From the sequence record NC_047749.1: 64,000 bases of DNA; one strand, 5' to 3'. The notes under the pieces were generated by a model. It had not been told where the DNA came from. It did no database searches and saw nothing but the letters and a program-made list of their open reading frames with translations. Source of the stretch: Escherichia phage DT571/2. A program made the translations under genes and the position numbers. Positions 1 to 64,000 of the stretch are shown piece by piece. Positions within the stretch are counted from its first letter, which is position 1. Every line of letters begins with the position of its first letter.

Positions 1-96
1 ATTTTTAGCAATGCAATCTATTTCTTTTGCATCGTGCGATGCTTGACTACTAAAGCTGAAGGTAAGGGCAGCTACTAAAAGCAAAGCTGCCTTCAT
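1..96 (-). CDS. Partial CDS (N-terminus only; continues beyond window start): predicted secreted/lipoprotein-like protein with signal peptide MKAALLLVAALTFSFSSQA
   Basis: ATG at ~96 (minus) preceded by GGAG RBS; hydrophobic h-region followed by A-x-A-like cleavage site; ORF runs off the window edge. Confidence 0.35.
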   Translation of the reverse strand, partial: MKAALLLVAALTFSFSSQASHDAKEIDCIAKN

Positions 97-102
97 TCTT
101 TT

Positions 103-420
103 TTACTCCTGCCAATCGTATTCAATACGATTGGGGTTTTCTTTGTATCCCAAGTCAAGCAAATCATTACGCATAGTTTGCTTAGCTACGGGATTCGAGG
201 TTACTAGTACCACTTTCTTTGGTCTCTGCCCAAATTCTAAGAGTAAACGAAGAATTTGATAACCTTCCATACCATCTACAGCCAAATCGTTGTCGAAATA
301 AACAAAATGGCCAGTGGTATCAGTCTTATTCAGAAACTCAACAGCGGCTTCTGGGGTTCGAATGATAATGTCCATTCCGTGAAGATTACGCACATCATCA
401 ATCAAAATATGAAAAGTCAT
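103..420 (-). CDS. Stand-alone CheY-like receiver (REC) domain protein (105 aa)
   Basis: Motif order ILIDD ... TPEAAVEFL ... VYFDNDLAVDGMEGYQILRLL ... VVLVTSN ... K matches REC acidic pocket, phospho-acceptor Asp, conserved T/S and Lys; own sigma70-like promoter upstream. Confidence 0.55.
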   Translation of the reverse strand: MTFHILIDDVRNLHGMDIIIRTPEAAVEFLNKTDTTGHFVYFDNDLAVDGMEGYQILRLLLEFGQRPKKVVLVTSNPVAKQTMRNDLLDLGYKENPNRIEYDWQE

Positions 421-450
421 AATAGCCTCGTTTCATCAATTTAAAAATAT

Positions 451-479
451 ATTATACAGAGAACTTAATAAATTAGCAA
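451..479 (-). promoter_or_regulatory. Sigma70-type promoter (TTGCTA-17-TATAAT) for REC-like gene
   Basis: Consensus-like hexamers with 17-nt spacer, A/T-rich upstream tract. Confidence 0.6.
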
Positions 480-862
480 ATACATTTTTAAATTGTGAAA
501 CTAGTAAACCGATAAACAGCCTAGGGGCGCCACAGGCCATATCTTACGAGCCATGTACCTTTGATCTAGGGTTTGAATCATCAACGAATACTTTGCATCT
601 TTTAGCTTTAGAAGTTTAGAAGTTTGAGTTCTTTAAACTTTTCAGCTTTCATACTTAAATGTTGATCTTTGAAGTTGTGTCGGTAATATCAACGACTCTT
701 TGTTTTTACGTGTCAGATTAAATGTCCGATGTAATAAACATAATCTCCAATAGATTATACTTTATAGTATGGTCAGCGGTCTTATTTAACCTCGTATTTC
801 AACCGCTGCTGCGAGGTAAGATGCTTGGGCTTTCGTCTACCGATTTACTAGCTTTTAAATTA

Positions 863-1501
863 TTACTCTACTTCAATGAAAGTAGAGGCGTTAGACTCGG
901 ACAGAACAAAGTCAACATTAGTTGCAAAGTCCTGATATTCCTCGTCATGTTGTTTAATCAGCTTCTCCAGTTCCAGCGGATCAATCAAGAATGGGGTATT
1001 CTTGAGTTCCAACAGGTTGAGCTGCATTTTAACTTCATCTTCGGAAGTTTTCTTATCGCGGGTAGCCATGCTATCCTGCAAACGCTCATATTTAGCATCA
1101 AACTGTGCTTTCTGCGTATTAAACTTAACCGTAGCGGCATGGAACTGCTTACGCATATTAGCCAGCAACTGAGCTTTAAGCTCCATAGAACGCTTAGCTT
1201 CAATTGCTTCTGCAACAGTCATTTTACGAGAGCCAATCTCAACGATTGTTTCCGCATTGCTCTTAATCAATGCTGCTTTGATACGATCACGCTGGGACAT
1301 CATATCCAGCAGAGACTGGAAATCTGTCTTAATACGATTAGACAGATCTTCTACTTCGATTGCAGCGCCAACTACAACCTTATTTTTATCCTTACCTTCA
1401 CCAACAGCGATCAGAAGCTGTTGTTCAGTAGCTTTACGGATTTTAGCTTCCAGAGATTTGATGGTTGCCAGAGCACGAGTTTTAGAGATACGAGCGGGCA
1501 T
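863..1501 (-). CDS. Hypothetical protein (212 aa), predicted coiled-coil
   Basis: Long ORF, AAGGAA RBS 7 nt upstream of ATG; no recognisable catalytic motif. Confidence 0.7.
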   Translation of the reverse strand: MPARISKTRALATIKSLEAKIRKATEQQLLIAVGEGKDKNKVVVGAAIEVEDLSNRIKTDFQSLLDMMSQRDRIKAALIKSNAETIVEIGSRKMTVAEAIEAKRSMELKAQLLANMRKQFHAATVKFNTQKAQFDAKYERLQDSMATRDKKTSEDEVKMQLNLLELKNTPFLIDPLELEKLIKQHDEEYQDFATNVDFVLSESNASTFIEVE

Positions 1502-1553
1502 TGTTTATTCCTTACATGAAGTTTAAGATTTGAATTTGTTTAAAGTTGGTCTA

Positions 1554-1736
1554 TTACAGACCCATTGCCAGTAAGGTACGCAGAACAGTATCTTTACTGT
1601 TATCAATTTTAGGATTAACACGATTTAGCAGATCAAAGATTTTCTGGACACCTGATTGACGTTCAGCCATACGACGGATACCCAGATTACGAGTAGCTTT
1701 CTTACCATTTTTACGGACATTTTTAGATACTGGCAT
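1554..1736 (-). CDS. Small basic hypothetical protein (60 aa)
   Basis: AAAGGAAAAC RBS; directly downstream of tandem promoter. Confidence 0.55.
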   Translation of the reverse strand: MPVSKNVRKNGKKATRNLGIRRMAERQSGVQKIFDLLNRVNPKIDNSKDTVLRTLLAMGL

Positions 1737-1768
1737 ATTTGTTTTCCTTTTGTTGTTTTCTCAAATTT

Positions 1769-1812
1769 ATGAATATATTATACAGAATTTATGAATATAT
1801 TATACAGAATTT
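1769..1812. repeat. Perfect tandem direct repeat, 2 x 22 bp (ATGAATATATTATACAGAATTT on plus strand)
   Basis: Read directly; duplicates the -10 hexamer and initial transcribed region of a minus-strand promoter. Confidence 0.85.
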
Positions 1813-1827
1813 TGGAGCCGGAAGCAA
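1777..1827 (-). promoter_or_regulatory. Sigma70-type promoter TTGCTT-17-TATAAT with tandemly duplicated -10/initial transcribed module
   Basis: -35 at ~1822-1827, -10 copies at ~1799-1804 and ~1777-1782. Confidence 0.6.
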
Positions 1828-1828
1828 A

Positions 1829-2530
1829 TCAAATTTTCATTTTTTCGATCATAGCTGCAACACAATAGCTCTCAACTAAGGCATCGAATGCTGGGTCGTG
1901 CTTAACCGGATATATCCCGTAACGAATGGTGTCCATCTTCTCCATCTTGGCTTTTGCCCAGCTAATACCTTCGGTCTCTAGAGCCTTATAACTGTATCCA
2001 GCTTGCATCCAGAGATTACGAAGAGATCGAACATTACCCAAATTCCAGAATTTCCACGGAACTATTTCTTCATTGGTTCCAGCATGGAAAGTGTTTGCAG
2101 AGTAGATAGTCATATCAAACTCTGGGCCATTGCCGTAATATAAAGCATTTTCGCCTAGAGCCAACTCCATAATATTTTGGGTCATAGAGAAGGCAGCATG
2201 GTTAGAGCCGAGCTTATTAGTACAGTGATGTTTACCATCTCGAAAAGCAATCAGCTTTGGATTATGCTCATTCATAGCTTCCATAATGTGGAGAGCAGAC
2301 GGACTATTTTTAGCTTGATCCATCCAGAATGCTAGAGTAGATGCCGTAACTTTAGCTCCAGAATTAAGCTGGTCTTGCACATCCAAAGTAACAAACACTA
2401 GATCAGGGTCTTTATCAATTCCATGCATAGCCACAAAAGCGAAGGAAGGCATTGCGATATGAGTAGTACCACAATCTCCTGGAGTTCCTAGAGATTCAAT
2501 ATCTAACATACCAAATGGTTTTACTTTCAT
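1829..2530 (-). CDS. Putative DEDDh-type 3'-5' exonuclease (233 aa)
   Basis: N-terminal LDIESLG (Exo I D-x-E) and C-terminal H-D-P-A-F-D-A (Exo III H-x-A-x-x-D) motifs; AAAGGA RBS. Confidence 0.55.
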   Translation of the reverse strand: MKVKPFGMLDIESLGTPGDCGTTHIAMPSFAFVAMHGIDKDPDLVFVTLDVQDQLNSGAKVTASTLAFWMDQAKNSPSALHIMEAMNEHNPKLIAFRDGKHHCTNKLGSNHAAFSMTQNIMELALGENALYYGNGPEFDMTIYSANTFHAGTNEEIVPWKFWNLGNVRSLRNLWMQAGYSYKALETEGISWAKAKMEKMDTIRYGIYPVKHDPAFDALVESYCVAAMIEKMKI

Positions 2531-2558
2531 AACTTATCCTTTATTGTGTAGAAAACTA

Positions 2559-2795
2559 TTAAAGAGCTGTCTCTTTAATAGACTCCCACTTCTTGGGGTC
2601 TTTAAAACCAGGAAGCATATCTTCACTAACATCCCAGTTTTCTTCCGTAGAAAAGTCTGGCCATTCATTCCAGTTACCTTCCAGCTCTTCATACCAGGTA
2701 TCCATTACCTCGCGATTAGAAAGTCGTGTATAGTCTCTAGCGGACTTATGAGTGCTAGCACGGTTAAAATCATTCTTTGCTACAAAATTACGCAT
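2559..2795 (-). CDS. Hypothetical acidic Trp-rich protein (78 aa)
   Basis: ORF with GGAGAAA RBS; start lies immediately after terminator hairpin. Confidence 0.5.
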   Translation of the reverse strand: MRNFVAKNDFNRASTHKSARDYTRLSNREVMDTWYEELEGNWNEWPDFSTEENWDVSEDMLPGFKDPKKWESIKETAL

Positions 2796-2803
2796 AGTTT
2801 CTC

Positions 2804-2830
2804 CAAAAATATGAGGGGCTTTCGCCCCTC
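2804..2830 (-). terminator. Intrinsic terminator (GAGGGGC-GAAA-GCCCCTC + U-run)
   Basis: GC-rich hairpin followed by T-run on minus strand. Confidence 0.7.
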
Positions 2831-2837
2831 TTATCTA

Positions 2838-3353
2838 TTACTTCGCTTTACGTTTACGAGCTGGTTTAGCAGATTTACGAGCAGAATCACCCGTAAATTT
2901 AATACCCACACCATAGCACAGAGCACGAACGTTATCTTTGCTATATTCTACGCCGAAGATATTTGGCTTAACAGAACCAAACTGGCCACGAGTATCACGC
3001 AGTACATCTGCCGTTGGTTTACGCTTCTGGTTAACTGCTTTTTCGTAATCTTTCATGGCCATGCCATTACGAGGGAACAATTCAGCTCCAGCATTGAAAC
3101 TCAGTGTTACTGGAACAGATTTGTGACCGTAACCCTGTACATAGGTTACGAGGCGGACTACAGAACGAGTAGCATTCTTAGCCTTCGGCTTTTGACGAAT
3201 CGGAGCCGGACGATTCAGTGCCTGTGCAGCTTGAGCATCAGTAGGATGCTTGCGCAGGTGGCGTTCCAGACGAGCTTTGCGGTTAGCCTCAGTCTGTGGG
3301 AAAGTTTTAACTGCCGGAGCTGCTTGAGTTTTTGCGTTTTTCTGCTTAGCCAT
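2838..3353 (-). CDS. Hypothetical basic protein (171 aa), possible nucleic-acid binding
   Basis: Lys/Arg-rich N- and C-termini; own sigma70 promoter 3392-3420; terminator downstream. Confidence 0.6.
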   Translation of the reverse strand: MAKQKNAKTQAAPAVKTFPQTEANRKARLERHLRKHPTDAQAAQALNRPAPIRQKPKAKNATRSVVRLVTYVQGYGHKSVPVTLSFNAGAELFPRNGMAMKDYEKAVNQKRKPTADVLRDTRGQFGSVKPNIFGVEYSKDNVRALCYGVGIKFTGDSARKSAKPARKRKAK

Positions 3354-3391
3354 TATTTGTTTTCCTTTTTGTTTATCAATTTATGAAGTAT

Positions 3392-3420
3392 ATTATACGA
3401 GAATTTGAAGCGTTCAGCAA
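3392..3420 (-). promoter_or_regulatory. Sigma70-type promoter TTGCTG-17-TATAAT
   Basis: Hexamers and spacing; 38 nt upstream of ATG of 171-aa gene. Confidence 0.6.
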
Positions 3421-3436
3421 ATGAATTTTTTAAAAA

Positions 3437-3715
3437 TTATCTGCCAACCATCTTAGCTTGTTCGGCATCTGAGACATATTGATACGCTCCTTTATTATAC
3501 GCTGGAGCAGTACACATTTTCTTACGCTCAATCTCTTCTTGAGCTTTTCTTTCGCGTTCAGCTAATTCTTCATCCAGATAAACTAAACGTTGTTCTGGAG
3601 GAGGTGGAAGACGTGTTTCTGGCTCACCAATATTAGCCTTTCTTATTTGACGAGGTGATTGTGCACGTTTTCTCAACGGTTTAAATCCTAATGAATTTGA
3701 GTTATAAATTCGCAT
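3437..3715 (-). CDS. Hypothetical protein (92 aa)
   Basis: GAGGAGGG RBS; own promoter 3743-3771. Confidence 0.5.
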   Translation of the reverse strand: MRIYNSNSLGFKPLRKRAQSPRQIRKANIGEPETRLPPPPEQRLVYLDEELAERERKAQEEIERKKMCTAPAYNKGAYQYVSDAEQAKMVGR

Positions 3716-3742
3716 AAAGCCCTCCTCACTTTCAATACGAAT

Positions 3743-3771
3743 ATTATACTAAATTAGAGGGCTTTAAGCAA
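3743..3771 (-). promoter_or_regulatory. Sigma70-type promoter TTGCTT-17-TATAAT
   Basis: Preceded by AAAAATT A-tract; 27 nt upstream of ATG of 92-aa gene. Confidence 0.6.
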
Positions 3772-3791
3772 CTGAATTTTTAAATTATTTA

Positions 3792-4268
3792 TTACATCTC
3801 CGCAAGTTCTTGCTCAGTAATAACTGTATTACACAGTGCATCTACAGCTTCATTACCACTAATACCAGAATGTCCTTTAACCTTAATAAAGGTAGGATTA
3901 GTATTGTGAAAGTTGATATACTGCTGTGTTAATTTAAATGCTTCCTGCCAAAGTTCTAGATTAAGAGGAACCTCACCATCTGCTTTCTTCCAGCCTTTCC
4001 TTTGCCAAGAAAACATCCAGCTTTCCATGCCATTTTTGCAATAAGCAGAGTCAGTATAGATAACAATTGGTCTATTATCCTTTTTAACGGACCAACGTAG
4101 AGCTTCTACAATAGCTGTGAGTTCCATCTCATTATTTGTAGTTTTAGGACTATAGCCAGATTTAGAGCCTAGACGATCGTCATTATCATCATAGACAATA
4201 AAACCCCAAGCACCGGGACCTGGGTTGGACTTACAAGCACCATCTGTGTAAATGTGGAAAACCGACAT
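3792..4268 (-). CDS. rnh: Ribonuclease H (RNase HI family)
   Basis: N-terminal VFHIYTDGAC...NPGPGAWG RNase H motif; ATG at 4268 with GGAG RBS preferred over track TTG at 4280. Confidence 0.85.
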   Translation of the reverse strand: MSVFHIYTDGACKSNPGPGAWGFIVYDDNDDRLGSKSGYSPKTTNNEMELTAIVEALRWSVKKDNRPIVIYTDSAYCKNGMESWMFSWQRKGWKKADGEVPLNLELWQEAFKLTQQYINFHNTNPTFIKVKGHSGISGNEAVDALCNTVITEQELAEM

Positions 4269-4329
4269 TATTTGCTCCAATTAATAGTTACCCAATAGCC
4301 TTCACGCTAATTACGATCAAGTAAAATAT

Positions 4330-4371
4330 ATTATATTTGAAATTATACCTAATAAGCAAGTATAATTTCAA
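4330..4371 (-). promoter_or_regulatory. Overlapping sigma70-type promoters upstream of rnh (TTGAAA-18-TATAAT and TTGCTT-18-TATAAT)
   Basis: Two possible hexamer pairings in A/T-rich palindromic region directly after thyA terminator hairpin. Confidence 0.5.
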
Positions 4372-4377
4372 ATATAA

Positions 4378-4393
4378 TAGCCCCGAAGGGCTA
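4378..4393 (-). terminator. Hairpin TAGCCC-TTCG-GGGCTA after thyA (terminator/attenuator)
   Basis: Stable tetraloop hairpin; followed by A/T-rich promoter region. Confidence 0.5.
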
Positions 4394-4399
4394 TTTAAG

Positions 4400-5239
4400 T
4401 TAAGAGGACATTTTAGCTTTAAGAGCTGGATGAGGATCGTACCCCTCTAAGTGGAATGACCAGGCTGCTGTATTATTTTCTAATAAGTCGTAAAGATCTA
4501 CAAATTCTGGCATTACTAGAGTTGGTAAAGAACGAGGTTTACGTTTTACCTGTTCTTCTACCTGTTCCATGTGGTCATTATAGATATGAGTATCACCGCC
4601 ACTAAAGATAAGATAACGAGGTTTTAATCCTGTCAGTTTTGCTAATATATGCGTTAATAAAGCATAACTAGCGATATTGAAAGGTAAACCGAGGAAACAA
4701 TCCACAGAGCGTTGTGTCCATTTAAGATCTAAGTACCCATCATTACTTACATAGCACTGGAAGCCGTAGTGACAGGGTGGTAATGCCATTTTATCAAGTT
4801 CAGCTACGTTCCATGCAGAAACTAGATGTCTGCGGCCATGTGGATTATTCTTGAGTCCTTCAATAAGTTCTAGAATCTGATCTCGCCCACCAAAGTTACG
4901 CCACTGTTTACCATATACTGGTCCTAGATTACCATTATCATATCCCATACTTATAGCTTGGTCTTCATAATTTGGAGTCCAGATGGTCCACTGTCCTTCG
5001 TCACGACCAAATGTGAATACACGTAGATCATGAAGATTTGTGGAACCAGACAAGAACCATAAAAGTTCTCCAACTACCGATTTCCAAGCTAGACGTTTAG
5101 TAGTTACAGCCGGGAACCCGTCACGTAGATCGAACTTAGCATAGGAATCAAAAATTGAAACTGTGCCTGTTCCTGTACGGTCATTACGGGGTTCACCTAG
5201 TAAAATTACATCTGTCAAAATTTTTAAGTATTGTTGCAT
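4400..5239 (-). CDS. thyA: Thymidylate synthase
   Basis: Active-site LPPCH motif, 279 aa typical length. Confidence 0.95.
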   Translation of the reverse strand: MQQYLKILTDVILLGEPRNDRTGTGTVSIFDSYAKFDLRDGFPAVTTKRLAWKSVVGELLWFLSGSTNLHDLRVFTFGRDEGQWTIWTPNYEDQAISMGYDNGNLGPVYGKQWRNFGGRDQILELIEGLKNNPHGRRHLVSAWNVAELDKMALPPCHYGFQCYVSNDGYLDLKWTQRSVDCFLGLPFNIASYALLTHILAKLTGLKPRYLIFSGGDTHIYNDHMEQVEEQVKRKPRSLPTLVMPEFVDLYDLLENNTAAWSFHLEGYDPHPALKAKMSS

Positions 5240-5772
5240 TAATAAGTAACCAATTCCTGTACAAATCGCAGGCTGTTATCACTGTTTGCGCCAGTTGCGT
5301 AAACTAATCGAGTAGATTCATAGTTGTAATCTAGAATCGTATTATCCAGATGTACATCTGCCTCTAGCTTCTGTTCGCTAAAGATTGTAGATACAAAAGC
5401 ACTTTCTATATGCCCATGTTGGTACATCTCTAGAAGAAGATTAGCTCCGCCTAGAACTACTGTTTGCTGATCTTTTAAGAACGTGGGCAATGTATCCCCA
5501 ATCTTAGAAATTGGGGTGTAAATATCATGTGTAATATCGTCTGGCAATGGACGATCAGCACGAATAAATAGGTCAGAAGTTCCAATCATACGTTCCCTAA
5601 CGGCGTATGGAAGAGCTAAATAAGTACCAGCACCAATAATAATATTATTAGGATTTAGTACATCTAATTGTGAATAAAAAGCACCTAGTTCTTCTTTAAA
5701 AGAACCCCAGGGAAGCTTACCTCGGAGGCCGAACTCCCCATTCGGCCCAACTGCATACATTGCTGTAATCAC
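5239..5772 (-). CDS. frd: Dihydrofolate reductase
   Basis: 177 aa, LPW motif near N-terminus; start/stop overlap with thyA and nrdB (operon coupling). Confidence 0.75.
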   Translation of the reverse strand: MITAMYAVGPNGEFGLRGKLPWGSFKEELGAFYSQLDVLNPNNIIIGAGTYLALPYAVRERMIGTSDLFIRADRPLPDDITHDIYTPISKIGDTLPTFLKDQQTVVLGGANLLLEMYQHGHIESAFVSTIFSEQKLEADVHLDNTILDYNYESTRLVYATGANSDNSLRFVQELVTY

Positions 5773-6914
5773 AGGAAATCTCCAAATTCATTGCCCAGAT
5801 CTTTCAGAGTATCAGTAGAAGTCTCAGTTACCTGACCTACACGATAGGCTGCACCAATCTGGATTTCTTGTGGAGCAGGCTGTAGAGAAGTAGTATCCAA
5901 CCAGTTCATGATCCACGGAATAGGGTTTTTAGTGATTACTGGTAAGTGACTAGGCCATTCTACGCCAATGTGCATAAACGCGTTGCGTCCTACAAAGTAC
6001 AGGTACTCTTCTAACAGTTCTGCATTCAAACCAATCAGGCTACGACCGTTGAAAATGAAATGACCCCATTCAATTTCAGTTTTCAGAGTTTTCAGGAGCT
6101 GTGCTGGTGCTTTAGCCACTGCTTCATCTACCAGATCTTTGTCAAACTGCTGGAACATAATCTGGATGATTGTTTTAGACATCTGAGTATGTAAGGCTTC
6201 ATCTTTAGCAATCAATTGCAGATTTTTAGCAATACCTTGCAGAATATCGTTCTCTGCTAACGCAAAGGTACATGCAAAGGATGCGTAAAACTGCATTGCT
6301 TCCAGACCGTAGATTGCAAAATAAGCATCTAACAGTTTAGCCTGAGTTTCACGCTTAACTTCAGGGAACTCAGTTTCTGGATACGTATTGTCACCACGAT
6401 GATCACGTACTGCGATGAAATACTGACCTAACTGGTACAGTTCATCAAACAGTTCAACAGAATCTGCGATACGTGCGAATGCTTCTTGGTTTTTGGTTAC
6501 AGAATCAATAAATTCTGCTGGATCAGTCAGCACATTACGAATAATATTACTATATGCACGGCTATGCAGATCTTCGAAGTAGCTCCACTGCTTGAGCATA
6601 CCTTCCAATTCTGGACGGCTTACCAGCGGCATAATAGCTGCTTCAGGCGCTCGACTGATAAAGGAATCAGTTTGAGTCTGCCATGCTAAGTTCAGGAGTG
6701 TGATTTCCTGAATTTCACGTGGGAGATTGGGCCATTGTTTCTTATCGGCTTCTAAACTGATTTCTGTCTCAGTCCAAAATTGAGAGCGAGCTAATAACGC
6801 CAGCCTTTCCAGCTCTGGATGGGCTACTCGTACATAATCTGCGATACCTAGAGAATCACCGAGAAATAGATCTTTATTGGTATGATCCCAGTTTAAGTTA
6901 AGTAAAGTTGTCAT
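5769..6914 (-). CDS. nrdB: Ribonucleotide reductase class Ia beta subunit
   Basis: Ferritin-like di-iron/tyrosyl radical protein layout, 381 aa; adjacent to nrdA. Confidence 0.9.
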   Translation of the reverse strand: MTTLLNLNWDHTNKDLFLGDSLGIADYVRVAHPELERLALLARSQFWTETEISLEADKKQWPNLPREIQEITLLNLAWQTQTDSFISRAPEAAIMPLVSRPELEGMLKQWSYFEDLHSRAYSNIIRNVLTDPAEFIDSVTKNQEAFARIADSVELFDELYQLGQYFIAVRDHRGDNTYPETEFPEVKRETQAKLLDAYFAIYGLEAMQFYASFACTFALAENDILQGIAKNLQLIAKDEALHTQMSKTIIQIMFQQFDKDLVDEAVAKAPAQLLKTLKTEIEWGHFIFNGRSLIGLNAELLEEYLYFVGRNAFMHIGVEWPSHLPVITKNPIPWIMNWLDTTSLQPAPQEIQIGAAYRVGQVTETSTDTLKDLGNEFGDFL

Positions 6915-6922
6915 TAGTTCTC

Positions 6923-7438
6923 CTATTTATCTGTGTTTCTAAGTAGTGTTGGATCTTTGGTTATAGAGAGGATTAAAGAATCTCGATACTCTATCGCCTC
7001 TTCTAGAGTTGGAAGAGTTTTCACGTATTCTTTTCCGTTAATGGATTTTCTAACTTGAAATCCAGACCCTTTCTTCCGAATATTCTTAGTACCCAATATA
7101 TTGTTTTTACTGGTTTTTCTATTTTGACTATTTAACTGCCAGTCTGCTTCTCTTAGATTAGTCCACTTATAGTTTAGTGGATCTCCATCTATATGGTCAA
7201 CCATAACTTTGGGTAAGTTTCCTGTCATGTACAGAAAAGCAATATTTTGTGCAGGGTACTTCTTACCCTTGATTTGTATTACTAAGTCTTTTCGGTTAGG
7301 ATCTACTGAGTGTGGTTTTAAACAACCAGCAGGTAGTCCTCTTACTTTATTGTGTACTTCTTGGTTATTTAACCAAGTAAATGTTCCTTCATCTGGATTA
7401 TACTCCAGAATCCTTTTTAATTCATCTTGTGTTATCAA
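6923..7438 (-). CDS. HNH homing endonuclease (HNH motif plus AP2-like DNA-binding domain)
   Basis: DHIDGDPLNYKWTNLREA HNH_3-like motif, C-terminal GSGFQVRKSINGKEYV AP2-like segment; TTG start with AAGGAGA RBS; own promoter 7465-7493. Confidence 0.75.
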   Translation of the reverse strand: MITQDELKRILEYNPDEGTFTWLNNQEVHNKVRGLPAGCLKPHSVDPNRKDLVIQIKGKKYPAQNIAFLYMTGNLPKVMVDHIDGDPLNYKWTNLREADWQLNSQNRKTSKNNILGTKNIRKKGSGFQVRKSINGKEYVKTLPTLEEAIEYRDSLILSITKDPTLLRNTDK

Positions 7439-7464
7439 AACTAATCTCCTTAACTAATAGAGAT

Positions 7465-7493
7465 ATTATAGCAAATCAGATAGCGATTAGCAA
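7465..7493 (-). promoter_or_regulatory. Sigma70-type promoter TTGCTA-17-TATAAT upstream of HNH endonuclease/nrdB operon
   Basis: Hexamers and spacing. Confidence 0.6.
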
Positions 7494-7503
7494 GTAAAAT
7501 TTC

Positions 7504-7530
7504 AAAGAAAAAGGAGACCCGAAGATCTCC
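7504..7530 (-). terminator. Intrinsic terminator after nrdA
   Basis: GGAGA-loop-TCTCC hairpin followed by TTTTTCTTT. Confidence 0.55.
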
Positions 7531-7539
7531 TTGTTTTTA

Positions 7540-9870
7540 TTAAATAGTACAACCGCCTGATGCACAACCGGCTGCTTCTTCACCAGCCCCACCACCATTT
7601 GCAGTGTTGAAGTTAGCATAATACCAAGTTTTCCACCCGTATTTAACAGCAGTCATGAAATCACGAACTACTACTGGGCCAGGAATAATTTCATTCTCAA
7701 ACTTGGTGTAGTCATAGTACATATTCGTACTGATAGACTGACTGAAGAATTTCTGCATAGTTGCTACCCATTTGATCCATTCAATACGATCCACATCGTA
7801 AGCCAGTTTATAGCTCATGAGAGTATCCCAATCAGTTGCACCTGGAGCGATTGCAATTACTTTATTCACTGCACTACCCTTAATAGATACAATCTTACGG
7901 GGTGGTTCAATAGAGTTAGTAACCCCTAACAGAACGGAAGAACTTTCTCCTGGCATCTGAGCAGTCAGAACAGAGTTACGCATACCGTATTTCAGAATAT
8001 CTGCACGCAGAGATTCCCAATCCATTTCTAGACCTACTGATACCAGCTCATCAACAGTTTTCTTGTACGTGTCGATTACCAGAGTTCCTTTGGATGGTTT
8101 AGTACGATTAAACCATTCACATGCACCTTGCTCTTTGGCTAGACGTACAGAGGCTTTATGCAGGAAGTAAGACAGTTTTTCAGCTTCACGATGAATCCAG
8201 TTACGTGCTTCAACGCCTTCATAAGCCAAACCTTCCGCCGCCATTGCACCTGCTGCGTTCATCAGACCAATACCAACGTTACGACGTTTCTTAGCTGTAT
8301 ATTCCATAGTTGGGAACGGATAATCCTGAATTTCAATAATTGTATCAACGAATTTCAGGAGGATGTAGCAAGTTTTTTCCCACTCAGCCAGAGATTCCAT
8401 GCGTCCAAGTACAACACCACCTAAGTTACACAGAGATACTTCACCAATATCCTCCGGCTTCATTTGATCAAGTTGTTCTTTTGTTTTATACAGCTCTGTA
8501 ATGTGGTGGAATGGGCGTGTAGGCTGATTAATTTCAAGGCATAAATTACTCATACGGATTGGATCAAGGAAGTTACCGTGACGATTAGATTCCCCGATGT
8601 GGTGCGCATACATACGTCCTGTTTCCATTCTGATACGTAGCCAAGTATCTAGGATTTCTTTTGCAGAGACTTTAGGAGCTGCTGGAACTGTTTTTCCTTC
8701 ATGGTCGATCTTTGTAAGAGATGCCACACGTTTCTCCGCTGCCACATAGATTTCTTCAAATTTAGCCTCGTCATCACTATAAAACGCTTCATGAACTTCT
8801 GGAGCATAGAAGTATGACATTAGCGTAATATCTTCATTTTTCAGATAACGTTTTAACAAAAGATTATTAAAGTTCAGAGAATAATCCATCTTATCGATTT
8901 TATTCTCGTCTGTAGCACGTTGCTGCTTAACCTGCATCAATTGGATGATTTCAGGGTCAAAGTAAGGATAGGATACAGTAGCAGAACCACCACGAGTTTG
9001 CTGAGTATTAGCCTTTACTGATCGGTCAATGTGTCGATAATATGGCAGTTTTCCGGAATGCGGGAATGCCCCGTTTCGCACCGGATCAGCAATTGATCGG
9101 CTTTCAAGATGATACCCGATTCCCGCTCTGGCTGCAACCATTTTGAAGACGATGTGTTCGGCTGTGTCGATTGAATCCAATGTGTCAGTGGAATCAACGA
9201 GGCAACAACTAGCAAATCCACGGTCACTAGAGCGCAAGCCAACCAATGGCGGCGTAGGAACGTTGATCTTGTGGAGCGACATTGCATTGTAGAGATCGAT
9301 TGCATCTAGAATTGTCCAATTAGGTTGAGATAACATCGCCATTGCCATACCCATATAGGCAAATTGCGGGGTTTCGTAAATTTCGCCAGTTGCGATATTA
9401 CGACGGGAATACTTATCAAAGAATTGTTTCAGTCCTCCACTAGTGAAAAGACGGTCGCGATCATGGTCGATAACCTGATTCAGAGCTTCAAATTGCTCAT
9501 CGGTAATCCATGCACTCATGTCTTCCCATGCACCTACACTAACCATATGATCGTGGAAGAAGCGTAGGGAAGGTGGTTCGAAGGAATCATAAAGACGTTT
9601 ACGCATCTGCGCAAGACGTAATTCCTTTGCGGGCACGTCGTATGCTGGGTTATCTTTGATAAGACTTTCAGCAGCTTTAATTAACGCATCCATCAGAGTA
9701 TCGGAATCTACAACCCCTTTAGGTAGAGTTTTTTGAGCAGCCATAGTAATGGCTGACCAACTTACATCAACTGTTTTGCAACCATACTCTGCCCAACCAT
9801 TGAGTTTTTCAGGAGCAAAGTCTTCTACAGTACCGTCACGTTTAATTACTTTTTCAATGCGATGGCTCAT
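7540..9870 (-). CDS. nrdA: Ribonucleotide reductase class Ia alpha subunit
   Basis: ATP-cone N-terminus (MSHRIEKVIKRDG), catalytic core; start moved to ATG at 9870 with AAAGGA RBS rather than track start 9975. Confidence 0.93.
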   Translation of the reverse strand: MSHRIEKVIKRDGTVEDFAPEKLNGWAEYGCKTVDVSWSAITMAAQKTLPKGVVDSDTLMDALIKAAESLIKDNPAYDVPAKELRLAQMRKRLYDSFEPPSLRFFHDHMVSVGAWEDMSAWITDEQFEALNQVIDHDRDRLFTSGGLKQFFDKYSRRNIATGEIYETPQFAYMGMAMAMLSQPNWTILDAIDLYNAMSLHKINVPTPPLVGLRSSDRGFASCCLVDSTDTLDSIDTAEHIVFKMVAARAGIGYHLESRSIADPVRNGAFPHSGKLPYYRHIDRSVKANTQQTRGGSATVSYPYFDPEIIQLMQVKQQRATDENKIDKMDYSLNFNNLLLKRYLKNEDITLMSYFYAPEVHEAFYSDDEAKFEEIYVAAEKRVASLTKIDHEGKTVPAAPKVSAKEILDTWLRIRMETGRMYAHHIGESNRHGNFLDPIRMSNLCLEINQPTRPFHHITELYKTKEQLDQMKPEDIGEVSLCNLGGVVLGRMESLAEWEKTCYILLKFVDTIIEIQDYPFPTMEYTAKKRRNVGIGLMNAAGAMAAEGLAYEGVEARNWIHREAEKLSYFLHKASVRLAKEQGACEWFNRTKPSKGTLVIDTYKKTVDELVSVGLEMDWESLRADILKYGMRNSVLTAQMPGESSSVLLGVTNSIEPPRKIVSIKGSAVNKVIAIAPGATDWDTLMSYKLAYDVDRIEWIKWVATMQKFFSQSISTNMYYDYTKFENEIIPGPVVVRDFMTAVKYGWKTWYYANFNTANGGGAGEEAAGCASGGCTI

Positions 9871-9908
9871 TTGGTTTTCCTTTTTATGGTTATCAGGATT
9901 TAGGAAAT

Positions 9909-9937
9909 AGTTTACTTTATTCTCAGTCATTTGGCAA
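9909..9937 (-). promoter_or_regulatory. Candidate promoter TTGCCA-17-TAAACT upstream of nrdA
   Basis: Weaker -10; A-tract upstream. Confidence 0.4.
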
Positions 9938-10014
9938 ATAAAATTTTCTGATAGAAAAGGCCCGAGTATTTTCATACCCAGGCCTTCTGTGTTGTCAGTC
10001 TAGTTTTTGGCCAC

Positions 10015-10212
10015 TTAAGTTCTCAGCAGAATATCTATTGAGGTACTTAGTTCATTATAATTGAAGGGCCGATTTGGATTTGAGGTTACAATTTTCCACG
10101 CTAGGGTAGTCTTAGGACTATCTTCCCCTTCCTTACGTGTAATCATATTAGCAGCACTCAATGAGGTATGATGAATTTTAGTTTTTCGGCGTAGATGTAC
10201 AACGTTTCCCAT
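10015..10212 (-). CDS. Small hypothetical protein (65 aa)
   Basis: ATG immediately after phoH stop with GGAAGG RBS; track ORF 10015-10281 overlaps phoH so internal start preferred. Confidence 0.35.
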   Translation of the reverse strand: MGNVVHLRRKTKIHHTSLSAANMITRKEGEDSPKTTLAWKIVTSNPNRPFNYNELSTSIDILLRT

Positions 10213-10213
10213 A

Positions 10214-10966
10214 CTACACCTTCCCCATGTCTTTAAAAATATCGTAGAATGCTTTAGACTCAGCAGAACGAACGTTATCAATCAATTCGATCATTGAGAA
10301 TGGGGCATTTTCATACTTCTCATAAACTTCCATAAGAAGTGCTAGACCTGAGTCACCTTTAATGTCTTTTTGGGCTATATCTCCGCAGATAATTAAACGG
10401 CAGTCTTGTCCTACACGAGTTAGGAGACAAACCATTGCCTCAACGGAAATATTCTGAGCTTCATCGACAATTACATAGGAGTTGTTGAAAGTTCTGCCAC
10501 GAGCATGTTCTATAGCCAAAAATTTAATTTTCTGACGTTCGACATATCCCTTATAGGCGTGATCACCGATGGCCCATTTCATACCATCAGCTATTGGCTC
10601 CAACCAAGGCTCTAGCTTTTCTGCTAGATCACCAGGAAGCATACCAAGAGACTTACCTAGAGGTTCATTAGGACGGACGAGAATCACTTGCTCAATATCT
10701 GAGTGAATGTCTACGAGTTCCTGAGCTGCAAGAACGGACGGAATAAAGGTTTTGCCAGTACCTGGCTCACCGATACCCACAGTCACTGTGTTGTTCTTGA
10801 TCATATTGATATATGATTTTTGCTCGCGGTTTTTACCTACTAGGGATTTAGCAACTGGGTTGACGTAATCATTAGAAAAATCAGCCTGAATTACGTTACT
10901 CTCATATTTGTTGCCACGCTTTCTTGAACCATTGCGGTTCTCTCTTTTTTGACGTGCTTTTCCCAT
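10214..10966 (-). CDS. phoH: PhoH-like ATPase
   Basis: Walker A GEPGTGKT, PhoH family length; ATG at 10966 with AGGAG RBS. Confidence 0.9.
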   Translation of the reverse strand: MGKARQKRENRNGSRKRGNKYESNVIQADFSNDYVNPVAKSLVGKNREQKSYINMIKNNTVTVGIGEPGTGKTFIPSVLAAQELVDIHSDIEQVILVRPNEPLGKSLGMLPGDLAEKLEPWLEPIADGMKWAIGDHAYKGYVERQKIKFLAIEHARGRTFNNSYVIVDEAQNISVEAMVCLLTRVGQDCRLIICGDIAQKDIKGDSGLALLMEVYEKYENAPFSMIELIDNVRSAESKAFYDIFKDMGKV

Positions 10967-11041
10967 AAATAACACTCCTATAGTGTACTTTGCTTCTAAC
11001 AGAGGATCAACAAAAGATCTTGTTTATCAACTTACAAATAT

Positions 11042-11070
11042 ATTATACCAGTATATACAGTAAAAAGCAA
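11042..11070 (-). promoter_or_regulatory. Sigma70-type promoter TTGCTT-17-TATAAT for phoH (divergent region)
   Basis: Hexamers and spacing. Confidence 0.6.
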
Positions 11071-11115
11071 CTACAATTTTAAATAAGCCTATGATATTGC
11101 ATTTAAATAAAAAAT

Positions 11116-11144
11116 TTGCTTGCTTATAAAGGTAAAAGTATGAT
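11116..11144 (+). promoter_or_regulatory. Candidate promoter TTGCTT-17-TATGAT (upstream of nrdD)
   Basis: Hexamers and spacing; AAAAAATT A-tract. Confidence 0.4.
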
Positions 11145-11207
11145 ACTAGATAATCATTTATTTATACGCGAAATACTACAGTATTAGATGGCGAAAGAAA
11201 AATTTAA

Positions 11208-11236
11208 TTGACATAGTGGGTAATATTTAGTATAAT
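11208..11236 (+). promoter_or_regulatory. Perfect-consensus sigma70 promoter TTGACA-17-TATAAT upstream of nrdD
   Basis: Exact consensus hexamers; ~130-nt leader before nrdD ATG. Confidence 0.7.
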
Positions 11237-11370
11237 AAGTGTAAAAATTCTGAGGAGAAAACTAACCCACAGTAACTACTGTAAAGAGTAGAACTGTCAG
11301 TACAGAAGTTTTAACGGGGGTATAGAGGTCCTCGGTACTGTAGCTACAAAATTTATAGAGGAAATAATTA

Positions 11371-13197
11371 ATGACAGAGAATGAATTAATTGAGAATTGC
11401 AAAGGTCTGCTCACTCTAACTGCGGATAAAGACTTACAACATAATAATGCTAATAAGCCTAGTGAGATGTTCCATACTCAAAGAGACTTATTGGCCGGAG
11501 AAATCAACAAGTATCTAGTATCGCAGGAATTACCCAAACATCTATTAGACGCCCATAATCTAGGTAAGATACACATTCATGATATGGATTACAGAGCACA
11601 GGGGTACACTAACTGTTGCTTAGTAGACCTTGGTGGCATGCTGAAGAATGGTACTAAAATTGGTAATGCAAATATTGAAACTCCTAAATCCATAACTACT
11701 GCATGTGCAATCACTGCTCAGATTATTGCACAAGTATCTGGTGCTCAGTATGGTGGCACCTCTATTGATCGTATCGACGAGGTTCTAGCCCCGTATGTCA
11801 GAAAGTCTTACAATAAACATCTGGGTCGTGGTCTACGTTGGCTCAAGGATGAAAGAAAAGCTGCCGTGTACGCTACTGAGCTTACTGAAAAAGAGTGTTA
11901 TGATGCATTCCAAGCCCTAGAGTATGAAACTAATTCATTATTTAACTCTAACGGACAGACTCCTTTTGTTACGCTTGGCTTTGGGCTAGGACAGGGGTGG
12001 GAGGAAAGGATGATTCAGAAAGCCATCCTCCAAAATCGTATTAAAGGTTTAGGTGCTGCTGAGTCAACCCCTATCTTCCCTAAACTAGTATTCTCAGTTA
12101 AAGAAGGATTAAATAAAAATCCAGGCGATCCTAACTACGATATAAAACAGCTAGCACTTGAGTGTTCTGCTACCCGTATGTACCCGGACTATTTAAGTTA
12201 CGAGAAAGTTGTAGCTGTTACTGGTGATTTTAAAGCTCCTATGGGTTGTCGTAGTTTTTTATCTGCTATCCCCTCTGGAGAAATTGCAGGGCGTAATAAT
12301 TTAGGTGTAGTGTCTATCAATCTACCTATGGTTGCTGCTGAGGCAGATGGAGTTTTTGAAGATTTCTGGGATATTCTAGACAAATATGTGGATGAGGCTT
12401 TTGAAGCACATGACTTCTTCTTAAACAGACTGAAGAAAGTTAAGGCTAAACAAGCCCCTATTCTTTATATGCACGGTGGTTTTGGTGTACGTTTAGATGG
12501 GGAAGAGTATGTATGGCCTATTTTTGAAGGTAGATCCTCTGTATCTCTTGGGTATATTGGGGTCTATGAGATGTGTCAAATAATGTTTAGTTTACCACAG
12601 ACTCATAGGGACTGTATTGAATTTACAGAGGAGGTTCTCACTCACCTAAAAAATCGTTGCGAAGTTAAAGCTAATGAGACTAATCTTGGGTTTAGCTTGT
12701 ATGCAACTCCTAGTGAGTCTCTATGTAATCGCTTTAATAAACTACTGGAACGTAGGTTCCCTGAGTATTCTTGGCTAACAGATAAAGGTTATCTCACTAA
12801 TAGTCATCATTTGGACGTAAGGGAGAAGGTAGCTCCAGATACTAAATTTGAGTATGAAGCTCATTTCACCAAAATAGCTAATGGTGGTAATATATCATTT
12901 GTGGAACTACCACAAATGAAAAAGTTCCATAAAGCTCTTGAATACGTAGTAGATAAGGGACTAGAATGTAGCCATTATATTGGTGTTAATATACCGATTG
13001 ATGAGTGCTTCAACTGTGGGTATATGGGTGAATCTGTTGCCTCTGAACGTGGGTTTGTATGTCCGAGTTGTGGATCTGAAGAAATAGAGGTTACACGTAG
13101 GGTTTGCGGGTACCTGGGGTCCCCGGGCAGTAGGCCTTTCAATTCTGGGAAACAAAAAGAAGTGCTTGGTAGAGTAAAACACTTAAATCTTAAGTAA
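11371..13197 (+). CDS. nrdD: Anaerobic ribonucleoside-triphosphate reductase (class III)
   Basis: C-terminal glycyl-radical motif RVCGYLG, Cys-rich Zn site CPSCG; 608 aa. Confidence 0.93.
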   Translation: MTENELIENCKGLLTLTADKDLQHNNANKPSEMFHTQRDLLAGEINKYLVSQELPKHLLDAHNLGKIHIHDMDYRAQGYTNCCLVDLGGMLKNGTKIGNANIETPKSITTACAITAQIIAQVSGAQYGGTSIDRIDEVLAPYVRKSYNKHLGRGLRWLKDERKAAVYATELTEKECYDAFQALEYETNSLFNSNGQTPFVTLGFGLGQGWEERMIQKAILQNRIKGLGAAESTPIFPKLVFSVKEGLNKNPGDPNYDIKQLALECSATRMYPDYLSYEKVVAVTGDFKAPMGCRSFLSAIPSGEIAGRNNLGVVSINLPMVAAEADGVFEDFWDILDKYVDEAFEAHDFFLNRLKKVKAKQAPILYMHGGFGVRLDGEEYVWPIFEGRSSVSLGYIGVYEMCQIMFSLPQTHRDCIEFTEEVLTHLKNRCEVKANETNLGFSLYATPSESLCNRFNKLLERRFPEYSWLTDKGYLTNSHHLDVREKVAPDTKFEYEAHFTKIANGGNISFVELPQMKKFHKALEYVVDKGLECSHYIGVNIPIDECFNCGYMGESVASERGFVCPSCGSEEIEVTRRVCGYLGSPGSRPFNSGKQKEVLGRVKHLNLK

Positions 13198-13204
13198 GCT
13201 AATC

Positions 13205-13240
13205 AGCCAGGTTGCTAGTCGACCTGGCTTTTATTTTATT
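13205..13240 (+). terminator. Intrinsic terminator after nrdD
   Basis: AGCCAGGT-loop-ACCTGGCT followed by TTTTATTTTATT. Confidence 0.75.
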
Positions 13241-13268
13241 TGCTTTCAGCCAAAAATTTATATATAAT
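13240..13268 (+). promoter_or_regulatory. Sigma70-type promoter TTGCTT-17-TATAAT for Sir2-like operon
   Basis: Hexamers/spacing; conserved downstream AAATTTGAGAGGAG element. Confidence 0.65.
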
Positions 13269-13296
13269 AGATTTGTAAATTTGAGAGGAGAAAGCT

Positions 13297-13509
13297 ATGA
13301 GGATTCATAAGGTAGATAAAGATCGTATCTATTTTGTTATGGACTCCGGAGCATATGGATCTATTCTAAGAGAAGATGTTACTAAATTTTGCTTAATAAA
13401 TACTTGGATGGATAAGGAGAAGATTGACCCTAGATCAGGCATATGCTTATCGGAACCAGCTCTTTTAATTGCAAATGCAGAAATTGAATTGTTTGAGGAC
13501 ATAGAATGA
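13297..13509 (+). CDS. Hypothetical protein (70 aa), first gene of Sir2-like operon
   Basis: GAGAGGAGAAAG RBS; promoter 13240-13268. Confidence 0.5.
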   Translation: MRIHKVDKDRIYFVMDSGAYGSILREDVTKFCLINTWMDKEKIDPRSGICLSEPALLIANAEIELFEDIE

Positions 13510-13736
13510 AAAACGTAAAACACCTTAAATATCGCTTAATTTATAACGGACGTATGGAAACAGAAGAGCTAGCTCAATTAGCTATTAACTCTAATGAGGT
13601 TATGGTGCGTGCGCTAGCAATTGAAAAGTTGCGTGCTTCTTATGAAAGCCGTATTATGCGGCTGGAGGAAACCCTTTATGGACTTCTTGAATCAGAAGCT
13701 AGAAGCAACCCAGAGGACAGGCCTACTAAGCAATAG
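13506..13736 (+). CDS. Hypothetical protein (76 aa)
   Basis: ATGA start/stop overlap with upstream ORF (translational coupling). Confidence 0.5.
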   Translation: MKNVKHLKYRLIYNGRMETEELAQLAINSNEVMVRALAIEKLRASYESRIMRLEETLYGLLESEARSNPEDRPTKQ

Positions 13737-13789
13737 AAGGTATGTATATAGGGAGTAATTTTACCTCAAAACATTATCGAAGGATTTAA

Positions 13790-14629
13790 GTGAGGAATTG
13801 TACAGTGCGTAGATTAATTATTATTAGCGGTGCAGGTTTGAGTGTTGAAAGTGGTGTACGAGCCTTCCGTACTGATACTGCTAGTGGTAAAGCATTGTGG
13901 GATGATTATGATCTAGAAGAAGTATGTAATATTCATGCCTTTCGGGGTAATTTTTACCATAAAACCCACACGTTTTACAACAAACGTCGTGAAGAGTTAG
14001 AAACTGTTGAACCCAATCTTGCACACTTGCGTATTGGTGAATGGTATAAGAAATACCCAGGTCAAGTAGTAAACTTGACTACTAACGTTGATGATCTTAT
14101 TGAGCGTGCTGGCGTTCCACATAGTGACATTCTGCACATTCATGGATACTTAAAGGAGGTTGTTGTAGCTGATAGCTACAACAGTAGTAATAAACGAATT
14201 ATTGATGTTGGGTATAACTCTATTGACCCAGATGATTATAAATGGGTTAAACCTAATGTAGTCTTCTTTGGTGAGCATGCTCCAGCGTACGCAGAAATGT
14301 ATAATATTTTTGATGGTATTACCAGTCAAGATATGATCATTATGGTTGGTTGCTCTAACCAAGTAATTAACTTCTACTGGGAATTATTCCCTGTTCTTAA
14401 TCTGACTGCTGCAAAACTTATGGTGGTTAACTACTACGATAGTGCTCTAGCGGTGGGACCAGGCTATCAAGGTATGACTCGTAGTGAGATGTACCAACTG
14501 GAAGAACGGGGTATTCCTTACTGGGGTAAAGGTGCGGTAGATGCTTTCAGTGACCCTGATTTTATTGCTCGTGTGGAAGCCCATCTAGAGGGTAGACCTT
14601 ATATGCCGGGAAAACAGATATGTCCATAG
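13790..14629 (+). CDS. Sir2-family (sirtuin-like) NAD-dependent protein
   Basis: GAGLSVESGVRAFR (NAD-binding), TTNVDDL, catalytic HG in HIHGYL, VVFFGE; no Zn Cys4 module seen; GTG start (alternative GTG at ~13805). Confidence 0.8.
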   Translation: MRNCTVRRLIIISGAGLSVESGVRAFRTDTASGKALWDDYDLEEVCNIHAFRGNFYHKTHTFYNKRREELETVEPNLAHLRIGEWYKKYPGQVVNLTTNVDDLIERAGVPHSDILHIHGYLKEVVVADSYNSSNKRIIDVGYNSIDPDDYKWVKPNVVFFGEHAPAYAEMYNIFDGITSQDMIIMVGCSNQVINFYWELFPVLNLTAAKLMVVNYYDSALAVGPGYQGMTRSEMYQLEERGIPYWGKGAVDAFSDPDFIARVEAHLEGRPYMPGKQICP

Positions 14630-14802
14630 TTAAATCTGTGTATACACATCCCGATGATATATTTGTATGGGCGGATGGTAGTTGGTGTTATCGATGTGAG
14701 TTATGGGAAATGGACTATAAATCCGATGACTATGGTGTCATATATGTTGATACGGTTGAGTATGATATGTTCTTAGAAAGGAACAAAAATGGAAATAAGT
14801 AA
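14620..14802 (+). CDS. Small hypothetical protein (60 aa)
   Basis: Overlaps end of Sir2-like gene and start of HAD-like gene. Confidence 0.4.
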   Translation: MSIVKSVYTHPDDIFVWADGSWCYRCELWEMDYKSDDYGVIYVDTVEYDMFLERNKNGNK

Positions 14803-15295
14803 TACTCCAATTATTTTTCTAGACATTGATGGGGTGCTCAACTCGAGCATCTCCCATCACCATGCACCTGATGATGAAAAGATTTTCTTTGGAAGTGACT
14901 GGGTTTTTAAACCGCTTCTCAAGGCTTTTCAGGACTTTATTCGTCCTTCTCCAATAATGATTGTTGGGGTATCTTCATGGTTCTCTGTCAGGAATGAGGT
15001 GGAGAACGTTCAGATTATGACCAGATTAGATCTTATCGATCGTTTTCTTGGTATAACGGATTTTACTGGTGGTGGGCTATCTAGGGGTAATTCTGTTCTT
15101 CGCTTCGTCGAAAAGCATAAGCTCAAACATTGGTGTGTGCTGGATGATGCTGGTGCTATGATGTATCAGTATCCAACAGTTATAGTCAACGGTAGAACTG
15201 GAATAAATCTTCAAGACTTAAGAGCTGTTAGCTATATGTTAGAATTTAGTCCAGATCTTGAAATGTGTAAAGCCCTACAACAATTTAAGGTGTAA
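14789..15295 (+). CDS. HAD-superfamily phosphatase-like protein
   Basis: Motif I FLDIDGVLN (DxDG), motif IV VLDDAG; AGGAAC RBS. Confidence 0.65.
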   Translation: MEISNTPIIFLDIDGVLNSSISHHHAPDDEKIFFGSDWVFKPLLKAFQDFIRPSPIMIVGVSSWFSVRNEVENVQIMTRLDLIDRFLGITDFTGGGLSRGNSVLRFVEKHKLKHWCVLDDAGAMMYQYPTVIVNGRTGINLQDLRAVSYMLEFSPDLEMCKALQQFKV

Positions 15296-15297
15296 AT

Positions 15298-15726
15298 ATG
15301 TTCAATAATGTATTCTCTAAAGAAGCTAACCCAATATTGGTTAATTTTTGGCGTACTCTTCCAGCCAACCTGTACAATGAGGCTATTAATGCTCTGAAAA
15401 TATGGTGTGAGAATAATGAAATCTCCTTTGCTTTTAAGGATGAGATTGAAGAAGCTCCCTGTATTGGTTTAATTGTGCAGGTAGAGGATGGCTTTGAAGA
15501 GATTATCGGATGGAAAGAGCTGGATGAAATGGGATTGGTTTTTGCATTAAACTATAAGCTATTTATGCCCAATAAACACCGTATTGTTGTTAATTATAAA
15601 ACCAGTGAATCTCCGGGCTTTCAAGTTAATGAACATTACGGTTGGTCTTACTCACCGGAAGAAGTAAATGATGGTATCCAAAGACTTCGTCGTTTTGGTT
15701 ATCAAATTCCGGGTTTAACCGCCTAA
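15298..15726 (+). CDS. Hypothetical protein, paralogue A of tandem pair
   Basis: Shares W-x-EL-x-x-MGL-x-x-ALN-x-x-LF-x-P ... PGL core with next ORF. Confidence 0.7.
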   Translation: MFNNVFSKEANPILVNFWRTLPANLYNEAINALKIWCENNEISFAFKDEIEEAPCIGLIVQVEDGFEEIIGWKELDEMGLVFALNYKLFMPNKHRIVVNYKTSESPGFQVNEHYGWSYSPEEVNDGIQRLRRFGYQIPGLTA

Positions 15727-15735
15727 GGGGACACA

Positions 15736-16128
15736 ATGGAACAAGTATATTGGCGTCAGATTGATCCTAGTTTGGTGAAGAGTGCGGAGAAGCTGCTACA
15801 ACGTTGGTTGGGGGTAAGACAAGCCTCCTTCACTTTTCCGGAGCAGCAAATAGACGATCCCTGTGTTGGTGTTTTCCTATCAGGCTACGCTAGGGAAGTG
15901 GAATTGGATTGGAATGAATTGTCTGCTATGGGTTTAATTGTTGCACTAAATTTCTCTTTGTTCCATCCACGTGGGTTGGCAATATGTCGTGTGCCTGATG
16001 ACGGTTGTTCGCCCCATCTTTTACAGGTGGAAGATGATATTTGGGAGTACCCTCCAGATATTCTCAAAGAAGCTAAAGAACAATTAAATCGTGTTGGGAT
16101 TTATGTTCCAGGCCTGAATGATGAATGA
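15736..16128 (+). CDS. Hypothetical protein, paralogue B of tandem pair
   Basis: Homologous to 15298-15726 product; AAGGGGA RBS; followed by terminator. Confidence 0.7.
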   Translation: MEQVYWRQIDPSLVKSAEKLLQRWLGVRQASFTFPEQQIDDPCVGVFLSGYAREVELDWNELSAMGLIVALNFSLFHPRGLAICRVPDDGCSPHLLQVEDDIWEYPPDILKEAKEQLNRVGIYVPGLNDE

Positions 16129-16151
16129 TTTTTATTAGCTGAACTCTGATT

Positions 16152-16176
16152 ACCGAGTCATTTTGGCTCGGTTTTC
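16152..16176 (+). terminator. Intrinsic terminator after Sir2-like operon
   Basis: ACCGAG-loop-CTCGGT followed by TTTTCTCT. Confidence 0.55.
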
Positions 16177-16219
16177 TCTATGCTCAAAGACACTGGTAGC
16201 AGCCCCTGGAAAAATTTAC

Positions 16220-16248
16220 TTGCTTGATGCTCAAAATCTTGATATAAT
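16220..16248 (+). promoter_or_regulatory. Sigma70-type promoter TTGCTT-17-TATAAT preceding ~600-nt non-coding region
   Basis: Hexamers/spacing, AAAAATTT A-tract. Confidence 0.65.
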
Positions 16249-16842
16249 ATTTATATTGAATTGAGAGACATTAGTAAAAATTGATTTTGCTAATTTTTCT
16301 TAGTGAAGCTGACAAGGGATTTACGGCGAGAGGAATCGATGACCCGTAAATAGCTGCATAAGGTACGTTGCTAGAGCTTTACGAAAAAGTTTTTTCTTGT
16401 TTACAATCCGCGATACGGAACAGTTAGGCTGCCCCATTAAGGGTTGTTTTAACTATTACTAGTGTTTATATTGCATTAGTTAACCTTCAATTAAGTGATC
16501 TGTGTACCCTGAATTCGGAAAGGTAAATCCAAACCGTGCATATTTAGCTCGTTATATAGGCAGAGCTTTATATGGGGGTGCGAACGAAAAGAGCAGCGAA
16601 TGGCGGCACGTACAGTAGTCACCTACCAATAGGATAGTGAGGACAAGTAGAATCGGCTTAGCGGCCAATGACCTAGGTTCTATTCTGTATAAGAGCGAAG
16701 AGAGCACAGCACTGAGATATGATAACTTATTCATATTGTTTGATGATAATTGATGTTTACGTAAATAGTAGTAATAGTTGTTCTATTCTTTCTGAATAGT
16801 CCTAAAGAAAAGATTTCGATTAACCAACACAGGAGTATTATT

Positions 16843-19632
16843 GTGTTTTCTATCCTCCAAGGTCACGCCGGGTTTTCTCGTGATTTAGCAACAGGTATTT
16901 GGCGAGAAATCAAAGCGGGAGATTATACCTTTGCCAAGCGATTCTCGAAAGAGCATCCAGAAGGTAAACCAGCTTCTATGCCCTTCAAATTTGATGTAAT
17001 AGAAGAGCACGACCCACAAAGCCTTGCAGAAATGTTACCACTTATGAGACGTTTAACGTCTGACCCTCATATCGTTGCGGTACGAGGTCGATGTCTTGCA
17101 CCTAAAAATAATGTGCGACGTAAGAAAGATAACTTTAATGTATCTAATCCTAGTAATATTATTGCTATGGACGTGGATGGTATCCTAGATACCGGTGGGT
17201 ACGACAAATTTAATCTTGTTGGTATGGCCCGCCACATTATTAAGATGTTGAATAGTATTAGTGAGGATATGTTTCCTCTTGATGCAGGCTTTATAGCTCA
17301 TGCATCATCTTCGGCTGGGCTAAAACCAGGTATCCGAATGCACTTAATACTAGAATCTAACGTCAAGGTAACTCAGGGTCAGCTAAAGTTCTTATTTACA
17401 TCTATCAATGATAGTAGTAAGCAAAAATTTGGTTTTGATATTGCCGACCTAGCTTATTACTCATCTGTCCAGCTCCACTATTTTGCCGACCCCTTATTTA
17501 GCGATGGTATTGTTGATCCGTTTAAAGCGGAGAGTAAGCCACGTCTGGTGTATGTTAAAGGCTCAAAAGTAAACTTACCTAATAATCTAGTTGACTATGA
17601 AACAACTAGAGGAGAGTTTAAAGAGGAATTCTACTCTTTACTCGATCAAATTAAAGGCAAAAAGATTGCTTCTGATAAAGTAGAAGAAACCATCAGCGAG
17701 TTAGAAGAGGCTGATGATGGAGTGTACTTGCGTATTATCCCCAAACTATACCATAGAGCATTAGAGGATGGTGTTGATTTTGAATGGCTAGAACGTGAGA
17801 TTAAACCAGCTTTATCTGAATATATTGCAACTAAAGATAACAGTCGTAATATTCAAGATTACTTTAATAACGGTCGCAAGCAGGCTCTCAAAGCGTTTGT
17901 TAATAATTCTAAACGTGAGATTCCACCAAATCTGAAAGGTGTTCCACTTAAGAAATTAGAAGTGGATTCTCCACCAGAAGTTCCGTACCTGAAGATTAAC
18001 ATTGTGCCCCCAAAAGGTCATATAACATTTGTTAAGGCAAGTCTTGGTACGGGTAAAACTACGGCAGTAACTAAATGGCTGGACGCAGGTGTTCTTCCGG
18101 GCAACTTTTTAGCAGTTACAAATACTAGAGCACTGGTATCTTCAAATGCCAAGAAATTTAGTGCAGGACAATACGATAAGTCTGTAGATATGCTCAACTT
18201 TAAACGTGGGGCTATTGATCGTATGTCCACAACTATTCACTCTTTGCATAAGTTCAAAAGTTTTATTGGGCAAATAGACACCATTTTTATTGATGAATGT
18301 GACGCTGTAATGAATGACCTATTATTCGCCCCTGTTGTTAAACAACGTCGCGAGTGTATTCAAGTTCTACGTGACATCCTCATGACAGCTAAGACTGTAA
18401 TCTTATCCGATGGTGATATTAGTGCGGAAACAATTGAAGCATATGGTTCTTTGATTGAGTTCGATAAACCAGTTGCATTTTACAATCACCACCGTAAAAT
18501 GTTATCAAAGGCTCATGCTTATGAATTCCCTGATGAATCCAGTATTTGGGTTGCACTTCAGACTTCTCTAGAGATGGGTGAGAAATCTATTCTAGTATCT
18601 GATTGTGGTCCTGATGAGCTGAATGAGAAGGGTATGGCACTACGTCGTAATACTGGTGCATTAGTTAAAGAAATCCATTCAAACTCCACTTCAGATGTGG
18701 ATATTCGACGTATTCTGGATTATACAACTAATGAGCTAATTGATCAACAAATTGATTGCTTATTATGTAGTCCATCCGTAACGAGTGGAGTTGACTTTAA
18801 CTATTTTGATAACGTATTTGTTATTACTAGAACCAGTAATCAGGCGCCAAACATGCGTTTTCAAGCAATCAGGCGCGACCGTGGTGCTCAGAATATCTAT
18901 TATTTTATTGATAAATCCACTAGTGGATTCTCTGCGGGTTCTGAACAATATAATATCGATGAAGGTTGGCTGGAGTTAGCACAGCAATTATATGCACGTC
19001 GCAGGGAGCTGGAGTCTAGGAACTATACTAGTACTTTACGTTATTACTTGCTTGATCAGGGTGCAACTATTGATATTTTCAGTGAAAGCTGGGGAACTAT
19101 TGAAGGTGCTGGTAAAGAATACACAGAAGAGCGAATCAAAGCTATTCTACATTCAACTCCTGATTATTGTGCTCCACGTCATGCGGATGCGTATGAGGCT
19201 AAACTACTTATTGTTCGCTATTATCATCTTGAGTCTATTAAAGATGTAACAGTTGAGCATGTTGAACAATATATCAAAGATAAGCCGAATGATCGAGCTG
19301 CATTCTTCCATAAGATGCACGAGATGTTCTGGGAAGATATTAAGAAGTGTTCAAATGTGACCATTAAACCATTCATAGAAGCTCTGAAAGGTAAGAAGAA
19401 AGATTTCTTCCTTAAAACAGGTCAGAGTGCTAACCCAAAATATGCTAGAATGTATCTTGGTATGATGGGTATTGGTAAAGATATGAACACGGAGAATATC
19501 GTAGACTGGTATAGAACCTACTGCAAAATCGAATGTATGCCAATCCCTCTCAAATTCATGACTGAAGAAGAGAAGGCTATGGCAGAAGAAGCAATGTCAG
19601 AACTAGGTGCTAGAAATGACAGTGAAGAATAA
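16843..19632 (+). CDS. Large ATPase/helicase-like protein (929 aa; Walker A GTGKTT, Walker B IFIDECD); possible replication initiation/origin-binding helicase
   Basis: GTG start with AGGAG RBS; P-loop and DExD motifs in central region; ~390-aa N-terminal domain of unknown function. Confidence 0.85.
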   Translation: MFSILQGHAGFSRDLATGIWREIKAGDYTFAKRFSKEHPEGKPASMPFKFDVIEEHDPQSLAEMLPLMRRLTSDPHIVAVRGRCLAPKNNVRRKKDNFNVSNPSNIIAMDVDGILDTGGYDKFNLVGMARHIIKMLNSISEDMFPLDAGFIAHASSSAGLKPGIRMHLILESNVKVTQGQLKFLFTSINDSSKQKFGFDIADLAYYSSVQLHYFADPLFSDGIVDPFKAESKPRLVYVKGSKVNLPNNLVDYETTRGEFKEEFYSLLDQIKGKKIASDKVEETISELEEADDGVYLRIIPKLYHRALEDGVDFEWLEREIKPALSEYIATKDNSRNIQDYFNNGRKQALKAFVNNSKREIPPNLKGVPLKKLEVDSPPEVPYLKINIVPPKGHITFVKASLGTGKTTAVTKWLDAGVLPGNFLAVTNTRALVSSNAKKFSAGQYDKSVDMLNFKRGAIDRMSTTIHSLHKFKSFIGQIDTIFIDECDAVMNDLLFAPVVKQRRECIQVLRDILMTAKTVILSDGDISAETIEAYGSLIEFDKPVAFYNHHRKMLSKAHAYEFPDESSIWVALQTSLEMGEKSILVSDCGPDELNEKGMALRRNTGALVKEIHSNSTSDVDIRRILDYTTNELIDQQIDCLLCSPSVTSGVDFNYFDNVFVITRTSNQAPNMRFQAIRRDRGAQNIYYFIDKSTSGFSAGSEQYNIDEGWLELAQQLYARRRELESRNYTSTLRYYLLDQGATIDIFSESWGTIEGAGKEYTEERIKAILHSTPDYCAPRHADAYEAKLLIVRYYHLESIKDVTVEHVEQYIKDKPNDRAAFFHKMHEMFWEDIKKCSNVTIKPFIEALKGKKKDFFLKTGQSANPKYARMYLGMMGIGKDMNTENIVDWYRTYCKIECMPIPLKFMTEEEKAMAEEAMSELGARNDSEE

Positions 19633-19849
19633 AAAATGGGAAACAAGGAAGTTTCCAGTAAAAGAACGTAAAGTTCCTGTTTATGATACTTCGGAGAAGC
19701 TATGTAGGGTGGTTCCTGCTAGACTAGCAGGTATCCCTAACATATCCGAGTGGTTACTTAAACAACGGAGGACTAGCGTATCCCTTCGCATAGGGTTTGA
19801 GTTGGATAAAGTATATGCTGAACTTTCTTCTTTGCTCAAGGAATCATAA
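19616..19849 (+). CDS. Small hypothetical protein (~77 aa)
   Basis: ATG overlapping end of upstream gene; weak RBS. Confidence 0.35.
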   Translation: MTVKNKKWETRKFPVKERKVPVYDTSEKLCRVVPARLAGIPNISEWLLKQRRTSVSLRIGFELDKVYAELSSLLKES

Positions 19850-19858
19850 AAAATTTAC

Positions 19859-19887
19859 TTGCATAGTTCAAAAAATTTCTGTATAAT
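19859..19887 (+). promoter_or_regulatory. Sigma70-type promoter TTGCAT-17-TATAAT
   Basis: Hexamers/spacing; conserved downstream CATAAATTTGAGAGAGGAG. Confidence 0.65.
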
Positions 19888-19918
19888 AGATTCATAAATT
19901 TGAGAGAGGAGTTTAAAT

Positions 19919-20623
19919 ATGGCTGGTTCTCGCAGAAAGAAACATATCCATGAAATCCCGGATGAAGTCTTTAAAAAAGTTATAGAGCATCTGGAGAACG
20001 GTGGTACTAAGAAAGCAGCATGTGAGATGCTCGGCGTATCATCCAATCCGACTATGGAAAGGATGATAGAAGAGTGGCAAGATCGCCAAATTCAAGTTGC
20101 CGAGATGAAGAAAAAGAAACGTGGTACACTCATTGAAGGCATCGAGTTAGCTAACGTTATTGAACAGTATTTATCCGGTGATTCTTTTGAAGAGATTGCC
20201 GATCGTAATTATCGCTCTGTAGCAATGGTTAAATCTGTTCTGGAACGATATGGTGCTCTACTTCGTTTGAACGATATTGTAGACCCGTTGAATCCACCAA
20301 TTATTCCTGATGATGCTGTAGCAGAAGAATTTGAAGTAGGTGAGCTAGTTTGGGTTCCTGGATACCAGTGTATCGGTGAAATCAAAAAAGCAATGGATAA
20401 CCCTGTTGGTTGTTACCGTGTATGGCTTCTATCAGAAGGCAAACAACAGAATGTTCATTATATGAATTATGAATTAGCTTCTGTAAAGCATTTAGAAAAG
20501 CTAGGGGTTGACGTAAAATCTCTGGGGTATAAATGGTCCCGGGAAGAAGTTATCACACTGATTAACGAAGCTGTTAAGGCTGCCTTGAAACTTGATAAAG
20601 AAAAAGGAAAACGCCGTGAGTAA
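19919..20623 (+). CDS. Putative DNA-binding protein (N-terminal HTH-like segment)
   Basis: GGTKKAACEMLGVSSNPTMERM resembles HTH; strong promoter and GAGAGGAG RBS upstream. Confidence 0.7.
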   Translation: MAGSRRKKHIHEIPDEVFKKVIEHLENGGTKKAACEMLGVSSNPTMERMIEEWQDRQIQVAEMKKKKRGTLIEGIELANVIEQYLSGDSFEEIADRNYRSVAMVKSVLERYGALLRLNDIVDPLNPPIIPDDAVAEEFEVGELVWVPGYQCIGEIKKAMDNPVGCYRVWLLSEGKQQNVHYMNYELASVKHLEKLGVDVKSLGYKWSREEVITLINEAVKAALKLDKEKGKRRE

Positions 20624-20867
20624 ACTAACTGATTTGCTTAAAGATGGGGAAGTAAAAACACTATATCGTAGAAGCTGGGATAACGATAATAACGGCTTAG
20701 TGTTACTAACTTTAGATGCTGACTCGGATGTAGCTACTCAACATACCTGGGTAGCGGGCAACTATCCATATAGCGAAGTTGTTTCATTAACAGTATGCGA
20801 AGCTGTTGCAGACGATTGGGAGATTGCCAGCATTGATGATATGCTCGCTGTTGGCCTGGTGGAGTAA
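20616..20867 (+). CDS. Hypothetical protein (~83 aa)
   Basis: GTG start 5 nt after AAAAAGGAAAA; overlaps stop of upstream gene. Confidence 0.45.
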   Translation: MSKLTDLLKDGEVKTLYRRSWDNDNNGLVLLTLDADSDVATQHTWVAGNYPYSEVVSLTVCEAVADDWEIASIDDMLAVGLVE

Positions 20868-20884
20868 CTACTTAAAAATTTCAG

Positions 20885-20913
20885 TTGCTTAATCCTACAA
20901 TTCTTGATATAAT
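20885..20913 (+). promoter_or_regulatory. Sigma70-type promoter TTGCTT-17-TATAAT
   Basis: Hexamers/spacing, A-tract. Confidence 0.65.
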
Positions 20914-20970
20914 ATTCTCATAGTTTGAAAGAACTATTCTGTTTAATTCTTAATTAAGGAAATATAAAAT

Positions 20971-21381
20971 ATGACTACTCCAACTCAGTGGACTGATGAA
21001 CTGTTCGAAAAAATGTCTTCCGAATACGTTGCTCGTATGGAGCAATTCCCAGAGGATGAACGTCCGAGTGTTAGCATGGAAATTGTTAGTGAAATTGCCC
21101 AGGAAAATGGTGTAACTCCGAACGGTTTTCGTATGAAGCTGACTAAAGCAGGTTTGTATATTAAGAAAGCTGCTGGCTCTGCTTCTAAATCTAGTGCATC
21201 TACTGGAGAAAAAGCTTCCGGTGGTTCTCGTACCTCCAAAGCCCAGGCTCATGCCGACCTTCGTTCAGCGTTCTCTGATGCTGGCTTAGCACCAGATTTT
21301 CTGGATGATGCAATTATCGACAAACTGACCGGTAAAGCGGCTGCTCATCTGGCAGAAGCAATCCGAGCTATCACTAAGTAA
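20971..21381 (+). CDS. Hypothetical protein (136 aa), codon usage suggests high expression
   Basis: Own promoter 20885-20913; AAGGAAAT RBS. Confidence 0.65.
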   Translation: MTTPTQWTDELFEKMSSEYVARMEQFPEDERPSVSMEIVSEIAQENGVTPNGFRMKLTKAGLYIKKAAGSASKSSASTGEKASGGSRTSKAQAHADLRSAFSDAGLAPDFLDDAIIDKLTGKAAAHLAEAIRAITK

Positions 21382-21395
21382 TAGGGAGATTATAC

Positions 21396-21683
21396 ATGAA
21401 TAAACAAGAAATTATCTCCGCATGTGAAGCCCATAATGAGTTCTACCTTCATTATGAGAAACTACGCCAAAAGGGTACTACATACCTTCAGGGTACTATG
21501 GATTTTTCTGATAAGTACCTAAGTAAACGTTTTGCTCAGGAGCGTATCCGTCAACCAAAAGATGACGAAATTCTAGTGTTTAGTCGCACTAATGACAGCT
21601 TCCGATTTATTCCTGTTGCGAAAGTTCGTCGCATTACGAGCCTTCAGTCAGAGTTAGATCGTGCTTCTCCAGTAGGCCGATAA
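21396..21683 (+). CDS. Hypothetical protein (95 aa)
   Basis: GGGAGA RBS; compact spacing. Confidence 0.6.
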   Translation: MNKQEIISACEAHNEFYLHYEKLRQKGTTYLQGTMDFSDKYLSKRFAQERIRQPKDDEILVFSRTNDSFRFIPVAKVRRITSLQSELDRASPVGR

Positions 21684-21733
21684 GAAACCAATTAGCCCCT
21701 ATATGGGGCTTTTTGTGTATTTGAGAAACGTAA

Positions 21734-22042
21734 ATGAGCGATCAGGTAAACCAAAACTATGAAGGACACGTTGATGATCAGTCAATCCTTCTATGGGAAA
21801 GAGAAGGGGAACAAATAAGATTGACAGTATCTGAATTTCGTGGGAATCTATACATGGGAATTAGGTATTGGCTCCAGGATATTACTGGAGAATGGTTTCC
21901 AACGAAATCCGGCTTCTCTTTTCCGTACACTCTAGAAACTACTTCACAGCTATTCTATGCTTTTACGCAAATCCTTAGTGAATCTGAGGTTTTACATGAA
22001 GTACAGAAACGAGCTGAAGAACTCAAAGCCAAGAATGCCTAG
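21734..22042 (+). CDS. Hypothetical protein (102 aa)
   Basis: ORF ends inside terminator stem. Confidence 0.6.
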   Translation: MSDQVNQNYEGHVDDQSILLWEREGEQIRLTVSEFRGNLYMGIRYWLQDITGEWFPTKSGFSFPYTLETTSQLFYAFTQILSESEVLHEVQKRAEELKAKNA

Positions 22043-22059
22043 TTCTTGGCTTTTTCTTT
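22028..22059 (+). terminator. Intrinsic terminator
   Basis: GCCAAGAA-loop-TTCTTGGC followed by TTTTTCTTT; overlaps stop codon. Confidence 0.75.
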
Positions 22060-22069
22060 ATAAATGTAT

Positions 22070-22098
22070 TTGCTTTCAACTCAGTTTTGTTATATAAT
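22070..22098 (+). promoter_or_regulatory. Sigma70-type promoter TTGCTT-17-TATAAT
   Basis: Hexamers/spacing; directly after terminator. Confidence 0.65.
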
Positions 22099-22127
22099 AT
22101 TTATATAAATTAATGAGAGGATCAATC

Positions 22128-22328
22128 ATGGCAATGACAATAACACTTCCCAAGATTCAAGCAAAACTTAATCTACTTTCCACAGCACGCATTAATTATC
22201 AAGATAACATAGGCACAGTAAATCAAAAGGCGTACAAAGATGCGTTTCTGAAAGAATCTGCTGATTTGATGGATATGGTTACACAATATAATAAAGAACT
22301 CAAGATGGAAATCGCCGATGATGACTAA
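22128..22328 (+). CDS. Small hypothetical protein (66 aa)
   Basis: ATG 7 nt after GAGAGGA; downstream of promoter 22070-22098. Confidence 0.5.
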   Translation: MAMTITLPKIQAKLNLLSTARINYQDNIGTVNQKAYKDAFLKESADLMDMVTQYNKELKMEIADDD

Positions 22329-23292
22329 TGTAAAAGAATTTATTAAACGCTGTCAAGAAGCATATTATCAAGGCATGTCTTTAATCTCTGATGAAGAATA
22401 TGATCGCCTGGTAAAACGCTTCCCGTTAGAGGAAGAGATCGGGCCTAAGGGTGATATTCCACATCTATACCGTATGTATTCTTTACAGAAAGTTTATTAT
22501 AATCGTGGAGATAAACCCCCATTTAACCCGTTAGGTCAAGTAGAAACTGATAAGTTAGATGGTTGTGCAATTTCCCTGCTATATATTAATGGCGAATTTG
22601 TTCAAGCACTAACTCGTGGTAATGGTATTCTGGGAAATGATGTCACAAGCAACGTAAGATTGCTGAACATCCCTAAAAAGATTTCTCAAAAAGTACCTAC
22701 TCAAATCACTGGTGAAGTTCTAATTACAAAAGAAGTAGAAAATAAACGTAACTTTGCCTCTGGTGCTATTAACCTCAAAGATAGTGATGATTTCGTACAG
22801 CGTATCGGGGAAGGTGGTTTAATCTTCGTTGCATACGGTATCCAGTGTTCTGCTGAATCTGTAGGTATTACAGAAGCGTATTTAAAAGATATGCTTTGGC
22901 TAGAGAATGAGAACTTCTTAACAGTTGTTAATGTACGTTCCTTCTTTAAATGGATTCCAACGGACGGTAAAGTTGTTCGTATTAATGATAACAACAAATT
23001 CTTCCGTGAAGGCTGGACTAATAAATTTCCTCGCGGTGCATTTGCTATTAAAGAGGATGAAGAAGGTGAGACTACAACTCTTACTAAAGTTGAATGGAAT
23101 GTAGGGGCTTCTGGTAAAGTAACTCCAGTCGGTTATTTTGAACCAGTAATTATTGATGATGCTACAATTGTTAAAGCGACTCTTAATAACGTTGATTATA
23201 TTAACTCTCTCGATCTAGAGATCGGTTGCCAGATTCGAGTGATTCGTGCTGGTGGTGTAATCCCGTGCATAGTAGAACGAGTATACGATTAA
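22318..23292 (+). CDS. ligA: NAD-dependent DNA ligase, N-terminal part (adenylation + OB domains)
   Basis: Adenylation KxDG motif in TDKLDGCAISLLY; 324 aa; separate downstream ORF carries Zn-finger/HhH/BRCT part. Confidence 0.88.
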   Translation: MMTNVKEFIKRCQEAYYQGMSLISDEEYDRLVKRFPLEEEIGPKGDIPHLYRMYSLQKVYYNRGDKPPFNPLGQVETDKLDGCAISLLYINGEFVQALTRGNGILGNDVTSNVRLLNIPKKISQKVPTQITGEVLITKEVENKRNFASGAINLKDSDDFVQRIGEGGLIFVAYGIQCSAESVGITEAYLKDMLWLENENFLTVVNVRSFFKWIPTDGKVVRINDNNKFFREGWTNKFPRGAFAIKEDEEGETTTLTKVEWNVGASGKVTPVGYFEPVIIDDATIVKATLNNVDYINSLDLEIGCQIRVIRAGGVIPCIVERVYD

Positions 23293-23342
23293 TACATAAC
23301 CCTTTGCTACCCATTTACCATATCGGAATTATAAAGTGGTTA

Positions 23343-23371
23343 TTGACATTTTCGCCGCTTAGGTATATACT
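23343..23371 (+). promoter_or_regulatory. Near-consensus sigma70 promoter TTGACA-17-TATACT between ligA and ligB
   Basis: Hexamers/spacing. Confidence 0.6.
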
Positions 23372-23435
23372 ATTATCATTCAGTTGAGGGATAGAAAGTT
23401 ATGGCGAGGGTAAGCAAAGTTAGTTAAAATTGTAG

Positions 23436-23464
23436 TTGCTAAATGCTTAAATACTTGCTATAAT
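23436..23464 (+). promoter_or_regulatory. Sigma70-type promoter TTGCTA-17-TATAAT upstream of ligB
   Basis: Hexamers/spacing. Confidence 0.65.
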
Positions 23465-23494
23465 ATTTATATAAATTGATAAGGAAGAAATTTG

Positions 23495-24274
23495 ATGAAA
23501 ATCGAAATTCCAACACAATGTCCCTCTTGTGGTTCTAAGCTAGATCTTGTCAACGGACAATTATTCTGTCGTAATAAGTCCAACTGTCCAGCGCAATCAA
23601 GTAAGTTAATTGAGAACTTCTGTACAAAAATGAAGTTAAAGGGCTTTGGCCCGAAAACTATTGAGAAGCTGGAGCTGACGAAGATTTCAGAACTATTTTA
23701 CCTAACCGAAGAAGATTTGGTTAGAGCCGTGGGTAGCAAGGTTGCCGCTAAGTTAATTAGCGAATTAAATACTAAAGTTCGCGGAGACATTGACTTTGGT
23801 TCAGTTCTCGGTTCTTTAGGAATCCCTCTAATTGGAGAGGTTGCAGCAAAGAAATTATCCCAAAATTGCACTAGCTTCCACGATGTGAAGGCTGACGGCA
23901 AGGCTGGAGAAAACTATAAAGCCTGGCTAAATTCCCCACAAGGCAAGGATGTTATCGAATTACCGTGGAAATTCTCAAATGGTATTAAAGGTGCTAAAGC
24001 TGACATCATCATTACAGATGAATTAGTTGCCCCGCCAAATGGAATCACGGTGTGTATTACCGGATCTTTGCAAGATTTTGCAAATCGAACGGATGCAACA
24101 AACTATCTAGAAGGTCTAGGGTATACTGTTAAAAAATCAGTTACCAAAGACGTTAAATACCTCATCTGTGAGGATGAATCTAAGCGTTCTTCCTCATCTT
24201 ATAAGAAAGCCGAAACGAATGGGATAGAAATCCTGTCGATTAAAGAACTATTGGAGAAAAATAATAATGTCTAA
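23495..24274 (+). CDS. ligB: NAD-dependent DNA ligase, C-terminal part (Zn finger, HhH, BRCT)
   Basis: CPSCGSKLDL...CRNKSNCPAQ Zn ribbon; BRCT-like C-terminus; ATG with AAGGAAG RBS. Confidence 0.88.
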   Translation: MKIEIPTQCPSCGSKLDLVNGQLFCRNKSNCPAQSSKLIENFCTKMKLKGFGPKTIEKLELTKISELFYLTEEDLVRAVGSKVAAKLISELNTKVRGDIDFGSVLGSLGIPLIGEVAAKKLSQNCTSFHDVKADGKAGENYKAWLNSPQGKDVIELPWKFSNGIKGAKADIIITDELVAPPNGITVCITGSLQDFANRTDATNYLEGLGYTVKKSVTKDVKYLICEDESKRSSSSYKKAETNGIEILSIKELLEKNNNV

Positions 24275-25034
24275 ACTGAACTGGAACGTAGAAGGTGTAA
24301 CCGAGTCTCTGAAAGCAAAAGCCACTGCTCTGGGTGTTGCTGTAATCTCTCAAGAACAAGTAGCTGCTATCGCTGCTGAACTGGCTGCTGAAACTGGCAA
24401 AGACGTTACCGCTCGCTCTGTTGGCTCTAAGCTGCGTAAAGAAGGTTTCGAAGTACAGAAAGCTAACGAAGTACAGAAATCCCCGTGGACTCCTGAGCAG
24501 GAAGCTGAACTGGTTGATTTCCTGAACTCTCATGCTGGTCAGTATACTTATGCTGAAATCGCTGCTGCTGTAGCTGGTGGTCAGTTCGGTGCTAAACAGG
24601 TACAGGGTAAGATCCTGAGTCTGGAAATGACCGCTTCTGTTAAACCAACTGAAAAAGCTGCTGCTGTTCGTTCCTTCACTCCGGATGAAGAAACTGATTT
24701 TGTTAATCAGGTTGTTGCTGGTGCTACTATTGAAGCTATCGCTGCCCACTTCGGTCGCAATATTAAGCAGATCCGTGGTAAAGCTCTGAGTCTGCTTCGT
24801 GAAGGTCGTATCGCTGCTATGCCGGTACAGGAAACTTCAAGTGCTAAAACTCGTGAAGATCTGCTAGAAGGTCTGGATCTGGCTAACATGACTGTTGCTG
24901 AGATCGCTGAGAAAACTGGTAAGTCTGAGCGCGGTGTTAAATCTATGCTGTCTCGTCGTGGTCTGGTTGCTAAGGACTATGATGGTGCCGCTAAGCGTGC
25001 TAAACTGGATGCAAAAGCTGCGGCTGCTGAATAA
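24267..25034 (+). CDS. Protein with four tandem ~45-aa HTH-like repeats, likely abundant DNA-binding protein
   Basis: Repeats of T-x-E-x-E ... EIAA-x-x-G ... GK-x-LSL; codon usage rich in ctg/cgt/ggt/gct; followed by strong terminator. Confidence 0.75.
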   Translation: MSKLNWNVEGVTESLKAKATALGVAVISQEQVAAIAAELAAETGKDVTARSVGSKLRKEGFEVQKANEVQKSPWTPEQEAELVDFLNSHAGQYTYAEIAAAVAGGQFGAKQVQGKILSLEMTASVKPTEKAAAVRSFTPDEETDFVNQVVAGATIEAIAAHFGRNIKQIRGKALSLLREGRIAAMPVQETSSAKTREDLLEGLDLANMTVAEIAEKTGKSERGVKSMLSRRGLVAKDYDGAAKRAKLDAKAAAAE

Positions 25035-25051
25035 TCTGGTAAATTAAACCT

Positions 25052-25085
25052 AAGGGGAGGGGGCTATGCTCCTTCCCCTTTTTGC
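25052..25085 (+). terminator. Intrinsic terminator after HTH-repeat protein gene
   Basis: ~12-bp G/C-rich stem (AAGGGGAGGGGG ... CTCCTTCCCCTT) followed by TTTTTG. Confidence 0.75.
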
Positions 25086-25116
25086 ATTTAGAAGGCACGA
25101 AAGCGTGCAAAGGAGA

Positions 25117-26589
25117 ATGACCTTGTTTAACGTGCAAGCTGTAGTGTTGAAGATGCTTCTAGCTTCAGAACAGAAGCAAATAGCATTGGAAACATTCTCA
25201 AAACTGCATAAAGATCATTTTAATGACGCTTTCTCCTCAATTTACCAAGCCGTCCAGAATTATTATAAAAAGTATAACACAATGCCGTCCATTGACGCAC
25301 TGATGCTTGAGGCTAATAGGAACGCCCGCCTTTCTCAAGCTCTAGTCGTTTTAGCTAACACTCAAATTCCAGAAGTTAGCATGGAACAGGCACTTGAAGT
25401 CCTAGAGGCCGAGTATACACAGGATTTATTCCTGAAGCTTCTAGAAACAGACGTGCTTCAAGATTTAACAATGCTGGATCAGGGAGAAATTCTTAACCGA
25501 GTTGCCTCCCTTCACTTAAAATTAGAAGAGAAAGTAACGAATACTGGAAAAGTATTCAACGCAGATAACATGCGTATTTTCCAGAGAGAAGAAGATACCA
25601 AACTGAACTTAATCGCTCTTGGTATTTGTAATGAGTTCGACGCTCAAATTGGTTTAGCTCGCACAGAAACGTTACTGCTTGGTGGTTGGCGTGGTACTGG
25701 TAAATCCATTATCTGTTCAAACATACAGGTTCAGCAATATTTGAATGGAGATATTGCTCCATACTTCTCAATTGAGATGAAAGAACATGAAGTATTTAGA
25801 CGTAATCTAGCTATGTTAGCTGGTGTATCAGCACTAGCAATGCGTAATAATACTCTAGAAGGTGCAGCTCTGTTGAGATTAGCCAGAACTAGAGCTAGGA
25901 TGTTTAACGGTGGTGAAGAGCTTTTCGATAACTTCGTTAAACAGTATACAATGGCTAAGATGTGTGATTTCTACGATATGGAAAGTAAGCTAATAGAAGG
26001 GTATGAGCTACATACTCCTATGATTATTGTTTATGATCCTGAGCTGTCTATTACAACAGTTGACGTAGAATTAAATAAATTAGTTGCTAGATACGGGGAT
26101 AAAGTTACAGTAGCTTTACTAGACTATATTAACCAAACCCGACTTCCAGACTCTAAAACCATTGATATGTATGACTGGAAAGAACAGATGGTTGTTAGCT
26201 CGTCTTTCAAATCTATCTGCCAGAAACATAACGTGGCTGGTGTAGCTCCTTACCAGATCGATCAAGATGGTAGAACACGTATGTCGAAGGGGATTCTTGA
26301 TTCCGCAGACATGGCTGCTAATCTTAATGCTGCAAAAGCTGATAATGGTCAAGGTGCTATTATGTTTGACTTCGTTAAGACTCGGTCTTCTGATAGCGTG
26401 AAGTTTATGCCTAAAATGAACTGGGAAACCCTGCGGATGGATAACACTACCAACCTAGCAATGGAAGATATATCTCAAATGGAAGCTGAGTTCGTTATCC
26501 CTATTGAGAAGGATAAGCCGGCTCAATCCAAACGTGCTAAGAAAGACAAAGCTGAAAATTCAACAGGTGAACAGGCCAGCGATATATGA
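25117..26589 (+). CDS. DnaB-like replicative helicase (RecA-fold ATPase)
   Basis: Walker A LLLGGWRGTGKS; track start 25066 lies inside terminator hairpin so internal ATG 25117 (or TTG 25123) preferred. Confidence 0.8.
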   Translation: MTLFNVQAVVLKMLLASEQKQIALETFSKLHKDHFNDAFSSIYQAVQNYYKKYNTMPSIDALMLEANRNARLSQALVVLANTQIPEVSMEQALEVLEAEYTQDLFLKLLETDVLQDLTMLDQGEILNRVASLHLKLEEKVTNTGKVFNADNMRIFQREEDTKLNLIALGICNEFDAQIGLARTETLLLGGWRGTGKSIICSNIQVQQYLNGDIAPYFSIEMKEHEVFRRNLAMLAGVSALAMRNNTLEGAALLRLARTRARMFNGGEELFDNFVKQYTMAKMCDFYDMESKLIEGYELHTPMIIVYDPELSITTVDVELNKLVARYGDKVTVALLDYINQTRLPDSKTIDMYDWKEQMVVSSSFKSICQKHNVAGVAPYQIDQDGRTRMSKGILDSADMAANLNAAKADNGQGAIMFDFVKTRSSDSVKFMPKMNWETLRMDNTTNLAMEDISQMEAEFVIPIEKDKPAQSKRAKKDKAENSTGEQASDI

Positions 26590-27476
26590 GTAGAATAACA
26601 GAACTACTTGATCTGAAAGGCATTGAGTATAAAGACACAGGTGGGGACATCCTCATCTGTTGTCTCAACCCAGATCATGATGATAAACACCCAAGTTTGC
26701 GTATTGACCCTGAAACAGGTATTATGCACTGCTTGAGTTGTGGCTTCGGTAAAGGTATACCGAGCATTTACCATTATTTTAATGAGACTCAGTACCGACA
26801 GTCCCCAAGACTATCCCAAGTACGTAAAAAGATTTCAGAGATTAGAAATGGATCTACAAATCTTGCAATCCCAGAATCTGCTTTTCTTTTTGAAGGTGAT
26901 TTCCGGGGTATCAGTTCTAAGACCTTAAAGAAATATTTTGCTTTCCAACACCAAGAGGACTGGGAGGGCAGAATTGTATTCCCAATCACAGATGCTGTTG
27001 GACGCAATATCCTATTTTTGGGTCGTTCTATAAACAGTTCTGCCCCTCCTAAATACTTAGTAAAACCAAAACAAGTTTCACCACCAATTTTCCCTGTACG
27101 ATATAATACTCCAGTTCTTATTCTAGTTGAAGGCATCTTTGATATGCTGAAGCTAGAGGATAATGGTATAGACTATGCTTCCTGCTGCTTTGGTACACAT
27201 CAGTTTACTTCTGATAACATTGCAGATAAGTTCAGTCCTTATATTATTGCCGGCGTAAAAGTTGTTGTTATCTTACTAGATAATGATGCTTCTGGTAATA
27301 AAGCTGCACAAGCACTGGCCAAGCTAATTCGTACAAAAACGCGTTTAACACCTGTAGTTGCTAACTTTCTTCTGCCTGAAGGTAAAGACCCTGGTGATTT
27401 AAATAAAGAAGAAGTCGATACGTTAGCAAAACGTATTGAAATTTTAGTTGCTGAATCACTTAAAGATTTGGTATAA
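26586..27476 (+). CDS. DnaG-type DNA primase (zinc ribbon + TOPRIM)
   Basis: CCLNPDHDDKHPSLRID...CLSCGFGKG zinc ribbon; TOPRIM acidic motifs LVEGIFDM and LLDNDASG. Confidence 0.85.
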   Translation: MSRITELLDLKGIEYKDTGGDILICCLNPDHDDKHPSLRIDPETGIMHCLSCGFGKGIPSIYHYFNETQYRQSPRLSQVRKKISEIRNGSTNLAIPESAFLFEGDFRGISSKTLKKYFAFQHQEDWEGRIVFPITDAVGRNILFLGRSINSSAPPKYLVKPKQVSPPIFPVRYNTPVLILVEGIFDMLKLEDNGIDYASCCFGTHQFTSDNIADKFSPYIIAGVKVVVILLDNDASGNKAAQALAKLIRTKTRLTPVVANFLLPEGKDPGDLNKEEVDTLAKRIEILVAESLKDLV

Positions 27477-27538
27477 TATATTGGTAAGTTAGAGAAGAAA
27501 CACTGAAGTTATACTTACTTACCAAGAGGAGATTAAAT

Positions 27539-30106
27539 TTGAAAATCGCAGTAGTTGATAAAGCTCTAAACAACACTCGTTACGATAAACATTTCCAGCT
27601 ATACGGCGAGGAAGTTGATGTATTCCATATGTGTAACGAGAAGTTGTCCGGTCGTTTGCTCAAAAAGCATATTACTATCGGGACCCCGGAAAACCCATTT
27701 GACCCGAATGATTATGATTTTGTTATACTGGTAGGTGCCGAACCTTTCCTGTACTTTGCGGGTAAGAAAGGTATTGGTGATTATACTGGTAAACGTGTAG
27801 AGTATAATGGATATGCTAACTGGATTGCTAGTATCAGCCCAGCCCAGCTACACTTTAAACCTGAAATGAAACCAGTTTTTGATGCAACAGTAGAGAATAT
27901 CCACGATATTATCAATGGTCGTGAGAAGATTGCAAAAGCTGGTGATTACCGTCCTATTACTGACCCCGACAAGGCAGAAGAATATATCAAGATGGTGTAT
28001 AATATGGTTATCGGACCTGTCGCATTCGACTCCGAAACCTCAGCACTATACTGTCGAGATGGTTATCTGCTTGGTGTTTCTATGTCTCACCAAGAGTATC
28101 AGGGTGTATATATCGATTCTGATTGTCTTACAGAAGTTGCAGTATATTATCTCCAGAAAATTCTGGATAGTGAAAACCATACTATTGTTTTTCACAACTT
28201 GAAGTTTGATATGCACTTTTATAAGTACCATCTGGGACTTACTTTTGATAAAGCACATAAAGAACACAGGCTCCATGATACCATGTTGCAGCATTATGTT
28301 CTAGATGAACGTCGTGGTACTCATGGCTTGAAATCTCTAGCAATGAAGTATACCGATATGGGTGACTATGACTTCGAACTAGATAAGTTCAAAGATGATT
28401 ACTGCAAAGCACATAAAATCAAGAAAGAAGATTTCACCTATGATTTGATTCCATTTGATATTATGTGGCCTTACGCTGCAAAAGATACAGATGCTACCCT
28501 ACGTTTACACAACTTCTTTTTACCAAAAATTGAGAAGAATGAAAAACTTTGCAGTCTGTATTACGATGTTCTAATGCCTGGTTGTGTATTCCTACAGCGT
28601 GTCGAAGATCGTGGCGTACCTATCTCTATTGATCGTTTGAAAGAAGCTCAGTATCAATTGACTCATAATTTGAATAAAGCCCGTGAGAAACTGTACACTT
28701 ATCCAGAAGTTAAACAGCTAGAACAAGATCAGAATGTAGCATTTAACCCGAACTCTGTTAAACAACTTCGTGTTCTTCTATTCGATTATGTTGGTTTGAC
28801 TCCAACTGGTAAGTTAACGGATACTGGTGCAGATTCTACAAACGCAGAAGCTCTGAATGAACTGGCAACCCAGCATCCGATTGCTAAAACTCTTCTAGAG
28901 ATTCGTAAGCTGACTAAGCTGATCTCTACTTACGTTGAGAAGATTCTACTGAGTATTGATGCAGATGGTTGCATTCGTACTGGTTTCCATGAACATATGA
29001 CTACTTCTGGTCGTCTGAGTTCTTCTGGTAAACTGAACCTGCAACAGCTACCTCGTGATGAATCTATCATTAAGGGTTGTGTAGTTGCACCACCTGGATA
29101 CCGTGTAATCGCATGGGACTTAACAACTGCGGAAGTTTATTATGCTGCTGTTCTATCTGGTGATAGAAATATGCAACAAGTATTTATTAACATGAGAAAT
29201 GAACCTGATAAATACCCTGACTTCCACTCTAACATCGCCCACATGGTATTTAAATTGCAATGTGAACCTCGTGATGTTAAAAAGTTATTCCCAGCTCTGC
29301 GTCAAGCAGCTAAGGCAATTACCTTTGGTATTTTGTACGGTTCTGGCCCGGCTAAAGTAGCACATTCTGTTAACGAAGCATTGCTAGAACAAGCAGCCAA
29401 AACTGGGGAACCATTTGTTGAATGTACTGTTGCAGATGCTAAAGAGTACATTGAGACTTACTTTGGTCAATTCCCACAGCTTAAGCGTTGGATTGATAAG
29501 TGCCACGATCAGATCAAGAATCATGGATTTATCTATAGTCACTTTGGTCGTAAACGTCGTCTGCATAATATCCACTCCGAAGACCGTGGTGTTCAGGGTG
29601 AAGAAATCCGTTCTGGATTTAACGCAATCATTCAGTCTGCTTCTTCTGATAGTCTCCTTTTAGGTGCTGTAGATGCAGATAATGAGATCATTTCTCTTGG
29701 CCTAGAACAAGAGATGAAGATTGTTATGCTGGTTCATGACTCCGTAGTTGCTATTGTTCGTGAAGACTTGATTGATCAATACAATGAGATCCTGATTCGT
29801 AATATTCAGAAAGACCGTGGTATCAGTATTCCTGGCTGTCCAATTGGTATTGATTCAGATTCTGAAGCTGGAGGTTCTCGTGACTATTCTTGTGGTAAGA
29901 TGAAGAAACAGCACCCATCAATCGCTTGTATTGATGATGACGAATATACTCGTTACGTTAAAGAAATGCTTCTTGATTCTGAATTCGAGTATAAGAAATT
30001 AGCTGCAATGGATAAAGAGCATCCAGACCACAGCAAGTACAAGGATGATAAGTTTATTGCTGTATGTAAAGATCTGGATAACGTGAAAAGGGTTCTCGGT
30101 GCTTAA
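27539..30106 (+). CDS. Family A DNA polymerase (T5-type, with 3'-5' exonuclease domain)
   Basis: 855 aa as in T5 polymerase; exonuclease and polymerase motifs; TTG start with AAGAGGAGA RBS. Confidence 0.93.
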   Translation: MKIAVVDKALNNTRYDKHFQLYGEEVDVFHMCNEKLSGRLLKKHITIGTPENPFDPNDYDFVILVGAEPFLYFAGKKGIGDYTGKRVEYNGYANWIASISPAQLHFKPEMKPVFDATVENIHDIINGREKIAKAGDYRPITDPDKAEEYIKMVYNMVIGPVAFDSETSALYCRDGYLLGVSMSHQEYQGVYIDSDCLTEVAVYYLQKILDSENHTIVFHNLKFDMHFYKYHLGLTFDKAHKEHRLHDTMLQHYVLDERRGTHGLKSLAMKYTDMGDYDFELDKFKDDYCKAHKIKKEDFTYDLIPFDIMWPYAAKDTDATLRLHNFFLPKIEKNEKLCSLYYDVLMPGCVFLQRVEDRGVPISIDRLKEAQYQLTHNLNKAREKLYTYPEVKQLEQDQNVAFNPNSVKQLRVLLFDYVGLTPTGKLTDTGADSTNAEALNELATQHPIAKTLLEIRKLTKLISTYVEKILLSIDADGCIRTGFHEHMTTSGRLSSSGKLNLQQLPRDESIIKGCVVAPPGYRVIAWDLTTAEVYYAAVLSGDRNMQQVFINMRNEPDKYPDFHSNIAHMVFKLQCEPRDVKKLFPALRQAAKAITFGILYGSGPAKVAHSVNEALLEQAAKTGEPFVECTVADAKEYIETYFGQFPQLKRWIDKCHDQIKNHGFIYSHFGRKRRLHNIHSEDRGVQGEEIRSGFNAIIQSASSDSLLLGAVDADNEIISLGLEQEMKIVMLVHDSVVAIVREDLIDQYNEILIRNIQKDRGISIPGCPIGIDSDSEAGGSRDYSCGKMKKQHPSIACIDDDEYTRYVKEMLLDSEFEYKKLAAMDKEHPDHSKYKDDKFIAVCKDLDNVKRVLGA

Positions 30107-30596
30107 TTTCAAATTGCCCGTCTATGCGTTACGGGCGTTTGTATCAATTGAGCAAGAAGGTGATTATTCCGTAATTACAACAAGATATAATAAATATGTG
30201 CTAGATAACAGGAAGTTGCCTGGCACGTTTTCTCAACGTAGGCTTATTCTATTTGAGAAACGGAAAGAATTACCATATAAGCTCTATCCTATTAGAGGTA
30301 GAATATCAATGTTGTCTCAATTAGTTGGGTCAAAGCGTAACCAATTTGTAGATTCTGATGGAAATCTTATTAATTGGAAGAAAACTACGTTCTATGATGT
30401 TGTCACCTCTAAAGTTTTGCATTCAGCTAGAATTTACAATGGAAAATACCAATGCTATGTGGCTAAAGTCCCTTATCCATTTGTATTATCCTATGTTCCA
30501 GCTTATATAAGCTATATTCTGGTAAATAATAGCCCTGTTATTTATCAAGTCCATCAAGAGGAGCCTGAAATTCCTAGACTTAGAATAAAATTATGA
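30099..30596 (+). CDS. Hypothetical protein (165 aa)
   Basis: GTG start overlapping polymerase stop. Confidence 0.5.
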   Translation: MLNFKLPVYALRAFVSIEQEGDYSVITTRYNKYVLDNRKLPGTFSQRRLILFEKRKELPYKLYPIRGRISMLSQLVGSKRNQFVDSDGNLINWKKTTFYDVVTSKVLHSARIYNGKYQCYVAKVPYPFVLSYVPAYISYILVNNSPVIYQVHQEEPEIPRLRIKL

Positions 30597-31945
30597 AGGT
30601 TGTTATATCTAATAAAGCCTATTTCAAGCCCGATGATGAACTTTGGGATTATTGTAGTAAGCAAACCACTTACCACATAGAGACAATGACTAGTAAATAC
30701 CCTATTATGTATAAGAATAGTGGTGTTGTTGCCAAAGAGATTAAGTGGATTCCTATTACACGTCTGGATTTACTAGATGCTAAAGGAATAAAATACGAAT
30801 TAGTTGATAAACGCACGTTAGCTCCGGTAGATATACCAAAACCGTCGTTTAAACTGCGTGAAGAAGATCAGCTTCCAATATATGAAGAATGCGATGATAC
30901 CTGCATTATTAATGGTAAGCCTGGGTTTGGTAAAACTATCCTAGCCCTTGCACTTGCGTATAAATTTGGCCAGAAAACTTTGGTAATCTGTACGAATACA
31001 TCCATTCGTGAAATGTGGGCAGCAGAAGTTCGTAAATGGTTTGGGTTTGAACCGGGCATCATAGGTTCTGGGAAATACAATATCGATCCACCAATTGTAG
31101 TCAGTAATATTCAAACAGTGAATAAACATGCGAATAATCTTTCTAAAGTATTCGGTACTGTTATAGTTGATGAAGTTCACCATTGTGTGGCTACAACTTT
31201 CACTAACTTCCTAGAAATATCATGTGCTCGCTATAAAATTGGACTATCTGGTACGTTAAAACGTAAGGATGGCTTGCAAGTTATGTTCAAAGATTTCTTT
31301 GGATATAAAATATTTAGCCCGCCGGTTAATAATACTGTTGCACCTACAATCCATAGGTACTCCGTACCAGTTGAATTGTCTGGAAACCAAAACGTACCGT
31401 GGGCATTACGTGCTAACGATGTGTATAACCACCCTGAATATCGAGGAGCTATTATAAACCTAGCACATTTATATGTGAATATGGGACATAAAGTACTCAT
31501 TGTAAGTGATAGAACAGAGTTAATCCAAACAGTACTAGAAGCTCTTACGCAGCGGGGTGTCACAACATATGAAATTATAGGGGCAACCCACTTAGATGAC
31601 CGATTAAAAATTCAGGAAGATATAGCAAAAGGTGGGCCTTGTGTACTTGCAGCAGCTCAAAGTATCTTCTCTGAGGGTATTTCCCTTAATGAGCTATCTT
31701 GTTTAATAATGGGAAGCCTCATTAATAATGAATCTCTCATTGAACAGCTTGCAGGCCGTGTTCAACGTATTGTCGATGGTAAACTCGACCCTATTGTTGT
31801 AGATCTAATTATGAAGGGGGGCACTGGACTAAGACAGGCTTCTGGACGTATGGCAGTATATCGTAACAACGGGTGGAAAACTATTACTATGACTCCAGAG
31901 AAAGCAGTTCAATTAGCTAAAATTGCATTTGGCAACAGCTCATAA
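30593..31945 (+). CDS. SF2 DNA helicase (DEAH-box type)
   Basis: Walker A GKPGFGKT, DEVHH, motif VI QRxGR-like LAGRVQR. Confidence 0.85.
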   Translation: MKVVISNKAYFKPDDELWDYCSKQTTYHIETMTSKYPIMYKNSGVVAKEIKWIPITRLDLLDAKGIKYELVDKRTLAPVDIPKPSFKLREEDQLPIYEECDDTCIINGKPGFGKTILALALAYKFGQKTLVICTNTSIREMWAAEVRKWFGFEPGIIGSGKYNIDPPIVVSNIQTVNKHANNLSKVFGTVIVDEVHHCVATTFTNFLEISCARYKIGLSGTLKRKDGLQVMFKDFFGYKIFSPPVNNTVAPTIHRYSVPVELSGNQNVPWALRANDVYNHPEYRGAIINLAHLYVNMGHKVLIVSDRTELIQTVLEALTQRGVTTYEIIGATHLDDRLKIQEDIAKGGPCVLAAAQSIFSEGISLNELSCLIMGSLINNESLIEQLAGRVQRIVDGKLDPIVVDLIMKGGTGLRQASGRMAVYRNNGWKTITMTPEKAVQLAKIAFGNSS

Positions 31946-31958
31946 ATGATGTATAATA
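31929..31958 (+). promoter_or_regulatory. Candidate promoter TTGGCA-18-TATAAT overlapping helicase stop
   Basis: Hexamers/spacing; conserved downstream CATAAATTTGAGAGAG. Confidence 0.5.
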
Positions 31959-32028
31959 TATACATAAATTTGAGAGAGAAAGTTTCGGATTGATAAGAAA
32001 GTCCGAAGCAGAAAAATAAAAATTTTAG

Positions 32029-32058
32029 TTGCTAAATTCTCTCGAAATCTAGTATAAT
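32029..32058 (+). promoter_or_regulatory. Sigma70-type promoter TTGCTA-18-TATAAT
   Basis: Hexamers/spacing; conserved downstream CATAAATTCGAGGAG. Confidence 0.6.
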
Positions 32059-32166
32059 ATATACATAAATTCGAGGAGAAAACAAAAAATTAAATTCTTC
32101 GATTATGAAAAGCTATACTTACTAGCTAGAGGAAATTCCGACCTAATTATTAAGCTATTCAAAAGA

Positions 32167-32451
32167 ATGCTTACAGAGCCTGATGCTCACCAATTATTGG
32201 TCGGTTCCTCGTTCATTTTGAACGAATCAACGATAGTTGATAATCCAAATAAATTGTCTAATAGACAACTGGCAGAATATCTAGGAATTTTAAGTCTACG
32301 AAATTATGCCGAATACAAGTTTACAAACGATCCTAGTTTGGACATACAATATGTCCCAGTATGGATACCACGTTTAGTAATCGACACTAACCCACTAATC
32401 GCAATTAACAAATCGAAATTAATCTTTAAAGAGGAAATAAAATATGGCTAA
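32167..32451 (+). CDS. Hypothetical protein (94 aa), weak call
   Basis: No clear RBS; overlaps start of next gene. Confidence 0.3.
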   Translation: MLTEPDAHQLLVGSSFILNESTIVDNPNKLSNRQLAEYLGILSLRNYAEYKFTNDPSLDIQYVPVWIPRLVIDTNPLIAINKSKLIFKEEIKYG

Positions 32452-33217
32452 GTCTTGGGGCGAAACTACTGGCGGTTCTAACGATAAAATCGAATTCCTG
32501 AAGTTCAACAACGGTATCACTCGTGTTCGTATCGTTTCTGGTGTTCTTCCACGTTATGTCTATTGGCTGACTAATAAAGAGGGTAGCGTAGCTCCTTTCG
32601 AATGTCTCCGTTTTAATCGTGACAAAGAGAGCTTTGTTCGTGGTAAAGCTGATCCGGTTCATGAGATGGGCTTCTTTGAGAAAGAGCTGGATAAAGATGG
32701 TAACCGCGTTCCGCTGAAACCGAAGAAAAACTATATCGCTTTTGTTATCGACCGTTCTGATAACAAACTGAAAGTAATGGAAGTCAAAGCTACTATTCTG
32801 AAAGGCATCCAGTCTATCATGAAGCAGTTGAGTCTGGCAACCCCGTTTGATATTGATATTTCTATCGAGAAAAAAGGCAAAGGTTTCGATACTGAGTATG
32901 ATGTACAGCAGATTGCTGCTATGCAGTTCCAGATTAAGCTGCAAGATCCTAACAGTGCAGAATCTAAGCAATATGCTGCGGATGTAGATCTGATTGGTGA
33001 AGCTATGTGTGATGAAGATGGCGACATCATTAAGTTCGAAAAAGTTCCTTCCCTGGAACAAACCTATCCGGTTCCTACCTATGAAGAGCAGAAAGAAGCA
33101 ATTCAAGCCTTCATGGAAGGTCGTGAGAATAAAGATGATGATGCCAAATCTGGTAACAGCAATGCTGGTTCCCAGAAAGGTATTGACCAAGAAGCTGCAA
33201 GCGATCTGGACGACTAA
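32444..33217 (+). CDS. Highly expressed protein with acidic C-terminal tail; candidate ssDNA-binding protein
   Basis: AAAGAGGAAAT RBS, strongly biased codon usage, C-terminal ...DQEAASDLDD tail; strong terminator follows. Confidence 0.7.
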   Translation: MAKSWGETTGGSNDKIEFLKFNNGITRVRIVSGVLPRYVYWLTNKEGSVAPFECLRFNRDKESFVRGKADPVHEMGFFEKELDKDGNRVPLKPKKNYIAFVIDRSDNKLKVMEVKATILKGIQSIMKQLSLATPFDIDISIEKKGKGFDTEYDVQQIAAMQFQIKLQDPNSAESKQYAADVDLIGEAMCDEDGDIIKFEKVPSLEQTYPVPTYEEQKEAIQAFMEGRENKDDDAKSGNSNAGSQKGIDQEAASDLDD

Positions 33218-33223
33218 TAAATA

Positions 33224-33248
33224 GAGGGGCTTCGGCCCCTTTCTTTTT
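33224..33248 (+). terminator. Intrinsic terminator
   Basis: AGGGGC-TTCG-GCCCCT followed by TTCTTTTT. Confidence 0.8.
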
Positions 33249-33253
33249 AACTT

Positions 33254-34231
33254 ATGAGAATATTATTTAGTGCTGATCATCATATCAAACTAGGGCAAGA
33301 TAAAATCCCCAAAGAATGGCAGAAGCGTCGCTTCCTGATGCTAGGAGAACGGTTAAATGATATATTCCATAATCATAACTGTGATTTGCATATTATTGGT
33401 GGTGATTTATTTGATCATTCCGACCCGTCGTCAGAAGAAATAGAACTGCTTGAACAGTTTATGTCAAGACTTGACCATCCCGGCAAAATCTTTACTGGAA
33501 ATCATGAAATGTTAACTAAAACCATTTCGTGTCTATATCATTATGCGGGAGTTATTAATAAAGTAACTAGTGGGAAGTGGGAAGTAATTACCAAACCATA
33601 TCGTTCCCATGAATTTGATATTGTTCCGTATGATGAGATTCATAAACCAAAGTGGAAACCTGCTGAATCAAAACTATGTTTCACGCATGTTCGTGGTGAA
33701 ATCCCTCCACATGTAAAACCAGAAATTGATCTAACTAAGTACAACTGTTATGATACTGTAATTGCTGGCGATTTACACTCTTATACTAATAGCCAGACTA
33801 TCGGGTCTACTAGACTCCTCTACCCAGGGTCTCCATTAACTACATCGTTCCATAGAGAACGCACAAAAGGTACAAACGGTTGCTTTATCATTGATACCGA
33901 CACATTAAAAGTAGAATGGATTGAACTAGGTGATTTACCACAACTGATTCGTAAAACAATCGGAGCTGGTGAAGAGATGGAACCTAGTGATTACGATCGT
34001 GTAGTCTACGAAGTTACTGGTGACGTTGTTCAATTAAAGTCTATCAAAGACTCTGATTTATTAGATAAGAAGATTAACCATCGAGTTACTAAAGACGCTA
34101 AGTTAAATCTTGTTGATCTTGATATGTTAGGTGAACTTGAACTTTACTTCCGTGAAGTCGAGAAGCTACCTCAAGGCGACATTGATAGAATCTTGGCTAG
34201 AGCTGCGAAATATGTCAAAGATTACAATTAA
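33254..34231 (+). CDS. sbcD: SbcD/Mre11-like nuclease subunit
   Basis: Phosphoesterase motifs DHH, GDLFD, GNHE. Confidence 0.88.
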   Translation: MRILFSADHHIKLGQDKIPKEWQKRRFLMLGERLNDIFHNHNCDLHIIGGDLFDHSDPSSEEIELLEQFMSRLDHPGKIFTGNHEMLTKTISCLYHYAGVINKVTSGKWEVITKPYRSHEFDIVPYDEIHKPKWKPAESKLCFTHVRGEIPPHVKPEIDLTKYNCYDTVIAGDLHSYTNSQTIGSTRLLYPGSPLTTSFHRERTKGTNGCFIIDTDTLKVEWIELGDLPQLIRKTIGAGEEMEPSDYDRVVYEVTGDVVQLKSIKDSDLLDKKINHRVTKDAKLNLVDLDMLGELELYFREVEKLPQGDIDRILARAAKYVKDYN

Positions 34232-36050
34232 GACACTAAAATTTAGTAACGTTATGTCTTACGGTAAAGACATCGTAATTCATTTCGATAAGAATCCAGT
34301 TACTCAACTAATTGGCGGCAATGGACTAGGGAAATCCACCATCGCTACGGTTATAGAAGAGCTATTCTATAATAAAAATTCTCGAGGTATCAAGAAGGAT
34401 GCATTGTTCTCTTGGAATGCCCCTAAGAAAGAATACGATATGCACGCTTATTTCTCGAAAGATGATGATGAGTATGAGCTGCATAAAGTAGTTAAGTCAA
34501 CTGCTAAAGTAACGTTGATTAAGAATGGGGAAGATATTAGTGGGCATACGGCAACCCAAACATACAAGATGATCGAAGAGATTATGGGTGGTGACTTTCA
34601 AACATTCACCAAACTGATTTATCAATCAGTGGGTTCCAACCTAGACTTTCTAAAAGCAACGGATGCAACACGTAAGGCTTTTCTTGTTAATTTGTTCAAT
34701 CAAGAGCAATACAAAGAAATGTCGGAAACTATTAAGGCTGACCGTAAAGAAATAGCAAATACCTTAAATAATTTGCAGGGCCAAATGGCTGTAATTACGA
34801 AAATCCTTAATGGAAAAAATAATCTAGGAACTTTGCAGGAACCCGTAGAAGTGCCGGAGTTTGATGAAGAGCCATTAGCACAAGAACTTACTGAATCGAA
34901 AATTAAGGCGGCATTAGCCAAGTCACAAGAGGCTAATATTACTAAGTTGCGTAATTTGGACAAAGCTGTACAAGTTGCCGAACAATCTTTCGAACCTTTC
35001 AAAAATTTGCCCGCGCCCACCGACCAAAATGAAGAGATCTCGAGTGTTACGCGTGACCTAACGATTGTGACCTCACGTGCGAGCGAAGTTAAGAAACGTT
35101 ATCAGAAGTTCAAGCAAGAGGCTTCAAATACTGAATGCCCTACTTGCGGTACTCATCTGGATACAACTGCTGCTCAAAAAGCAATGGATATGGCTAGAAC
35201 AGAATATGATCCTCTGTTCAAAGAGAAGCAATCTCTTGAAGCTAAGCTAGAACAGTTGAAGAAAGAACAACTTGAGTACGTTGCGTATACTAGAGCAAAG
35301 GATGCTTTGGATAAAGCAGTGGTAGCTAGAGACGAGTTCAAAAATTCAATGAGTGATGCTTCTTTTGAAGAACTCAATGTGCAAATCCTACAGGTGCAAA
35401 TCCGACAATTAGAACAGGAAATCGCTGATGGCCGCTCTAAGGTTGCAATTGCCAAAGAGCATAATGCAAATGTCGAATTAGCCAATGCAAAATATAAAGC
35501 AAAGCTAGAACAGATTGAGAAAGCTGAAGCAGAAATGTCTGAGATTACTTCCAAACTTGATGGAGTAGCCGAAGCTGTAGCTGATCTCGATATTCTAATT
35601 GCTGCATTGAAAAATCTGGTGGGATATAAACTAGAACATAGTGTGAAAGTATTTGAAGAACTAATTAATAAATACCTTTCCATTATGACTGGCGGTAAAT
35701 TCGCACTTGGATTTGAACTTGATGAAACAAAATTACAAGTAGTAATCTTCAATGATGGAAACCGTACCAGTATGGAGAACTGCTCTACTGGTCAGCAAAG
35801 TCGAATTAATCTAGCAACCCTGCTAGCTATTCGGATGCTGTTAACCTCTATTAGTAAAGTTAATATTAATCTTCTATTCCTTGATGAAGTAATTAGCTTT
35901 ATTGATACGAAAGGACTTGATACTCTCGTTGAACTATTAAATGAGGAAGAAAGTCTAAATTCTATCATTGTTTCTCACGGGCATACGCATCCATTGGCTC
36001 ATAAGATTACTGTCAAGAAAGATGCAGAAGGATTTTCCTACTTAGAATAA
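34212..36050 (+). CDS. sbcC: SbcC/Rad50-like ATPase subunit
   Basis: Walker A GGNGLGKST, long coiled-coil, C-terminal signature/D-loop region; start at internal ATG MSKITIK overlapping sbcD by ~20 nt. Confidence 0.85.
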   Translation: MSKITIKTLKFSNVMSYGKDIVIHFDKNPVTQLIGGNGLGKSTIATVIEELFYNKNSRGIKKDALFSWNAPKKEYDMHAYFSKDDDEYELHKVVKSTAKVTLIKNGEDISGHTATQTYKMIEEIMGGDFQTFTKLIYQSVGSNLDFLKATDATRKAFLVNLFNQEQYKEMSETIKADRKEIANTLNNLQGQMAVITKILNGKNNLGTLQEPVEVPEFDEEPLAQELTESKIKAALAKSQEANITKLRNLDKAVQVAEQSFEPFKNLPAPTDQNEEISSVTRDLTIVTSRASEVKKRYQKFKQEASNTECPTCGTHLDTTAAQKAMDMARTEYDPLFKEKQSLEAKLEQLKKEQLEYVAYTRAKDALDKAVVARDEFKNSMSDASFEELNVQILQVQIRQLEQEIADGRSKVAIAKEHNANVELANAKYKAKLEQIEKAEAEMSEITSKLDGVAEAVADLDILIAALKNLVGYKLEHSVKVFEELINKYLSIMTGGKFALGFELDETKLQVVIFNDGNRTSMENCSTGQQSRINLATLLAIRMLLTSISKVNINLLFLDEVISFIDTKGLDTLVELLNEEESLNSIIVSHGHTHPLAHKITVKKDAEGFSYLE

Positions 36051-36053
36051 AAC

Positions 36054-36536
36054 ATGGCCGTAGATAGTAGAGAGAAAGGCAAACGTGGTGAATATCAGGT
36101 AAGAGATATTCTACGTGAGCGTACTGGTCTTGAGTGGGAACGTGTTCCAGGCTCTGGTGCTTTTGGCCAGAGCCACGGACTGAAAGGTGACATTTACCTT
36201 CCCCCACAAAGTGGACATATTAGTAAATACTGCTTCGAAGTTAAGTGGTATAAAGACGACGCATTATCAAGTAATTTATTTAATGTTGGTGAATCCACTC
36301 TAGAGAAGTGGTGGCAGCAGTGCTCACGTGAAGGTGAGCAGATGAACTCCAAGCCCGCATTAATATTCAAAAAAGACAGAGGACAGTGGTTAATAGCTTT
36401 GGATAGCTCGGACCCGATGGTTGACAACTTAATGAGTCGTACCCATATGGTGTTAAATAAGAAAGATATGGAAATTGTAATAGGGTTGTTTGAACCGTGG
36501 CTACATCATGCATCTGTTGAGGACTTAATTAAATAA
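36054..36536 (+). CDS. Putative PD-(D/E)xK nuclease (Holliday-junction-resolvase-like)
   Basis: KGKRGE ... D-IYL ... FEVK arrangement consistent with D-x(n)-E-x-K. Confidence 0.55.
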   Translation: MAVDSREKGKRGEYQVRDILRERTGLEWERVPGSGAFGQSHGLKGDIYLPPQSGHISKYCFEVKWYKDDALSSNLFNVGESTLEKWWQQCSREGEQMNSKPALIFKKDRGQWLIALDSSDPMVDNLMSRTHMVLNKKDMEIVIGLFEPWLHHASVEDLIK

Positions 36537-37411
36537 TGAGTAAATCCTGGGGAAAATTTATTGAAGAAGAGGAAGCTGAAATGGCTTCCCGTCGTAACCT
36601 AATGATTGTCGATGGAACTAACTTAGGCTTTCGCTTCAAACATAATAATAGTAAGAAACCATTTGCCTCAAGTTATGTTTCCACTATTCAGTCTCTGGCA
36701 AAGTCTTATTCTGCTAGAACTACAATAGTTTTAGGGGATAAGGGGAAATCTGTATTTCGTCTAGAACATCTACCAGAGTATAAAGGTAATCGTGATGAAA
36801 AGTACGCACAACGTACAGAAGAAGAGAAAGCGCTAGATGAGCAGTTCTTTGAATATTTGAAAGATGCTTTCGAGTTGTGTGAAACTACATTCCCAACCTT
36901 CACTATTCGTGGTGTAGAAGCTGATGATATGGCAGCTTATATTGTTAAGCTCATCGGGCATCTTTATGATCACGTTTGGTTGATTTCTACCGATGGTGAC
37001 TGGGACACTTTATTAACAGATAAAGTTTCTCGTTTTTCTTTCACAACACGTCGTGAATATCATCTTCGTGATATGTATGAGCATCATAATGTTGACGATG
37101 TAGAGCAGTTTATTTCCCTGAAAGCAATTATGGGAGATCTAGGGGATAATATCCGGGGTGTTGAAGGTATTGGGGCAAAACGCGGGTATAACATTATTCG
37201 TGAATTCGGTAATGTTCTGGATATTATTGATCAGCTTCCACTACCTGGAAAACAGAAATATATACAGAATTTAAATGCTTCGGAAGAATTGCTCTACCGA
37301 AACCTAATTCTAGTTGATTTACCTACCTACTGTGTGGATGCTATTGCTGCTGTGGGTCAAGACGTATTAGATAAGTTTACAAAAGATATTTTGGAGATTG
37401 CAGAACAATGA
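36536..37411 (+). CDS. 5'-3' flap endonuclease (T5 D15-type FEN)
   Basis: 291 aa, N-terminal MIVDGTNLGFRFKH and helix-3-turn-helix region typical of T5 exonuclease. Confidence 0.9.
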   Translation: MSKSWGKFIEEEEAEMASRRNLMIVDGTNLGFRFKHNNSKKPFASSYVSTIQSLAKSYSARTTIVLGDKGKSVFRLEHLPEYKGNRDEKYAQRTEEEKALDEQFFEYLKDAFELCETTFPTFTIRGVEADDMAAYIVKLIGHLYDHVWLISTDGDWDTLLTDKVSRFSFTTRREYHLRDMYEHHNVDDVEQFISLKAIMGDLGDNIRGVEGIGAKRGYNIIREFGNVLDIIDQLPLPGKQKYIQNLNASEELLYRNLILVDLPTYCVDAIAAVGQDVLDKFTKDILEIAEQ

Positions 37412-37854
37412 TTAAAATTAAGTTAACTCATCCAGATTGTATGCCTAAGATTGGCTCTGAAGATGCCGCAGGCATGGATCTGCGAGCATTCTTTGGTACT
37501 AACCCTGCTGCAGATTTACGTGCTATTGCACCAGGCAAATCCTTAATGATTGACACCGGTGTCGCGGTAGAAATTCCGCGAGGTTGGTTCGGTTTGGTGG
37601 TTCCGCGTAGTTCTTTAGGAAAGCGTCATCTGATGATTGCAAATACCGCGGGGGTGATTGATTCAGACTATCGTGGTACTATTAAGATGAACCTTTATAA
37701 CTACGGTTCTGAAATTCAAACTCTGGAGAATTTTGAAAGACTTTGCCAGTTAGTGGTACTACCGCACTACTCAACCCATAATTTTAAAATCGTTGACAAA
37801 CTAGAGGAGACTGATCGTGGAGAAGGTGGATTTGGAAGCTCAGGAAGTAAGTAA
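37408..37854 (+). CDS. dut: dUTP pyrophosphatase
   Basis: dUTPase motifs AGMDLRA and GVIDSDYRG. Confidence 0.9.
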   Translation: MIKIKLTHPDCMPKIGSEDAAGMDLRAFFGTNPAADLRAIAPGKSLMIDTGVAVEIPRGWFGLVVPRSSLGKRHLMIANTAGVIDSDYRGTIKMNLYNYGSEIQTLENFERLCQLVVLPHYSTHNFKIVDKLEETDRGEGGFGSSGSK

Positions 37855-38089
37855 TTTTACTGATCCTAATGGGGTAGACTTAGACTTAGCTGAACCTACT
37901 AATTTCTATCATGTGGCTGTTGCTCAGCCTGATCTTAACAAAATTGTACTTAAAGTCGATATGTTTGGTAATGTGGAACATTGGGATGAGGAAGGATTCT
38001 TGAACTTATGTAATGAGTCTCAAGACCCAACTCTCAAAGCCCTGTTAGCCGTATACAATTTAGGTATTATCAAAGGAAGTAAAGATTAA
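37817..38089 (+). CDS. Hypothetical protein (90 aa)
   Basis: GTG start with GAGGAG RBS; followed by bidirectional terminator. Confidence 0.4.
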   Translation: MEKVDLEAQEVSNFTDPNGVDLDLAEPTNFYHVAVAQPDLNKIVLKVDMFGNVEHWDEEGFLNLCNESQDPTLKALLAVYNLGIIKGSKD

Positions 38090-38090
38090 T

Positions 38091-38127
38091 AAAAAACCCC
38101 CAGTGGACAATCCACTGGGGGTTTTTT
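38091..38127. terminator. Bidirectional intrinsic terminator at convergence of early (plus) and late (minus) transcription
   Basis: AAAAAA-CCCCCAGTGGA-CAA-TCCACTGGGGG-TTTTTT symmetric hairpin. Confidence 0.85.
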
Positions 38128-38311
38128 ATTTATTTACCTACCTTTAACTCAGCAATCTCGGCTTACGTTGCCTAGATATTCGGTATCAACGTTTACACAG
38201 TGTGCGTCGTATTCCACAGCATGAGATGTGTATAGAGTTCCTTCTGCTCCAGTAAGTACCACCTGGCTAACACCCGCATACTTACCGGAGCCTTTCAGCG
38301 CCTTGAGTGAA

Positions 38312-40615
38312 TTATTTCGCTGCCTTCAGCGCGGCTATCTCTGCCTTCAAATCCTCGATTTGCTTATTGAGATACTGCACACAACCCATCAAATCCATAA
38401 CGATCGGGTTTACATCCACCGACGGCCTGTCGCGGGTCTTACCACCGATAATAGCGTTAGTCTCTGGGTCCACCTCCACATCGTACGTCTCTTCTCGATG
38501 TTTGATGTATTGAGGTGCAATCGCTTCAGCCTCCTCGGCAATTATGCCGAAGCGGACGCGCTCCTGCACATCGTCCTTATACACGTAGTTCACCATGCGC
38601 ATTTGTTCAATACGTGCAACCGCTTCTGTAACGTCTGCATTGACAATATCTTTCTTAAAGTCCCGCCCCGATGTGCCTTGCAAGGCAAGAACACCACCAG
38701 ATGAAGGCCAGTTGATTGTAATGCCAGTGCCGTTTCCCTTCTCAAAATATTTATAGATCTGGTTACTATTGATATTAACCGAATCCCACATCGTGCGGAA
38801 ATTACCAGCCGGGACTGAATCTTTTGCGTTGTGTAGAACGAAAGACTTCACCGGACCGTCGGTAGTCGGGCGAATGGTTATATCACGGGCCCACACTACT
38901 CCGCCTGTTCCCGCTCCGGGGATCTCCACGACGGTATCTCGGTACGCGCCCGACGCGTCATATGATTGCAACTTAAAATTGCCCGAAGCGTCGTTAATCC
39001 CCATACGCCAGCGTACTTTATCGGCGGAATCCGCCCAACATACACCGTCAAAATCGGAGTTCACCGAGTTCACAACTATACTATTCGGTATAGTTAGTTT
39101 ACCTGTTTCGTCAAAATCCAGATTCGCGCTTCTTTGTGTGGTACTGTTCGTTACGGAAATACGAGCAGAATAGTTACCGCCGATATCGGCACGGGCACAG
39201 AAACTAGCTTCAGCCTCATTGGCGCCACTAATCTTGTACAATGAGAATATGTTACCACCTTGAGCAATTGTGCCGTCAGCTGGACGTGTCGCATCACCAT
39301 TGATCACACTCCAAGACGTATTCGCCGCCACGAACCCGCCTGACGCTCGAATAACCCACACACCCATGAAGTTATTTGGACGCAACTCCGTTACGGTCCG
39401 ACCATAGATCGCGCTGACCCTCGAGGCGTCCAGGTTAATGATGCCGTAGGAGACCGCGCCGTTACTAACAGTTAGGTTGCTTGGCGTCCGATATTGCGAA
39501 TCCGCGCCACCAGACCCATGGAACGCGCCACTTTCACCGTTGATAATACTTGCGGACCCGCCGCCGTGTAATTCGACGCGGCCTGTGATGTTAGGTGCTC
39601 CTGATTCGTAGATATACCCATCGTTGCCACTTTGCCCGCCGTCCCCCCGGCAGAACAAGCCGAATATTGACCCAGGCTGAACACCATTACGGTCTGGCAC
39701 TCGGAAGGTCGTTGTGCCGTCACCAGTAGAATACTTGCCGCGCTGATTTGGGTTAGCCAGCCAGGTAGCGTCACTAATTGGCGATAGCATTTGCGCATAC
39801 GCCCAGAGTTCGGGCCAGTCAGCACGATTCAACAACTGACCATCACTCACCACCTCGTACGGCTGAATGTATGCGCGACTATCCCGCAGGTGAAAGTCAC
39901 CTACCCCATAGTTCATAACGCCATTCATGGTAGGTCCAACTGTACCAGTGTTAATCTTATTCTCTACCCAACGTTTGGTTACAGCATCGTAGTCCCCCAC
40001 AGGGTCCCCAGCAAGAGGGGTGGACCCTTGTGGTCTTACAACGTCCCATAAAGCTTCTCTATTATTTACCCCGGTACCCCCTTGTTCAACCGGGAGTGCT
40101 AACCACTCATTCTCTGTATCACTATAAACTCCCCAAGTACCATTATTTTGAATAGTTAATCTAGAATTCTTATCACCACTGTAGATTATGGTTTCTGTTT
40201 CGGACTCCTGACTAAATCTATCGAGTTCCAGTGCGGTTTTAGCCCCCTCTAGTGTAGAAGAACCAGTACCACCTTGAGCAATCGTAATAGCCTTAGTAAG
40301 CGCATTTAATTCTGTAATATCATTATTAGCACCTTTAGCAGCTTTACTATCTATGGTGATATTCATACTACCAAGAGCAGTATTGATATTCCCAATAGCC
40401 TCTACATTGTTCTGAATGGAACTATCAATACCAGTTAAACGAGTATTTAATTCTTCTTTATCTATAGTGTAGTTAGAGATTTGTAGGTATTTAGAAGTTA
40501 GTGCAACAGCACCAGCTTCTCCATCAACAGAGAAAACGCCTGCAACCGCAGCATCTCTGTTAACTACAACGTATGGCGCCATTGCGCCGGATTTAGGCAT
40601 TAAATTACGTGACAT
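38312..40615 (-). CDS. ltfB: L-shaped tail fibre protein, second copy (LtfB-like) with C-terminal intramolecular chaperone domain
   Basis: 767 aa; internal ~120-aa module near-identical to upstream fibre; C-terminal ...LKAEIAALKAAK chaperone-like end; AAGGAAA RBS. Confidence 0.8.
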   Translation of the reverse strand: MSRNLMPKSGAMAPYVVVNRDAAVAGVFSVDGEAGAVALTSKYLQISNYTIDKEELNTRLTGIDSSIQNNVEAIGNINTALGSMNITIDSKAAKGANNDITELNALTKAITIAQGGTGSSTLEGAKTALELDRFSQESETETIIYSGDKNSRLTIQNNGTWGVYSDTENEWLALPVEQGGTGVNNREALWDVVRPQGSTPLAGDPVGDYDAVTKRWVENKINTGTVGPTMNGVMNYGVGDFHLRDSRAYIQPYEVVSDGQLLNRADWPELWAYAQMLSPISDATWLANPNQRGKYSTGDGTTTFRVPDRNGVQPGSIFGLFCRGDGGQSGNDGYIYESGAPNITGRVELHGGGSASIINGESGAFHGSGGADSQYRTPSNLTVSNGAVSYGIINLDASRVSAIYGRTVTELRPNNFMGVWVIRASGGFVAANTSWSVINGDATRPADGTIAQGGNIFSLYKISGANEAEASFCARADIGGNYSARISVTNSTTQRSANLDFDETGKLTIPNSIVVNSVNSDFDGVCWADSADKVRWRMGINDASGNFKLQSYDASGAYRDTVVEIPGAGTGGVVWARDITIRPTTDGPVKSFVLHNAKDSVPAGNFRTMWDSVNINSNQIYKYFEKGNGTGITINWPSSGGVLALQGTSGRDFKKDIVNADVTEAVARIEQMRMVNYVYKDDVQERVRFGIIAEEAEAIAPQYIKHREETYDVEVDPETNAIIGGKTRDRPSVDVNPIVMDLMGCVQYLNKQIEDLKAEIAALKAAK

Positions 40616-40633
40616 AGTATTTCCTTAGTAAAT

Positions 40634-40649
40634 AGGGGCCGAAGCCCCT
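40634..40649 (-). terminator. Hairpin between ltfA and ltfB (AGGGGC-TTCG-GCCCCT), weak terminator/attenuator
   Basis: GC hairpin with short U-run, overlaps ltfB RBS region. Confidence 0.4.
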
Positions 40650-40654
40650 TTGAA

Positions 40655-43600
40655 TTATTTAGCTTCGAGTTCAGTAATCTTGGCTTCCAGAGCCTCAACC
40701 TTATCCATCAAAGCGAGGATAGCTTCGTGGTGGAGGGCTGCTGCAACACCGTAGGTGTCTACACCTTTAACGTCCGGGACTACCTCACCATCACGTAGAT
40801 TCATGGAACCTGCATTGAATATAGCATCCGGGAAGCGGTTCTCCACATCCTGAGCGATGAACCCGTAGTTCCTCTTAGAGTTATCCTGCTTGACACGCCA
40901 CGATACACCCTTGATGGTACGCATAGCGCCGAGAGGGTCCGGGATGCGTACAACATCTTCCTTGATGCGCTCGTCAGAAGTAGTGCTCCACCCACCCGGA
41001 CATACCGCATTACCAGCCTGCATGAACTGGAAATACCTCGGAGTACTACCACTCACACTGGTCATTATGGTCATATCGCCATTACGTTCGGAGTATACTC
41101 GCCCGTACATGGCACCACTTGGTGATACGAAGTCCAAAAATCCGGAGGTGTAACTACCACTACCTGTGATACGCACAATATTGCCTTTGGCAATCATATT
41201 GCCCGGTGTGACTAAGTCCCCGCTACTATTAAAGTCAAAGCTCCGAGTAACACCCAGAGTAGAGTTGTACACGGATATACGGGCAGCATACGTACCACCT
41301 ATCGTGCCTACCATACGGAAATCTGCGGAACCTTCCAGCTGACCACCAACACGGTACTCACTAGTAACACGACCGCCAGTAACAGACGTTGTTGCAGGTG
41401 GCAGTGTGGCATCACCGTTAATCACAGACCACGACGTATTCGCAGCAACAAATCCGCCCGATGCACGAATCACCCAAACGCCTACGAATGAGTTAGGTCT
41501 TACCTCGGAAGCACGCCCATAAGCCGCATTGACTCTAGATGCCCTGAATGTGTATGTGTTATATCTTGCGTTACTCCCCTCTGCGTTGCTAAGACTAATT
41601 GCAGAAGTTCCGTTATTAGAAGATGCAAATGCACCTGACGGAGCTCCTGCGAGATAACTATAAGAAGTAAAATCCCCTGAGATATCAGGGAGGCCGTTTT
41701 CAAGAATACCGCCATAATTGCCGCCCGCATCACCACGCCCGAACAACCCCTTGATTGAACCTGTTTGAGTACCGTTACGGTCTGGCACGCGGAAAGTAGT
41801 AGAGCCATCACCTGTTGAATACTGGTGTCTGTTCCAAGGGTCAGCAAGCCAATCAGCATCAGAAATAGGGGAAAGCATTTGAGCATAAGCCCACAACTCG
41901 GGCCAGTCAGCCCTATTAAGAAGTTGTCCATCAGAAACGACTTCATATGGTTGAATATACGCACGACTATCACGAAGGTGGAAATCACCTACACCATAGT
42001 TCATGACACCATTCATTGTTGGCCCTACTGTACCGGTGTTAATCTTATTCTCTACCCAACGCTTAGTAACAGCATCGTAGTCGCCAACAGGATCACCAGC
42101 CAGCGGCGTTGAACCAACGGGTCGCACGTTAAGCCATGCGGCAGCACGGTCTGCCAAATCCGAAAGGTTATTAGCTTTTAATAAGTAATCAGTATCTGAC
42201 TGAGTTTTAGCGTCTGCTAAAGCAGAATCAACCTCCATCTTAGTATACGTGGTAGCAATATCAGCCTTATCTGCTAAAGCAGAATCAACCTCCATCTTAG
42301 TATACGTGGTAGCAATATCAGCCTTATCTGCTAAAGCAGAATCAACCTCCGTAGTACTATATAACTCGAGGGCTATACGGGCGTCTTCTTTAGTTGTTGC
42401 ACCAGTACCGCCTTGATTAATACTAACAGTACCTTGTAGTGAGGTATCAATTTCAACGTTACCAGTTATATCATCTGGAGAGATACCATTAACTGTCACA
42501 ACATAAGGAATCTGATCTTTAATAACGCCAGCATCTTCTTCGCCTTTAGTTGGTGCACGGAATGCCTGTCCTTGCATCATATCTGGTAGACGGAAGGTTG
42601 TAGAGCCATCACCCGTAGAGAAGTAAAGAGACGCACCGGCTTGCCATTCAGCTTCTGGTACAGAAGGAATTAAGCCAGCCTCAATAGCCTCCCAAGTATC
42701 TGGATAGTCTGCACGAAGAACTTCACGACCATCAGCAGGAAGAACACCAGGGTAGCCAACACCTGAATCTTTATCATAAGGGAACCAAGTAACTTCACCC
42801 AGCCATAAAGAGGGGTTACCACCAGGAAGGGTGATCTGTACGTTACCCCCATCATCTGCACGAACGTTATTAACAGAAACTAACTTTTGCTCTGTTTCTA
42901 CTAACTCTAATACTGGAGTCTCAGCAGTTCCAGCTACTTTGTACCACCCATATTTTGAGTTAGTTTGGTTCCAGACTAGAACCTTTTCGTCTAGCACACG
43001 GTTTACAACATCGGCATCAGCTTCTGCTTTAGTCTTATAAACTTTGATAAAACCAGAAATATCTACTTTATCAAGTTTACTATCAACAATCTGAGTTGCA
43101 CGATCTGCCTCAGCTTTAGCACGATCTGCCTCAGTAGTAGCATCGATAGCTTTATCACCGGCTTCAGTAGCAGAACCAGCAGCATTAGTTTCAGAAATCT
43201 TAGCGTTTAGTTCTGATTGCCTTGCAGCAGCAGCATGTTCGCCAGCAGTGGTAGCAGCAGCATCAGCTCCATCTTTAGCTGTTTCAGCACCAGTCTTAGC
43301 AGCTTCTGCGGCTATTTGAGCTTGTTGCGCAGCTGTTTTAGCTTGTTCAGCTAGTAAACGACTTTGTTCAGCATTCTGCGCTGCCAATTCTGCAGAGTCT
43401 CTAAATCCCTCTGATTCTTGCGCAGAAGCTGCAGAATTATCTGCACTGCTTTGGGCTAAACCCGCCTGTCTTTCTGACTCAGTAGCAGAGGCAGCAGATT
43501 GAGTTGCTGAAGCTTCGGAAGCACCAGCATGAATACCCGCCTGAATCTCTGAATCTTTAGCGTTATTTTCAGAGTCCTTAGCTGCTATTTCAGAACCTCT

Positions 43601-43774
43601 AGCAGCAGCAGCGGATCCTGCAGAGGCCTCTACAGCAGCAGTTAATTCACCAGCAGTAATAGAACTAATAGAATTACCTAAAACTACTGTATATTTAGGA
43701 TACTTACTAGCAGTAGTTGTAGTGTCATCTATGTTCAGAATCTGCTGTACAATAATTTTAGTTTTAAGTGCCAT
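40655..43774 (-). CDS. ltfA: L-shaped tail fibre protein (pb1/LtfA-like) with C-terminal intramolecular chaperone domain
   Basis: N-terminus [32 protein letters not shown] typical of T5 pb1; Ala/Ser-rich coiled region; 57-bp tandem repeat; C-terminal chaperone-like domain. Confidence 0.85.
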   Translation of the reverse strand: MALKTKIIVQQILNIDDTTTTASKYPKYTVVLGNSISSITAGELTAAVEASAGSAAAARGSEIAAKDSENNAKDSEIQAGIHAGASEASATQSAASATESERQAGLAQSSADNSAASAQESEGFRDSAELAAQNAEQSRLLAEQAKTAAQQAQIAAEAAKTGAETAKDGADAAATTAGEHAAAARQSELNAKISETNAAGSATEAGDKAIDATTEADRAKAEADRATQIVDSKLDKVDISGFIKVYKTKAEADADVVNRVLDEKVLVWNQTNSKYGWYKVAGTAETPVLELVETEQKLVSVNNVRADDGGNVQITLPGGNPSLWLGEVTWFPYDKDSGVGYPGVLPADGREVLRADYPDTWEAIEAGLIPSVPEAEWQAGASLYFSTGDGSTTFRLPDMMQGQAFRAPTKGEEDAGVIKDQIPYVVTVNGISPDDITGNVEIDTSLQGTVSINQGGTGATTKEDARIALELYSTTEVDSALADKADIATTYTKMEVDSALADKADIATTYTKMEVDSALADAKTQSDTDYLLKANNLSDLADRAAAWLNVRPVGSTPLAGDPVGDYDAVTKRWVENKINTGTVGPTMNGVMNYGVGDFHLRDSRAYIQPYEVVSDGQLLNRADWPELWAYAQMLSPISDADWLADPWNRHQYSTGDGSTTFRVPDRNGTQTGSIKGLFGRGDAGGNYGGILENGLPDISGDFTSYSYLAGAPSGAFASSNNGTSAISLSNAEGSNARYNTYTFRASRVNAAYGRASEVRPNSFVGVWVIRASGGFVAANTSWSVINGDATLPPATTSVTGGRVTSEYRVGGQLEGSADFRMVGTIGGTYAARISVYNSTLGVTRSFDFNSSGDLVTPGNMIAKGNIVRITGSGSYTSGFLDFVSPSGAMYGRVYSERNGDMTIMTSVSGSTPRYFQFMQAGNAVCPGGWSTTSDERIKEDVVRIPDPLGAMRTIKGVSWRVKQDNSKRNYGFIAQDVENRFPDAIFNAGSMNLRDGEVVPDVKGVDTYGVAAALHHEAILALMDKVEALEAKITELEAK
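42212..42349. repeat. Perfect 57-bp tandem repeat (~2.4 copies) inside ltfA, encoding EVDSALADKADIATTYTKM repeats
   Basis: Identical nucleotide units and identical 19-aa peptide units in the translated ORF. Confidence 0.85.
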
Positions 43775-44196
43775 TATTGAGTTACTCCATCGCTGATGTA
43801 TACTTTACCTTCCATAATACGGAAAGAACTGACTTCAGAGCCAATTACATCACGAGTCATTAGGATATCATAATAACCCGCAAAGCGTTGTCTAGGGTTA
43901 TACTTATCACGTTCTTTAGATGCTTTTTCACCAATATTAGTAACGTCTGCAACGGAAAGACTAATTGCAGCAGCACCTTGAGCAGCATCAATAATACTAG
44001 TAGTAAAAGATGCCAAAGTTTCCGCGTTCTCGTCTAAGCTAGACTTAATAGTTCCACGAAGTGAATAACCTGCTAGATTAACAGGTGTTTCAGAAGGAGG
44101 GTATACACTATCATCAACATCCATAAATTGCATGATAAGACCATAAGGCACTTTCTCATCAACAACAATATCAATTACTCTATTTTCAGTACTCAT
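43774..44196 (-). CDS. Tail collar protein (T5 p132-like)
   Basis: 140 aa, same size and position as T5 p132 between pb4 and ltf. Confidence 0.7.
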
Positions 44197-44200
44197 TATT

Positions 44201-46273
44201 TTACCTTATATGAATATATCCGTTTACTAGATCTATTTTCATCTTATATTGAGCTTCAGGATTTCCTGATAGTGCGGCAGCCCTATCATATATAGTATTA
44301 ACACCTATTTGTGATAGAAAAGCATTCCCAGCTACTATTTTATCCGCTGTAATAGTACCATTAACTATCATATTACCATGAAGTACCATAGCTGGGTTAA
44401 CCCAACCAGAACCGTTCCATTGTCTAGTAAATGCAGTTTGAGGTGAATTACTATTAAATTCAGTTAATACATCATATTTAACTGGGGGAGAACCGAAGTT
44501 ACTTTGAAAGAAAGAATTAGCTTGTCCATCGTCCCAACCACTTAAACCTGCTATACCTACAGAATACATCCCAGGACCACGTTGTCCATCATGCCCTATA
44601 GTACCTTCAGTACCGCTCCACTGAACTACATCCGACCAACTAGTACCCTCTAATAACCTATTAGTAACTGGATCAAGTGTACCCGTAGTCGCATAGATAT
44701 TTTGTGTCATATCTGTGCGGTTAGGTGGAGTTTTTGACCAACCCGGAGGCGGATAATCCTGCTCTAGTGGTTTAGCAGGTAGAGATGTTGCTAACTTATA
44801 AACAAATACTGTTTGCTTACCTTGCATACCAGTACCCAGATCTACATCGCCATTAGGAGTTCCAATAACTACTCCACTAGAAATACGTAGCACATCACCA
44901 TCATAACGAATCCACTGTGTGGCATTACCAATGTCTAATTTAGCTTTGGCAGAGGTATTATCCATACCCATCCAAATACCTGAGTTATTATCCCCCCAAG
45001 ATTTACCCTGAGTGTAAATTGCCGGATTATCCTCACCAGATAAGTTAGTCATGATAAAGTTCGCAGCATTAATATCTCTAGTAATTACTTTACCATCAAC
45101 GTTAACAACACGGTTTATAGGGTCAAAAGAAATGGGTGCTTTTCCTTCTTCATCTAGCAGACCAATGTTAATAGCACCAGTAGCTGCGTCGATTAAGAAT
45201 GTCTGTTTCCAGATTTCTCCCTCTTTCATGCTGCCCTTAATAAAGGCATAATTAACATCAATACCCGTCTCATTGACAAAACTGTTGTCTAGAGGAGTAT
45301 CTTCATTCAATATAAATGTTGCAGGAGCTGATTCTGTTATATCTTGCCTATTTGGTCCCCAGGCAATTGATGATACCTTAAAAGTATGCTCAACTTTCCA
45401 TGGGAATGATATAATCGTTGCAGCCCTAGCAGCCCCAACGTTTATCTTTTGAGCTTTAGCCCAACCAGTCCTAGCATATTCTTCAGAGTTTATATAAGTA
45501 ACCAGAAATTCACGGACGTTAGCACCCGCCCCACGTTCCCAGTCCCATTCTATTCTAACATCATAACGTTCCTTACCATCTGCAATTCGTGCAGCTTTAA
45601 AGGCAATGTTAGTAGGTGCAGTAGGCGGTACGAAATTATAAGCTACAGTGAAAACGCTAGGATATTCATAATAACCAGATGAGTCAACTGTAACACCATC
45701 TGGCATCGTAACTTGGCCAGATATTCTGATCTTATAGTCACCAACAGGAACACCACCAAATTTGATAGTAGGTCCCAGTGCGCCTATATAATATTTAACC
45801 CATTCACTATCTTCTGATGCAGTACTTTTTAATTCAATAGTGCAGTAACTAGCTTCACCAGTTGTCTCTACAACAACTATGGGAGCACCAACACCAACGT
45901 CAACGGGTTCTGATTCAGATCTTGCTGCAACAATTATTGGCTTTTCCTTTGTTCTAAAGTTAGTTTCATTAGAGAGGTTGATACCAATCTTAGCTTCCAG
46001 TAACTCTGAGTCAATAATTGAGTCATAGAAAGCCCCCTGAATCTCATAGGAGGTAGAGGGGGTTAGATTATTAATCATTACGAAGAAAGTATCTACACCG
46101 GTGTAATCACGTCTATCTATACTTTCTTCTACTTTTAACCAAAAAGATCTACCAATAACATCATAATCAGTATAAATGGAGTGCTGGACATAAGCCAAAG
46201 TATATCCAGTCATTATACTATTTAAGACCATTTTGGCTGGTGCATTATTTGAAATCATTAAATGGATGCCCAC
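44201..46273 (-). CDS. Central straight fibre protein (T5 pb4-like)
   Basis: 690 aa, position between pb3 and collar as in T5. Confidence 0.75.
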
Positions 46274-49107
46274 TCCACAGACTGTTCTCCATCATCCCCT
46301 TCAGCTCTAATACGAAAATACAATTTTCTATTTATACCTAGAGCATCACTGTTCTGGAGAGCAAAGTCTGCCTTATTATATGTTAATAAATAGTCATAAG
46401 TATACTGATTTTCAATACGTACACTTCTTAACATCCTATTTTGTGGATCGTGTATTTCAAGGGTATAAAATATACTCTCTATTATATCTTCTTCAGGTAT
46501 TCTATCCCAGGCTAGTTTCACATCTGGGCCAACAAACTCAGTTACATCTCCAGAGGCAGTATTAGTTACCCTAAAATTAGATACTACACTAAGGTTTTTA
46601 GCGGAGTTAAGTTCTATGGACAGAGTCACCGGAGAACTTCTTCTACCGTTAATATCTACTGCCCTTATCTCAAATATAGCCAGACCTGCTGGTTCCCCAA
46701 TTATTTCTTGGATCATACGTTCGTTAGGGTTGGTCTCTAACTGTTGTACTATGTAAGGTTCGGCATGGCCTGAGTGCACAATAGAGTAGTAAACTACATT
46801 ATTGGTTAGACTCGGAAGCCAGGATAACTCACCATTTTTACCTATAGAGCCTACTAAACCGCCAGGAGTAGGAGTATATTTAAAGTCTCTAGGAGGAAGG
46901 ACATTATTACTAATATCGGGGATATCATTACCGCTATTATCAACCTGCCCAGAGTTGATGAATACATCTTCTCCATACTCCTGTAAGGTAACATTTATCT
47001 TACCTTCTCTAGAGTTTTCCACTTCGTCTACTAGGAAGTACTTCCTATCCCACCCATAACGGTCATATGTGAATGCAATAGCATCGTTAGGTTCAATACC
47101 AATGAATTGATACGGCAATGAGAAAGAAAGTGTTCTTGAGTATCTGGATTTCTTAAGTTCTCTATCAGCAAAACTTCTTGCAGTATAGTAATTAGTAATA
47201 TTAGCAAAAGATAGTTGTAATTTTTTATCTAGGTTCTTGTCCTGTTCCTTATAATTGGAGTTATAGAATGTAATGGAATTAGTTTTCCAGCTAAGGGCTG
47301 GATCTACTATAGATGCTTGAACTGAGTTGAATTTATTTCTACCAGTAGTATCTGATAGCTCCAAATCGCCATAAGTATCTAGAAAATTAATCTCTAACGG
47401 AGTATTAGAGTATTTTTCTACAGTAACCCTATACTGGCCAGATAAGTTGTTAATAGCCCCACCATAGGACTCTAATAAACCTTGCACATTTTTAAATACT
47501 GATTCAGATGTATCCAGAATAGTATTCATTTGTACTATTTGTCTATTTTCCGCTAATGGATTAGTCCACCCAACGTATCTCCAATATGGCTGCCAAGATA
47601 CCTGATAGGATTCATCTATAATATCTAAAATAGCTGCTTCCTGTATTAATTGCTGAAGGGGGAACTGATCAATGGTAATATTAGCGCCGTATCTATCAGA
47701 GGTTAAGTAATCAAGTGTTTGCCAAATACCATTTAAACTAGTACTATTAGCAGTTACTCTACCATCAGAATGATAGACTTTTACTTTTTTACCTTGAATT
47801 TCAGCACTAACTTCTGGAATCTCAGTTCTGTTTTCATTAATAGTAAAACGCACTACGGCATAAGCAGTATCTAGTAGCTTATATCTAGCATCCCAGTATT
47901 CAGGCCCATTGCCATTCATATTTTGAAGATAGAACCCGCGGTTTCTAGCGATGTTCACTAGCACATCAGAGGCTGTTTGATTAGACTTTCCGTGGTAAGT
48001 CCAGATCCTTATATCACCATTTCCATCATTATACCTATACTCTTGACCATGAACGGATGGACTACTAGAGGAAATTCCAGATGCTATCCGCTGCATGGTA
48101 TCTCCTACTATTTTTTTAGTACCGAAGCAGGTTCTAGCGGAGCTATCATTAGCGTCTACACAGATCATAGGATTATCACCGAAGGAGAAATCAAGAAAAC
48201 CATCAATCTCCCCCTCAGCAAAGGCGTATACGACATAAACTATGTTGGGATTGTGTAGTTCTGTATCAGCAAAAATAGGTATCCCCGGTATTTTCTGTAC
48301 ACCATAAACTACTGGTATATATTTAGCAGCAAGGTTAAAATCTATATCTACTTCCTTAGTAACAGTTTCATAGTATTTTTTAAGGCTGTAGCTTCTAGAT
48401 AAACCAAATAATTTTTTCTTTGATTTTAGCTTGTATCTTTCTTCCTGTACTTGGTACTTTGCCAGTATAGATATACTTTTATTAGCATGAAAGAACCCAT
48501 AGTCTTCTTGGTACTCAGGTCTTTTAGCACCGTTAGATGGTACTAGCTGTCCAGCTACAACTTCAAGCCCCCTATGAGAAGCATCATCAGTATATCTGCC
48601 ATTAACCCTATCAAAGTCATAGAATTGGTTAGAACAATTCCAGGTAATTGTAGAAGTTCCTACTCCAGAGGTACTAATGTTATCTTTAATGCCTCCTCCA
48701 GTAATCCTTCCCCTAAAGTACAGTAAAGGACCATTTGTATCTGGGTCTACTGGCAGAATAGAACCATCTTCAGTAATAATTGCTTGATGAATTGATACGG
48801 TTCTATCTAAGAAGGACACGCCATTTTGTACTAGTTTTAGCACTTCATCCTGTGCTGTGCCAGTAATGGTAAAAGATAGACTGCCAATAGATAAATCTCT
48901 GTTTTGTTTGTGTGAGCTAATAGACTTAACTTTACCTGCCTGGTATAGGATGCCATTATATATTACATCCCTAAAATAATCAGTTAAATAAATAAAAGCA
49001 GTACTAGTACCAGTAGAGCCAGGTAACTCTAGGGAAATTAGACTAGCAGTTTTTATTCTGCTATTATTTTTTAAGTAGTTTCTAGCACTATCTAGTATTT
49101 GTTTCAT
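46258..49107 (-). CDS. Baseplate hub protein (T5 pb3-like)
   Basis: 949 aa, identical length to T5 pb3; follows Dit gene. Confidence 0.8.
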   Translation of the reverse strand: MKQILDSARNYLKNNSRIKTASLISLELPGSTGTSTAFIYLTDYFRDVIYNGILYQAGKVKSISSHKQNRDLSIGSLSFTITGTAQDEVLKLVQNGVSFLDRTVSIHQAIITEDGSILPVDPDTNGPLLYFRGRITGGGIKDNISTSGVGTSTITWNCSNQFYDFDRVNGRYTDDASHRGLEVVAGQLVPSNGAKRPEYQEDYGFFHANKSISILAKYQVQEERYKLKSKKKLFGLSRSYSLKKYYETVTKEVDIDFNLAAKYIPVVYGVQKIPGIPIFADTELHNPNIVYVVYAFAEGEIDGFLDFSFGDNPMICVDANDSSARTCFGTKKIVGDTMQRIASGISSSSPSVHGQEYRYNDGNGDIRIWTYHGKSNQTASDVLVNIARNRGFYLQNMNGNGPEYWDARYKLLDTAYAVVRFTINENRTEIPEVSAEIQGKKVKVYHSDGRVTANSTSLNGIWQTLDYLTSDRYGANITIDQFPLQQLIQEAAILDIIDESYQVSWQPYWRYVGWTNPLAENRQIVQMNTILDTSESVFKNVQGLLESYGGAINNLSGQYRVTVEKYSNTPLEINFLDTYGDLELSDTTGRNKFNSVQASIVDPALSWKTNSITFYNSNYKEQDKNLDKKLQLSFANITNYYTARSFADRELKKSRYSRTLSFSLPYQFIGIEPNDAIAFTYDRYGWDRKYFLVDEVENSREGKINVTLQEYGEDVFINSGQVDNSGNDIPDISNNVLPPRDFKYTPTPGGLVGSIGKNGELSWLPSLTNNVVYYSIVHSGHAEPYIVQQLETNPNERMIQEIIGEPAGLAIFEIRAVDINGRRSSPVTLSIELNSAKNLSVVSNFRVTNTASGDVTEFVGPDVKLAWDRIPEEDIIESIFYTLEIHDPQNRMLRSVRIENQYTYDYLLTYNKADFALQNSDALGINRKLYFRIRAEGDDGEQSVEWASI

Positions 49108-49718
49108 AAACTTTCCCGTAAATTTAATGAGATGCCGGAATATGTTCCGTTATTATTTAATGTAGATCCGAAAGCATCACCATTCATGAGTTTTGTTCTA
49201 AATAGTATCCCATTAAATACTGGTTTTTCAGCTCCAGTGGTGGTTATAAATAGGTCAGGGTATATGTTAATAGACCATGAATTGCCAGATCTATTAAATG
49301 ATGTTATTTTATAAACTTTTGGGTGATTGGATAATTTAAATAAATCACCTGGTTTAGGAATACCGGTAAGAACACCTCCTGTATCCATAGTAATATTGGA
49401 ACCTCTTTGTCCTGCTGGTATATTTACTAAGTTAGTATTGCCCCTAACCCTAAAAGCCTCGTACTGGGGTAATATAACATCTATATAACCACCGGTCCTT
49501 TTGTACTCTAGAATAAAAGCATCTAGAACACTATATTCATCTGGAAATAGCTCTGGGTAGGAAATATTTATACCCCAGTATTGAGCAGATACCTTAACTT
49601 CGTTAACTTTACCATTAGGTAACTCATCACGAATTACTGGGTCATTATCAATCAGGTTAACACTTTCGAATCCTAATCCTGAAAGTTCTGGATTCGTGTA
49701 TGGGTCTGGTAATCTCAT
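49104..49718 (-). CDS. Distal tail protein Dit (T5 pb9-like)
   Basis: 204 aa as T5 pb9; immediately downstream of tape measure gene; own promoter and AAGAGGAGA RBS. Confidence 0.75.
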   Translation of the reverse strand: MRLPDPYTNPELSGLGFESVNLIDNDPVIRDELPNGKVNEVKVSAQYWGINISYPELFPDEYSVLDAFILEYKRTGGYIDVILPQYEAFRVRGNTNLVNIPAGQRGSNITMDTGGVLTGIPKPGDLFKLSNHPKVYKITSFNRSGNSWSINIYPDLFITTTGAEKPVFNGILFRTKLMNGDAFGSTLNNNGTYSGISLNLRESL

Positions 49719-49745
49719 AGTTAATTTCTCCTCTTAGATACAATT

Positions 49746-49774
49746 ATTATAATAGTATTAGAAAATTTTATCAA
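49746..49774 (-). promoter_or_regulatory. Sigma70-type promoter TTGATA-17-TATAAT upstream of Dit (pb9) gene in late block
   Basis: Hexamers/spacing, directly after tape-measure terminator. Confidence 0.5.
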
Positions 49775-49790
49775 GAAATTTTTATTTTTC

Positions 49791-49821
49791 CATAAAGAAA
49801 AGGAGGACTCAAAGTCCTCCT
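49791..49821 (-). terminator. Intrinsic terminator after tape measure gene
   Basis: GGAGGACT-TTGA-GTCCTCC followed by TTTTCTTT. Confidence 0.75.
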
Positions 49822-49827
49822 CCAGTT

Positions 49828-52800
49828 TTAAGAATTTCCTAGTGTTTTTAGGCTAGCACCATTCTCATTCAGAGCTAATTCTACTGCATCCCTCAGAGCA
49901 CCGCTATTACTAGAGGCGAACTCTCTAAAACTAGCAGCATCCATAGCACTAATATTCAGGATGATAGGTCTTCCTGAAGTTGAATTAGAGGAATTTTTTA
50001 ACTCATCATTAGGTGTAGCTTTCATAGGAACCATAGGAGTAATTACCTCGGTACCATGTTCTCCCATCTGATAGCTAACCCCTGGGTACATATTACCACC
50101 TTCGGCACGCGGTACAAATGAGTTGGCATTACCAATACCCTTCTCACCACGTACATAAGATAGTTCTCCAGCATTAGCAGACATAGATACATCAATGCTC
50201 TTCTGACGCTCTCCAAGAGTTAAATAACTAGTGGTATTTGCTCCAGAATCCACAGAGGGCATAGAGGATGCATTAGAAGCAGCGGCTAAGGATAGTGCGC
50301 CTGCAGCAGCCGCAGTGGCCATCATCGTTAACCCTAATGGTAAGAACGGTTGGGTAGCTGCAGCGTTCATCATAGCTACGGCTGTAGATATGATTATTTG
50401 CTTTTTAGCTTCTCGCTGCTGTATCTTAGTCTTTTCTGCCTCCAACTTCTTGATTTTAGCTTTAGATTCCTCAGATTTACCATCACGCTTCTGTTCTGCT
50501 GCAATAGCCTGGTCTATTGCACTTATTTGCTGGTTAGCAGAATACGCCATCATCTGTCCCACCATCTGCATACCTGCAGATATGGTTGTTATACTATCCA
50601 AGCTATCTTGTGCATTAGCCACCACTGCTAAGGAGAAATTACCTATGCTGTTAGCCAATGCTGTAGAAGCAGAATCCACTTCTGACATCTTAGCTATAGC
50701 CTGATCATACATAGACATTCTATTCTCAAAATCAGCAAACTCTTTATCAGCACCAGATAATCCATTGGTAGGAGTGAATGTACCCCCTAGTGAGGATACG
50801 ACTGATTTGTACGTTTGATCCTCTCTTTGCTTTTTAAGCTGTTCTAGGGCCGCTGAAGTTTTATAAATCTCATTACGATATTTGATTTCTTCCTCAGTAT
50901 TACCCTTAGATAGTTCCAGCTGTTGCTGCAGAATGGATAGTCTTTCCGTAAGAATTTGGGATTGGCCAGTAACATTTCTTTGTGTTTGACTGACTTCTAG
51001 TGCATCCATGAGGGCTGACACATGTGAGGCAGTTGCCTGATTTTCTGCTTCCCATAGCTCTCTATTTATCTGTGCTTGAGCACGCCTTGACTGTTCTACC
51101 TTAGCTTGACCATCCGCTTGTTTAGAGTATAATTCCGTTTTTTCCTGCTCTAACTGCAGCTCTAGTCTTAACTGCTCCAAACGATACTGAGTACTCGTCA
51201 TAGTGCGGTCATTAAGAAGAGCTATTTCTCTATCAATACCAAGAATCTTATCTGTGTAATCCTTGACCTTCTTCTGAGCTTCCATTCCCTGGTTAGTGAG
51301 TTTAATTTTCTCCAGCTGAATTTTTTCAATTTCCCTCTCAACAGCTTTATTTCCCTGGTTTGTTTGAAGAACACGGCGTAAAGCAGCTTCTTGCTCTTCT
51401 AACTGTTGGAGTTCTAAACGCCTACCAGCTTCCTGTGCCTTTTCTTTATCCTTAGTTTGATTATATACATCAGCTATCTTCTGTTGAACTGCTAACTGAT
51501 TTTTAGTTTCATTACCAGTTAGTTTAACATACTCAGATAGAGCCTGAGATGCAGTTTTCATTTCAGACAGGGTGTTATAACCCAGGTTAAGGTTTTTAAC
51601 ATACTCATCGGCACTCTTACCAGTGCCTAAGGATAGAGATTCTATATTTTTTATAGCATCTGCTAGTGTAGCACTAGTTTTAGCAGCGGTATCTGTATTC
51701 TGAGCAACGTTCTGTATATCATTAGCTAGGTCACTAGCAGTTTTCTTAGTCTGATTATATGCTTTTTGTTGTTCAGTTAGTCCTTTTAATACAGTAGAGT
51801 TAAAATCGTATACAGCACCAGGATCAGTAGCATCCCTCTGTAGATTAATCTGTTTTTGGAATTCTGGATTAGCTTTTGCAGCAGCAGCACCTGCAGCTTG
51901 ATAAGCTGACTTCCAAGCATTAAGGTTCTCGGTAGAATCAGTAACTTCTTTATCCAAGCGTGCTACTTGTAGTCCCATAGCGGCAGTTTCTTCTACAAAC
52001 TTTTTATTGGCTTCAGAAGCACCCGCGGTTGCAAGACCAGCAGGAATACCCTCACCAACTTGACGTATAGCTAGTTTTGTATAGAAATCTGCTTGCTCCA
52101 TTCGTTTATCAAATTCGGATTTTAGCTTATTACGCTTATCAAGAGATTCCTTATACATATCTAAGGCTTTATTGTACCCCTCTTCAGAGGCAGATAGACT
52201 TAAAGCAACAGCACCAACGTTGGTGGGATCTATCTGTTTATTAGTTTGTTCTTGCGCCCTAGCTGCTTCAGCAGATATAGAAGCCTGAGAAGTATAAAAT
52301 ACTGTGTTGATAGCATCAATTACTGGCCCTAAGTACTTAGCAGCAGCTTGTTGTATTGTTCTTAGTGCAGCATCTGCGTTAGCAGCAAACTGCTCCCACG
52401 GAGTAGCGCGCAGAACTTCATCTAGATACCCAAAACGTTTAGTAGACTCTGCTATAACAGCATTAGCATACGCTTGCTGTTTCTGGAAGGTAGTAAGGCT
52501 ATTAATATTATATGTTATACCTGTGTTTGCAGCATTTAACTGTTTAACGTAATCAGCATAAGCATCATTAAGACGGATAGTAACACCAAGTTCATCCAGA
52601 AGTTCGATTTCCTGTTTAGATACACCCTTAATTACACGGTTAAGTGCATCAGTCATATCAACGCCAAGAACAGCAGCAGCACGACGAGCTACTAGACCAA
52701 ACTTATTAAGTTGTTCAGCATCAAAACCGTATGCAGAAGCAGAGGATGCTTGTCTCATAGCTTCTTCAAAGGAAATAGCGTACCCGGCTGCTTCTTGTAG

Positions 52801-53508
52801 TGATCTAGCAAGGGACTGAACAGGAGTACCTGTCTGAGTACCTACTATAACACCAAATTCTTCTAGACGATTTAGCTGGTCACCTAGTTTAAGTTGTTCG
52901 AATGCAGATTGCAAAACGAAGATGTTAGAAGCAATAGCAGCGTACAGAAGAGGTAAACCACCACCAACTTTAGCCATTGCAGCAAAATCACGAGTTGCAC
53001 CGCGTGCGGAACCAGAAGTATTACCAATGGCTCTAGAAGCCCTGCCAGCAGCACCAGCAGTGTCATTAAAACCTCTAGTTGTACCACCTAAAACTCTATT
53101 GGTGTCATACAATCTATCTTGAACTTTCTCTGTTGCAGCTGCAACATCATTACCCATTACTTTAACAGACCTAGATACTCCATCAAATCCAGCCTCTAGT
53201 TTGTCTGCTACTTCAATCATTGCAATAGATAGATCATCCAGCTTAGCACCTATACTATCAATAGATTTAGTGATACCAGCCATACCCCTACTAGCCTGCA
53301 TTTTAGTAAGACTTTTTGCTGCTCTATCTGCCGCCCTCTCAATGGAGTATAGAGTTTTGGGCATTTTACCTAACTGTTCATTTGTCAGTTCGGAAGCAGC
53401 AGCAGCATTTTCTAATGCATCAGATACGTTTTCAATAGACTTTGCAGTACGGGTTGCCCCCTTCTGTTTAACGTCTATTAGTAATTCTCGTATTAGCTTA
53501 TCAGTCAT
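49828..53508 (-). CDS. Tail tape measure protein (T5 pb2-like)
   Basis: 1226 aa, extended coiled-coil, C-terminal hydrophobic/Gly-rich region. Confidence 0.9.
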   Translation of the reverse strand: MTDKLIRELLIDVKQKGATRTAKSIENVSDALENAAAASELTNEQLGKMPKTLYSIERAADRAAKSLTKMQASRGMAGITKSIDSIGAKLDDLSIAMIEVADKLEAGFDGVSRSVKVMGNDVAAATEKVQDRLYDTNRVLGGTTRGFNDTAGAAGRASRAIGNTSGSARGATRDFAAMAKVGGGLPLLYAAIASNIFVLQSAFEQLKLGDQLNRLEEFGVIVGTQTGTPVQSLARSLQEAAGYAISFEEAMRQASSASAYGFDAEQLNKFGLVARRAAAVLGVDMTDALNRVIKGVSKQEIELLDELGVTIRLNDAYADYVKQLNAANTGITYNINSLTTFQKQQAYANAVIAESTKRFGYLDEVLRATPWEQFAANADAALRTIQQAAAKYLGPVIDAINTVFYTSQASISAEAARAQEQTNKQIDPTNVGAVALSLSASEEGYNKALDMYKESLDKRNKLKSEFDKRMEQADFYTKLAIRQVGEGIPAGLATAGASEANKKFVEETAAMGLQVARLDKEVTDSTENLNAWKSAYQAAGAAAAKANPEFQKQINLQRDATDPGAVYDFNSTVLKGLTEQQKAYNQTKKTASDLANDIQNVAQNTDTAAKTSATLADAIKNIESLSLGTGKSADEYVKNLNLGYNTLSEMKTASQALSEYVKLTGNETKNQLAVQQKIADVYNQTKDKEKAQEAGRRLELQQLEEQEAALRRVLQTNQGNKAVEREIEKIQLEKIKLTNQGMEAQKKVKDYTDKILGIDREIALLNDRTMTSTQYRLEQLRLELQLEQEKTELYSKQADGQAKVEQSRRAQAQINRELWEAENQATASHVSALMDALEVSQTQRNVTGQSQILTERLSILQQQLELSKGNTEEEIKYRNEIYKTSAALEQLKKQREDQTYKSVVSSLGGTFTPTNGLSGADKEFADFENRMSMYDQAIAKMSEVDSASTALANSIGNFSLAVVANAQDSLDSITTISAGMQMVGQMMAYSANQQISAIDQAIAAEQKRDGKSEESKAKIKKLEAEKTKIQQREAKKQIIISTAVAMMNAAATQPFLPLGLTMMATAAAAGALSLAAASNASSMPSVDSGANTTSYLTLGERQKSIDVSMSANAGELSYVRGEKGIGNANSFVPRAEGGNMYPGVSYQMGEHGTEVITPMVPMKATPNDELKNSSNSTSGRPIILNISAMDAASFREFASSNSGALRDAVELALNENGASLKTLGNS

Positions 53509-53523
53509 AATTTATTTTTCCCA

Positions 53524-53556
53524 ATAAAAAAGGCTCTGGGCATATCACCCAGAGCC
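53524..53556 (-). terminator. Intrinsic terminator/attenuator immediately upstream of tape measure gene
   Basis: GGCTCTGGG-loop-CCCAGAGCC followed by TTTTTTATT. Confidence 0.7.
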
Positions 53557-53592
53557 AAGCCTCATCGTGGAACGCCCCATTGGAGGAAACTT

Positions 53593-54084
53593 TTACCGTG
53601 CTCGAGATTTGGCATGTGGCTTAACGTTAGGTATTCTACCGTTTTGCGGTTTATGCTTCTCAGCACGTTTACGTGCAGCGTCTACAGCTTTAGCATCAAA
53701 TATATTGATAATGTGTAGAACAAATTCTTTTTCTATAGGATCGGTAATCCCATAAATATCGAATAAAACACCTAAAGCAGCTTTGTCTTTGCCTATAAAT
53801 ATAGGAAAGTCACCCGGTATGAAACAGTCAACTAGACTGTTATAGATATTCATGCTAATAGCTACAATAGGTGGAAAGTCTTCAAGTTCAACAGGCATAG
53901 CCTTAGGATCAGGTTCTATACCCATTGACTCACAAAGTATTAAATATTGTTGTTTAGTCATTTTAGATGCTGAGCTTTTAATACACTTATCTGCAAAATC
54001 AGCAACAGCATCTAGTAGTTCTTTACGCTTTTGAGCTACGAAAAGTGTCGAGGTGGAACACTGTCTGGTTGATCCAAGAATCAA
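53593..54084 (-). CDS. Putative tail assembly chaperone, downstream overlapping ORF (real start possibly internal ATG ~53961)
   Basis: Located between tail tube and tape measure genes; overlaps upstream ORF by ~60 nt in +1 frame. Confidence 0.5.
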   Translation of the reverse strand: MILGSTRQCSTSTLFVAQKRKELLDAVADFADKCIKSSASKMTKQQYLILCESMGIEPDPKAMPVELEDFPPIVAISMNIYNSLVDCFIPGDFPIFIGKDKAALGVLFDIYGITDPIEKEFVLHIINIFDAKAVDAARKRAEKHKPQNGRIPNVKPHAKSRAR

Positions 54085-54442
54085 ACGCAGCAGAGTTCTG
54101 CATAAGCATTACAGCATTATCACGACTAAAGGGAACTTCAGTAGTAGGATCAGCATCTGTTTCAATCAGCATCAGCTTTTCAACGTCGCCTACAGTCAAA
54201 CCAGTCCAACCTTTAATTGCAGCATCAACGAAAGCTTCAATAAACTTATCGTCATCCTGTACTTGAATTAGGGTACCATTAACCCATTCATCACGTTTGG
54301 CAGAAGAGATAACACGCTTAGAAGTAGCACGAGACATATAGTTAAGCTCTAGCTTAAAGTTTGGCATACCTGGGTATGAAAGAGTAACAGTACGGGTATC
54401 AAGAGTAATATCTTTTAAGTTAATCATTTTTAATTTCTCCAA
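54023..54442 (-). CDS. Putative tail assembly chaperone
   Basis: 139 aa acidic protein directly upstream of tape measure gene region. Confidence 0.55.
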   Translation of the reverse strand: MEKLKMINLKDITLDTRTVTLSYPGMPNFKLELNYMSRATSKRVISSAKRDEWVNGTLIQVQDDDKFIEAFVDAAIKGWTGLTVGDVEKLMLIETDADPTTEVPFSRDNAVMLMQNSAAFDSWINQTVFHLDTFRSSKA

Positions 54443-55322
54443 AGAAATCTATTCTCACAGGGTCTGAAGAAGCAGTAGGTATAATATCCCACTCAACTTT
54501 ATACACATCTGAGAAATTTAGGCGTTTTGAAATACGTGCTAAAGGAAAATCTATAGAAATATTATTATTTCTTATATTTAAAGGTACATCGGTTTCTGGT
54601 TCAATATTGTAAACCATATCTCCAGCAAAACGTTTTAAGTAGTATAGGGAAATGGTTGCTGAAGCATTCATTTCATTTACATAGGCTCTTTTATTATTAT
54701 AGATTTTATTTATATCAAAAACACTCTTATCTTCTCTCCAGGAGCATTGCTGTTGAAAAGATAAAGAAGCGGAAATAAGACCAGGTAAAATGTTACCATT
54801 AGTAGAAACTATTACCGGGCTATAGGACATTGCTTCACCCTGTATAATAGAAGCTGCTTCTCTATATGTAGATACTTCGGAAAATTTCCCTGATTCGATA
54901 CCAACGTTAAGAATTGGTATATTCTTATCCAAAGAAAAATCTACAGTAGATACATAGCAGTTCTCAAAATATACACAGTTATTATCTTTATTTACTATAT
55001 AGATATTAAACATAATAGGTTCAATATTGTTACTATATAGTGGTAGTAAGAAAGTATTACCTTTTCTATCAAAACCTAGCCATTCAAAAAAGTTAGCTTC
55101 AGTAAGTGTATTACTAAAATTTATTGCTAGAGAGATAGAAGAAGGAGTTTGAGCATTTATAACAGAGTCTGCATAGTTAGTTCTACGATGAATAGTCCTA
55201 CGAAGAGTCTTAAATTCTTCGTAGGAGGTTTGTACATCGTAGTTTGATAGGGCATCAAAATGAAATGCCCTACCATCATACTCAACTATAACCTTTGACT
55301 CTCGCATTAGAGAGTAGTACAT
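54420..55322 (-). CDS. Baseplate tube protein (T5 p140-like)
   Basis: 300 aa; position between tail tube and chaperones. Confidence 0.6.
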   Translation of the reverse strand: MYYSLMRESKVIVEYDGRAFHFDALSNYDVQTSYEEFKTLRRTIHRRTNYADSVINAQTPSSISLAINFSNTLTEANFFEWLGFDRKGNTFLLPLYSNNIEPIMFNIYIVNKDNNCVYFENCYVSTVDFSLDKNIPILNVGIESGKFSEVSTYREAASIIQGEAMSYSPVIVSTNGNILPGLISASLSFQQQCSWREDKSVFDINKIYNNKRAYVNEMNASATISLYYLKRFAGDMVYNIEPETDVPLNIRNNNISIDFPLARISKRLNFSDVYKVEWDIIPTASSDPVRIDFFGEIKND

Positions 55323-55326
55323 TTAT

Positions 55327-56733
55327 TTATTCACCAGCACTAACTGTGATAGTTTTAGTACCTTCTACACCAGAACCGTCTTTAGCTACAGCCTTCACAA
55401 TAACTTCGCCCGTTTTAGAAACATCAGCAGTTAATAGTCCAGATTCGGCATCAATCGTAGCGGCATCACCACTAGAAATAGACCAAGTCACAGCCGTATT
55501 AGTAGCTTCTGGAGGGGTTACCTCAACAGACATCTGCAAAGTATCACTATTTGTTACAGAAGTAGCATCAGCAGCAGATTTAACTGTGATTGATTCGACC
55601 AGTATTGGTGGAGTTTCAGCACCATCCCCCGTAGCAATCAGATTAGCCACAGTAGTTTTTGTATACTTGTTAGAAAATCCAAGATAACCTTCGTCACCAG
55701 TATCCAAATCTGTAGGAATAGCCTTAAACTCTACTGAAGTACCAAGTACATCATCAGTCTCAATAGTAGGAATGTTAACGTGCGCCTGTTTAGCAACTAA
55801 CACAGCTGCCGGACGTTCATCATCATATTCACCACCAAGGATAAGTGCAATCTCAAAACGGTTAACTACCTTAAGGGTTCTGACAAGATCTTTGTACAGT
55901 TCCATGGAACCAAGAGACTTATCATTAAGGTATGCTGTCAAAGAACCCGTTAACTCAAACGCACCCGTAAATGAGCCGATTGGAATATTTACACGTGACA
56001 TAATATTCGGGGTTAGGTACGTGATGTTGTTATTAATGGTAAAAGTACCACCAGTAATAGGAATATCATATTCCTTATCAGAATCCATATCCTTAATTTT
56101 TAGGATAGTTAACTTGTTCTTAATGTAAGAACTCTGAATAGTCATATAGGTTTCATCATCAATACCTAGTGCATCTGGATCAAATGGTTGCTCATCCAGT
56201 GGGATTAGCTGATTACCATTACCAGACCAAGTTACACGACCAATATCTTCAATATCAACGTTAACTTCTGCCTGGTTGATCTGGCAAGAGTCGATGTAAC
56301 TCCACGCATTGTCAGTTAGAATGTAAATATGCAGCATAGCCAGTTCGTGATATGCGTTATCTTTGAAGTTAACCATGAAGTTAGTAGCATTATTATGTGC
56401 TCCAGTATCTCCATCAAGGTCAATAGCTTTACCACTAGAAAGTGCATGCCATAACATATAGTCAGGAACAATTTGTTTGCCAGTAGTTGTATCCTCGTAT
56501 GGTAGGATATAGGTGGAAAAGCTCCACTCAGCCGCGTTCAAGGAATCGTTAAAACGTTTAGAACCACGAGTAGGACGCGGACCAGCTTCGTTAACAGTAA
56601 TATCTGTTGAGTTACTGTCCTGACCCCAAGAAATATCATCCTGAACTAGAATCTCTTGCGTGTTGGTCGTATCGTGACCAGTCTTAACCGTAGACACGAA
56701 GATTCGAGTATTACGTAATAGTTGTAAAGACAT
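55327..56733 (-). CDS. Tail tube protein (T5 pb6-like) with C-terminal Ig-like domain
   Basis: 468 aa (T5 pb6 ~464 aa); C-terminal Ig-like beta-rich segment. Confidence 0.85.
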   Translation of the reverse strand: MSLQLLRNTRIFVSTVKTGHDTTNTQEILVQDDISWGQDSNSTDITVNEAGPRPTRGSKRFNDSLNAAEWSFSTYILPYEDTTTGKQIVPDYMLWHALSSGKAIDLDGDTGAHNNATNFMVNFKDNAYHELAMLHIYILTDNAWSYIDSCQINQAEVNVDIEDIGRVTWSGNGNQLIPLDEQPFDPDALGIDDETYMTIQSSYIKNKLTILKIKDMDSDKEYDIPITGGTFTINNNITYLTPNIMSRVNIPIGSFTGAFELTGSLTAYLNDKSLGSMELYKDLVRTLKVVNRFEIALILGGEYDDERPAAVLVAKQAHVNIPTIETDDVLGTSVEFKAIPTDLDTGDEGYLGFSNKYTKTTVANLIATGDGAETPPILVESITVKSAADATSVTNSDTLQMSVEVTPPEATNTAVTWSISSGDAATIDAESGLLTADVSKTGEVIVKAVAKDGSGVEGTKTITVSAGE

Positions 56734-56759
56734 TTAATTATTTTCTCCTAATCTGTAAC

Positions 56760-57245
56760 TTATCTGCGAAGTGACCTACGTGGAGGCTGATACCTCACTG
56801 TTACATTTATTTCTGCTAAACCATATGGGGCCAGTAGACCCTCATCTGTACTAACTGATGTAATGCTCATATCAGTCGCCTCACATGGGAAGGTCGATCC
56901 ATTAGGTTTACTAACAGTATATTCTAAATTTCCACCTGTGTCAATAACGGTTTTTATATCCGCTACGAGTTTTTCAAGCTGCTCTTGAATGTCTGTTTTC
57001 TCTTTATCATAGACCAGAATTGGAAGTTCTAAAAACATCCACTGTTGACCTGAAGGAAGATACTGCCCAGTTTCAGTTCCGATATGAACTGCAACATAAG
57101 GAAACTCTCGTATCTCCTCAAACTTATAAGTTTGACGTGAGACGTTTCCATACAAGTTATTAAAATATTCATCTGGTTGAGAGCCATCCATTTGTTGGGC
57201 TATTCGGTCAACCAGAGCTTGCGCTATACTTGTTCTGTGATCCAT
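56760..57245 (-). CDS. Tail terminator protein (T5 p142-like)
   Basis: 161 aa, same size as T5 p142, directly upstream of tail tube gene. Confidence 0.6.
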   Translation of the reverse strand: MDHRTSIAQALVDRIAQQMDGSQPDEYFNNLYGNVSRQTYKFEEIREFPYVAVHIGTETGQYLPSGQQWMFLELPILVYDKEKTDIQEQLEKLVADIKTVIDTGGNLEYTVSKPNGSTFPCEATDMSITSVSTDEGLLAPYGLAEINVTVRYQPPRRSLRR

Positions 57246-57248
57246 TTA

Positions 57249-58016
57249 TTAGGTCCCTTGATTAACCTTAATTTTGTATCTGGAGTGAATTAAGTCTCTT
57301 GCAGCTTTAGCTATCGCCTCTCCAATTAGTCTTTGAGGGTTTCTAGCACCTGGGTAGGGTCGTAATGACAATCTTCGATATGTAGATACAGCAGGATTAA
57401 ATACTGAATATGGACGTACCATATAATTATATGTAACATTTAATTCAGGAGCACCTTTGCTAGTTCCAGCATCTCTAAGCATAACATCTTTAACTTTTAG
57501 AGAATTTGCAAAACGACCTGTTCTAAATTTAAGTGGAGCTCCTGCTTTTTTCATATCCTTTATTAAGTATTCTTTGGCAACCAACTCCAGAATAACCTTC
57601 ATATTACTATTTGATACAAAACGACCAGAAGCCCCTGATACTGCACCTGAGTATCCATCCTCAACATCACTAGGATCACCAAAGTTTACCTGCACTCTAC
57701 CAGTAGAGCGTTTTTTACCTACAGAAGATTTCTTGCCTGCGGTTGATTGAATAAGGCTTTCTAAAGCCCCTAGATCTCCTGTCAGGTCTAAGCTAGAAGA
57801 AACTGCTTTTAGAATAGAGGCTGTCCTAACACTAAGGAGATCCTGTGATACCGGTTTTGAGAATTTAAAAGATACTTGAGCAACAGTACCATCTCTAGTA
57901 GGATCCTTTAATCCTGTTTCAACAGAATATACAACAGTATTCTTATTGTTCTCGGAACGCCCAACATTATCTAGCTGCTCTTTAATAATTCGTGTAGCTA
58001 AATCAGAAAGAGACAT
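57249..58016 (-). CDS. Tail completion / head-tail joining protein (T5 p143-like)
   Basis: 255 aa; position between head and tail modules. Confidence 0.55.
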   Translation of the reverse strand: MSLSDLATRIIKEQLDNVGRSENNKNTVVYSVETGLKDPTRDGTVAQVSFKFSKPVSQDLLSVRTASILKAVSSSLDLTGDLGALESLIQSTAGKKSSVGKKRSTGRVQVNFGDPSDVEDGYSGAVSGASGRFVSNSNMKVILELVAKEYLIKDMKKAGAPLKFRTGRFANSLKVKDVMLRDAGTSKGAPELNVTYNYMVRPYSVFNPAVSTYRRLSLRPYPGARNPQRLIGEAIAKAARDLIHSRYKIKVNQGT

Positions 58017-58528
58017 TATACTCTCCTGTAAACTTCAATAATAGTACGAATATGCTCTGGAATACCAGACTTAGTATTATTAAAAGTAACTGTTTCTCCG
58101 CCAATTGTTTTAGCTTGACGGTAATCCTGTTTATGCCAGTGATCTACTAACATACATGCTGCAAGTTTGAGATCTTCAGGAATTGGGTTAAATCCACCTT
58201 GTGTGTACTCTACATCCATATAACCTTCTGGGGGACTAAATTTAAGAAGTATAACCCCATCAGAGTATAACTTATACTGTTCGGGATCTATCTCCTTATC
58301 ATTAATAGTCATTTTAGTTACTGAAGTAGCTGAGGGAGAACTTAAAAAGTATTTTTTACGAGTAGGTTTTGTATTGATTAACTGGTCTACCGCATCAGCA
58401 TCATCCATACCTAAAAGGCTAGTAATCAGCGCATTGGCAGCAGTAATCATCATCTCTACTCCAGATTCTAGTTCAGGTCGTTTTAAACCACCGTATAATC
58501 TATAGTCTTCAGCTGTGATGATTTGCAT
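58016..58528 (-). CDS. Head completion/adaptor protein (T5 p144-like)
   Basis: 170 aa; immediately downstream of major capsid gene. Confidence 0.55.
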   Translation of the reverse strand: MQIITAEDYRLYGGLKRPELESGVEMMITAANALITSLLGMDDADAVDQLINTKPTRKKYFLSSPSATSVTKMTINDKEIDPEQYKLYSDGVILLKFSPPEGYMDVEYTQGGFNPIPEDLKLAACMLVDHWHKQDYRQAKTIGGETVTFNNTKSGIPEHIRTIIEVYRRV

Positions 58529-58591
58529 TTATTTTTCCTAATAATAAAAAAAGGAGAGCCGAAGCTCTCCTTATCGGCTGAAAAGCCTGTA

Positions 58592-59968
58592 TTAAGATGC
58601 AGCGTAAGCACCGGATACAACGCCGTTCTCGAAGTAACGTTGCAGGTTAACACGCTGAGTAACGTAGTATGCGTCACGCTGTTTGCCAGCTTGGCGCTCA
58701 CGTTCAACAGTAACAGCACGCTGACGTGGCATCACGAAGTTATCTTTATAAACAATAACTGCGAACTCTTTACCAGCTGCTTTAGCTGGGAAGTACTCAG
58801 AAACTACAACCGGCAGACCATAAATACGACCAACCTGACCCTGCAGTTTAACAGCATCATTACCAACCTGAGCAACATCCTGCCATTCTTCATCTTCCAG
58901 CAGATCGTAGTAAGCATCCATAGATACAATCAGTACCAGTTTGGACAGTTTCAGACCATGACGGCCCAGCTTACGACGCAGTTTAGAGATAGTTTTAGCA
59001 GTTACCAGAACAGAACCATCAGCTTTAGCTTCGGTAGTAACTTTAGCACTATCTTCACTAGCAAGAGTCAGCAGACCTTTCGGCTTACCAGAACCATCAC
59101 CAGTCATGAAGGCTTCTTCAATAGAAACAGCGTGTGCTTCAATTAGACGCTTACGAAGCAGTGGCAGCAGGGAGAAGATTGCATCTTCTTCAGTTTCATC
59201 AGTAATGAAGGATTTAGCAGCCAGTTTGTAAGTACTGAAGTGGATTTCTGTAAGAGCGCCTGTAACTTCGCTACCAGTAGTATTGTCACTACCATAAGCA
59301 GAAGCAGCAACCCAAGTAGCTCTACCAGCATCCGGTTCAACCAACATAGTAAGAATCTTACTGGACATCGGCAGTTCTTCGAACAGTGCGCCAACTACTA
59401 GCTCTTTCTGCAGGTCACGGATAATACGCTGAGAGAAAATAGTTTCATAGCTTTCACTAGAAACTTCTACAGAAGAGGACTGATTCACTGCTTTCAGGTG
59501 TTTTTGACCGTGTTCGGTTTCGAATACGCCTTTTTCCATTACATAGGACAACAGAACCAGTTTTTCTACTTCGTCTTCAAAGGTTTCCTGAGTACCGTAC
59601 AGTGCTTTAGCAACACTATCACCAACGAAGGAACGACCTTCACGAGCTGTTAGCAGAGACTTAATTTCGTCCTGAAGACCAACAATAGTTTCCTGTTGTT
59701 TTTCTACAGTTTGTGCAAACAGTTCTGCACTCTTCTTAGATTTCTCATCCAGAGACTTAACCAGTTCCAGAGCTTGTTCCAGTTTCTGACGATCTTCGCC
59801 AACTGCTTTAGAAACCAGGGCATTCATACGAGCCAGTTCTTTTTCTTCCTGCTCTTTACGCATACGTTCAGCTTCCTGAGCTTTCTGAGCAGCGGTCAGA
59901 CCTTCCAGAGATTTAGCCAGATCACCCAGACCAAGTTCTTCTTTCAGCTTATTAATATCAATAGTCAT
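58592..59968 (-). CDS. Major capsid protein precursor (T5 pb8-like; HK97 fold with N-terminal scaffolding delta domain)
   Basis: 458 aa as T5 pb8; N-terminal ~150-aa coiled-coil scaffold region; highly biased codon usage. Confidence 0.9.
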   Translation of the reverse strand: MTIDINKLKEELGLGDLAKSLEGLTAAQKAQEAERMRKEQEEKELARMNALVSKAVGEDRQKLEQALELVKSLDEKSKKSAELFAQTVEKQQETIVGLQDEIKSLLTAREGRSFVGDSVAKALYGTQETFEDEVEKLVLLSYVMEKGVFETEHGQKHLKAVNQSSSVEVSSESYETIFSQRIIRDLQKELVVGALFEELPMSSKILTMLVEPDAGRATWVAASAYGSDNTTGSEVTGALTEIHFSTYKLAAKSFITDETEEDAIFSLLPLLRKRLIEAHAVSIEEAFMTGDGSGKPKGLLTLASEDSAKVTTEAKADGSVLVTAKTISKLRRKLGRHGLKLSKLVLIVSMDAYYDLLEDEEWQDVAQVGNDAVKLQGQVGRIYGLPVVVSEYFPAKAAGKEFAVIVYKDNFVMPRQRAVTVERERQAGKQRDAYYVTQRVNLQRYFENGVVSGAYAAS

Positions 59969-59985
59969 TTTTAAATAATTCTCCG

Positions 59986-60618
59986 TTATTCTTTAACGTA
60001 GCCTAAAGCTATCGCAAGTTTTTCTAGTTCAGAAAGATTACGTTCTTGAGCTGGGACAGCTTTAGAACTTATTGCAGTAAAAGATTTACGCCATTCAGTA
60101 TAATCATGACCATTCATGCTCTTAGCGAGATTGAATGTTGAGTCCTGATTACAAGGTACAGAAACTACCGAAACTTCGTATAGTTCTAAATCTTTAATAA
60201 TAAATATATCAGTAGCTTCATCCCACTCTGCATCTAGGCAGCGGAATCCGATACTAAAAGTTTTCAGTACACCGTTTTTAATTAGTGAAAAGATAGCTGG
60301 GTCAGAACTTTCATAGATCTCACATTCAATTTCGAGACCCATTTCAGTAGGGTTAAGATCAATACACTTACCGATTGGACGACGATGATCGTGTCCGAAA
60401 AGAATAATCGGGTTTTTCATGTAGTTAGTAAGTGCATTAGACGTTTTCCATGCAGAAGCAGGAATTACATCGCCAGCGCGATCTTTACTAATTGTATTAG
60501 CGAATCCACGGATTTTTACAACGCCCTCTTTGGATTCGCTATCAATAGATTTAATATAAGCATCTAAATGAACGGGTGCTGATTTTAACTTGTTATAGTC
60601 AATAGCAGCTTGTGTCAT
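59986..60618 (-). CDS. Prohead maturation protease (T5 pb11-like, HK97 family)
   Basis: 210 aa; sits between portal/decoration and capsid genes. Confidence 0.85.
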   Translation of the reverse strand: MTQAAIDYNKLKSAPVHLDAYIKSIDSESKEGVVKIRGFANTISKDRAGDVIPASAWKTSNALTNYMKNPIILFGHDHRRPIGKCIDLNPTEMGLEIECEIYESSDPAIFSLIKNGVLKTFSIGFRCLDAEWDEATDIFIIKDLELYEVSVVSVPCNQDSTFNLAKSMNGHDYTEWRKSFTAISSKAVPAQERNLSELEKLAIALGYVKE

Positions 60619-60621
60619 TTA

Positions 60622-61359
60622 TTATTCTCCAGGAACAGTAGGATTAACTGTCACAGCACATGTAGTAGAGTCCTTGCTTACTTGCTTACTATCTGTTACA
60701 GTTACTTTATAAGAGCCGGCATCCTCAGCTGCTGCTGCAGGCTTAGTATAGGTAGCTTCTGAAGCATCCGGAATAGGAGAACCATCTTTAGTCCATGCAT
60801 AAGTATATGGACCAGTACCACCAGTTGCAGTAACAGAAAGTGTTAATGCTGCTCCCTCTTCGACTGACATGCTAGCAGCTAAATCTGTAGAAAGAGTTAA
60901 TGGTGGAATAACCGTAGTCACACACTCAACAGACGTTATACTAGCTTGTTTACTATCAGTAACTACTACTTTATAAGTACCAGCGTCTTCCGCAGCTGCT
61001 GTAGCTTTAGTAAAGTTAGGTCCTGATGCTTCTAGAGGAGAACCATCCTTAGTCCAAGCATACGTATATGGAGCTGTACCGCCACTAACTGTTACGCTTA
61101 GATTAATTGCCGCTCCAGTATCAACTGCCAGAGTGCTATCTAGATCCTTAGTAAAAGCCAGAGGAGGAAATGCTTTATCATAAGCCTCTACAAATTTCTT
61201 CCATACTTTACGGTTAGTATGCGCAGATGAAAGTCCTAGTTCTCTACGCAGAAAAGCATAGCTAGGAACATATTCATGCGCAGCGACCGTAGCAAAGAAG
61301 ATATGAGATTCTGGCAGTTTTTCACCAAAAATGGTCTTTAGACCATTATAATCAATCAT
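60622..61359 (-). CDS. Capsid decoration protein (pb10-like) with two tandem Ig-like domains
   Basis: N-terminal capsid-binding region followed by duplicated VT-x-GGT-x-PYTYAWTKDGSP ... AAAEDAG-x-YKV-x-VTDSKQ modules. Confidence 0.7.
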   Translation of the reverse strand: MIDYNGLKTIFGEKLPESHIFFATVAAHEYVPSYAFLRRELGLSSAHTNRKVWKKFVEAYDKAFPPLAFTKDLDSTLAVDTGAAINLSVTVSGGTAPYTYAWTKDGSPLEASGPNFTKATAAAEDAGTYKVVVTDSKQASITSVECVTTVIPPLTLSTDLAASMSVEEGAALTLSVTATGGTGPYTYAWTKDGSPIPDASEATYTKPAAAAEDAGSYKVTVTDSKQVSKDSTTCAVTVNPTVPGE

Positions 61360-62573
61360 TCTTTATCTCCCTCGGTGGAACCTTGAGGTCTACCACCTTC
61401 TTGACCAGATACACCTGTTGCAGAACCAGCAACGTTAGCAGGAATACGAATCCTATTCATCTGCTCATCATCTAAAGGTTCAAGGTTCAGCTCTAAACGA
61501 GCTTCGTTACCAGTCATAATACCATTATTAACCAATGAGGTTAAATGTTTAGCCTCAGCTTCTTTATCTGGTGTTAATGCAGCTACCTCCTTAGTATTAG
61601 GGGTAATCTTATAACCAAAAAAGAAAGTAAGAGAACTAGTCAGTTTGTTCAGCATAGGAATGATAGTCATATAGTAGAACAATTCGATGTTTGGTCGAAT
61701 ATTCGCATTATTACCACCATCAATCAGTACTTGCGGAACACCAAAGGCTAGACAGATAGATTTATTAAATCCTGCGATGTCTTCCTTAAAGTCTAGATCT
61801 TTAAAAGAGGATATTTGGGAGTACGGTTTAGCTTTCATACCACCATCTAGAATCAGGACAGAAGACTGACCCGTACTAGGATTATAATCGAGTTGTAATT
61901 CTTCTTGTTTACGCTCACGCAATTTCTTGTTCAGGATTTCATCCGTTTCAAGAATAAGACCAATCACGGTTCCGTTATCTAGGAACTTCTCTTTAAAGTT
62001 AAGCATTTTAGAACGCTTCTCAAGAGAGTCAATAACAGTAGCAACACGAGATTGTCCAGAAATTTGAGAATTTGTGCCACACACGTAACTGTTATCCTTT
62101 ATAAAGATAATCTCATCTACGCGATAGTTTATCTGATTATTAAATATAAATTTTTTGATAAACTTATTGGCATCTGCCTCGACCTGCATGAGAGCGGCCG
62201 GGACATGGTAAAGCGATGTGCCATCCCAATAGATGTATGCACAACCCTCAAAAAGTAGGTCAGTGACTACAAGTCTACGGAATGTGCTTATATCCATGAA
62301 TGGATTAGGTCGTACATTTAAGAGAGTGTCTAGAGTCTTTGTTTTGACGCCATTAGCGTACGTAACAATATTATATTTATCTCCGACAGTATAAGAACAC
62401 TCCGCCGCACTATCTATAACCATATTGGCAGTTCGATTGAGAATCTCAATCTTGCTATAGGCTTGTCCAGTGGTAAAAGGCTTACGGTTAGTGCGATGAC
62501 TAACTGGTTCCATGTCTCTTATAATACGTTGACCCGGATTTAGCTTTTCAGTAATCCAGCTTTTAAAACCCAT
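61356..62573 (-). CDS. Portal protein (T5 pb7-like)
   Basis: 405 aa; immediately upstream of protease/decoration genes and downstream of terminase region. Confidence 0.85.
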   Translation of the reverse strand: MGFKSWITEKLNPGQRIIRDMEPVSHRTNRKPFTTGQAYSKIEILNRTANMVIDSAAECSYTVGDKYNIVTYANGVKTKTLDTLLNVRPNPFMDISTFRRLVVTDLLFEGCAYIYWDGTSLYHVPAALMQVEADANKFIKKFIFNNQINYRVDEIIFIKDNSYVCGTNSQISGQSRVATVIDSLEKRSKMLNFKEKFLDNGTVIGLILETDEILNKKLRERKQEELQLDYNPSTGQSSVLILDGGMKAKPYSQISSFKDLDFKEDIAGFNKSICLAFGVPQVLIDGGNNANIRPNIELFYYMTIIPMLNKLTSSLTFFFGYKITPNTKEVAALTPDKEAEAKHLTSLVNNGIMTGNEARLELNLEPLDDEQMNRIRIPANVAGSATGVSGQEGGRPQGSTEGDKE

Positions 62574-63010
62574 TATAAGAACCTTGCGAATCCTGATTTT
62601 GTTTCAGTCTTGACTTGTGTCTTTTCTTGAGGATTCTGTAATTTGTCTTTCTGCTTTTGAACCCATGCTTTCTGTTTATCAGCAGAAAATAATGGAGGTT
62701 CTTTCGTGTAAACCTTATGTAATAGTTGGTGATGGTGCTGGCACAATGTTACCACGTCCCTAACTAACTCATGCTCATATTTCTTGTAGAATGCTTCCCT
62801 ATTTGAAAGGACGATATTCTCATCAGTGAAATCCAGCTGGAGTTCTTTAGCAAATTTTTTTATTAGCTGAGATATAGTATGATAATGGTGAAGTTCTAGG
62901 TCTTCACTACTACCACATATAGCACAGCAACCATCCTTACTATACCTAGATTTTATACCATCCCTCATTATAGAGATGGCATCACGTTTGTACTTAGTAT
63001 TAGTGGCCAT
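62573..63010 (-). CDS. HNH endonuclease associated with terminase/portal
   Basis: CAICGSSEDLELHHYH and LCQHHHQLLH metal-binding/HNH motifs; ATG at 63010 preferred over track TTG 63025. Confidence 0.7.
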   Translation of the reverse strand: MATNTKYKRDAISIMRDGIKSRYSKDGCCAICGSSEDLELHHYHTISQLIKKFAKELQLDFTDENIVLSNREAFYKKYEHELVRDVVTLCQHHHQLLHKVYTKEPPLFSADKQKAWVQKQKDKLQNPQEKTQVKTETKSGFARFL

Positions 63011-63485
63011 AATCCCCCAATCCAAAGCTACTTAGAAAGATTACTATATCCTCTAGGGCAACATTGAGATTCCATCTAATGTGGTATAGCATATATGACC
63101 CTTATTGTGTTATAGATGTAGTTTTTATTATTATAGTTATTTAATAGCACATACTCTATTCTGGGTATTTTGGCTTTAATAGCTACATCTAGTGATATAG
63201 TGTAGAGGTGTAATGTGGTGTTGCTTCCCAAACGTGTGCTCTCTGGCATTTAAATACTGTTTTTGTACGTTGGTTTACATATTCACCGACAATTTGGATT
63301 CCACGATCAGCTAATCTAATATTTATATCTTTTATTGTTAGCTTTTGTCGACCCGTAGAATCTCCTACACCTCATGTAGAGCATTAATTTTTTCTTGTTT
63401 ACGTTCTATTATGGGAGAAGTTCTCCCGATCAATGAATATAGTATACATAATCGTATCGAATTTGTAAAGGGGATTTTAAAATAC

Positions 63486-63520
63486 AGGAATGGGATACCA
63501 ACTGAGTAGTATCCCATCCT
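63486..63520 (-). terminator. Intrinsic terminator after terminase large subunit gene
   Basis: GGGATAC-loop-GTATCCC hairpin followed by T-rich tract. Confidence 0.55.
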
Positions 63521-63528
63521 ATACTTAT

Positions 63529-64000
63529 TTATTTACCACGGGAAATAGAGTAAATTCCATAGCGGAGCGCATCACAAAGGTGAGAGTTAGCATCATGACG
63601 TGGTCTTTCACGTGATAATTTCTCTTCGCCTTCTTGGAAATCCCACTTATAGTTCTGCAATGCATGAATTAAGGAGGAACATGAGGCATCCACAATAATT
63701 TTCCCTTGCTGGAATAACGCTTGCAAACATGCTAGACCATCTAGGACAGATTTTTTAGCCGGAGCCGACGCGATTTCATGCTCATACGCTAAGTCCTGGC
63801 GGAACTGAGCTGCTGCAGAGTCAACAAAAATACGATCAACTTTATAACGATCTATACAGTGCTGAATATAAGCAGCATGCTGAGCTGTAGTTTTCTCCGC
63901 CTGCTGGTACTCTTCTAACACATAGTAAGTATCCGTATCGTAATGATATTTAATAGTAAGAACTGCTGTAGGATCACGATAACCAACGTCAATACCAAGC
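63529..64000 (-). CDS. terL: Terminase large subunit, C-terminal nuclease domain (partial; N-terminus beyond window end)
   Basis: Open reading frame continues to window edge; RNase-H-like nuclease motifs GIDVGY and DANSHLCDALRYG. Confidence 0.8.
   Translation of the reverse strand, partial: LGIDVGYRDPTAVLTIKYHYDTDTYYVLEEYQQAEKTTAQHAAYIQHCIDRYKVDRIFVDSAAAQFRQDLAYEHEIASAPAKKSVLDGLACLQALFQQGKIIVDASCSSLIHALQNYKWDFQEGEEKLSRERPRHDANSHLCDALRYGIYSISRGK

Follow-up and report, generated by a model that had tools for sequence, protein, structure and literature searches.

The block of 19-residue repeats in LtfA, the lateral (L-shaped) tail fibre protein A of Escherichia phage DT571/2, is probably an old array that shows slippage-type instability, is homogenised around 2.4 copies and serves as a stiff spacer. 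The repeat, together with the gain of one copy in the laboratory, was already published in 2016 by Golomidova et al. (Viruses 8:26, PMC4728585), and the feature is thus confirmed here and not new. We analysed a 64,000-nt stretch of the genome (NC_047749.1), referred to as the window, to which all coordinates apply. Tandem Repeats Finder (TRF) reported a period of 57 bp at 42213-42350, with 2.4 copies, 100% matches, no indels and a score of 276, and a direct-repeat search recovered two identical 57-nt copies (42213-42269 and 42270-42326). The 57-bp tandem repeat is real and lies well above chance: at an offset of 57 the perfect self-match run extends over 81 nt, the longest in the 64-kb window (the runner-up has 27 nt), while the maximum runs in 20 mononucleotide shuffles reached 11-14 nt.

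Translation placed the 138-nt array in frame within ltfA on the minus strand (gene nt 1425-1562, LtfA aa 476-521). Read in codon phase, unit 1 (42293-42349, LtfA aa 476-494) and unit 2 (42236-42292, aa 495-513) each encode EVDSALADKADIATTYTKM, and the partial unit 3 (42212-42235, aa 514-521) encodes EVDSALAD. An initial annotation, made by reading the DNA letters, had located the repeat inside ltfA and given its 19-residue unit; both descriptions hold, since the array falls within a minus-strand ORF of 1039 aa (40655-43774) and the unit occurs twice on translation, followed by EVDSALAD. TRF likewise bore out its period and copy number, 57 bp and 2.4 perfectly matching copies. The boundaries that it gave, 42212-42349, follow the codon phase of the 138 nt. 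The stretch whose nucleotides are identical lies one base higher, at 42213-42350, since the final Asp codon reads GAC and not GAT.

The locus is the ltfA gene of the branched lateral tail fibres of the DT57C/DT571/2 type, in a T5-like phage. The ORF shares 94.7% identity with annotated DT57C ltfA over the first 2369 nt and 99.9% identity with the DT571/2 ltfAB record KU159289 over nt 1-1562, and its product matches PDB chain 8hqz_d (DT57C LtfA) over the full length (E = 0); an exact-sequence look-up of the window LtfA returned no record. Five minus-strand ORFs (46258-49107, 44201-46273, 43774-44196, 40655-43774 and 38312-40615) follow the order of the DT57C annotation, with ltfC-ltfA-ltfB downstream of the genes for the pb3 and pb4 homologues, as in DT57C. 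Directly upstream of ltfA lies ltfC (43774-44196, minus strand, 140 aa), the gene of the collar protein that anchors LtfA, assigned as an ORF with the position and length of DT57C ltfC. The second fibre protein, LtfB (38312-40615, minus strand, 767 aa), was assigned from its ORF, from synteny with DT57C and from a Peptidase_S74 domain at aa 650-703, and is thought to branch from LtfA. LtfA itself carries a C-terminal Peptidase_S74 intramolecular chaperone domain (Pfam PF13884; aa 933-984, 40823-40978, minus strand; E = 1e-10, 42.2 bits against a cut-off of 22).

Upstream of the array in the protein, phmmer identified a region related to phiEco32 gp14 and SU10 gp12 (LtfA aa 223-471; 42362-43108, minus strand); the SU10 long tail fibre proximal protein (7z47_D) matches aa 232-453 with E = 2.5e-46. 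This region stops a few residues short of the 57-bp repeat. Golomidova et al. proposed that the part of LtfA homologous to phiEco32 gp14 is the docking (branch) domain for LtfB, and they placed the repeat block directly after this proposed LtfB contact (PMC4728585). They described a "block of tandemly repeated 19 a.a. motifs" in LtfA, wrote the unit as VDSALADKADIATTYTKME, counted two full copies and one incomplete copy in wild-type DT571/2, and reported one extra copy in the selected mutant DT571/2-ABF (section 3.8 and Fig. 4 legend).

The extra copy can be read directly in the mutant record. Base-by-base comparison of KU159289 (DT571/2-ABF) with the window showed 3.4 identical units in place of 2.4, and the gain leaves an ORF of 1143 aa intact, the period of 57 bp being equal to 19 codons; this copy-number change, the sole one observed, comes from a laboratory-selected mutant. 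Once one 57-bp unit is removed, KU159289 corresponds to nt 1-1781 of the window ltfA, with one mismatch, followed by the final 1605 nt of the window ltfB without any, and the window therefore matches wild-type DT571/2. The deletion implied in ABF measures 2088 bp, which is exactly the spacing of a 278-nt direct repeat found by repeat search on the minus strand of both fibre genes (79% identity between copies): the ltfA copy (41838-42115) starts 98 nt downstream of the tandem repeat, and the ltfB copy occupies 39750-40027. The deletion crossover maps to 41994-42004, ~210 nt from the 57-bp array. As the ABF gain stays in frame, it does not represent the on/off frameshift switching of a contingency, or phase-variable, locus.

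Tandem repeats are unstable through slipped-strand mispairing or unequal exchange. In DT571/2, the 81 bp of perfect homology at a 57-bp offset would allow replication to slip or recombination to proceed unequally, and either slipped-strand mispairing or unequal exchange would add or remove 19 codons with the reading frame kept. The step from 2.4 to 3.4 copies in DT571/2-ABF would be one such product. Repeated homogenisation around a favoured 2.4-copy state would then keep the units identical. We picture the array as a stiff rod that keeps the LtfB docking domain (aa 223-471) apart from the part of LtfA that binds the receptor distally, so that copy number would set the spacing of the branched fibre.

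The authors of the 2016 study speculated that the duplication in ABF compensates for the fusion, and they found that DT530(1), in which ltfA and ltfB are similarly fused but the extra unit is lacking, possesses a severely compromised fibre (PMC4728585). This contrast between ABF and DT530(1), drawn from the literature, is the sole functional hint for a spacer role. The extra unit could instead be a by-product of the recombination that deleted 2088 bp some 210 nt away, and not a change that arose independently and was selected for compensation. The short distance between the crossover and the array agrees with such an origin, as does the occurrence of the extra unit and the deletion together among the ~200 plaques screened (PMC4728585); however, the poorly functional fibre of DT530(1) fits selection for the extra unit, and we consider a by-product unlikely. 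By-product formation and selection are compatible with each other. The ltfB-opal parent stock may already have been the source of the extra unit.

Comparison with relatives suggests that the array is older than its perfect identity implies. DT57C and DT530(1) have 2.5 copies at 95% identity by TRF, with three differences between units and with KTE and KVE junctions, and TrudiGerster (Bas27, isolated in Basel) has 2.4 copies that are 100% identical. In Yersinia phage phiR2-01 the 2.4-copy layout is recognisable at the protein level in strongly diverged units (EVDTALTGKANTDNVYSKS, EVDTALVEKADLDSVYSKS and EVDTALSQAKTQ), copies so diverged that TRF no longer picks up the array. The TrudiGerster and DT571/2 units differ by two synonymous substitutions: in all three copies codon 1 is GAA in TrudiGerster and GAG in DT571/2, and in both full copies an Ala codon is GCC in TrudiGerster and GCT in DT571/2. 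Within each of these two genomes there are zero differences between copies, whereas substitutions between the genomes occupy five of five copy-sites; the copies are more alike within than between genomes, the pattern of concerted evolution. These substitutions are common to every copy, and it is very unlikely that each copy acquired the same ones in parallel; homogenisation or re-duplication must therefore have taken place after DT571/2 and TrudiGerster diverged.

A single recent duplication in the DT571/2 lineage, with no earlier history, would account for copies that are 100% identical at synonymous sites as well as elsewhere. We nevertheless find it improbable, more so than the by-product origin of the ABF unit, because the same 2.4-copy layout recurs with three differences in DT57C/DT530, in TrudiGerster, and in diverged form in phiR2-01, and because the two differences between TrudiGerster and DT571/2 that all copies have in common call for homogenisation or for separate duplications after the split. 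The array is thus old, and its perfect identity is best explained by homogenisation, either by loss and regain of units or by gene conversion; gene conversion and independent re-duplication from a 1.4-copy state would fit the data equally.

Between DT57C and DT571/2, the identity of the repeat (97.8%) is close to that of its flanks (97.7% and 97.3%), and their common ancestor therefore probably carried a perfect repeat. Its codon 19 was probably ATG, as in TrudiGerster. We also considered whether the ATG of DT571/2 arose by recombination between the two DT57C codons, ACG and GTG, through contraction and then re-expansion. We rejected this origin because TrudiGerster has ATG in both units; the simpler reading is that ATG is the ancestral codon, from which each DT57C codon differs by one point change.

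All natural genomes with the 19-residue unit (n = 5, a small sample) have about 2.4 copies, and copy-number polymorphism of the unit, which would mark a contingency locus, was not seen among them. These results qualify what the initial annotation had drawn from the repeat. The copies are identical, as it noted, but the recent duplication that it took this identity to imply is not supported as stated, the layout being common to DT57C, TrudiGerster and phiR2-01. Its view of the array as a site prone to copy-number change is substantiated, for in-frame change, by the 3.4 versus 2.4 copies of KU159289, which are also published (PMC4728585). The further suggestion that fibre length could vary holds for the in-frame gain of one unit in the laboratory mutant, but no natural isolate with the 19-residue unit departs from 2.4 copies. 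Additional carriers of the unit were not found in an exact 20-mer scan of IMG/VR or in a 26-mer scan of GTDB genomes, and an exact-word scan of metagenomes gave two single matches, both translating to unrelated sequence. Large protein database searches gave only proteins of up to ~650 aa, mostly LtfB-like or fragments, with full-length LtfA orthologues outside the survey.

The agreement among relatives also bears on the copy number of the window itself. A collapsed assembly, with a true wild-type count of 3.4 or some other number of copies, could be suspected from the Sanger-era ABF record of the same phage, which has 3.4. The array is only 138 bp long, however, and so below ordinary read length; DT57C, DT530(1), TrudiGerster and phiR2-01, which were independently sequenced, all have 2.4 to 2.5 copies; and the authors give two full copies and one incomplete copy for the wild type, with the third as a feature of the mutant (PMC4728585). 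Taken together, the short array, the four agreeing genomes and the authors' wild-type count make assembly collapse very unlikely. That the nucleotide identity is kept by a functional DNA or mRNA element (a structure or a binding site, for example) and not by homogenisation is scarcely credible: synonymous sites are identical between copies, as such an element would have it, and nothing else speaks positively for one, whereas the DT571/2 and TrudiGerster units differ at synonymous sites, other relatives carry unrelated repeats of 39-90 bp at the site, the predicted DNA fold of the 138 nt is modest (-11.9 kcal/mol) and no plus-strand ORF of at least 60 aa crosses the array.

We compared this site, defined as the segment between GGTGATTKE...ALE and KTQxDTxY..NLSDLADRAAAWLNVRP, across the LtfA genes of T5-like phages. 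Repeats occupy the same position as in DT571/2 in three Salmonella phages, namely SP3 (period 75 bp, 2.3 copies, 92% identity), Kenya-K36 (39 bp, 3.3 copies, 95%) and Kenya-K38 (67 bp, 2.0 copies, 100%), and a period of 90 bp with 2.3 copies is found in Escherichia phages mar003J3 (96%) and vB_EcoS-26175 (26175III; 91%) and in Citrobacter phage YZU-L1 (92%). These arrays of 2.0 to 3.3 copies, at 91-100% nucleotide identity, are built from units that differ from that of DT571/2, with lengths of 25, 13 and 30 aa. In the 90-bp type the GGTG motif is itself part of the repeat, and the KAD and YTK motifs of the DT571/2 unit are absent.

The length of the linker varies little despite the different units. 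Measured from the first GGTG to NLSDL, it amounts to 81 aa in four phages with the 19-residue unit, to 100 aa in ABF, and to 86-88 aa in three other repeat types that keep the reading frame open. This pattern fits a duplication-prone linker whose length would be under stabilising selection, in a comparison of few lineages in which residues are counted across different unit structures and are not a physical length. Tentatively, and with rather less confidence than we place in the account of the DT571/2 array itself, the LtfA segment just distal to the LtfB branch point might be a general tandem-duplication "accordion" of T5-like phages. Lineages would independently have built different units (39, 57, 67, 75 and 90 bp), which loss and regain would keep young; selection would hold the linker at ~81-88 residues, and a change of one unit would give fast compensation when the fibre architecture changes, as in ABF.

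A structural role for the unit is suggested by its resemblance to alpha/beta coiled coils, for which Hartmann et al. (2016, eLife, PMC4786415) derived the tandem beta-layer consensus LxxKADKxxVYTKxE. The module has been solved in HylP1, the tail-fibre hyaluronidase of a Streptococcus prophage (PDB 2C3F), with the register abc-beta-efg-beta-efghijk, and also occurs in Neisseria NadA (PMC4786415). The LtfA segment LADKADIATTYTKME agrees with eight of the ten specified consensus positions over 15 residues without gaps, departing at position 7 (K to I) and position 10 (V to T). The beta-layer register of 3+3+3+3+7 adds up to exactly 19, the length of the unit, and the 19-residue period of LtfA equals the distance that separates the beta-layer LAT from VYT in HylP1. 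Aligned without gaps, LtfA TKMEVDSALADKADIATTYTKMEVDSAL and HylP1 TKVETAQKLQQKADKETVYTKAESKQEL are identical at 13 of 28 positions, in a segment that spans three solved beta-layers. HylP and NadA are trimeric fibres, and LtfA is trimeric at its N-terminus (PMC10713586). LtfA differs in that copies of the module follow one another head to tail, joined by a helical connector of only seven residues.

Profile searches gave a coherent set of matches, with individual scores that are modest. We built a unit profile from twelve double units, taken from LtfA relatives and from metagenomic proteins with three to five such units, and searched the PDB with it. Besides the self-match to DT57C LtfA (8hqz_d), it matched the GCN4 fusions 7o9v, 7oaa and 7oac (E = 1e-4 to 3e-3) and, with modest scores, NadA (4cjd, E = 0.05) and HylP (2dp5, 3eka, 2yvv and 2c3f, E = 0.3). 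Direct phmmer comparison of the repeat region with the PDB retrieved only DT57C LtfA and, weakly, 9zd7 gp92, which matched the NLSDL motif. Literature searches for YTKTEVD-type strings and for the published context of the GCN4 fusion 7O9V / OMM_04225 gave no useful result. Single-sequence AlphaFold2 prediction of LtfA aa 411-591 as a monomer yielded a featureless helix (pLDDT 37) and was uninformative. Experimental structures cover other parts of these fibres: the SU10 gp12 cryo-EM model comprises residues 1-90 only, and in trimeric DT57C LtfA the N-terminus, the only part modelled in 8hqz, is a three-helix coiled coil by cryo-EM (PMC10713586).

From these similarities we infer a trimeric alpha/beta coiled coil in which each unit makes up a single period, its register being abc(LAD)-beta(KAD)-efg(IAT)-beta(TYT)-efghijk(KMEVDSA). 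The array would probably form a short rigid coiled-coil spacer that closely follows the proposed docking domain for LtfB and has two beta-layers in each unit. Each unit would contribute ~2.5-3 nm, as estimated from the standard helical rise.

The feature described here is the one reported in PMC4728585, in the same phage, with the same unit, the same two full copies and one incomplete copy, and the same extra copy in ABF. That study does not treat the nucleotide identity between copies, homogenisation in relatives, the other repeat types at the site or a structural assignment, and the additions made here, namely the evidence for homogenisation, the recurrent repeats at one site with conserved linker length and the beta-layer assignment, are minor.

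As a discovery the repeat therefore counts for little, since both it and its expansion have been in print since 2016, from those who characterised the phage. It offers a modest worked example of an in-frame, recombination-prone spacer beside the branch point of a two-protein receptor-binding fibre, in which a functional, engineered-like fusion (ABF) comes with one extra unit, while DT530(1), similarly fused but lacking that unit, is crippled. If the idea of spacer length is true, copy number would be a simple design parameter for re-targeting T5-like phages by swaps or fusions of fibre modules, and the recurrent young repeats at one site would illustrate the natural tuning of fibre geometry.

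High-identity tandem repeats with other periods occupy the ltfA linker (the LtfA stretch from the first GGTG to NLSDL) of other T5-like phages, at a position equivalent to that of the 57-bp repeat of DT571/2. The period is 75 bp in Salmonella phage SP3 (L006, 3284-3459), 39 bp in Kenya-K36 (L038, 788-914) and 90 bp in mar003J3, 26175III and YZU-L1 (L039-L041, 684-887). LtfA proteins carrying these repeats have linkers of 86-88 aa, compared with 81 aa in DT571/2.

At the equivalent site of Salmonella phage Kenya-K38 (OQ291035.1; L037, 754-889) lies a perfect tandem duplication of 67 bp (2.0 copies). Because this period is not a multiple of three, the ltfA reading frame is broken, and OQ291035.1 therefore splits the gene into two annotated CDS: a “long tail fiber” of 502 aa and a second ORF downstream of it. 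The split gene reflects either a sequencing error or a fibre that is truncated in nature. Kenya-K45 also has a 67-bp duplication at this site.

Longer direct repeats link ltfA to ltfB. Stretches of 278 nt (79% identity; window 39750-40027 and 41838-42115) and 94 nt (74% identity; 39642-39735 and 41730-41823) recur in the two genes at a spacing of 2088 bp, and these long repeats are the substrate of the deletion in DT571/2-ABF, the selected mutant with an ltfA-ltfB fusion. At the nucleotide level, the crossover maps to window 41994-42004 (ltfA nt 1771-1781). The published fusion boundary, “aa 1-663 / 288-767” (PMC4728585), does not give the crossover; it shows how far amino-acid identity extends, in the numbering of the mutant. 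The mutant also differs at ltfA codon 275 (window 42951), where TAT is replaced by TTT in KU159289. The resulting Y275F substitution, which the 2016 paper on the mutant (PMC4728585) does not mention, falls within the phiEco32 gp14-like domain of LtfA, the proposed LtfB docking domain, and could represent a second compensatory change or variation in the stock.

In the alanine-rich, N-terminal coiled-coil part of ltfA, an imperfect 21-bp (seven-codon) tandem repeat (window 43094-43147; 2.5 copies, 78%) is heptad periodicity visible at the DNA level. Following the 57-bp repeat, the NLSDLADRAAAWLNV motif (LtfA aa 535-550; window about 42125-42172) weakly matches (E = 0.008) the “NLSDL..A..NL” motifs repeated in the solved short tail fibre gp92 (PDB 9zd7), and appears to be another recurring fibre module. 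The LtfA-type 19-residue module itself is present in 3-5 tandem copies, with the consensus TTYTKTEVDSALxxKANQx, in the short metagenomic proteins P0008, P0010, P0013, P0014, P0016 and P0017, two of which carry labels assigning them to a Candidatus Fonsibacter MAG. Beyond T5-like phages, the module is widespread and its copy number varies.

What the first reader, a model, noticed from the sequence alone, without database searches (positions are those of the whole stretch)
60640..61152. Capsid decoration protein with a duplicated Ig-like domain
The pb10-like gene encodes two consecutive, clearly homologous Ig-like modules (VTVSGGTAPYTYAWTKDGSP...AAAEDAGTYKVVVTDSKQ and VTATGGTGPYTYAWTKDGSP...AAAEDAGSYKVTVTDSKQ) after the capsid-binding N-terminus, making it 245 aa. 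T5 pb10 is shorter and, as I recall it, has a single Ig-like domain. Extra surface Ig domains may alter adhesion to carbohydrates or mucus.
Basis: partly seen in the sequence, partly recalled or inferred. Interest (0 to 1): 0.4.

Follow-up and report, generated by a model that had tools for sequence, protein, structure and literature searches.

The report
Two-Ig capsid decoration protein, DT57C
The head decoration protein of the T5-like phage DT57C does carry two Ig-like domains where T5 has one, but this is already published for this phage, and the extra domain is a different variant of the domain joined on by recombination, not a fresh copy.

Summary
The window is Escherichia phage DT57C. 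The gene at 60622..61359 (-) encodes a 245-aa pb10-type decoration protein. It has an N-terminal capsid-binding domain (aa 1-64) and two Ig-like domains (aa 68-151 and 155-239). The two Ig domains are 60% identical in protein and 67% in DNA. T5 pb10 has 164 aa and one Ig domain.

This is already known. Ayala et al. 2023 (PMC10713586) describe the extra, divergent Ig-like domain of the DT57C protein. Vernhes et al. 2017 (PMC5292684) noted two- and three-domain forms among T5-like phages.

"Duplicated" is only partly right. Ig2 is the T5-type domain ("B", 95% identical to T5). Ig1 is a different type ("A"). It is 83-90% identical to the only Ig domain of EPS7-like phages and of some Tequintaviruses. 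Synonymous sites between Ig1 and Ig2 are heavily diverged.

All five A+B genes read here at the DNA level share one junction, and the three metagenomic A+B proteins show the same junction peptide. That fits a single illegitimate recombination that stacked two allelic cassettes. A+B forms are rare: 7 phages among about 440 T5-like records. The cassette (A, B, FN3 or A+B) is exchanged independently of its conserved flanks. One metagenomic gene looks like a collapsed tandem, shorter by exactly 264 nt.

Glycan or mucus binding is untested. The finding is ordinary and of low interest.

The parts
60622..61359 (-). dec (pb10-type head decoration protein) gene. It encodes 245 aa; the CDS is 60625..61359 and the stop codon TAA is at 60622..60624.
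   Evidence: ORF list. 100% identical to the DT57C dec gene, KM979354 92272..93006. PHROG 2973 'Hoc-like head decoration', E 1e-108.
61168..61359 (-). N-terminal alpha-helical capsid-binding domain (aa 1-64). It contains the family motif F-G-x2-L-P-x4-F-F (FGEKLPESHIFF, aa 11-22).
   Evidence: Pfam PF21393 at aa 2-60, E 2.4e-37. About 93% identical to T5 pb10 aa 1-67 in PDB 8zvi and 5lxl, counted from the alignment printed. Predicted helices at aa 4-63.
61159..61167 (-). Short Pro-Pro-Leu linker (aa 65-67) between the N-domain and Ig1. It is 3 aa shorter than in the 248-aa A+B forms and 6 aa shorter than in the single-A Tequintavirus forms.
   Evidence: Codon-level comparison of linkers.
60907..61158 (-). 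Ig1 (aa 68-151), the extra Ig-like domain of allele type A.
   Evidence: tblastn with Ig1 alone: 88-90.6% identical to the only Ig domain of Kenya-K42, VAH1 and NBSal005, and 83.5% to EPS7 and Stitch. Falls in the A clade of the NJ tree. Predicted strands at aa 68-151, pLDDT >90.
60898..60906 (-). Ig1-to-Ig2 junction, Pro-Pro-Leu (aa 152-154). This is the recombination joint between the last strand of a type-A Ig and the end of the Pro-rich linker that precedes a type-B Ig.
   Evidence: The same junction...ACA GTT A[CT]T CCT|CCA TTA ACT CTT TCT, occurs in DT57C, Gostya9, vB_Sen_H9, 3sent1 and GEC_vB_N5. Its left side matches the 3' end of single-A genes and its right side matches the linker of single-B genes.
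60643..60897 (-). Ig2 (aa 155-239), the T5-type (type B) Ig-like domain.
   Evidence: Matches T5 pb10 aa 70-163 almost residue for residue (PDB 8zvi and 5lxk). 95.3% identical to the T5 Ig in the domain alignment. Predicted strands at aa 155-239.
60625..60642 (-). C-terminal tail PTVPGE (aa 240-245). It is followed by tandem stop codons TAA TAA and then directly by the prohead protease ATG at 60618.
   Evidence: Sequence read directly.
61356..61373 (-). Translation start context. A Shine-Dalgarno-like GAGGGAG lies at 61367..61373, 7 nt upstream of the ATG. The dec ATG overlaps the portal stop codon (ATGA, 61356..61359).
   Evidence: Sequence read directly. Portal ORF at 61356..62573.

Best explanation
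This is the head decoration protein (Dec/DCP, the pb10 homologue) of phage DT57C.

How it works. The N-terminal helical domain anchors one copy at the centre of each capsid hexamer. That is shown for T5 (120 hexamers), and cryo-EM density is seen there in DT57C. From the anchor, two Ig-like beta-sandwiches joined by very short Pro-Pro-Leu linkers project into the solvent as a flexible string. If, as in T5, there are 120 copies, the capsid would display 240 Ig domains, double the T5 number (inferred).

How it arose. The pb10 display module is a swappable cassette. It sits between a conserved N-domain plus portal gene on one side and a conserved protease gene on the other. It exists as type A Ig, type B Ig, an FN3 domain, or A+B. 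DT57C carries A+B. The T5-type B domain is kept at the C-terminus, and a long-diverged A-type domain has been joined in front of it. The most likely route is a single illegitimate (microhomology-level) recombination between an A-allele gene and a B-allele gene. That event fused the last strand of A, minus its NPGVGG tail, to the last codons of the linker preceding B. The A+B cassette then spread and diversified by homologous recombination in the conserved flanks. It can collapse again, by recombination in the conserved PYTYAWTK(D/N)GSP core, into single chimeric A/B domains.

Likely function (inferred, not shown). The capsid stabilisation known for T5 pb10 comes from the N-domain. The Ig domains probably give weak, multivalent adhesion to carbohydrates on bacteria or mucus. 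The second domain would add reach and a second surface.
For: Identity and architecture.

Published cryo-EM and description of DT57C: density at every hexamer centre, Ig-like domains visible at a lower contour level, and an explicit statement of an inserted additional divergent Ig-like domain (PMC10713586).

T5 pb10: binds with picomolar affinity through the N-terminal domain, has a flexible exposed C-terminal domain, and stabilises the capsid against DNA release (PMC5292684).

Origin of Ig1:
- Ig1 is 83.5-90.6% identical to the sole Ig of A-type phages and 60% to Ig2.
- Ig2 is 95% identical to the T5 Ig.
- Only 25 of 54 conserved residues keep the same codon, and the longest exact in-register run is 12 nt.
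- In the NJ tree every Ig1 falls in clade A and every Ig2 in clade B.
- Intermediate single-domain alleles (P0046, P0053, P0054) fit allelic divergence.

Single junction: the same codon-level joint occurs in all five A+B genes read as DNA. It matches the A 3' end on the left and the B linker on the right. The three metagenomic A+B proteins carry the same TVTPPL junction peptide.

Rarity: the junction-spanning query is fully covered in one piece only in Gostya9, 3sent1, GEC_vB_N5, GE_vB_N5 and vB_Sen_H9. DT57C itself and GE_vB_N8 are covered in two pieces. This is out of 439 T5-like records. A further 4 metagenomic 90%-identity clusters exist.

Cassette behaviour: cassette type does not follow flank similarity. 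DT57C flanks are 98.7% identical to a B-only phage and to an A-only phage, but 94.9-97.5% to other A+B phages. An FN3 cassette sits in the same slot.

Collapse: the gene in L038 equals the A+B gene in L037 minus exactly 264 nt. The single breakpoint lies in a sequence shared by both repeats. 465 of 483 nt match, and the flanks are 96-98.7% identical.
Against: The direction of events cannot be proved from sequence alone. The Tequintavirus single-A forms (Kenya-K42, VAH1, NBSal005) nest inside the clade of Ig1 domains of two-domain proteins. Some single-domain forms may therefore derive from A+B by loss, and an older two-domain ancestor is not excluded.

A and B are themselves homologous, so at some deep level a duplication could still underlie them.

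The tree is a simple NJ tree on 85 columns without bootstrap, and recombination within the domain (chimeras) blurs it.

The L038 chimera could also come from recombination between separate A and B alleles in a co-infection.

No binding partner of any pb10 Ig domain has been shown, so the functional part is inference by analogy with T4 Hoc.
Confidence: 0.7

Rival explanations
1. In-gene tandem duplication. The pb10 Ig domain of a T5-like ancestor of DT57C was duplicated in place, and the upstream copy then diverged.
For: The two modules are clearly homologous (E 1e-32). They are adjacent and in the same orientation, with a 264-nt period. They share identical core motifs, GGTxPYTYAWTKDGSP and AAAEDAGxYKVxVTDSKQ.
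Against: Ig1 is far closer (83-98%) to the sole Ig domain of other phages than to its neighbour Ig2 (60%). Synonymous sites are heavily diverged. Yet the flanks and Ig2 are 95-99% identical to single-domain phages. So the divergence between Ig1 and Ig2 long predates the two-domain gene's separation from its single-domain relatives.
Confidence: 0.08
2. Ancient duplication with reciprocal loss. The common ancestor of Tequintavirus and Epseptimavirus carried N-A-B. Most lineages then lost A (T5 type) or B (EPS7 type), and DT57C and a few others retain the ancestral state.
For: Loss is mechanistically easy. A collapse product that differs by exactly one 264-nt unit exists. The single-A Tequintavirus forms nest within the Ig1 clade of two-domain proteins and carry the Tequintavirus-type NPGVGG tail. 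The A+B forms are themselves diverse, 80-98% identical.
Against: A+B occurs in only about 2% of records, and only in Tequintavirus. No Epseptimavirus-type gene seen here, with its divergent N-domain, has two domains. The Ig1-Ig2 joint lacks the normal Pro-rich linker and looks like a truncated fusion, not an old, polished linker. Single-domain alleles intermediate between A and B exist (P0046, P0053, P0054). An unrelated FN3 cassette occupies the same slot, which shows replacement rather than loss.
Confidence: 0.17
3. Artefact. The repeat is an assembly or annotation error and the real protein has one Ig domain.
For: Repeats can be mis-assembled. Two of the records with the junction (GE_vB_N5 and GE_vB_N8) are unverified, and GE_vB_N8 is frameshifted.
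Against: The copies are only 67-75% identical in DNA, so an assembler would not confuse them. The reading frame is intact in DT57C, Gostya9, vB_Sen_H9, 3sent1, GEC_vB_N5 and four metagenomic clusters. The DT57C cryo-EM paper reports the three-domain protein on the capsid.
Confidence: 0.01

Closest known systems
Phage T5 decoration protein pb10 (gp151/N5; PDB 5LXK, 5LXL, 8ZVI; Pfam PF21393 Phage_pb10_N)
   Same: [quoted passage not shown] The gene sits at the same position between portal and prohead protease. The C-terminal Ig domain is the same type, 95% identical. The binding site at the hexamer centre is the same (literature).
   Different: DT57C has 245 aa against 164 aa. An 84-aa type-A Ig domain sits between the N-domain and the T5-type Ig. 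The Pro-rich linker PPAPPAPP of T5 is reduced to PPL at both joints.
Decoration proteins of EPS7/Stitch-like phages (Epseptimavirus) and of Kenya-K42, VAH1 and NBSal005 (single type-A Ig)
   Same: Their only Ig domain is the counterpart of DT57C Ig1, 83.5-90.6% identical.
   Different: They have one Ig domain (160-163 aa in total). The Epseptimavirus N-domain is only 75-79% identical in DNA. Their A domain ends with a free C-terminal tail instead of being fused to a second Ig.
Two-domain pb10 of Gostya9, vB_Sen_H9, 3sent1 and GEC_vB_N5
   Same: Same N-A-B architecture and the same A/B junction. Gostya9 is 97.6% identical.
   Different: The Salmonella-phage versions have 248 aa (a linker 3 aa longer) and are 85-89% identical. 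Their flanks are not the closest to DT57C.
T4 Hoc and Hoc-like proteins (PDB 3SHS)
   Same: It works alike: one monomer at the centre of each hexamer, a capsid-binding domain plus a string of Ig-like domains, and a variable number of Ig domains among relatives (PMC10385173). The Ig domains are detectably similar (E 3e-7 by sequence, Foldseek E 1e-10).
   Different: In Hoc the capsid-binding domain is C-terminal and unrelated to PF21393. T4 Hoc has three Ig-like domains plus a C-terminal capsid-binding domain. DT57C Dec is not a member of the Hoc family, despite the PHROG and RefSeq label 'Hoc-like'.
More distant pb10_N proteins with Big_2 domains (P0011 with one, P0019 and P0022 with two, P0013 with 414 aa)
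   Same: The same N-terminal anchor with a variable number of C-terminal beta-sandwich display domains.
   Different: A different Ig superfamily class (Big_2, PF02368), so the multiplication is independent.

Membership tests
[quoted passage not shown] | N-terminal alpha-helical capsid-binding domain (Pfam PF21393) with the motif F-G-x2-L-P-x4-5-F-F | tested here: met
   PF21393 at aa 2-60, E 2.4e-37, 127.5 bits against a cut-off of 27. FGEKLPESHIFF at aa 11-22 (motif as given in PMC5292684). Aligns residue for residue with T5 pb10 aa 1-67. Predicted helices at aa 4-63.
[quoted passage not shown] | Gene lies between the portal and prohead protease genes of the head module | tested here: met
   Portal at 61356..62573, dec at 60622..61359, protease at 59986..60618 and major capsid protein at 58592..59968, all on the minus strand. 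The same order is seen in Gostya9, EPS7, VAH1 and 3sent1.
[quoted passage not shown] | Solvent-exposed C-terminal display domain (Ig-like in T5) | tested here: met
   Two Ig-like domains. Pfam Ig_3 scores 62.6 bits, Ig_2 60.8 and I-set 49.4, all above their cut-offs. Model and fold matches.
[quoted passage not shown] | Binds as a monomer at the centre of capsid hexamers | not testable with these tools
   Literature only. Cryo-EM of DT57C shows density at each hexamer centre that was assigned to this protein (PMC10713586).
Recent tandem domain duplication | The two copies are each other's closest relatives | tested here: not met
   Ig1 against Ig2 is 60%. Ig1 against the sole Ig of A-type phages is 83.5-90.6%, and Ig2 against the T5 Ig is 95%.
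Recent tandem domain duplication | Low synonymous divergence between the copies | tested here: not met
   Overall nucleotide identity is 67%. Only 25 of 54 identical residues use the same codon.
T4 Hoc family | Hoc-type C-terminal capsid-binding domain following the Ig-like domains | tested here: not met
   The capsid-binding domain here is N-terminal and belongs to PF21393. Similarity to RB49 Hoc (3shs) is confined to the Ig region, aa 69-230.
Immunoglobulin-like (I-set/C2-like) phage surface domains | Beta-sandwich Ig fold | tested here: met
   The AF2 model has pLDDT 90-97 over aa 68-239. Foldseek probability is 1.00 to tandem Ig domains of titin, Sidekick, Dscam and MALT1, E down to 7e-14. 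This rests on a prediction, not an experimental structure, for Ig1. For Ig2 it rests on 95% identity to the solved T5 domain 5LXK.

The most novel reading that the evidence does not exclude
The pb10 display module may work as a recombination-driven cassette system. Co-circulating T5-like phages would swap A, B and FN3 cassettes through the conserved portal/N-domain and protease flanks. The rare A+B tandem would be an intermediate in an expansion-collapse cycle: illegitimate fusion first, then homologous collapse in the conserved PYTYAWTK(D/N)GSP core. That cycle would create new chimeric Ig domains such as P0028 and P0034, a simple way to diversify a capsid-surface adhesin.
Probability: 0.3. 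Interest if true: 0.4.

Novelty: already known. Interest (0 to 1): 0.18.

Why it matters
Decoration proteins with Ig-like domains are thought to help phages stick to bacterial surfaces or mucus. pb10 is also being developed as a display platform with picomolar capsid affinity for vaccines on T5 capsids (PMC10766600, abstract).

A natural three-domain pb10 shows that the anchor tolerates longer cargo. The extra domain turns out to be a stacked allele and not a fresh duplicate. This gives a small, concrete example of how phage surface domains are shuffled.

None of this changes current understanding. The architecture is published for this very phage, and the function of the Ig domains remains as open as before.

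Tried and rejected
- The search for homologous proteins with the 67-aa N-domain alone returned only 7 short fragments and was of no use for a length census. The full-length query and the representative search were used instead.
- DT571/2 (KM979355), the sister phage of DT57C, is not in the phage collection, so its state could not be checked. The DT57C and DT571/2 tail-fibre paper does not mention the decoration protein.
- I looked for a donor of Ig1 elsewhere in the window, for example the tail tube protein's Ig-like domain. tblastn of Ig1 and Ig2 against the 64-kb window finds only the two domains themselves. An intragenomic donor within this window is rejected.
- An IMG/VR scan gave 27 T5-like loci, none of them with two domains. 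It was useful as a background set only.
- P0016, a 657-aa hit to the N-domain, is a low-complexity repetitive protein and was discarded.
- My regex typing labelled 3sent1 and GEC_vB_N5 as 'AAB'. This is an artefact of the motif SFTK inside Ig1; they are A+B.
- GE_vB_N8 carries the junction, but the record is unverified and frameshifted, so it was counted with caution.
- No bootstrap or model-based phylogeny was done. The domain is short and recombinant, so a better tree would not settle the direction of events.

Full report
**What the window is and what is at the coordinates.** The 245-aa ORF at 60622..61359 on the minus strand is 100% identical to the dec ("decorating protein") gene of Escherichia phage DT57C, KM979354/NC_027356. 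So the window is DT57C, a T5-like siphophage. The gene lies in the head module: portal at 61356..62573, dec, prohead protease at 59986..60618 and major capsid protein at 58592..59968, all on the minus strand. The dec ATG overlaps the portal stop codon (ATGA). It is preceded by GAGGGAG. The gene ends with TAA TAA, immediately followed by the protease ATG.

**Check of the observation.** Pfam finds the pb10 N-terminal capsid-binding domain at aa 2-60 (E 2.4e-37). It also finds two stretches each of Ig_3, Ig_2 and I-set above their curated cut-offs. They align over 89 columns with 54 identities and one gap. BLASTP gives E 1e-32. At the DNA level they form a direct repeat with 264-nt spacing. The PDB sequence search shows that T5 pb10 (8zvi) has 164 aa. 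DT57C aa 1-67 match T5 aa 1-67, DT57C aa 151-244 match T5 aa 70-163, and aa ~68-150 are extra. An AlphaFold2 model built on 34 homologues has mean pLDDT 90.6. It shows helices at aa 4-63 and two beta-sandwiches at aa 68-151 and 155-239. Its best PDB fold matches are tandem I-set Ig arrays (titin, Sidekick, Dscam, MALT1), and RB49 Hoc also matches.

**It is already published.** Ayala et al. 2023 (Nat Commun, PMC10713586) solved the DT57C virion. [quoted passage not shown] They see density at the centre of every hexamer, and the Ig-like domains appear at a lower contour level. Vernhes et al. [quoted passage not shown] They noted that these "exhibit two or three domains", with a conserved N-terminal domain and highly divergent C-terminal domains.

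**Where the extra domain comes from.**
- A tblastn with Ig1 alone shows it is 88-90.6% identical to the only Ig domain of the Tequintaviruses Kenya-K42, VAH1 and NBSal005. It is 83.5% identical to the only Ig domain of EPS7, Stitch and some 200 other records.
- Ig1 is only 60% identical to its neighbour Ig2.
- Ig2 is 95% identical to the T5 domain.

I extracted the pb10 genes from 36 loci and from the protein hits. The C-terminal display module comes in discrete types:
- A ("LAFTKNL...GGTAPYTYAWTKDGSPL...YKVVVTDSK...ECVTTV")
- B ("LTLSKDL...GGTGPYTYAWTKDGSPIP...YKVTVTDSKQVSKDST.C.VTV")
- C, a fibronectin type III domain (PF00041)
- A+B

In an NJ tree of the domains, every Ig1 of a two-domain protein falls in clade A and every Ig2 in clade B. 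Between DT57C Ig1 and Ig2 the DNA identity is 67%. Only 25 of the 54 identical residues use the same codon, and the longest exact in-register run is 12 nt. The A/B split is therefore old. Yet the two-domain gene as a whole is 95-99% identical to single-domain relatives in its N-domain, its Ig2 and its flanks. So this is not a recent in-place duplication.

**The junction.** All five A+B genes available as DNA (DT57C, Gostya9, vB_Sen_H9, 3sent1, GEC_vB_N5) have the same joint...ACA GTT A[CT]T CCT | CCA TTA ACT CTT TCT... Its left side matches the 3' end of single-A genes (...ACA GTT AAT CCT | GGT GTT GGA GGC TAA). Its right side matches the end of the Pro-rich linker of single-B genes (...GCT CCA | CCA TTA ACT CTT TCT). 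The metagenomic A+B proteins P0025, P0026 and P0027 have the same TVTPPL joint. One shared joint with only a few bases of possible homology points to a single illegitimate recombination. That event fused an A-type gene, minus its NPGVGG tail, to the linker and Ig of a B-type gene.

**How common it is.** A query spanning the junction is covered end to end in one piece only in Gostya9, 3sent1, GEC_vB_N5, GE_vB_N5 and vB_Sen_H9. DT57C itself and the frameshifted, unverified GE_vB_N8 are covered in two pieces. That makes seven phages among 439 T5-like records. For comparison, about 214 records have an A-type domain, about 164 have a B-type domain and 26 have the FN3 type; these counts include RefSeq/GenBank duplicates. 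In the 5.8-billion-protein collection there are five 90%-identity clusters of A+B forms against dozens of single-domain clusters.

**Cassette behaviour.** The portal 3' end and the protease 5' end are 94-99% identical across all these phages, including Epseptimavirus. The N-domain drops to 75-79% in Epseptimavirus, and the Ig cassette to 67% between A and B. Cassette type does not follow flank similarity. Apart from Gostya9, the closest flanks to DT57C belong to a B-only phage (L008) and an A-only phage (Kenya-K42), both 98.7% identical. Other A+B phages are 94.9-97.5%. This fits exchange of the cassette by homologous recombination in the conserved flanks.

**Collapse of the tandem.** Two single-domain proteins, P0028 and P0034, are A in their first half and B in their second half. 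The switch lies in the conserved PYTYAWTK(D/N)GSP core. I fetched the DNA for P0034 (L038) and for the A+B protein P0027 (L037). The 483-nt gene equals the 747-nt gene minus exactly 264 nt. There is one breakpoint, inside a stretch shared by both repeats (TGGACTAAAAATGGCTC). 465 of 483 positions match, and the flanks are 96-98.7% identical. This is what homologous collapse of the tandem would produce. Recombination between separate A and B alleles cannot be excluded.

**Caveats on direction.** The Tequintavirus single-A forms nest within the Ig1 clade next to vB_Sen_H9 (97.6% identical). They also carry the Tequintavirus-type NPGVGG tail. Some single-A genes may therefore be secondary losses from A+B. 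An older two-domain ancestor with reciprocal losses remains possible; I give it about 0.17. Several points argue against it:
- A+B forms are rare and found only in Tequintavirus.
- The inter-domain joint is truncated.
- Single-domain alleles intermediate between A and B exist (P0046, P0053, P0054).
- An unrelated FN3 cassette occupies the same slot.

**How it most likely works.**
[quoted passage not shown] The Ig domain is flexible and exposed (PMC5292684).
- Shown for DT57C: there is density at the hexamer centres, and the Ig-like domains are poorly ordered (PMC10713586).
- Inferred: the DT57C protein is the same anchor carrying a string of two different Ig domains joined by PPL linkers. If the copy number is 120 as in T5, the capsid would display 240 Ig domains. 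The second domain would add reach and a second surface.
- Hypothesis only: weak carbohydrate or mucus adhesion, by analogy with T4 Hoc.

**Comparison with known families.** It is a member of the pb10 family. The N-domain, the motif, the gene position and the display domain were all tested and met. The capsid site is known from the literature only. It works like Hoc but is not a Hoc family member, because the anchor is N-terminal and unrelated. More distant pb10_N proteins carry one or two Big_2 domains or much longer C-terminal parts (P0011, P0019, P0022, P0013, P0023). Variable domain number on this anchor is therefore a general theme, as it is for Hoc (PMC10385173).

**Verdict.** The feature is real and correctly spotted, but it is already described for this phage. 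The added value here is the origin of the extra domain: stacking of two allelic cassettes at a single junction, with later exchange and collapse. This is a modest refinement. Novelty: already known. Interest: 0.18.

Noticed in passing
L023-L026 (gene at 1501-1989 in each); also Salmonella phages SE8, SP3, Th1, Stp1 and Escherichia phage vB_EcoS_I14: In about 26 T5-like records the pb10 Ig domain is replaced by a fibronectin type III domain (PF00041) on the same conserved N-terminal anchor. The nearest relatives of this FN3 domain outside T5-like phages are in Lactobacillus plantarum phages, at 41-54% identity.
   Followed up: partly
L038 1501-1983 compared with L037 1501-2247 (proteins P0034 and P0027); also P0028: These are single-domain pb10 genes whose Ig is A-type in the first half and B-type in the second. 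The L038 gene equals the two-domain L037 gene minus exactly 264 nt, with one breakpoint in the conserved WTKNGS-coding stretch. This is an apparent collapse of the tandem.
   Followed up: yes
P0011, P0019, P0022, P0013, P0023, P0012 (metagenomic pb10_N proteins): More distant proteins with the pb10 N-terminal anchor carry one or two Big_2 domains (158, 239 and 248 aa). Others have much longer C-terminal parts of 414 and 627 aa, or an unassigned 170-aa part (P0012). Display-domain number and type therefore vary widely on this anchor.
   Followed up: partly
window 59986-62573 and the corresponding parts of L001-L036: pb10 is a local island of divergence. The portal 3' end and protease 5' end stay 94-99% identical even between Tequintavirus and Epseptimavirus. 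The pb10 N-domain falls to 75-79% and the Ig cassette to about 67%. Cassette type does not follow flank similarity.
   Followed up: partly
GenBank records of pb10 homologues; L032 (GEC_vB_N5): The decoration protein is widely mis-annotated as tail fiber, neck whiskers, tail protein, major tail subunit or fibritin. In GEC_vB_N5 the 248-aa gene is not called at all, and small spurious ORFs are annotated in its place.
   Followed up: no
window 62573-63025 (-): The 150-aa ORF just upstream of the portal gene corresponds to the gene annotated sciA, nicking site-specific endonuclease, in Gostya9. At the same position in L037 and L038 the gene hits PF26848 (Phage_T5_Nicking_endo). This is probably the enzyme behind the single-strand nicks of T5-like genomes.
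   Followed up: no
L033 (GE_vB_N8, MG969413) 1400-2030: The dec region of this unverified record is broken into several reading frames, most likely by sequencing errors. It still spans the A/B junction.
   Followed up: partly
PMC10713586, Table 1: The DT57C structure paper lists the decoration protein as 62% identical to T5 pb10, with matching regions 'Hexon-binding (1-64); Ig-like (65-142)'. The matching Ig region there appears to be given in coordinates that do not correspond to the T5-type domain, which is aa 155-239 in DT57C by my alignment.
   Followed up: no
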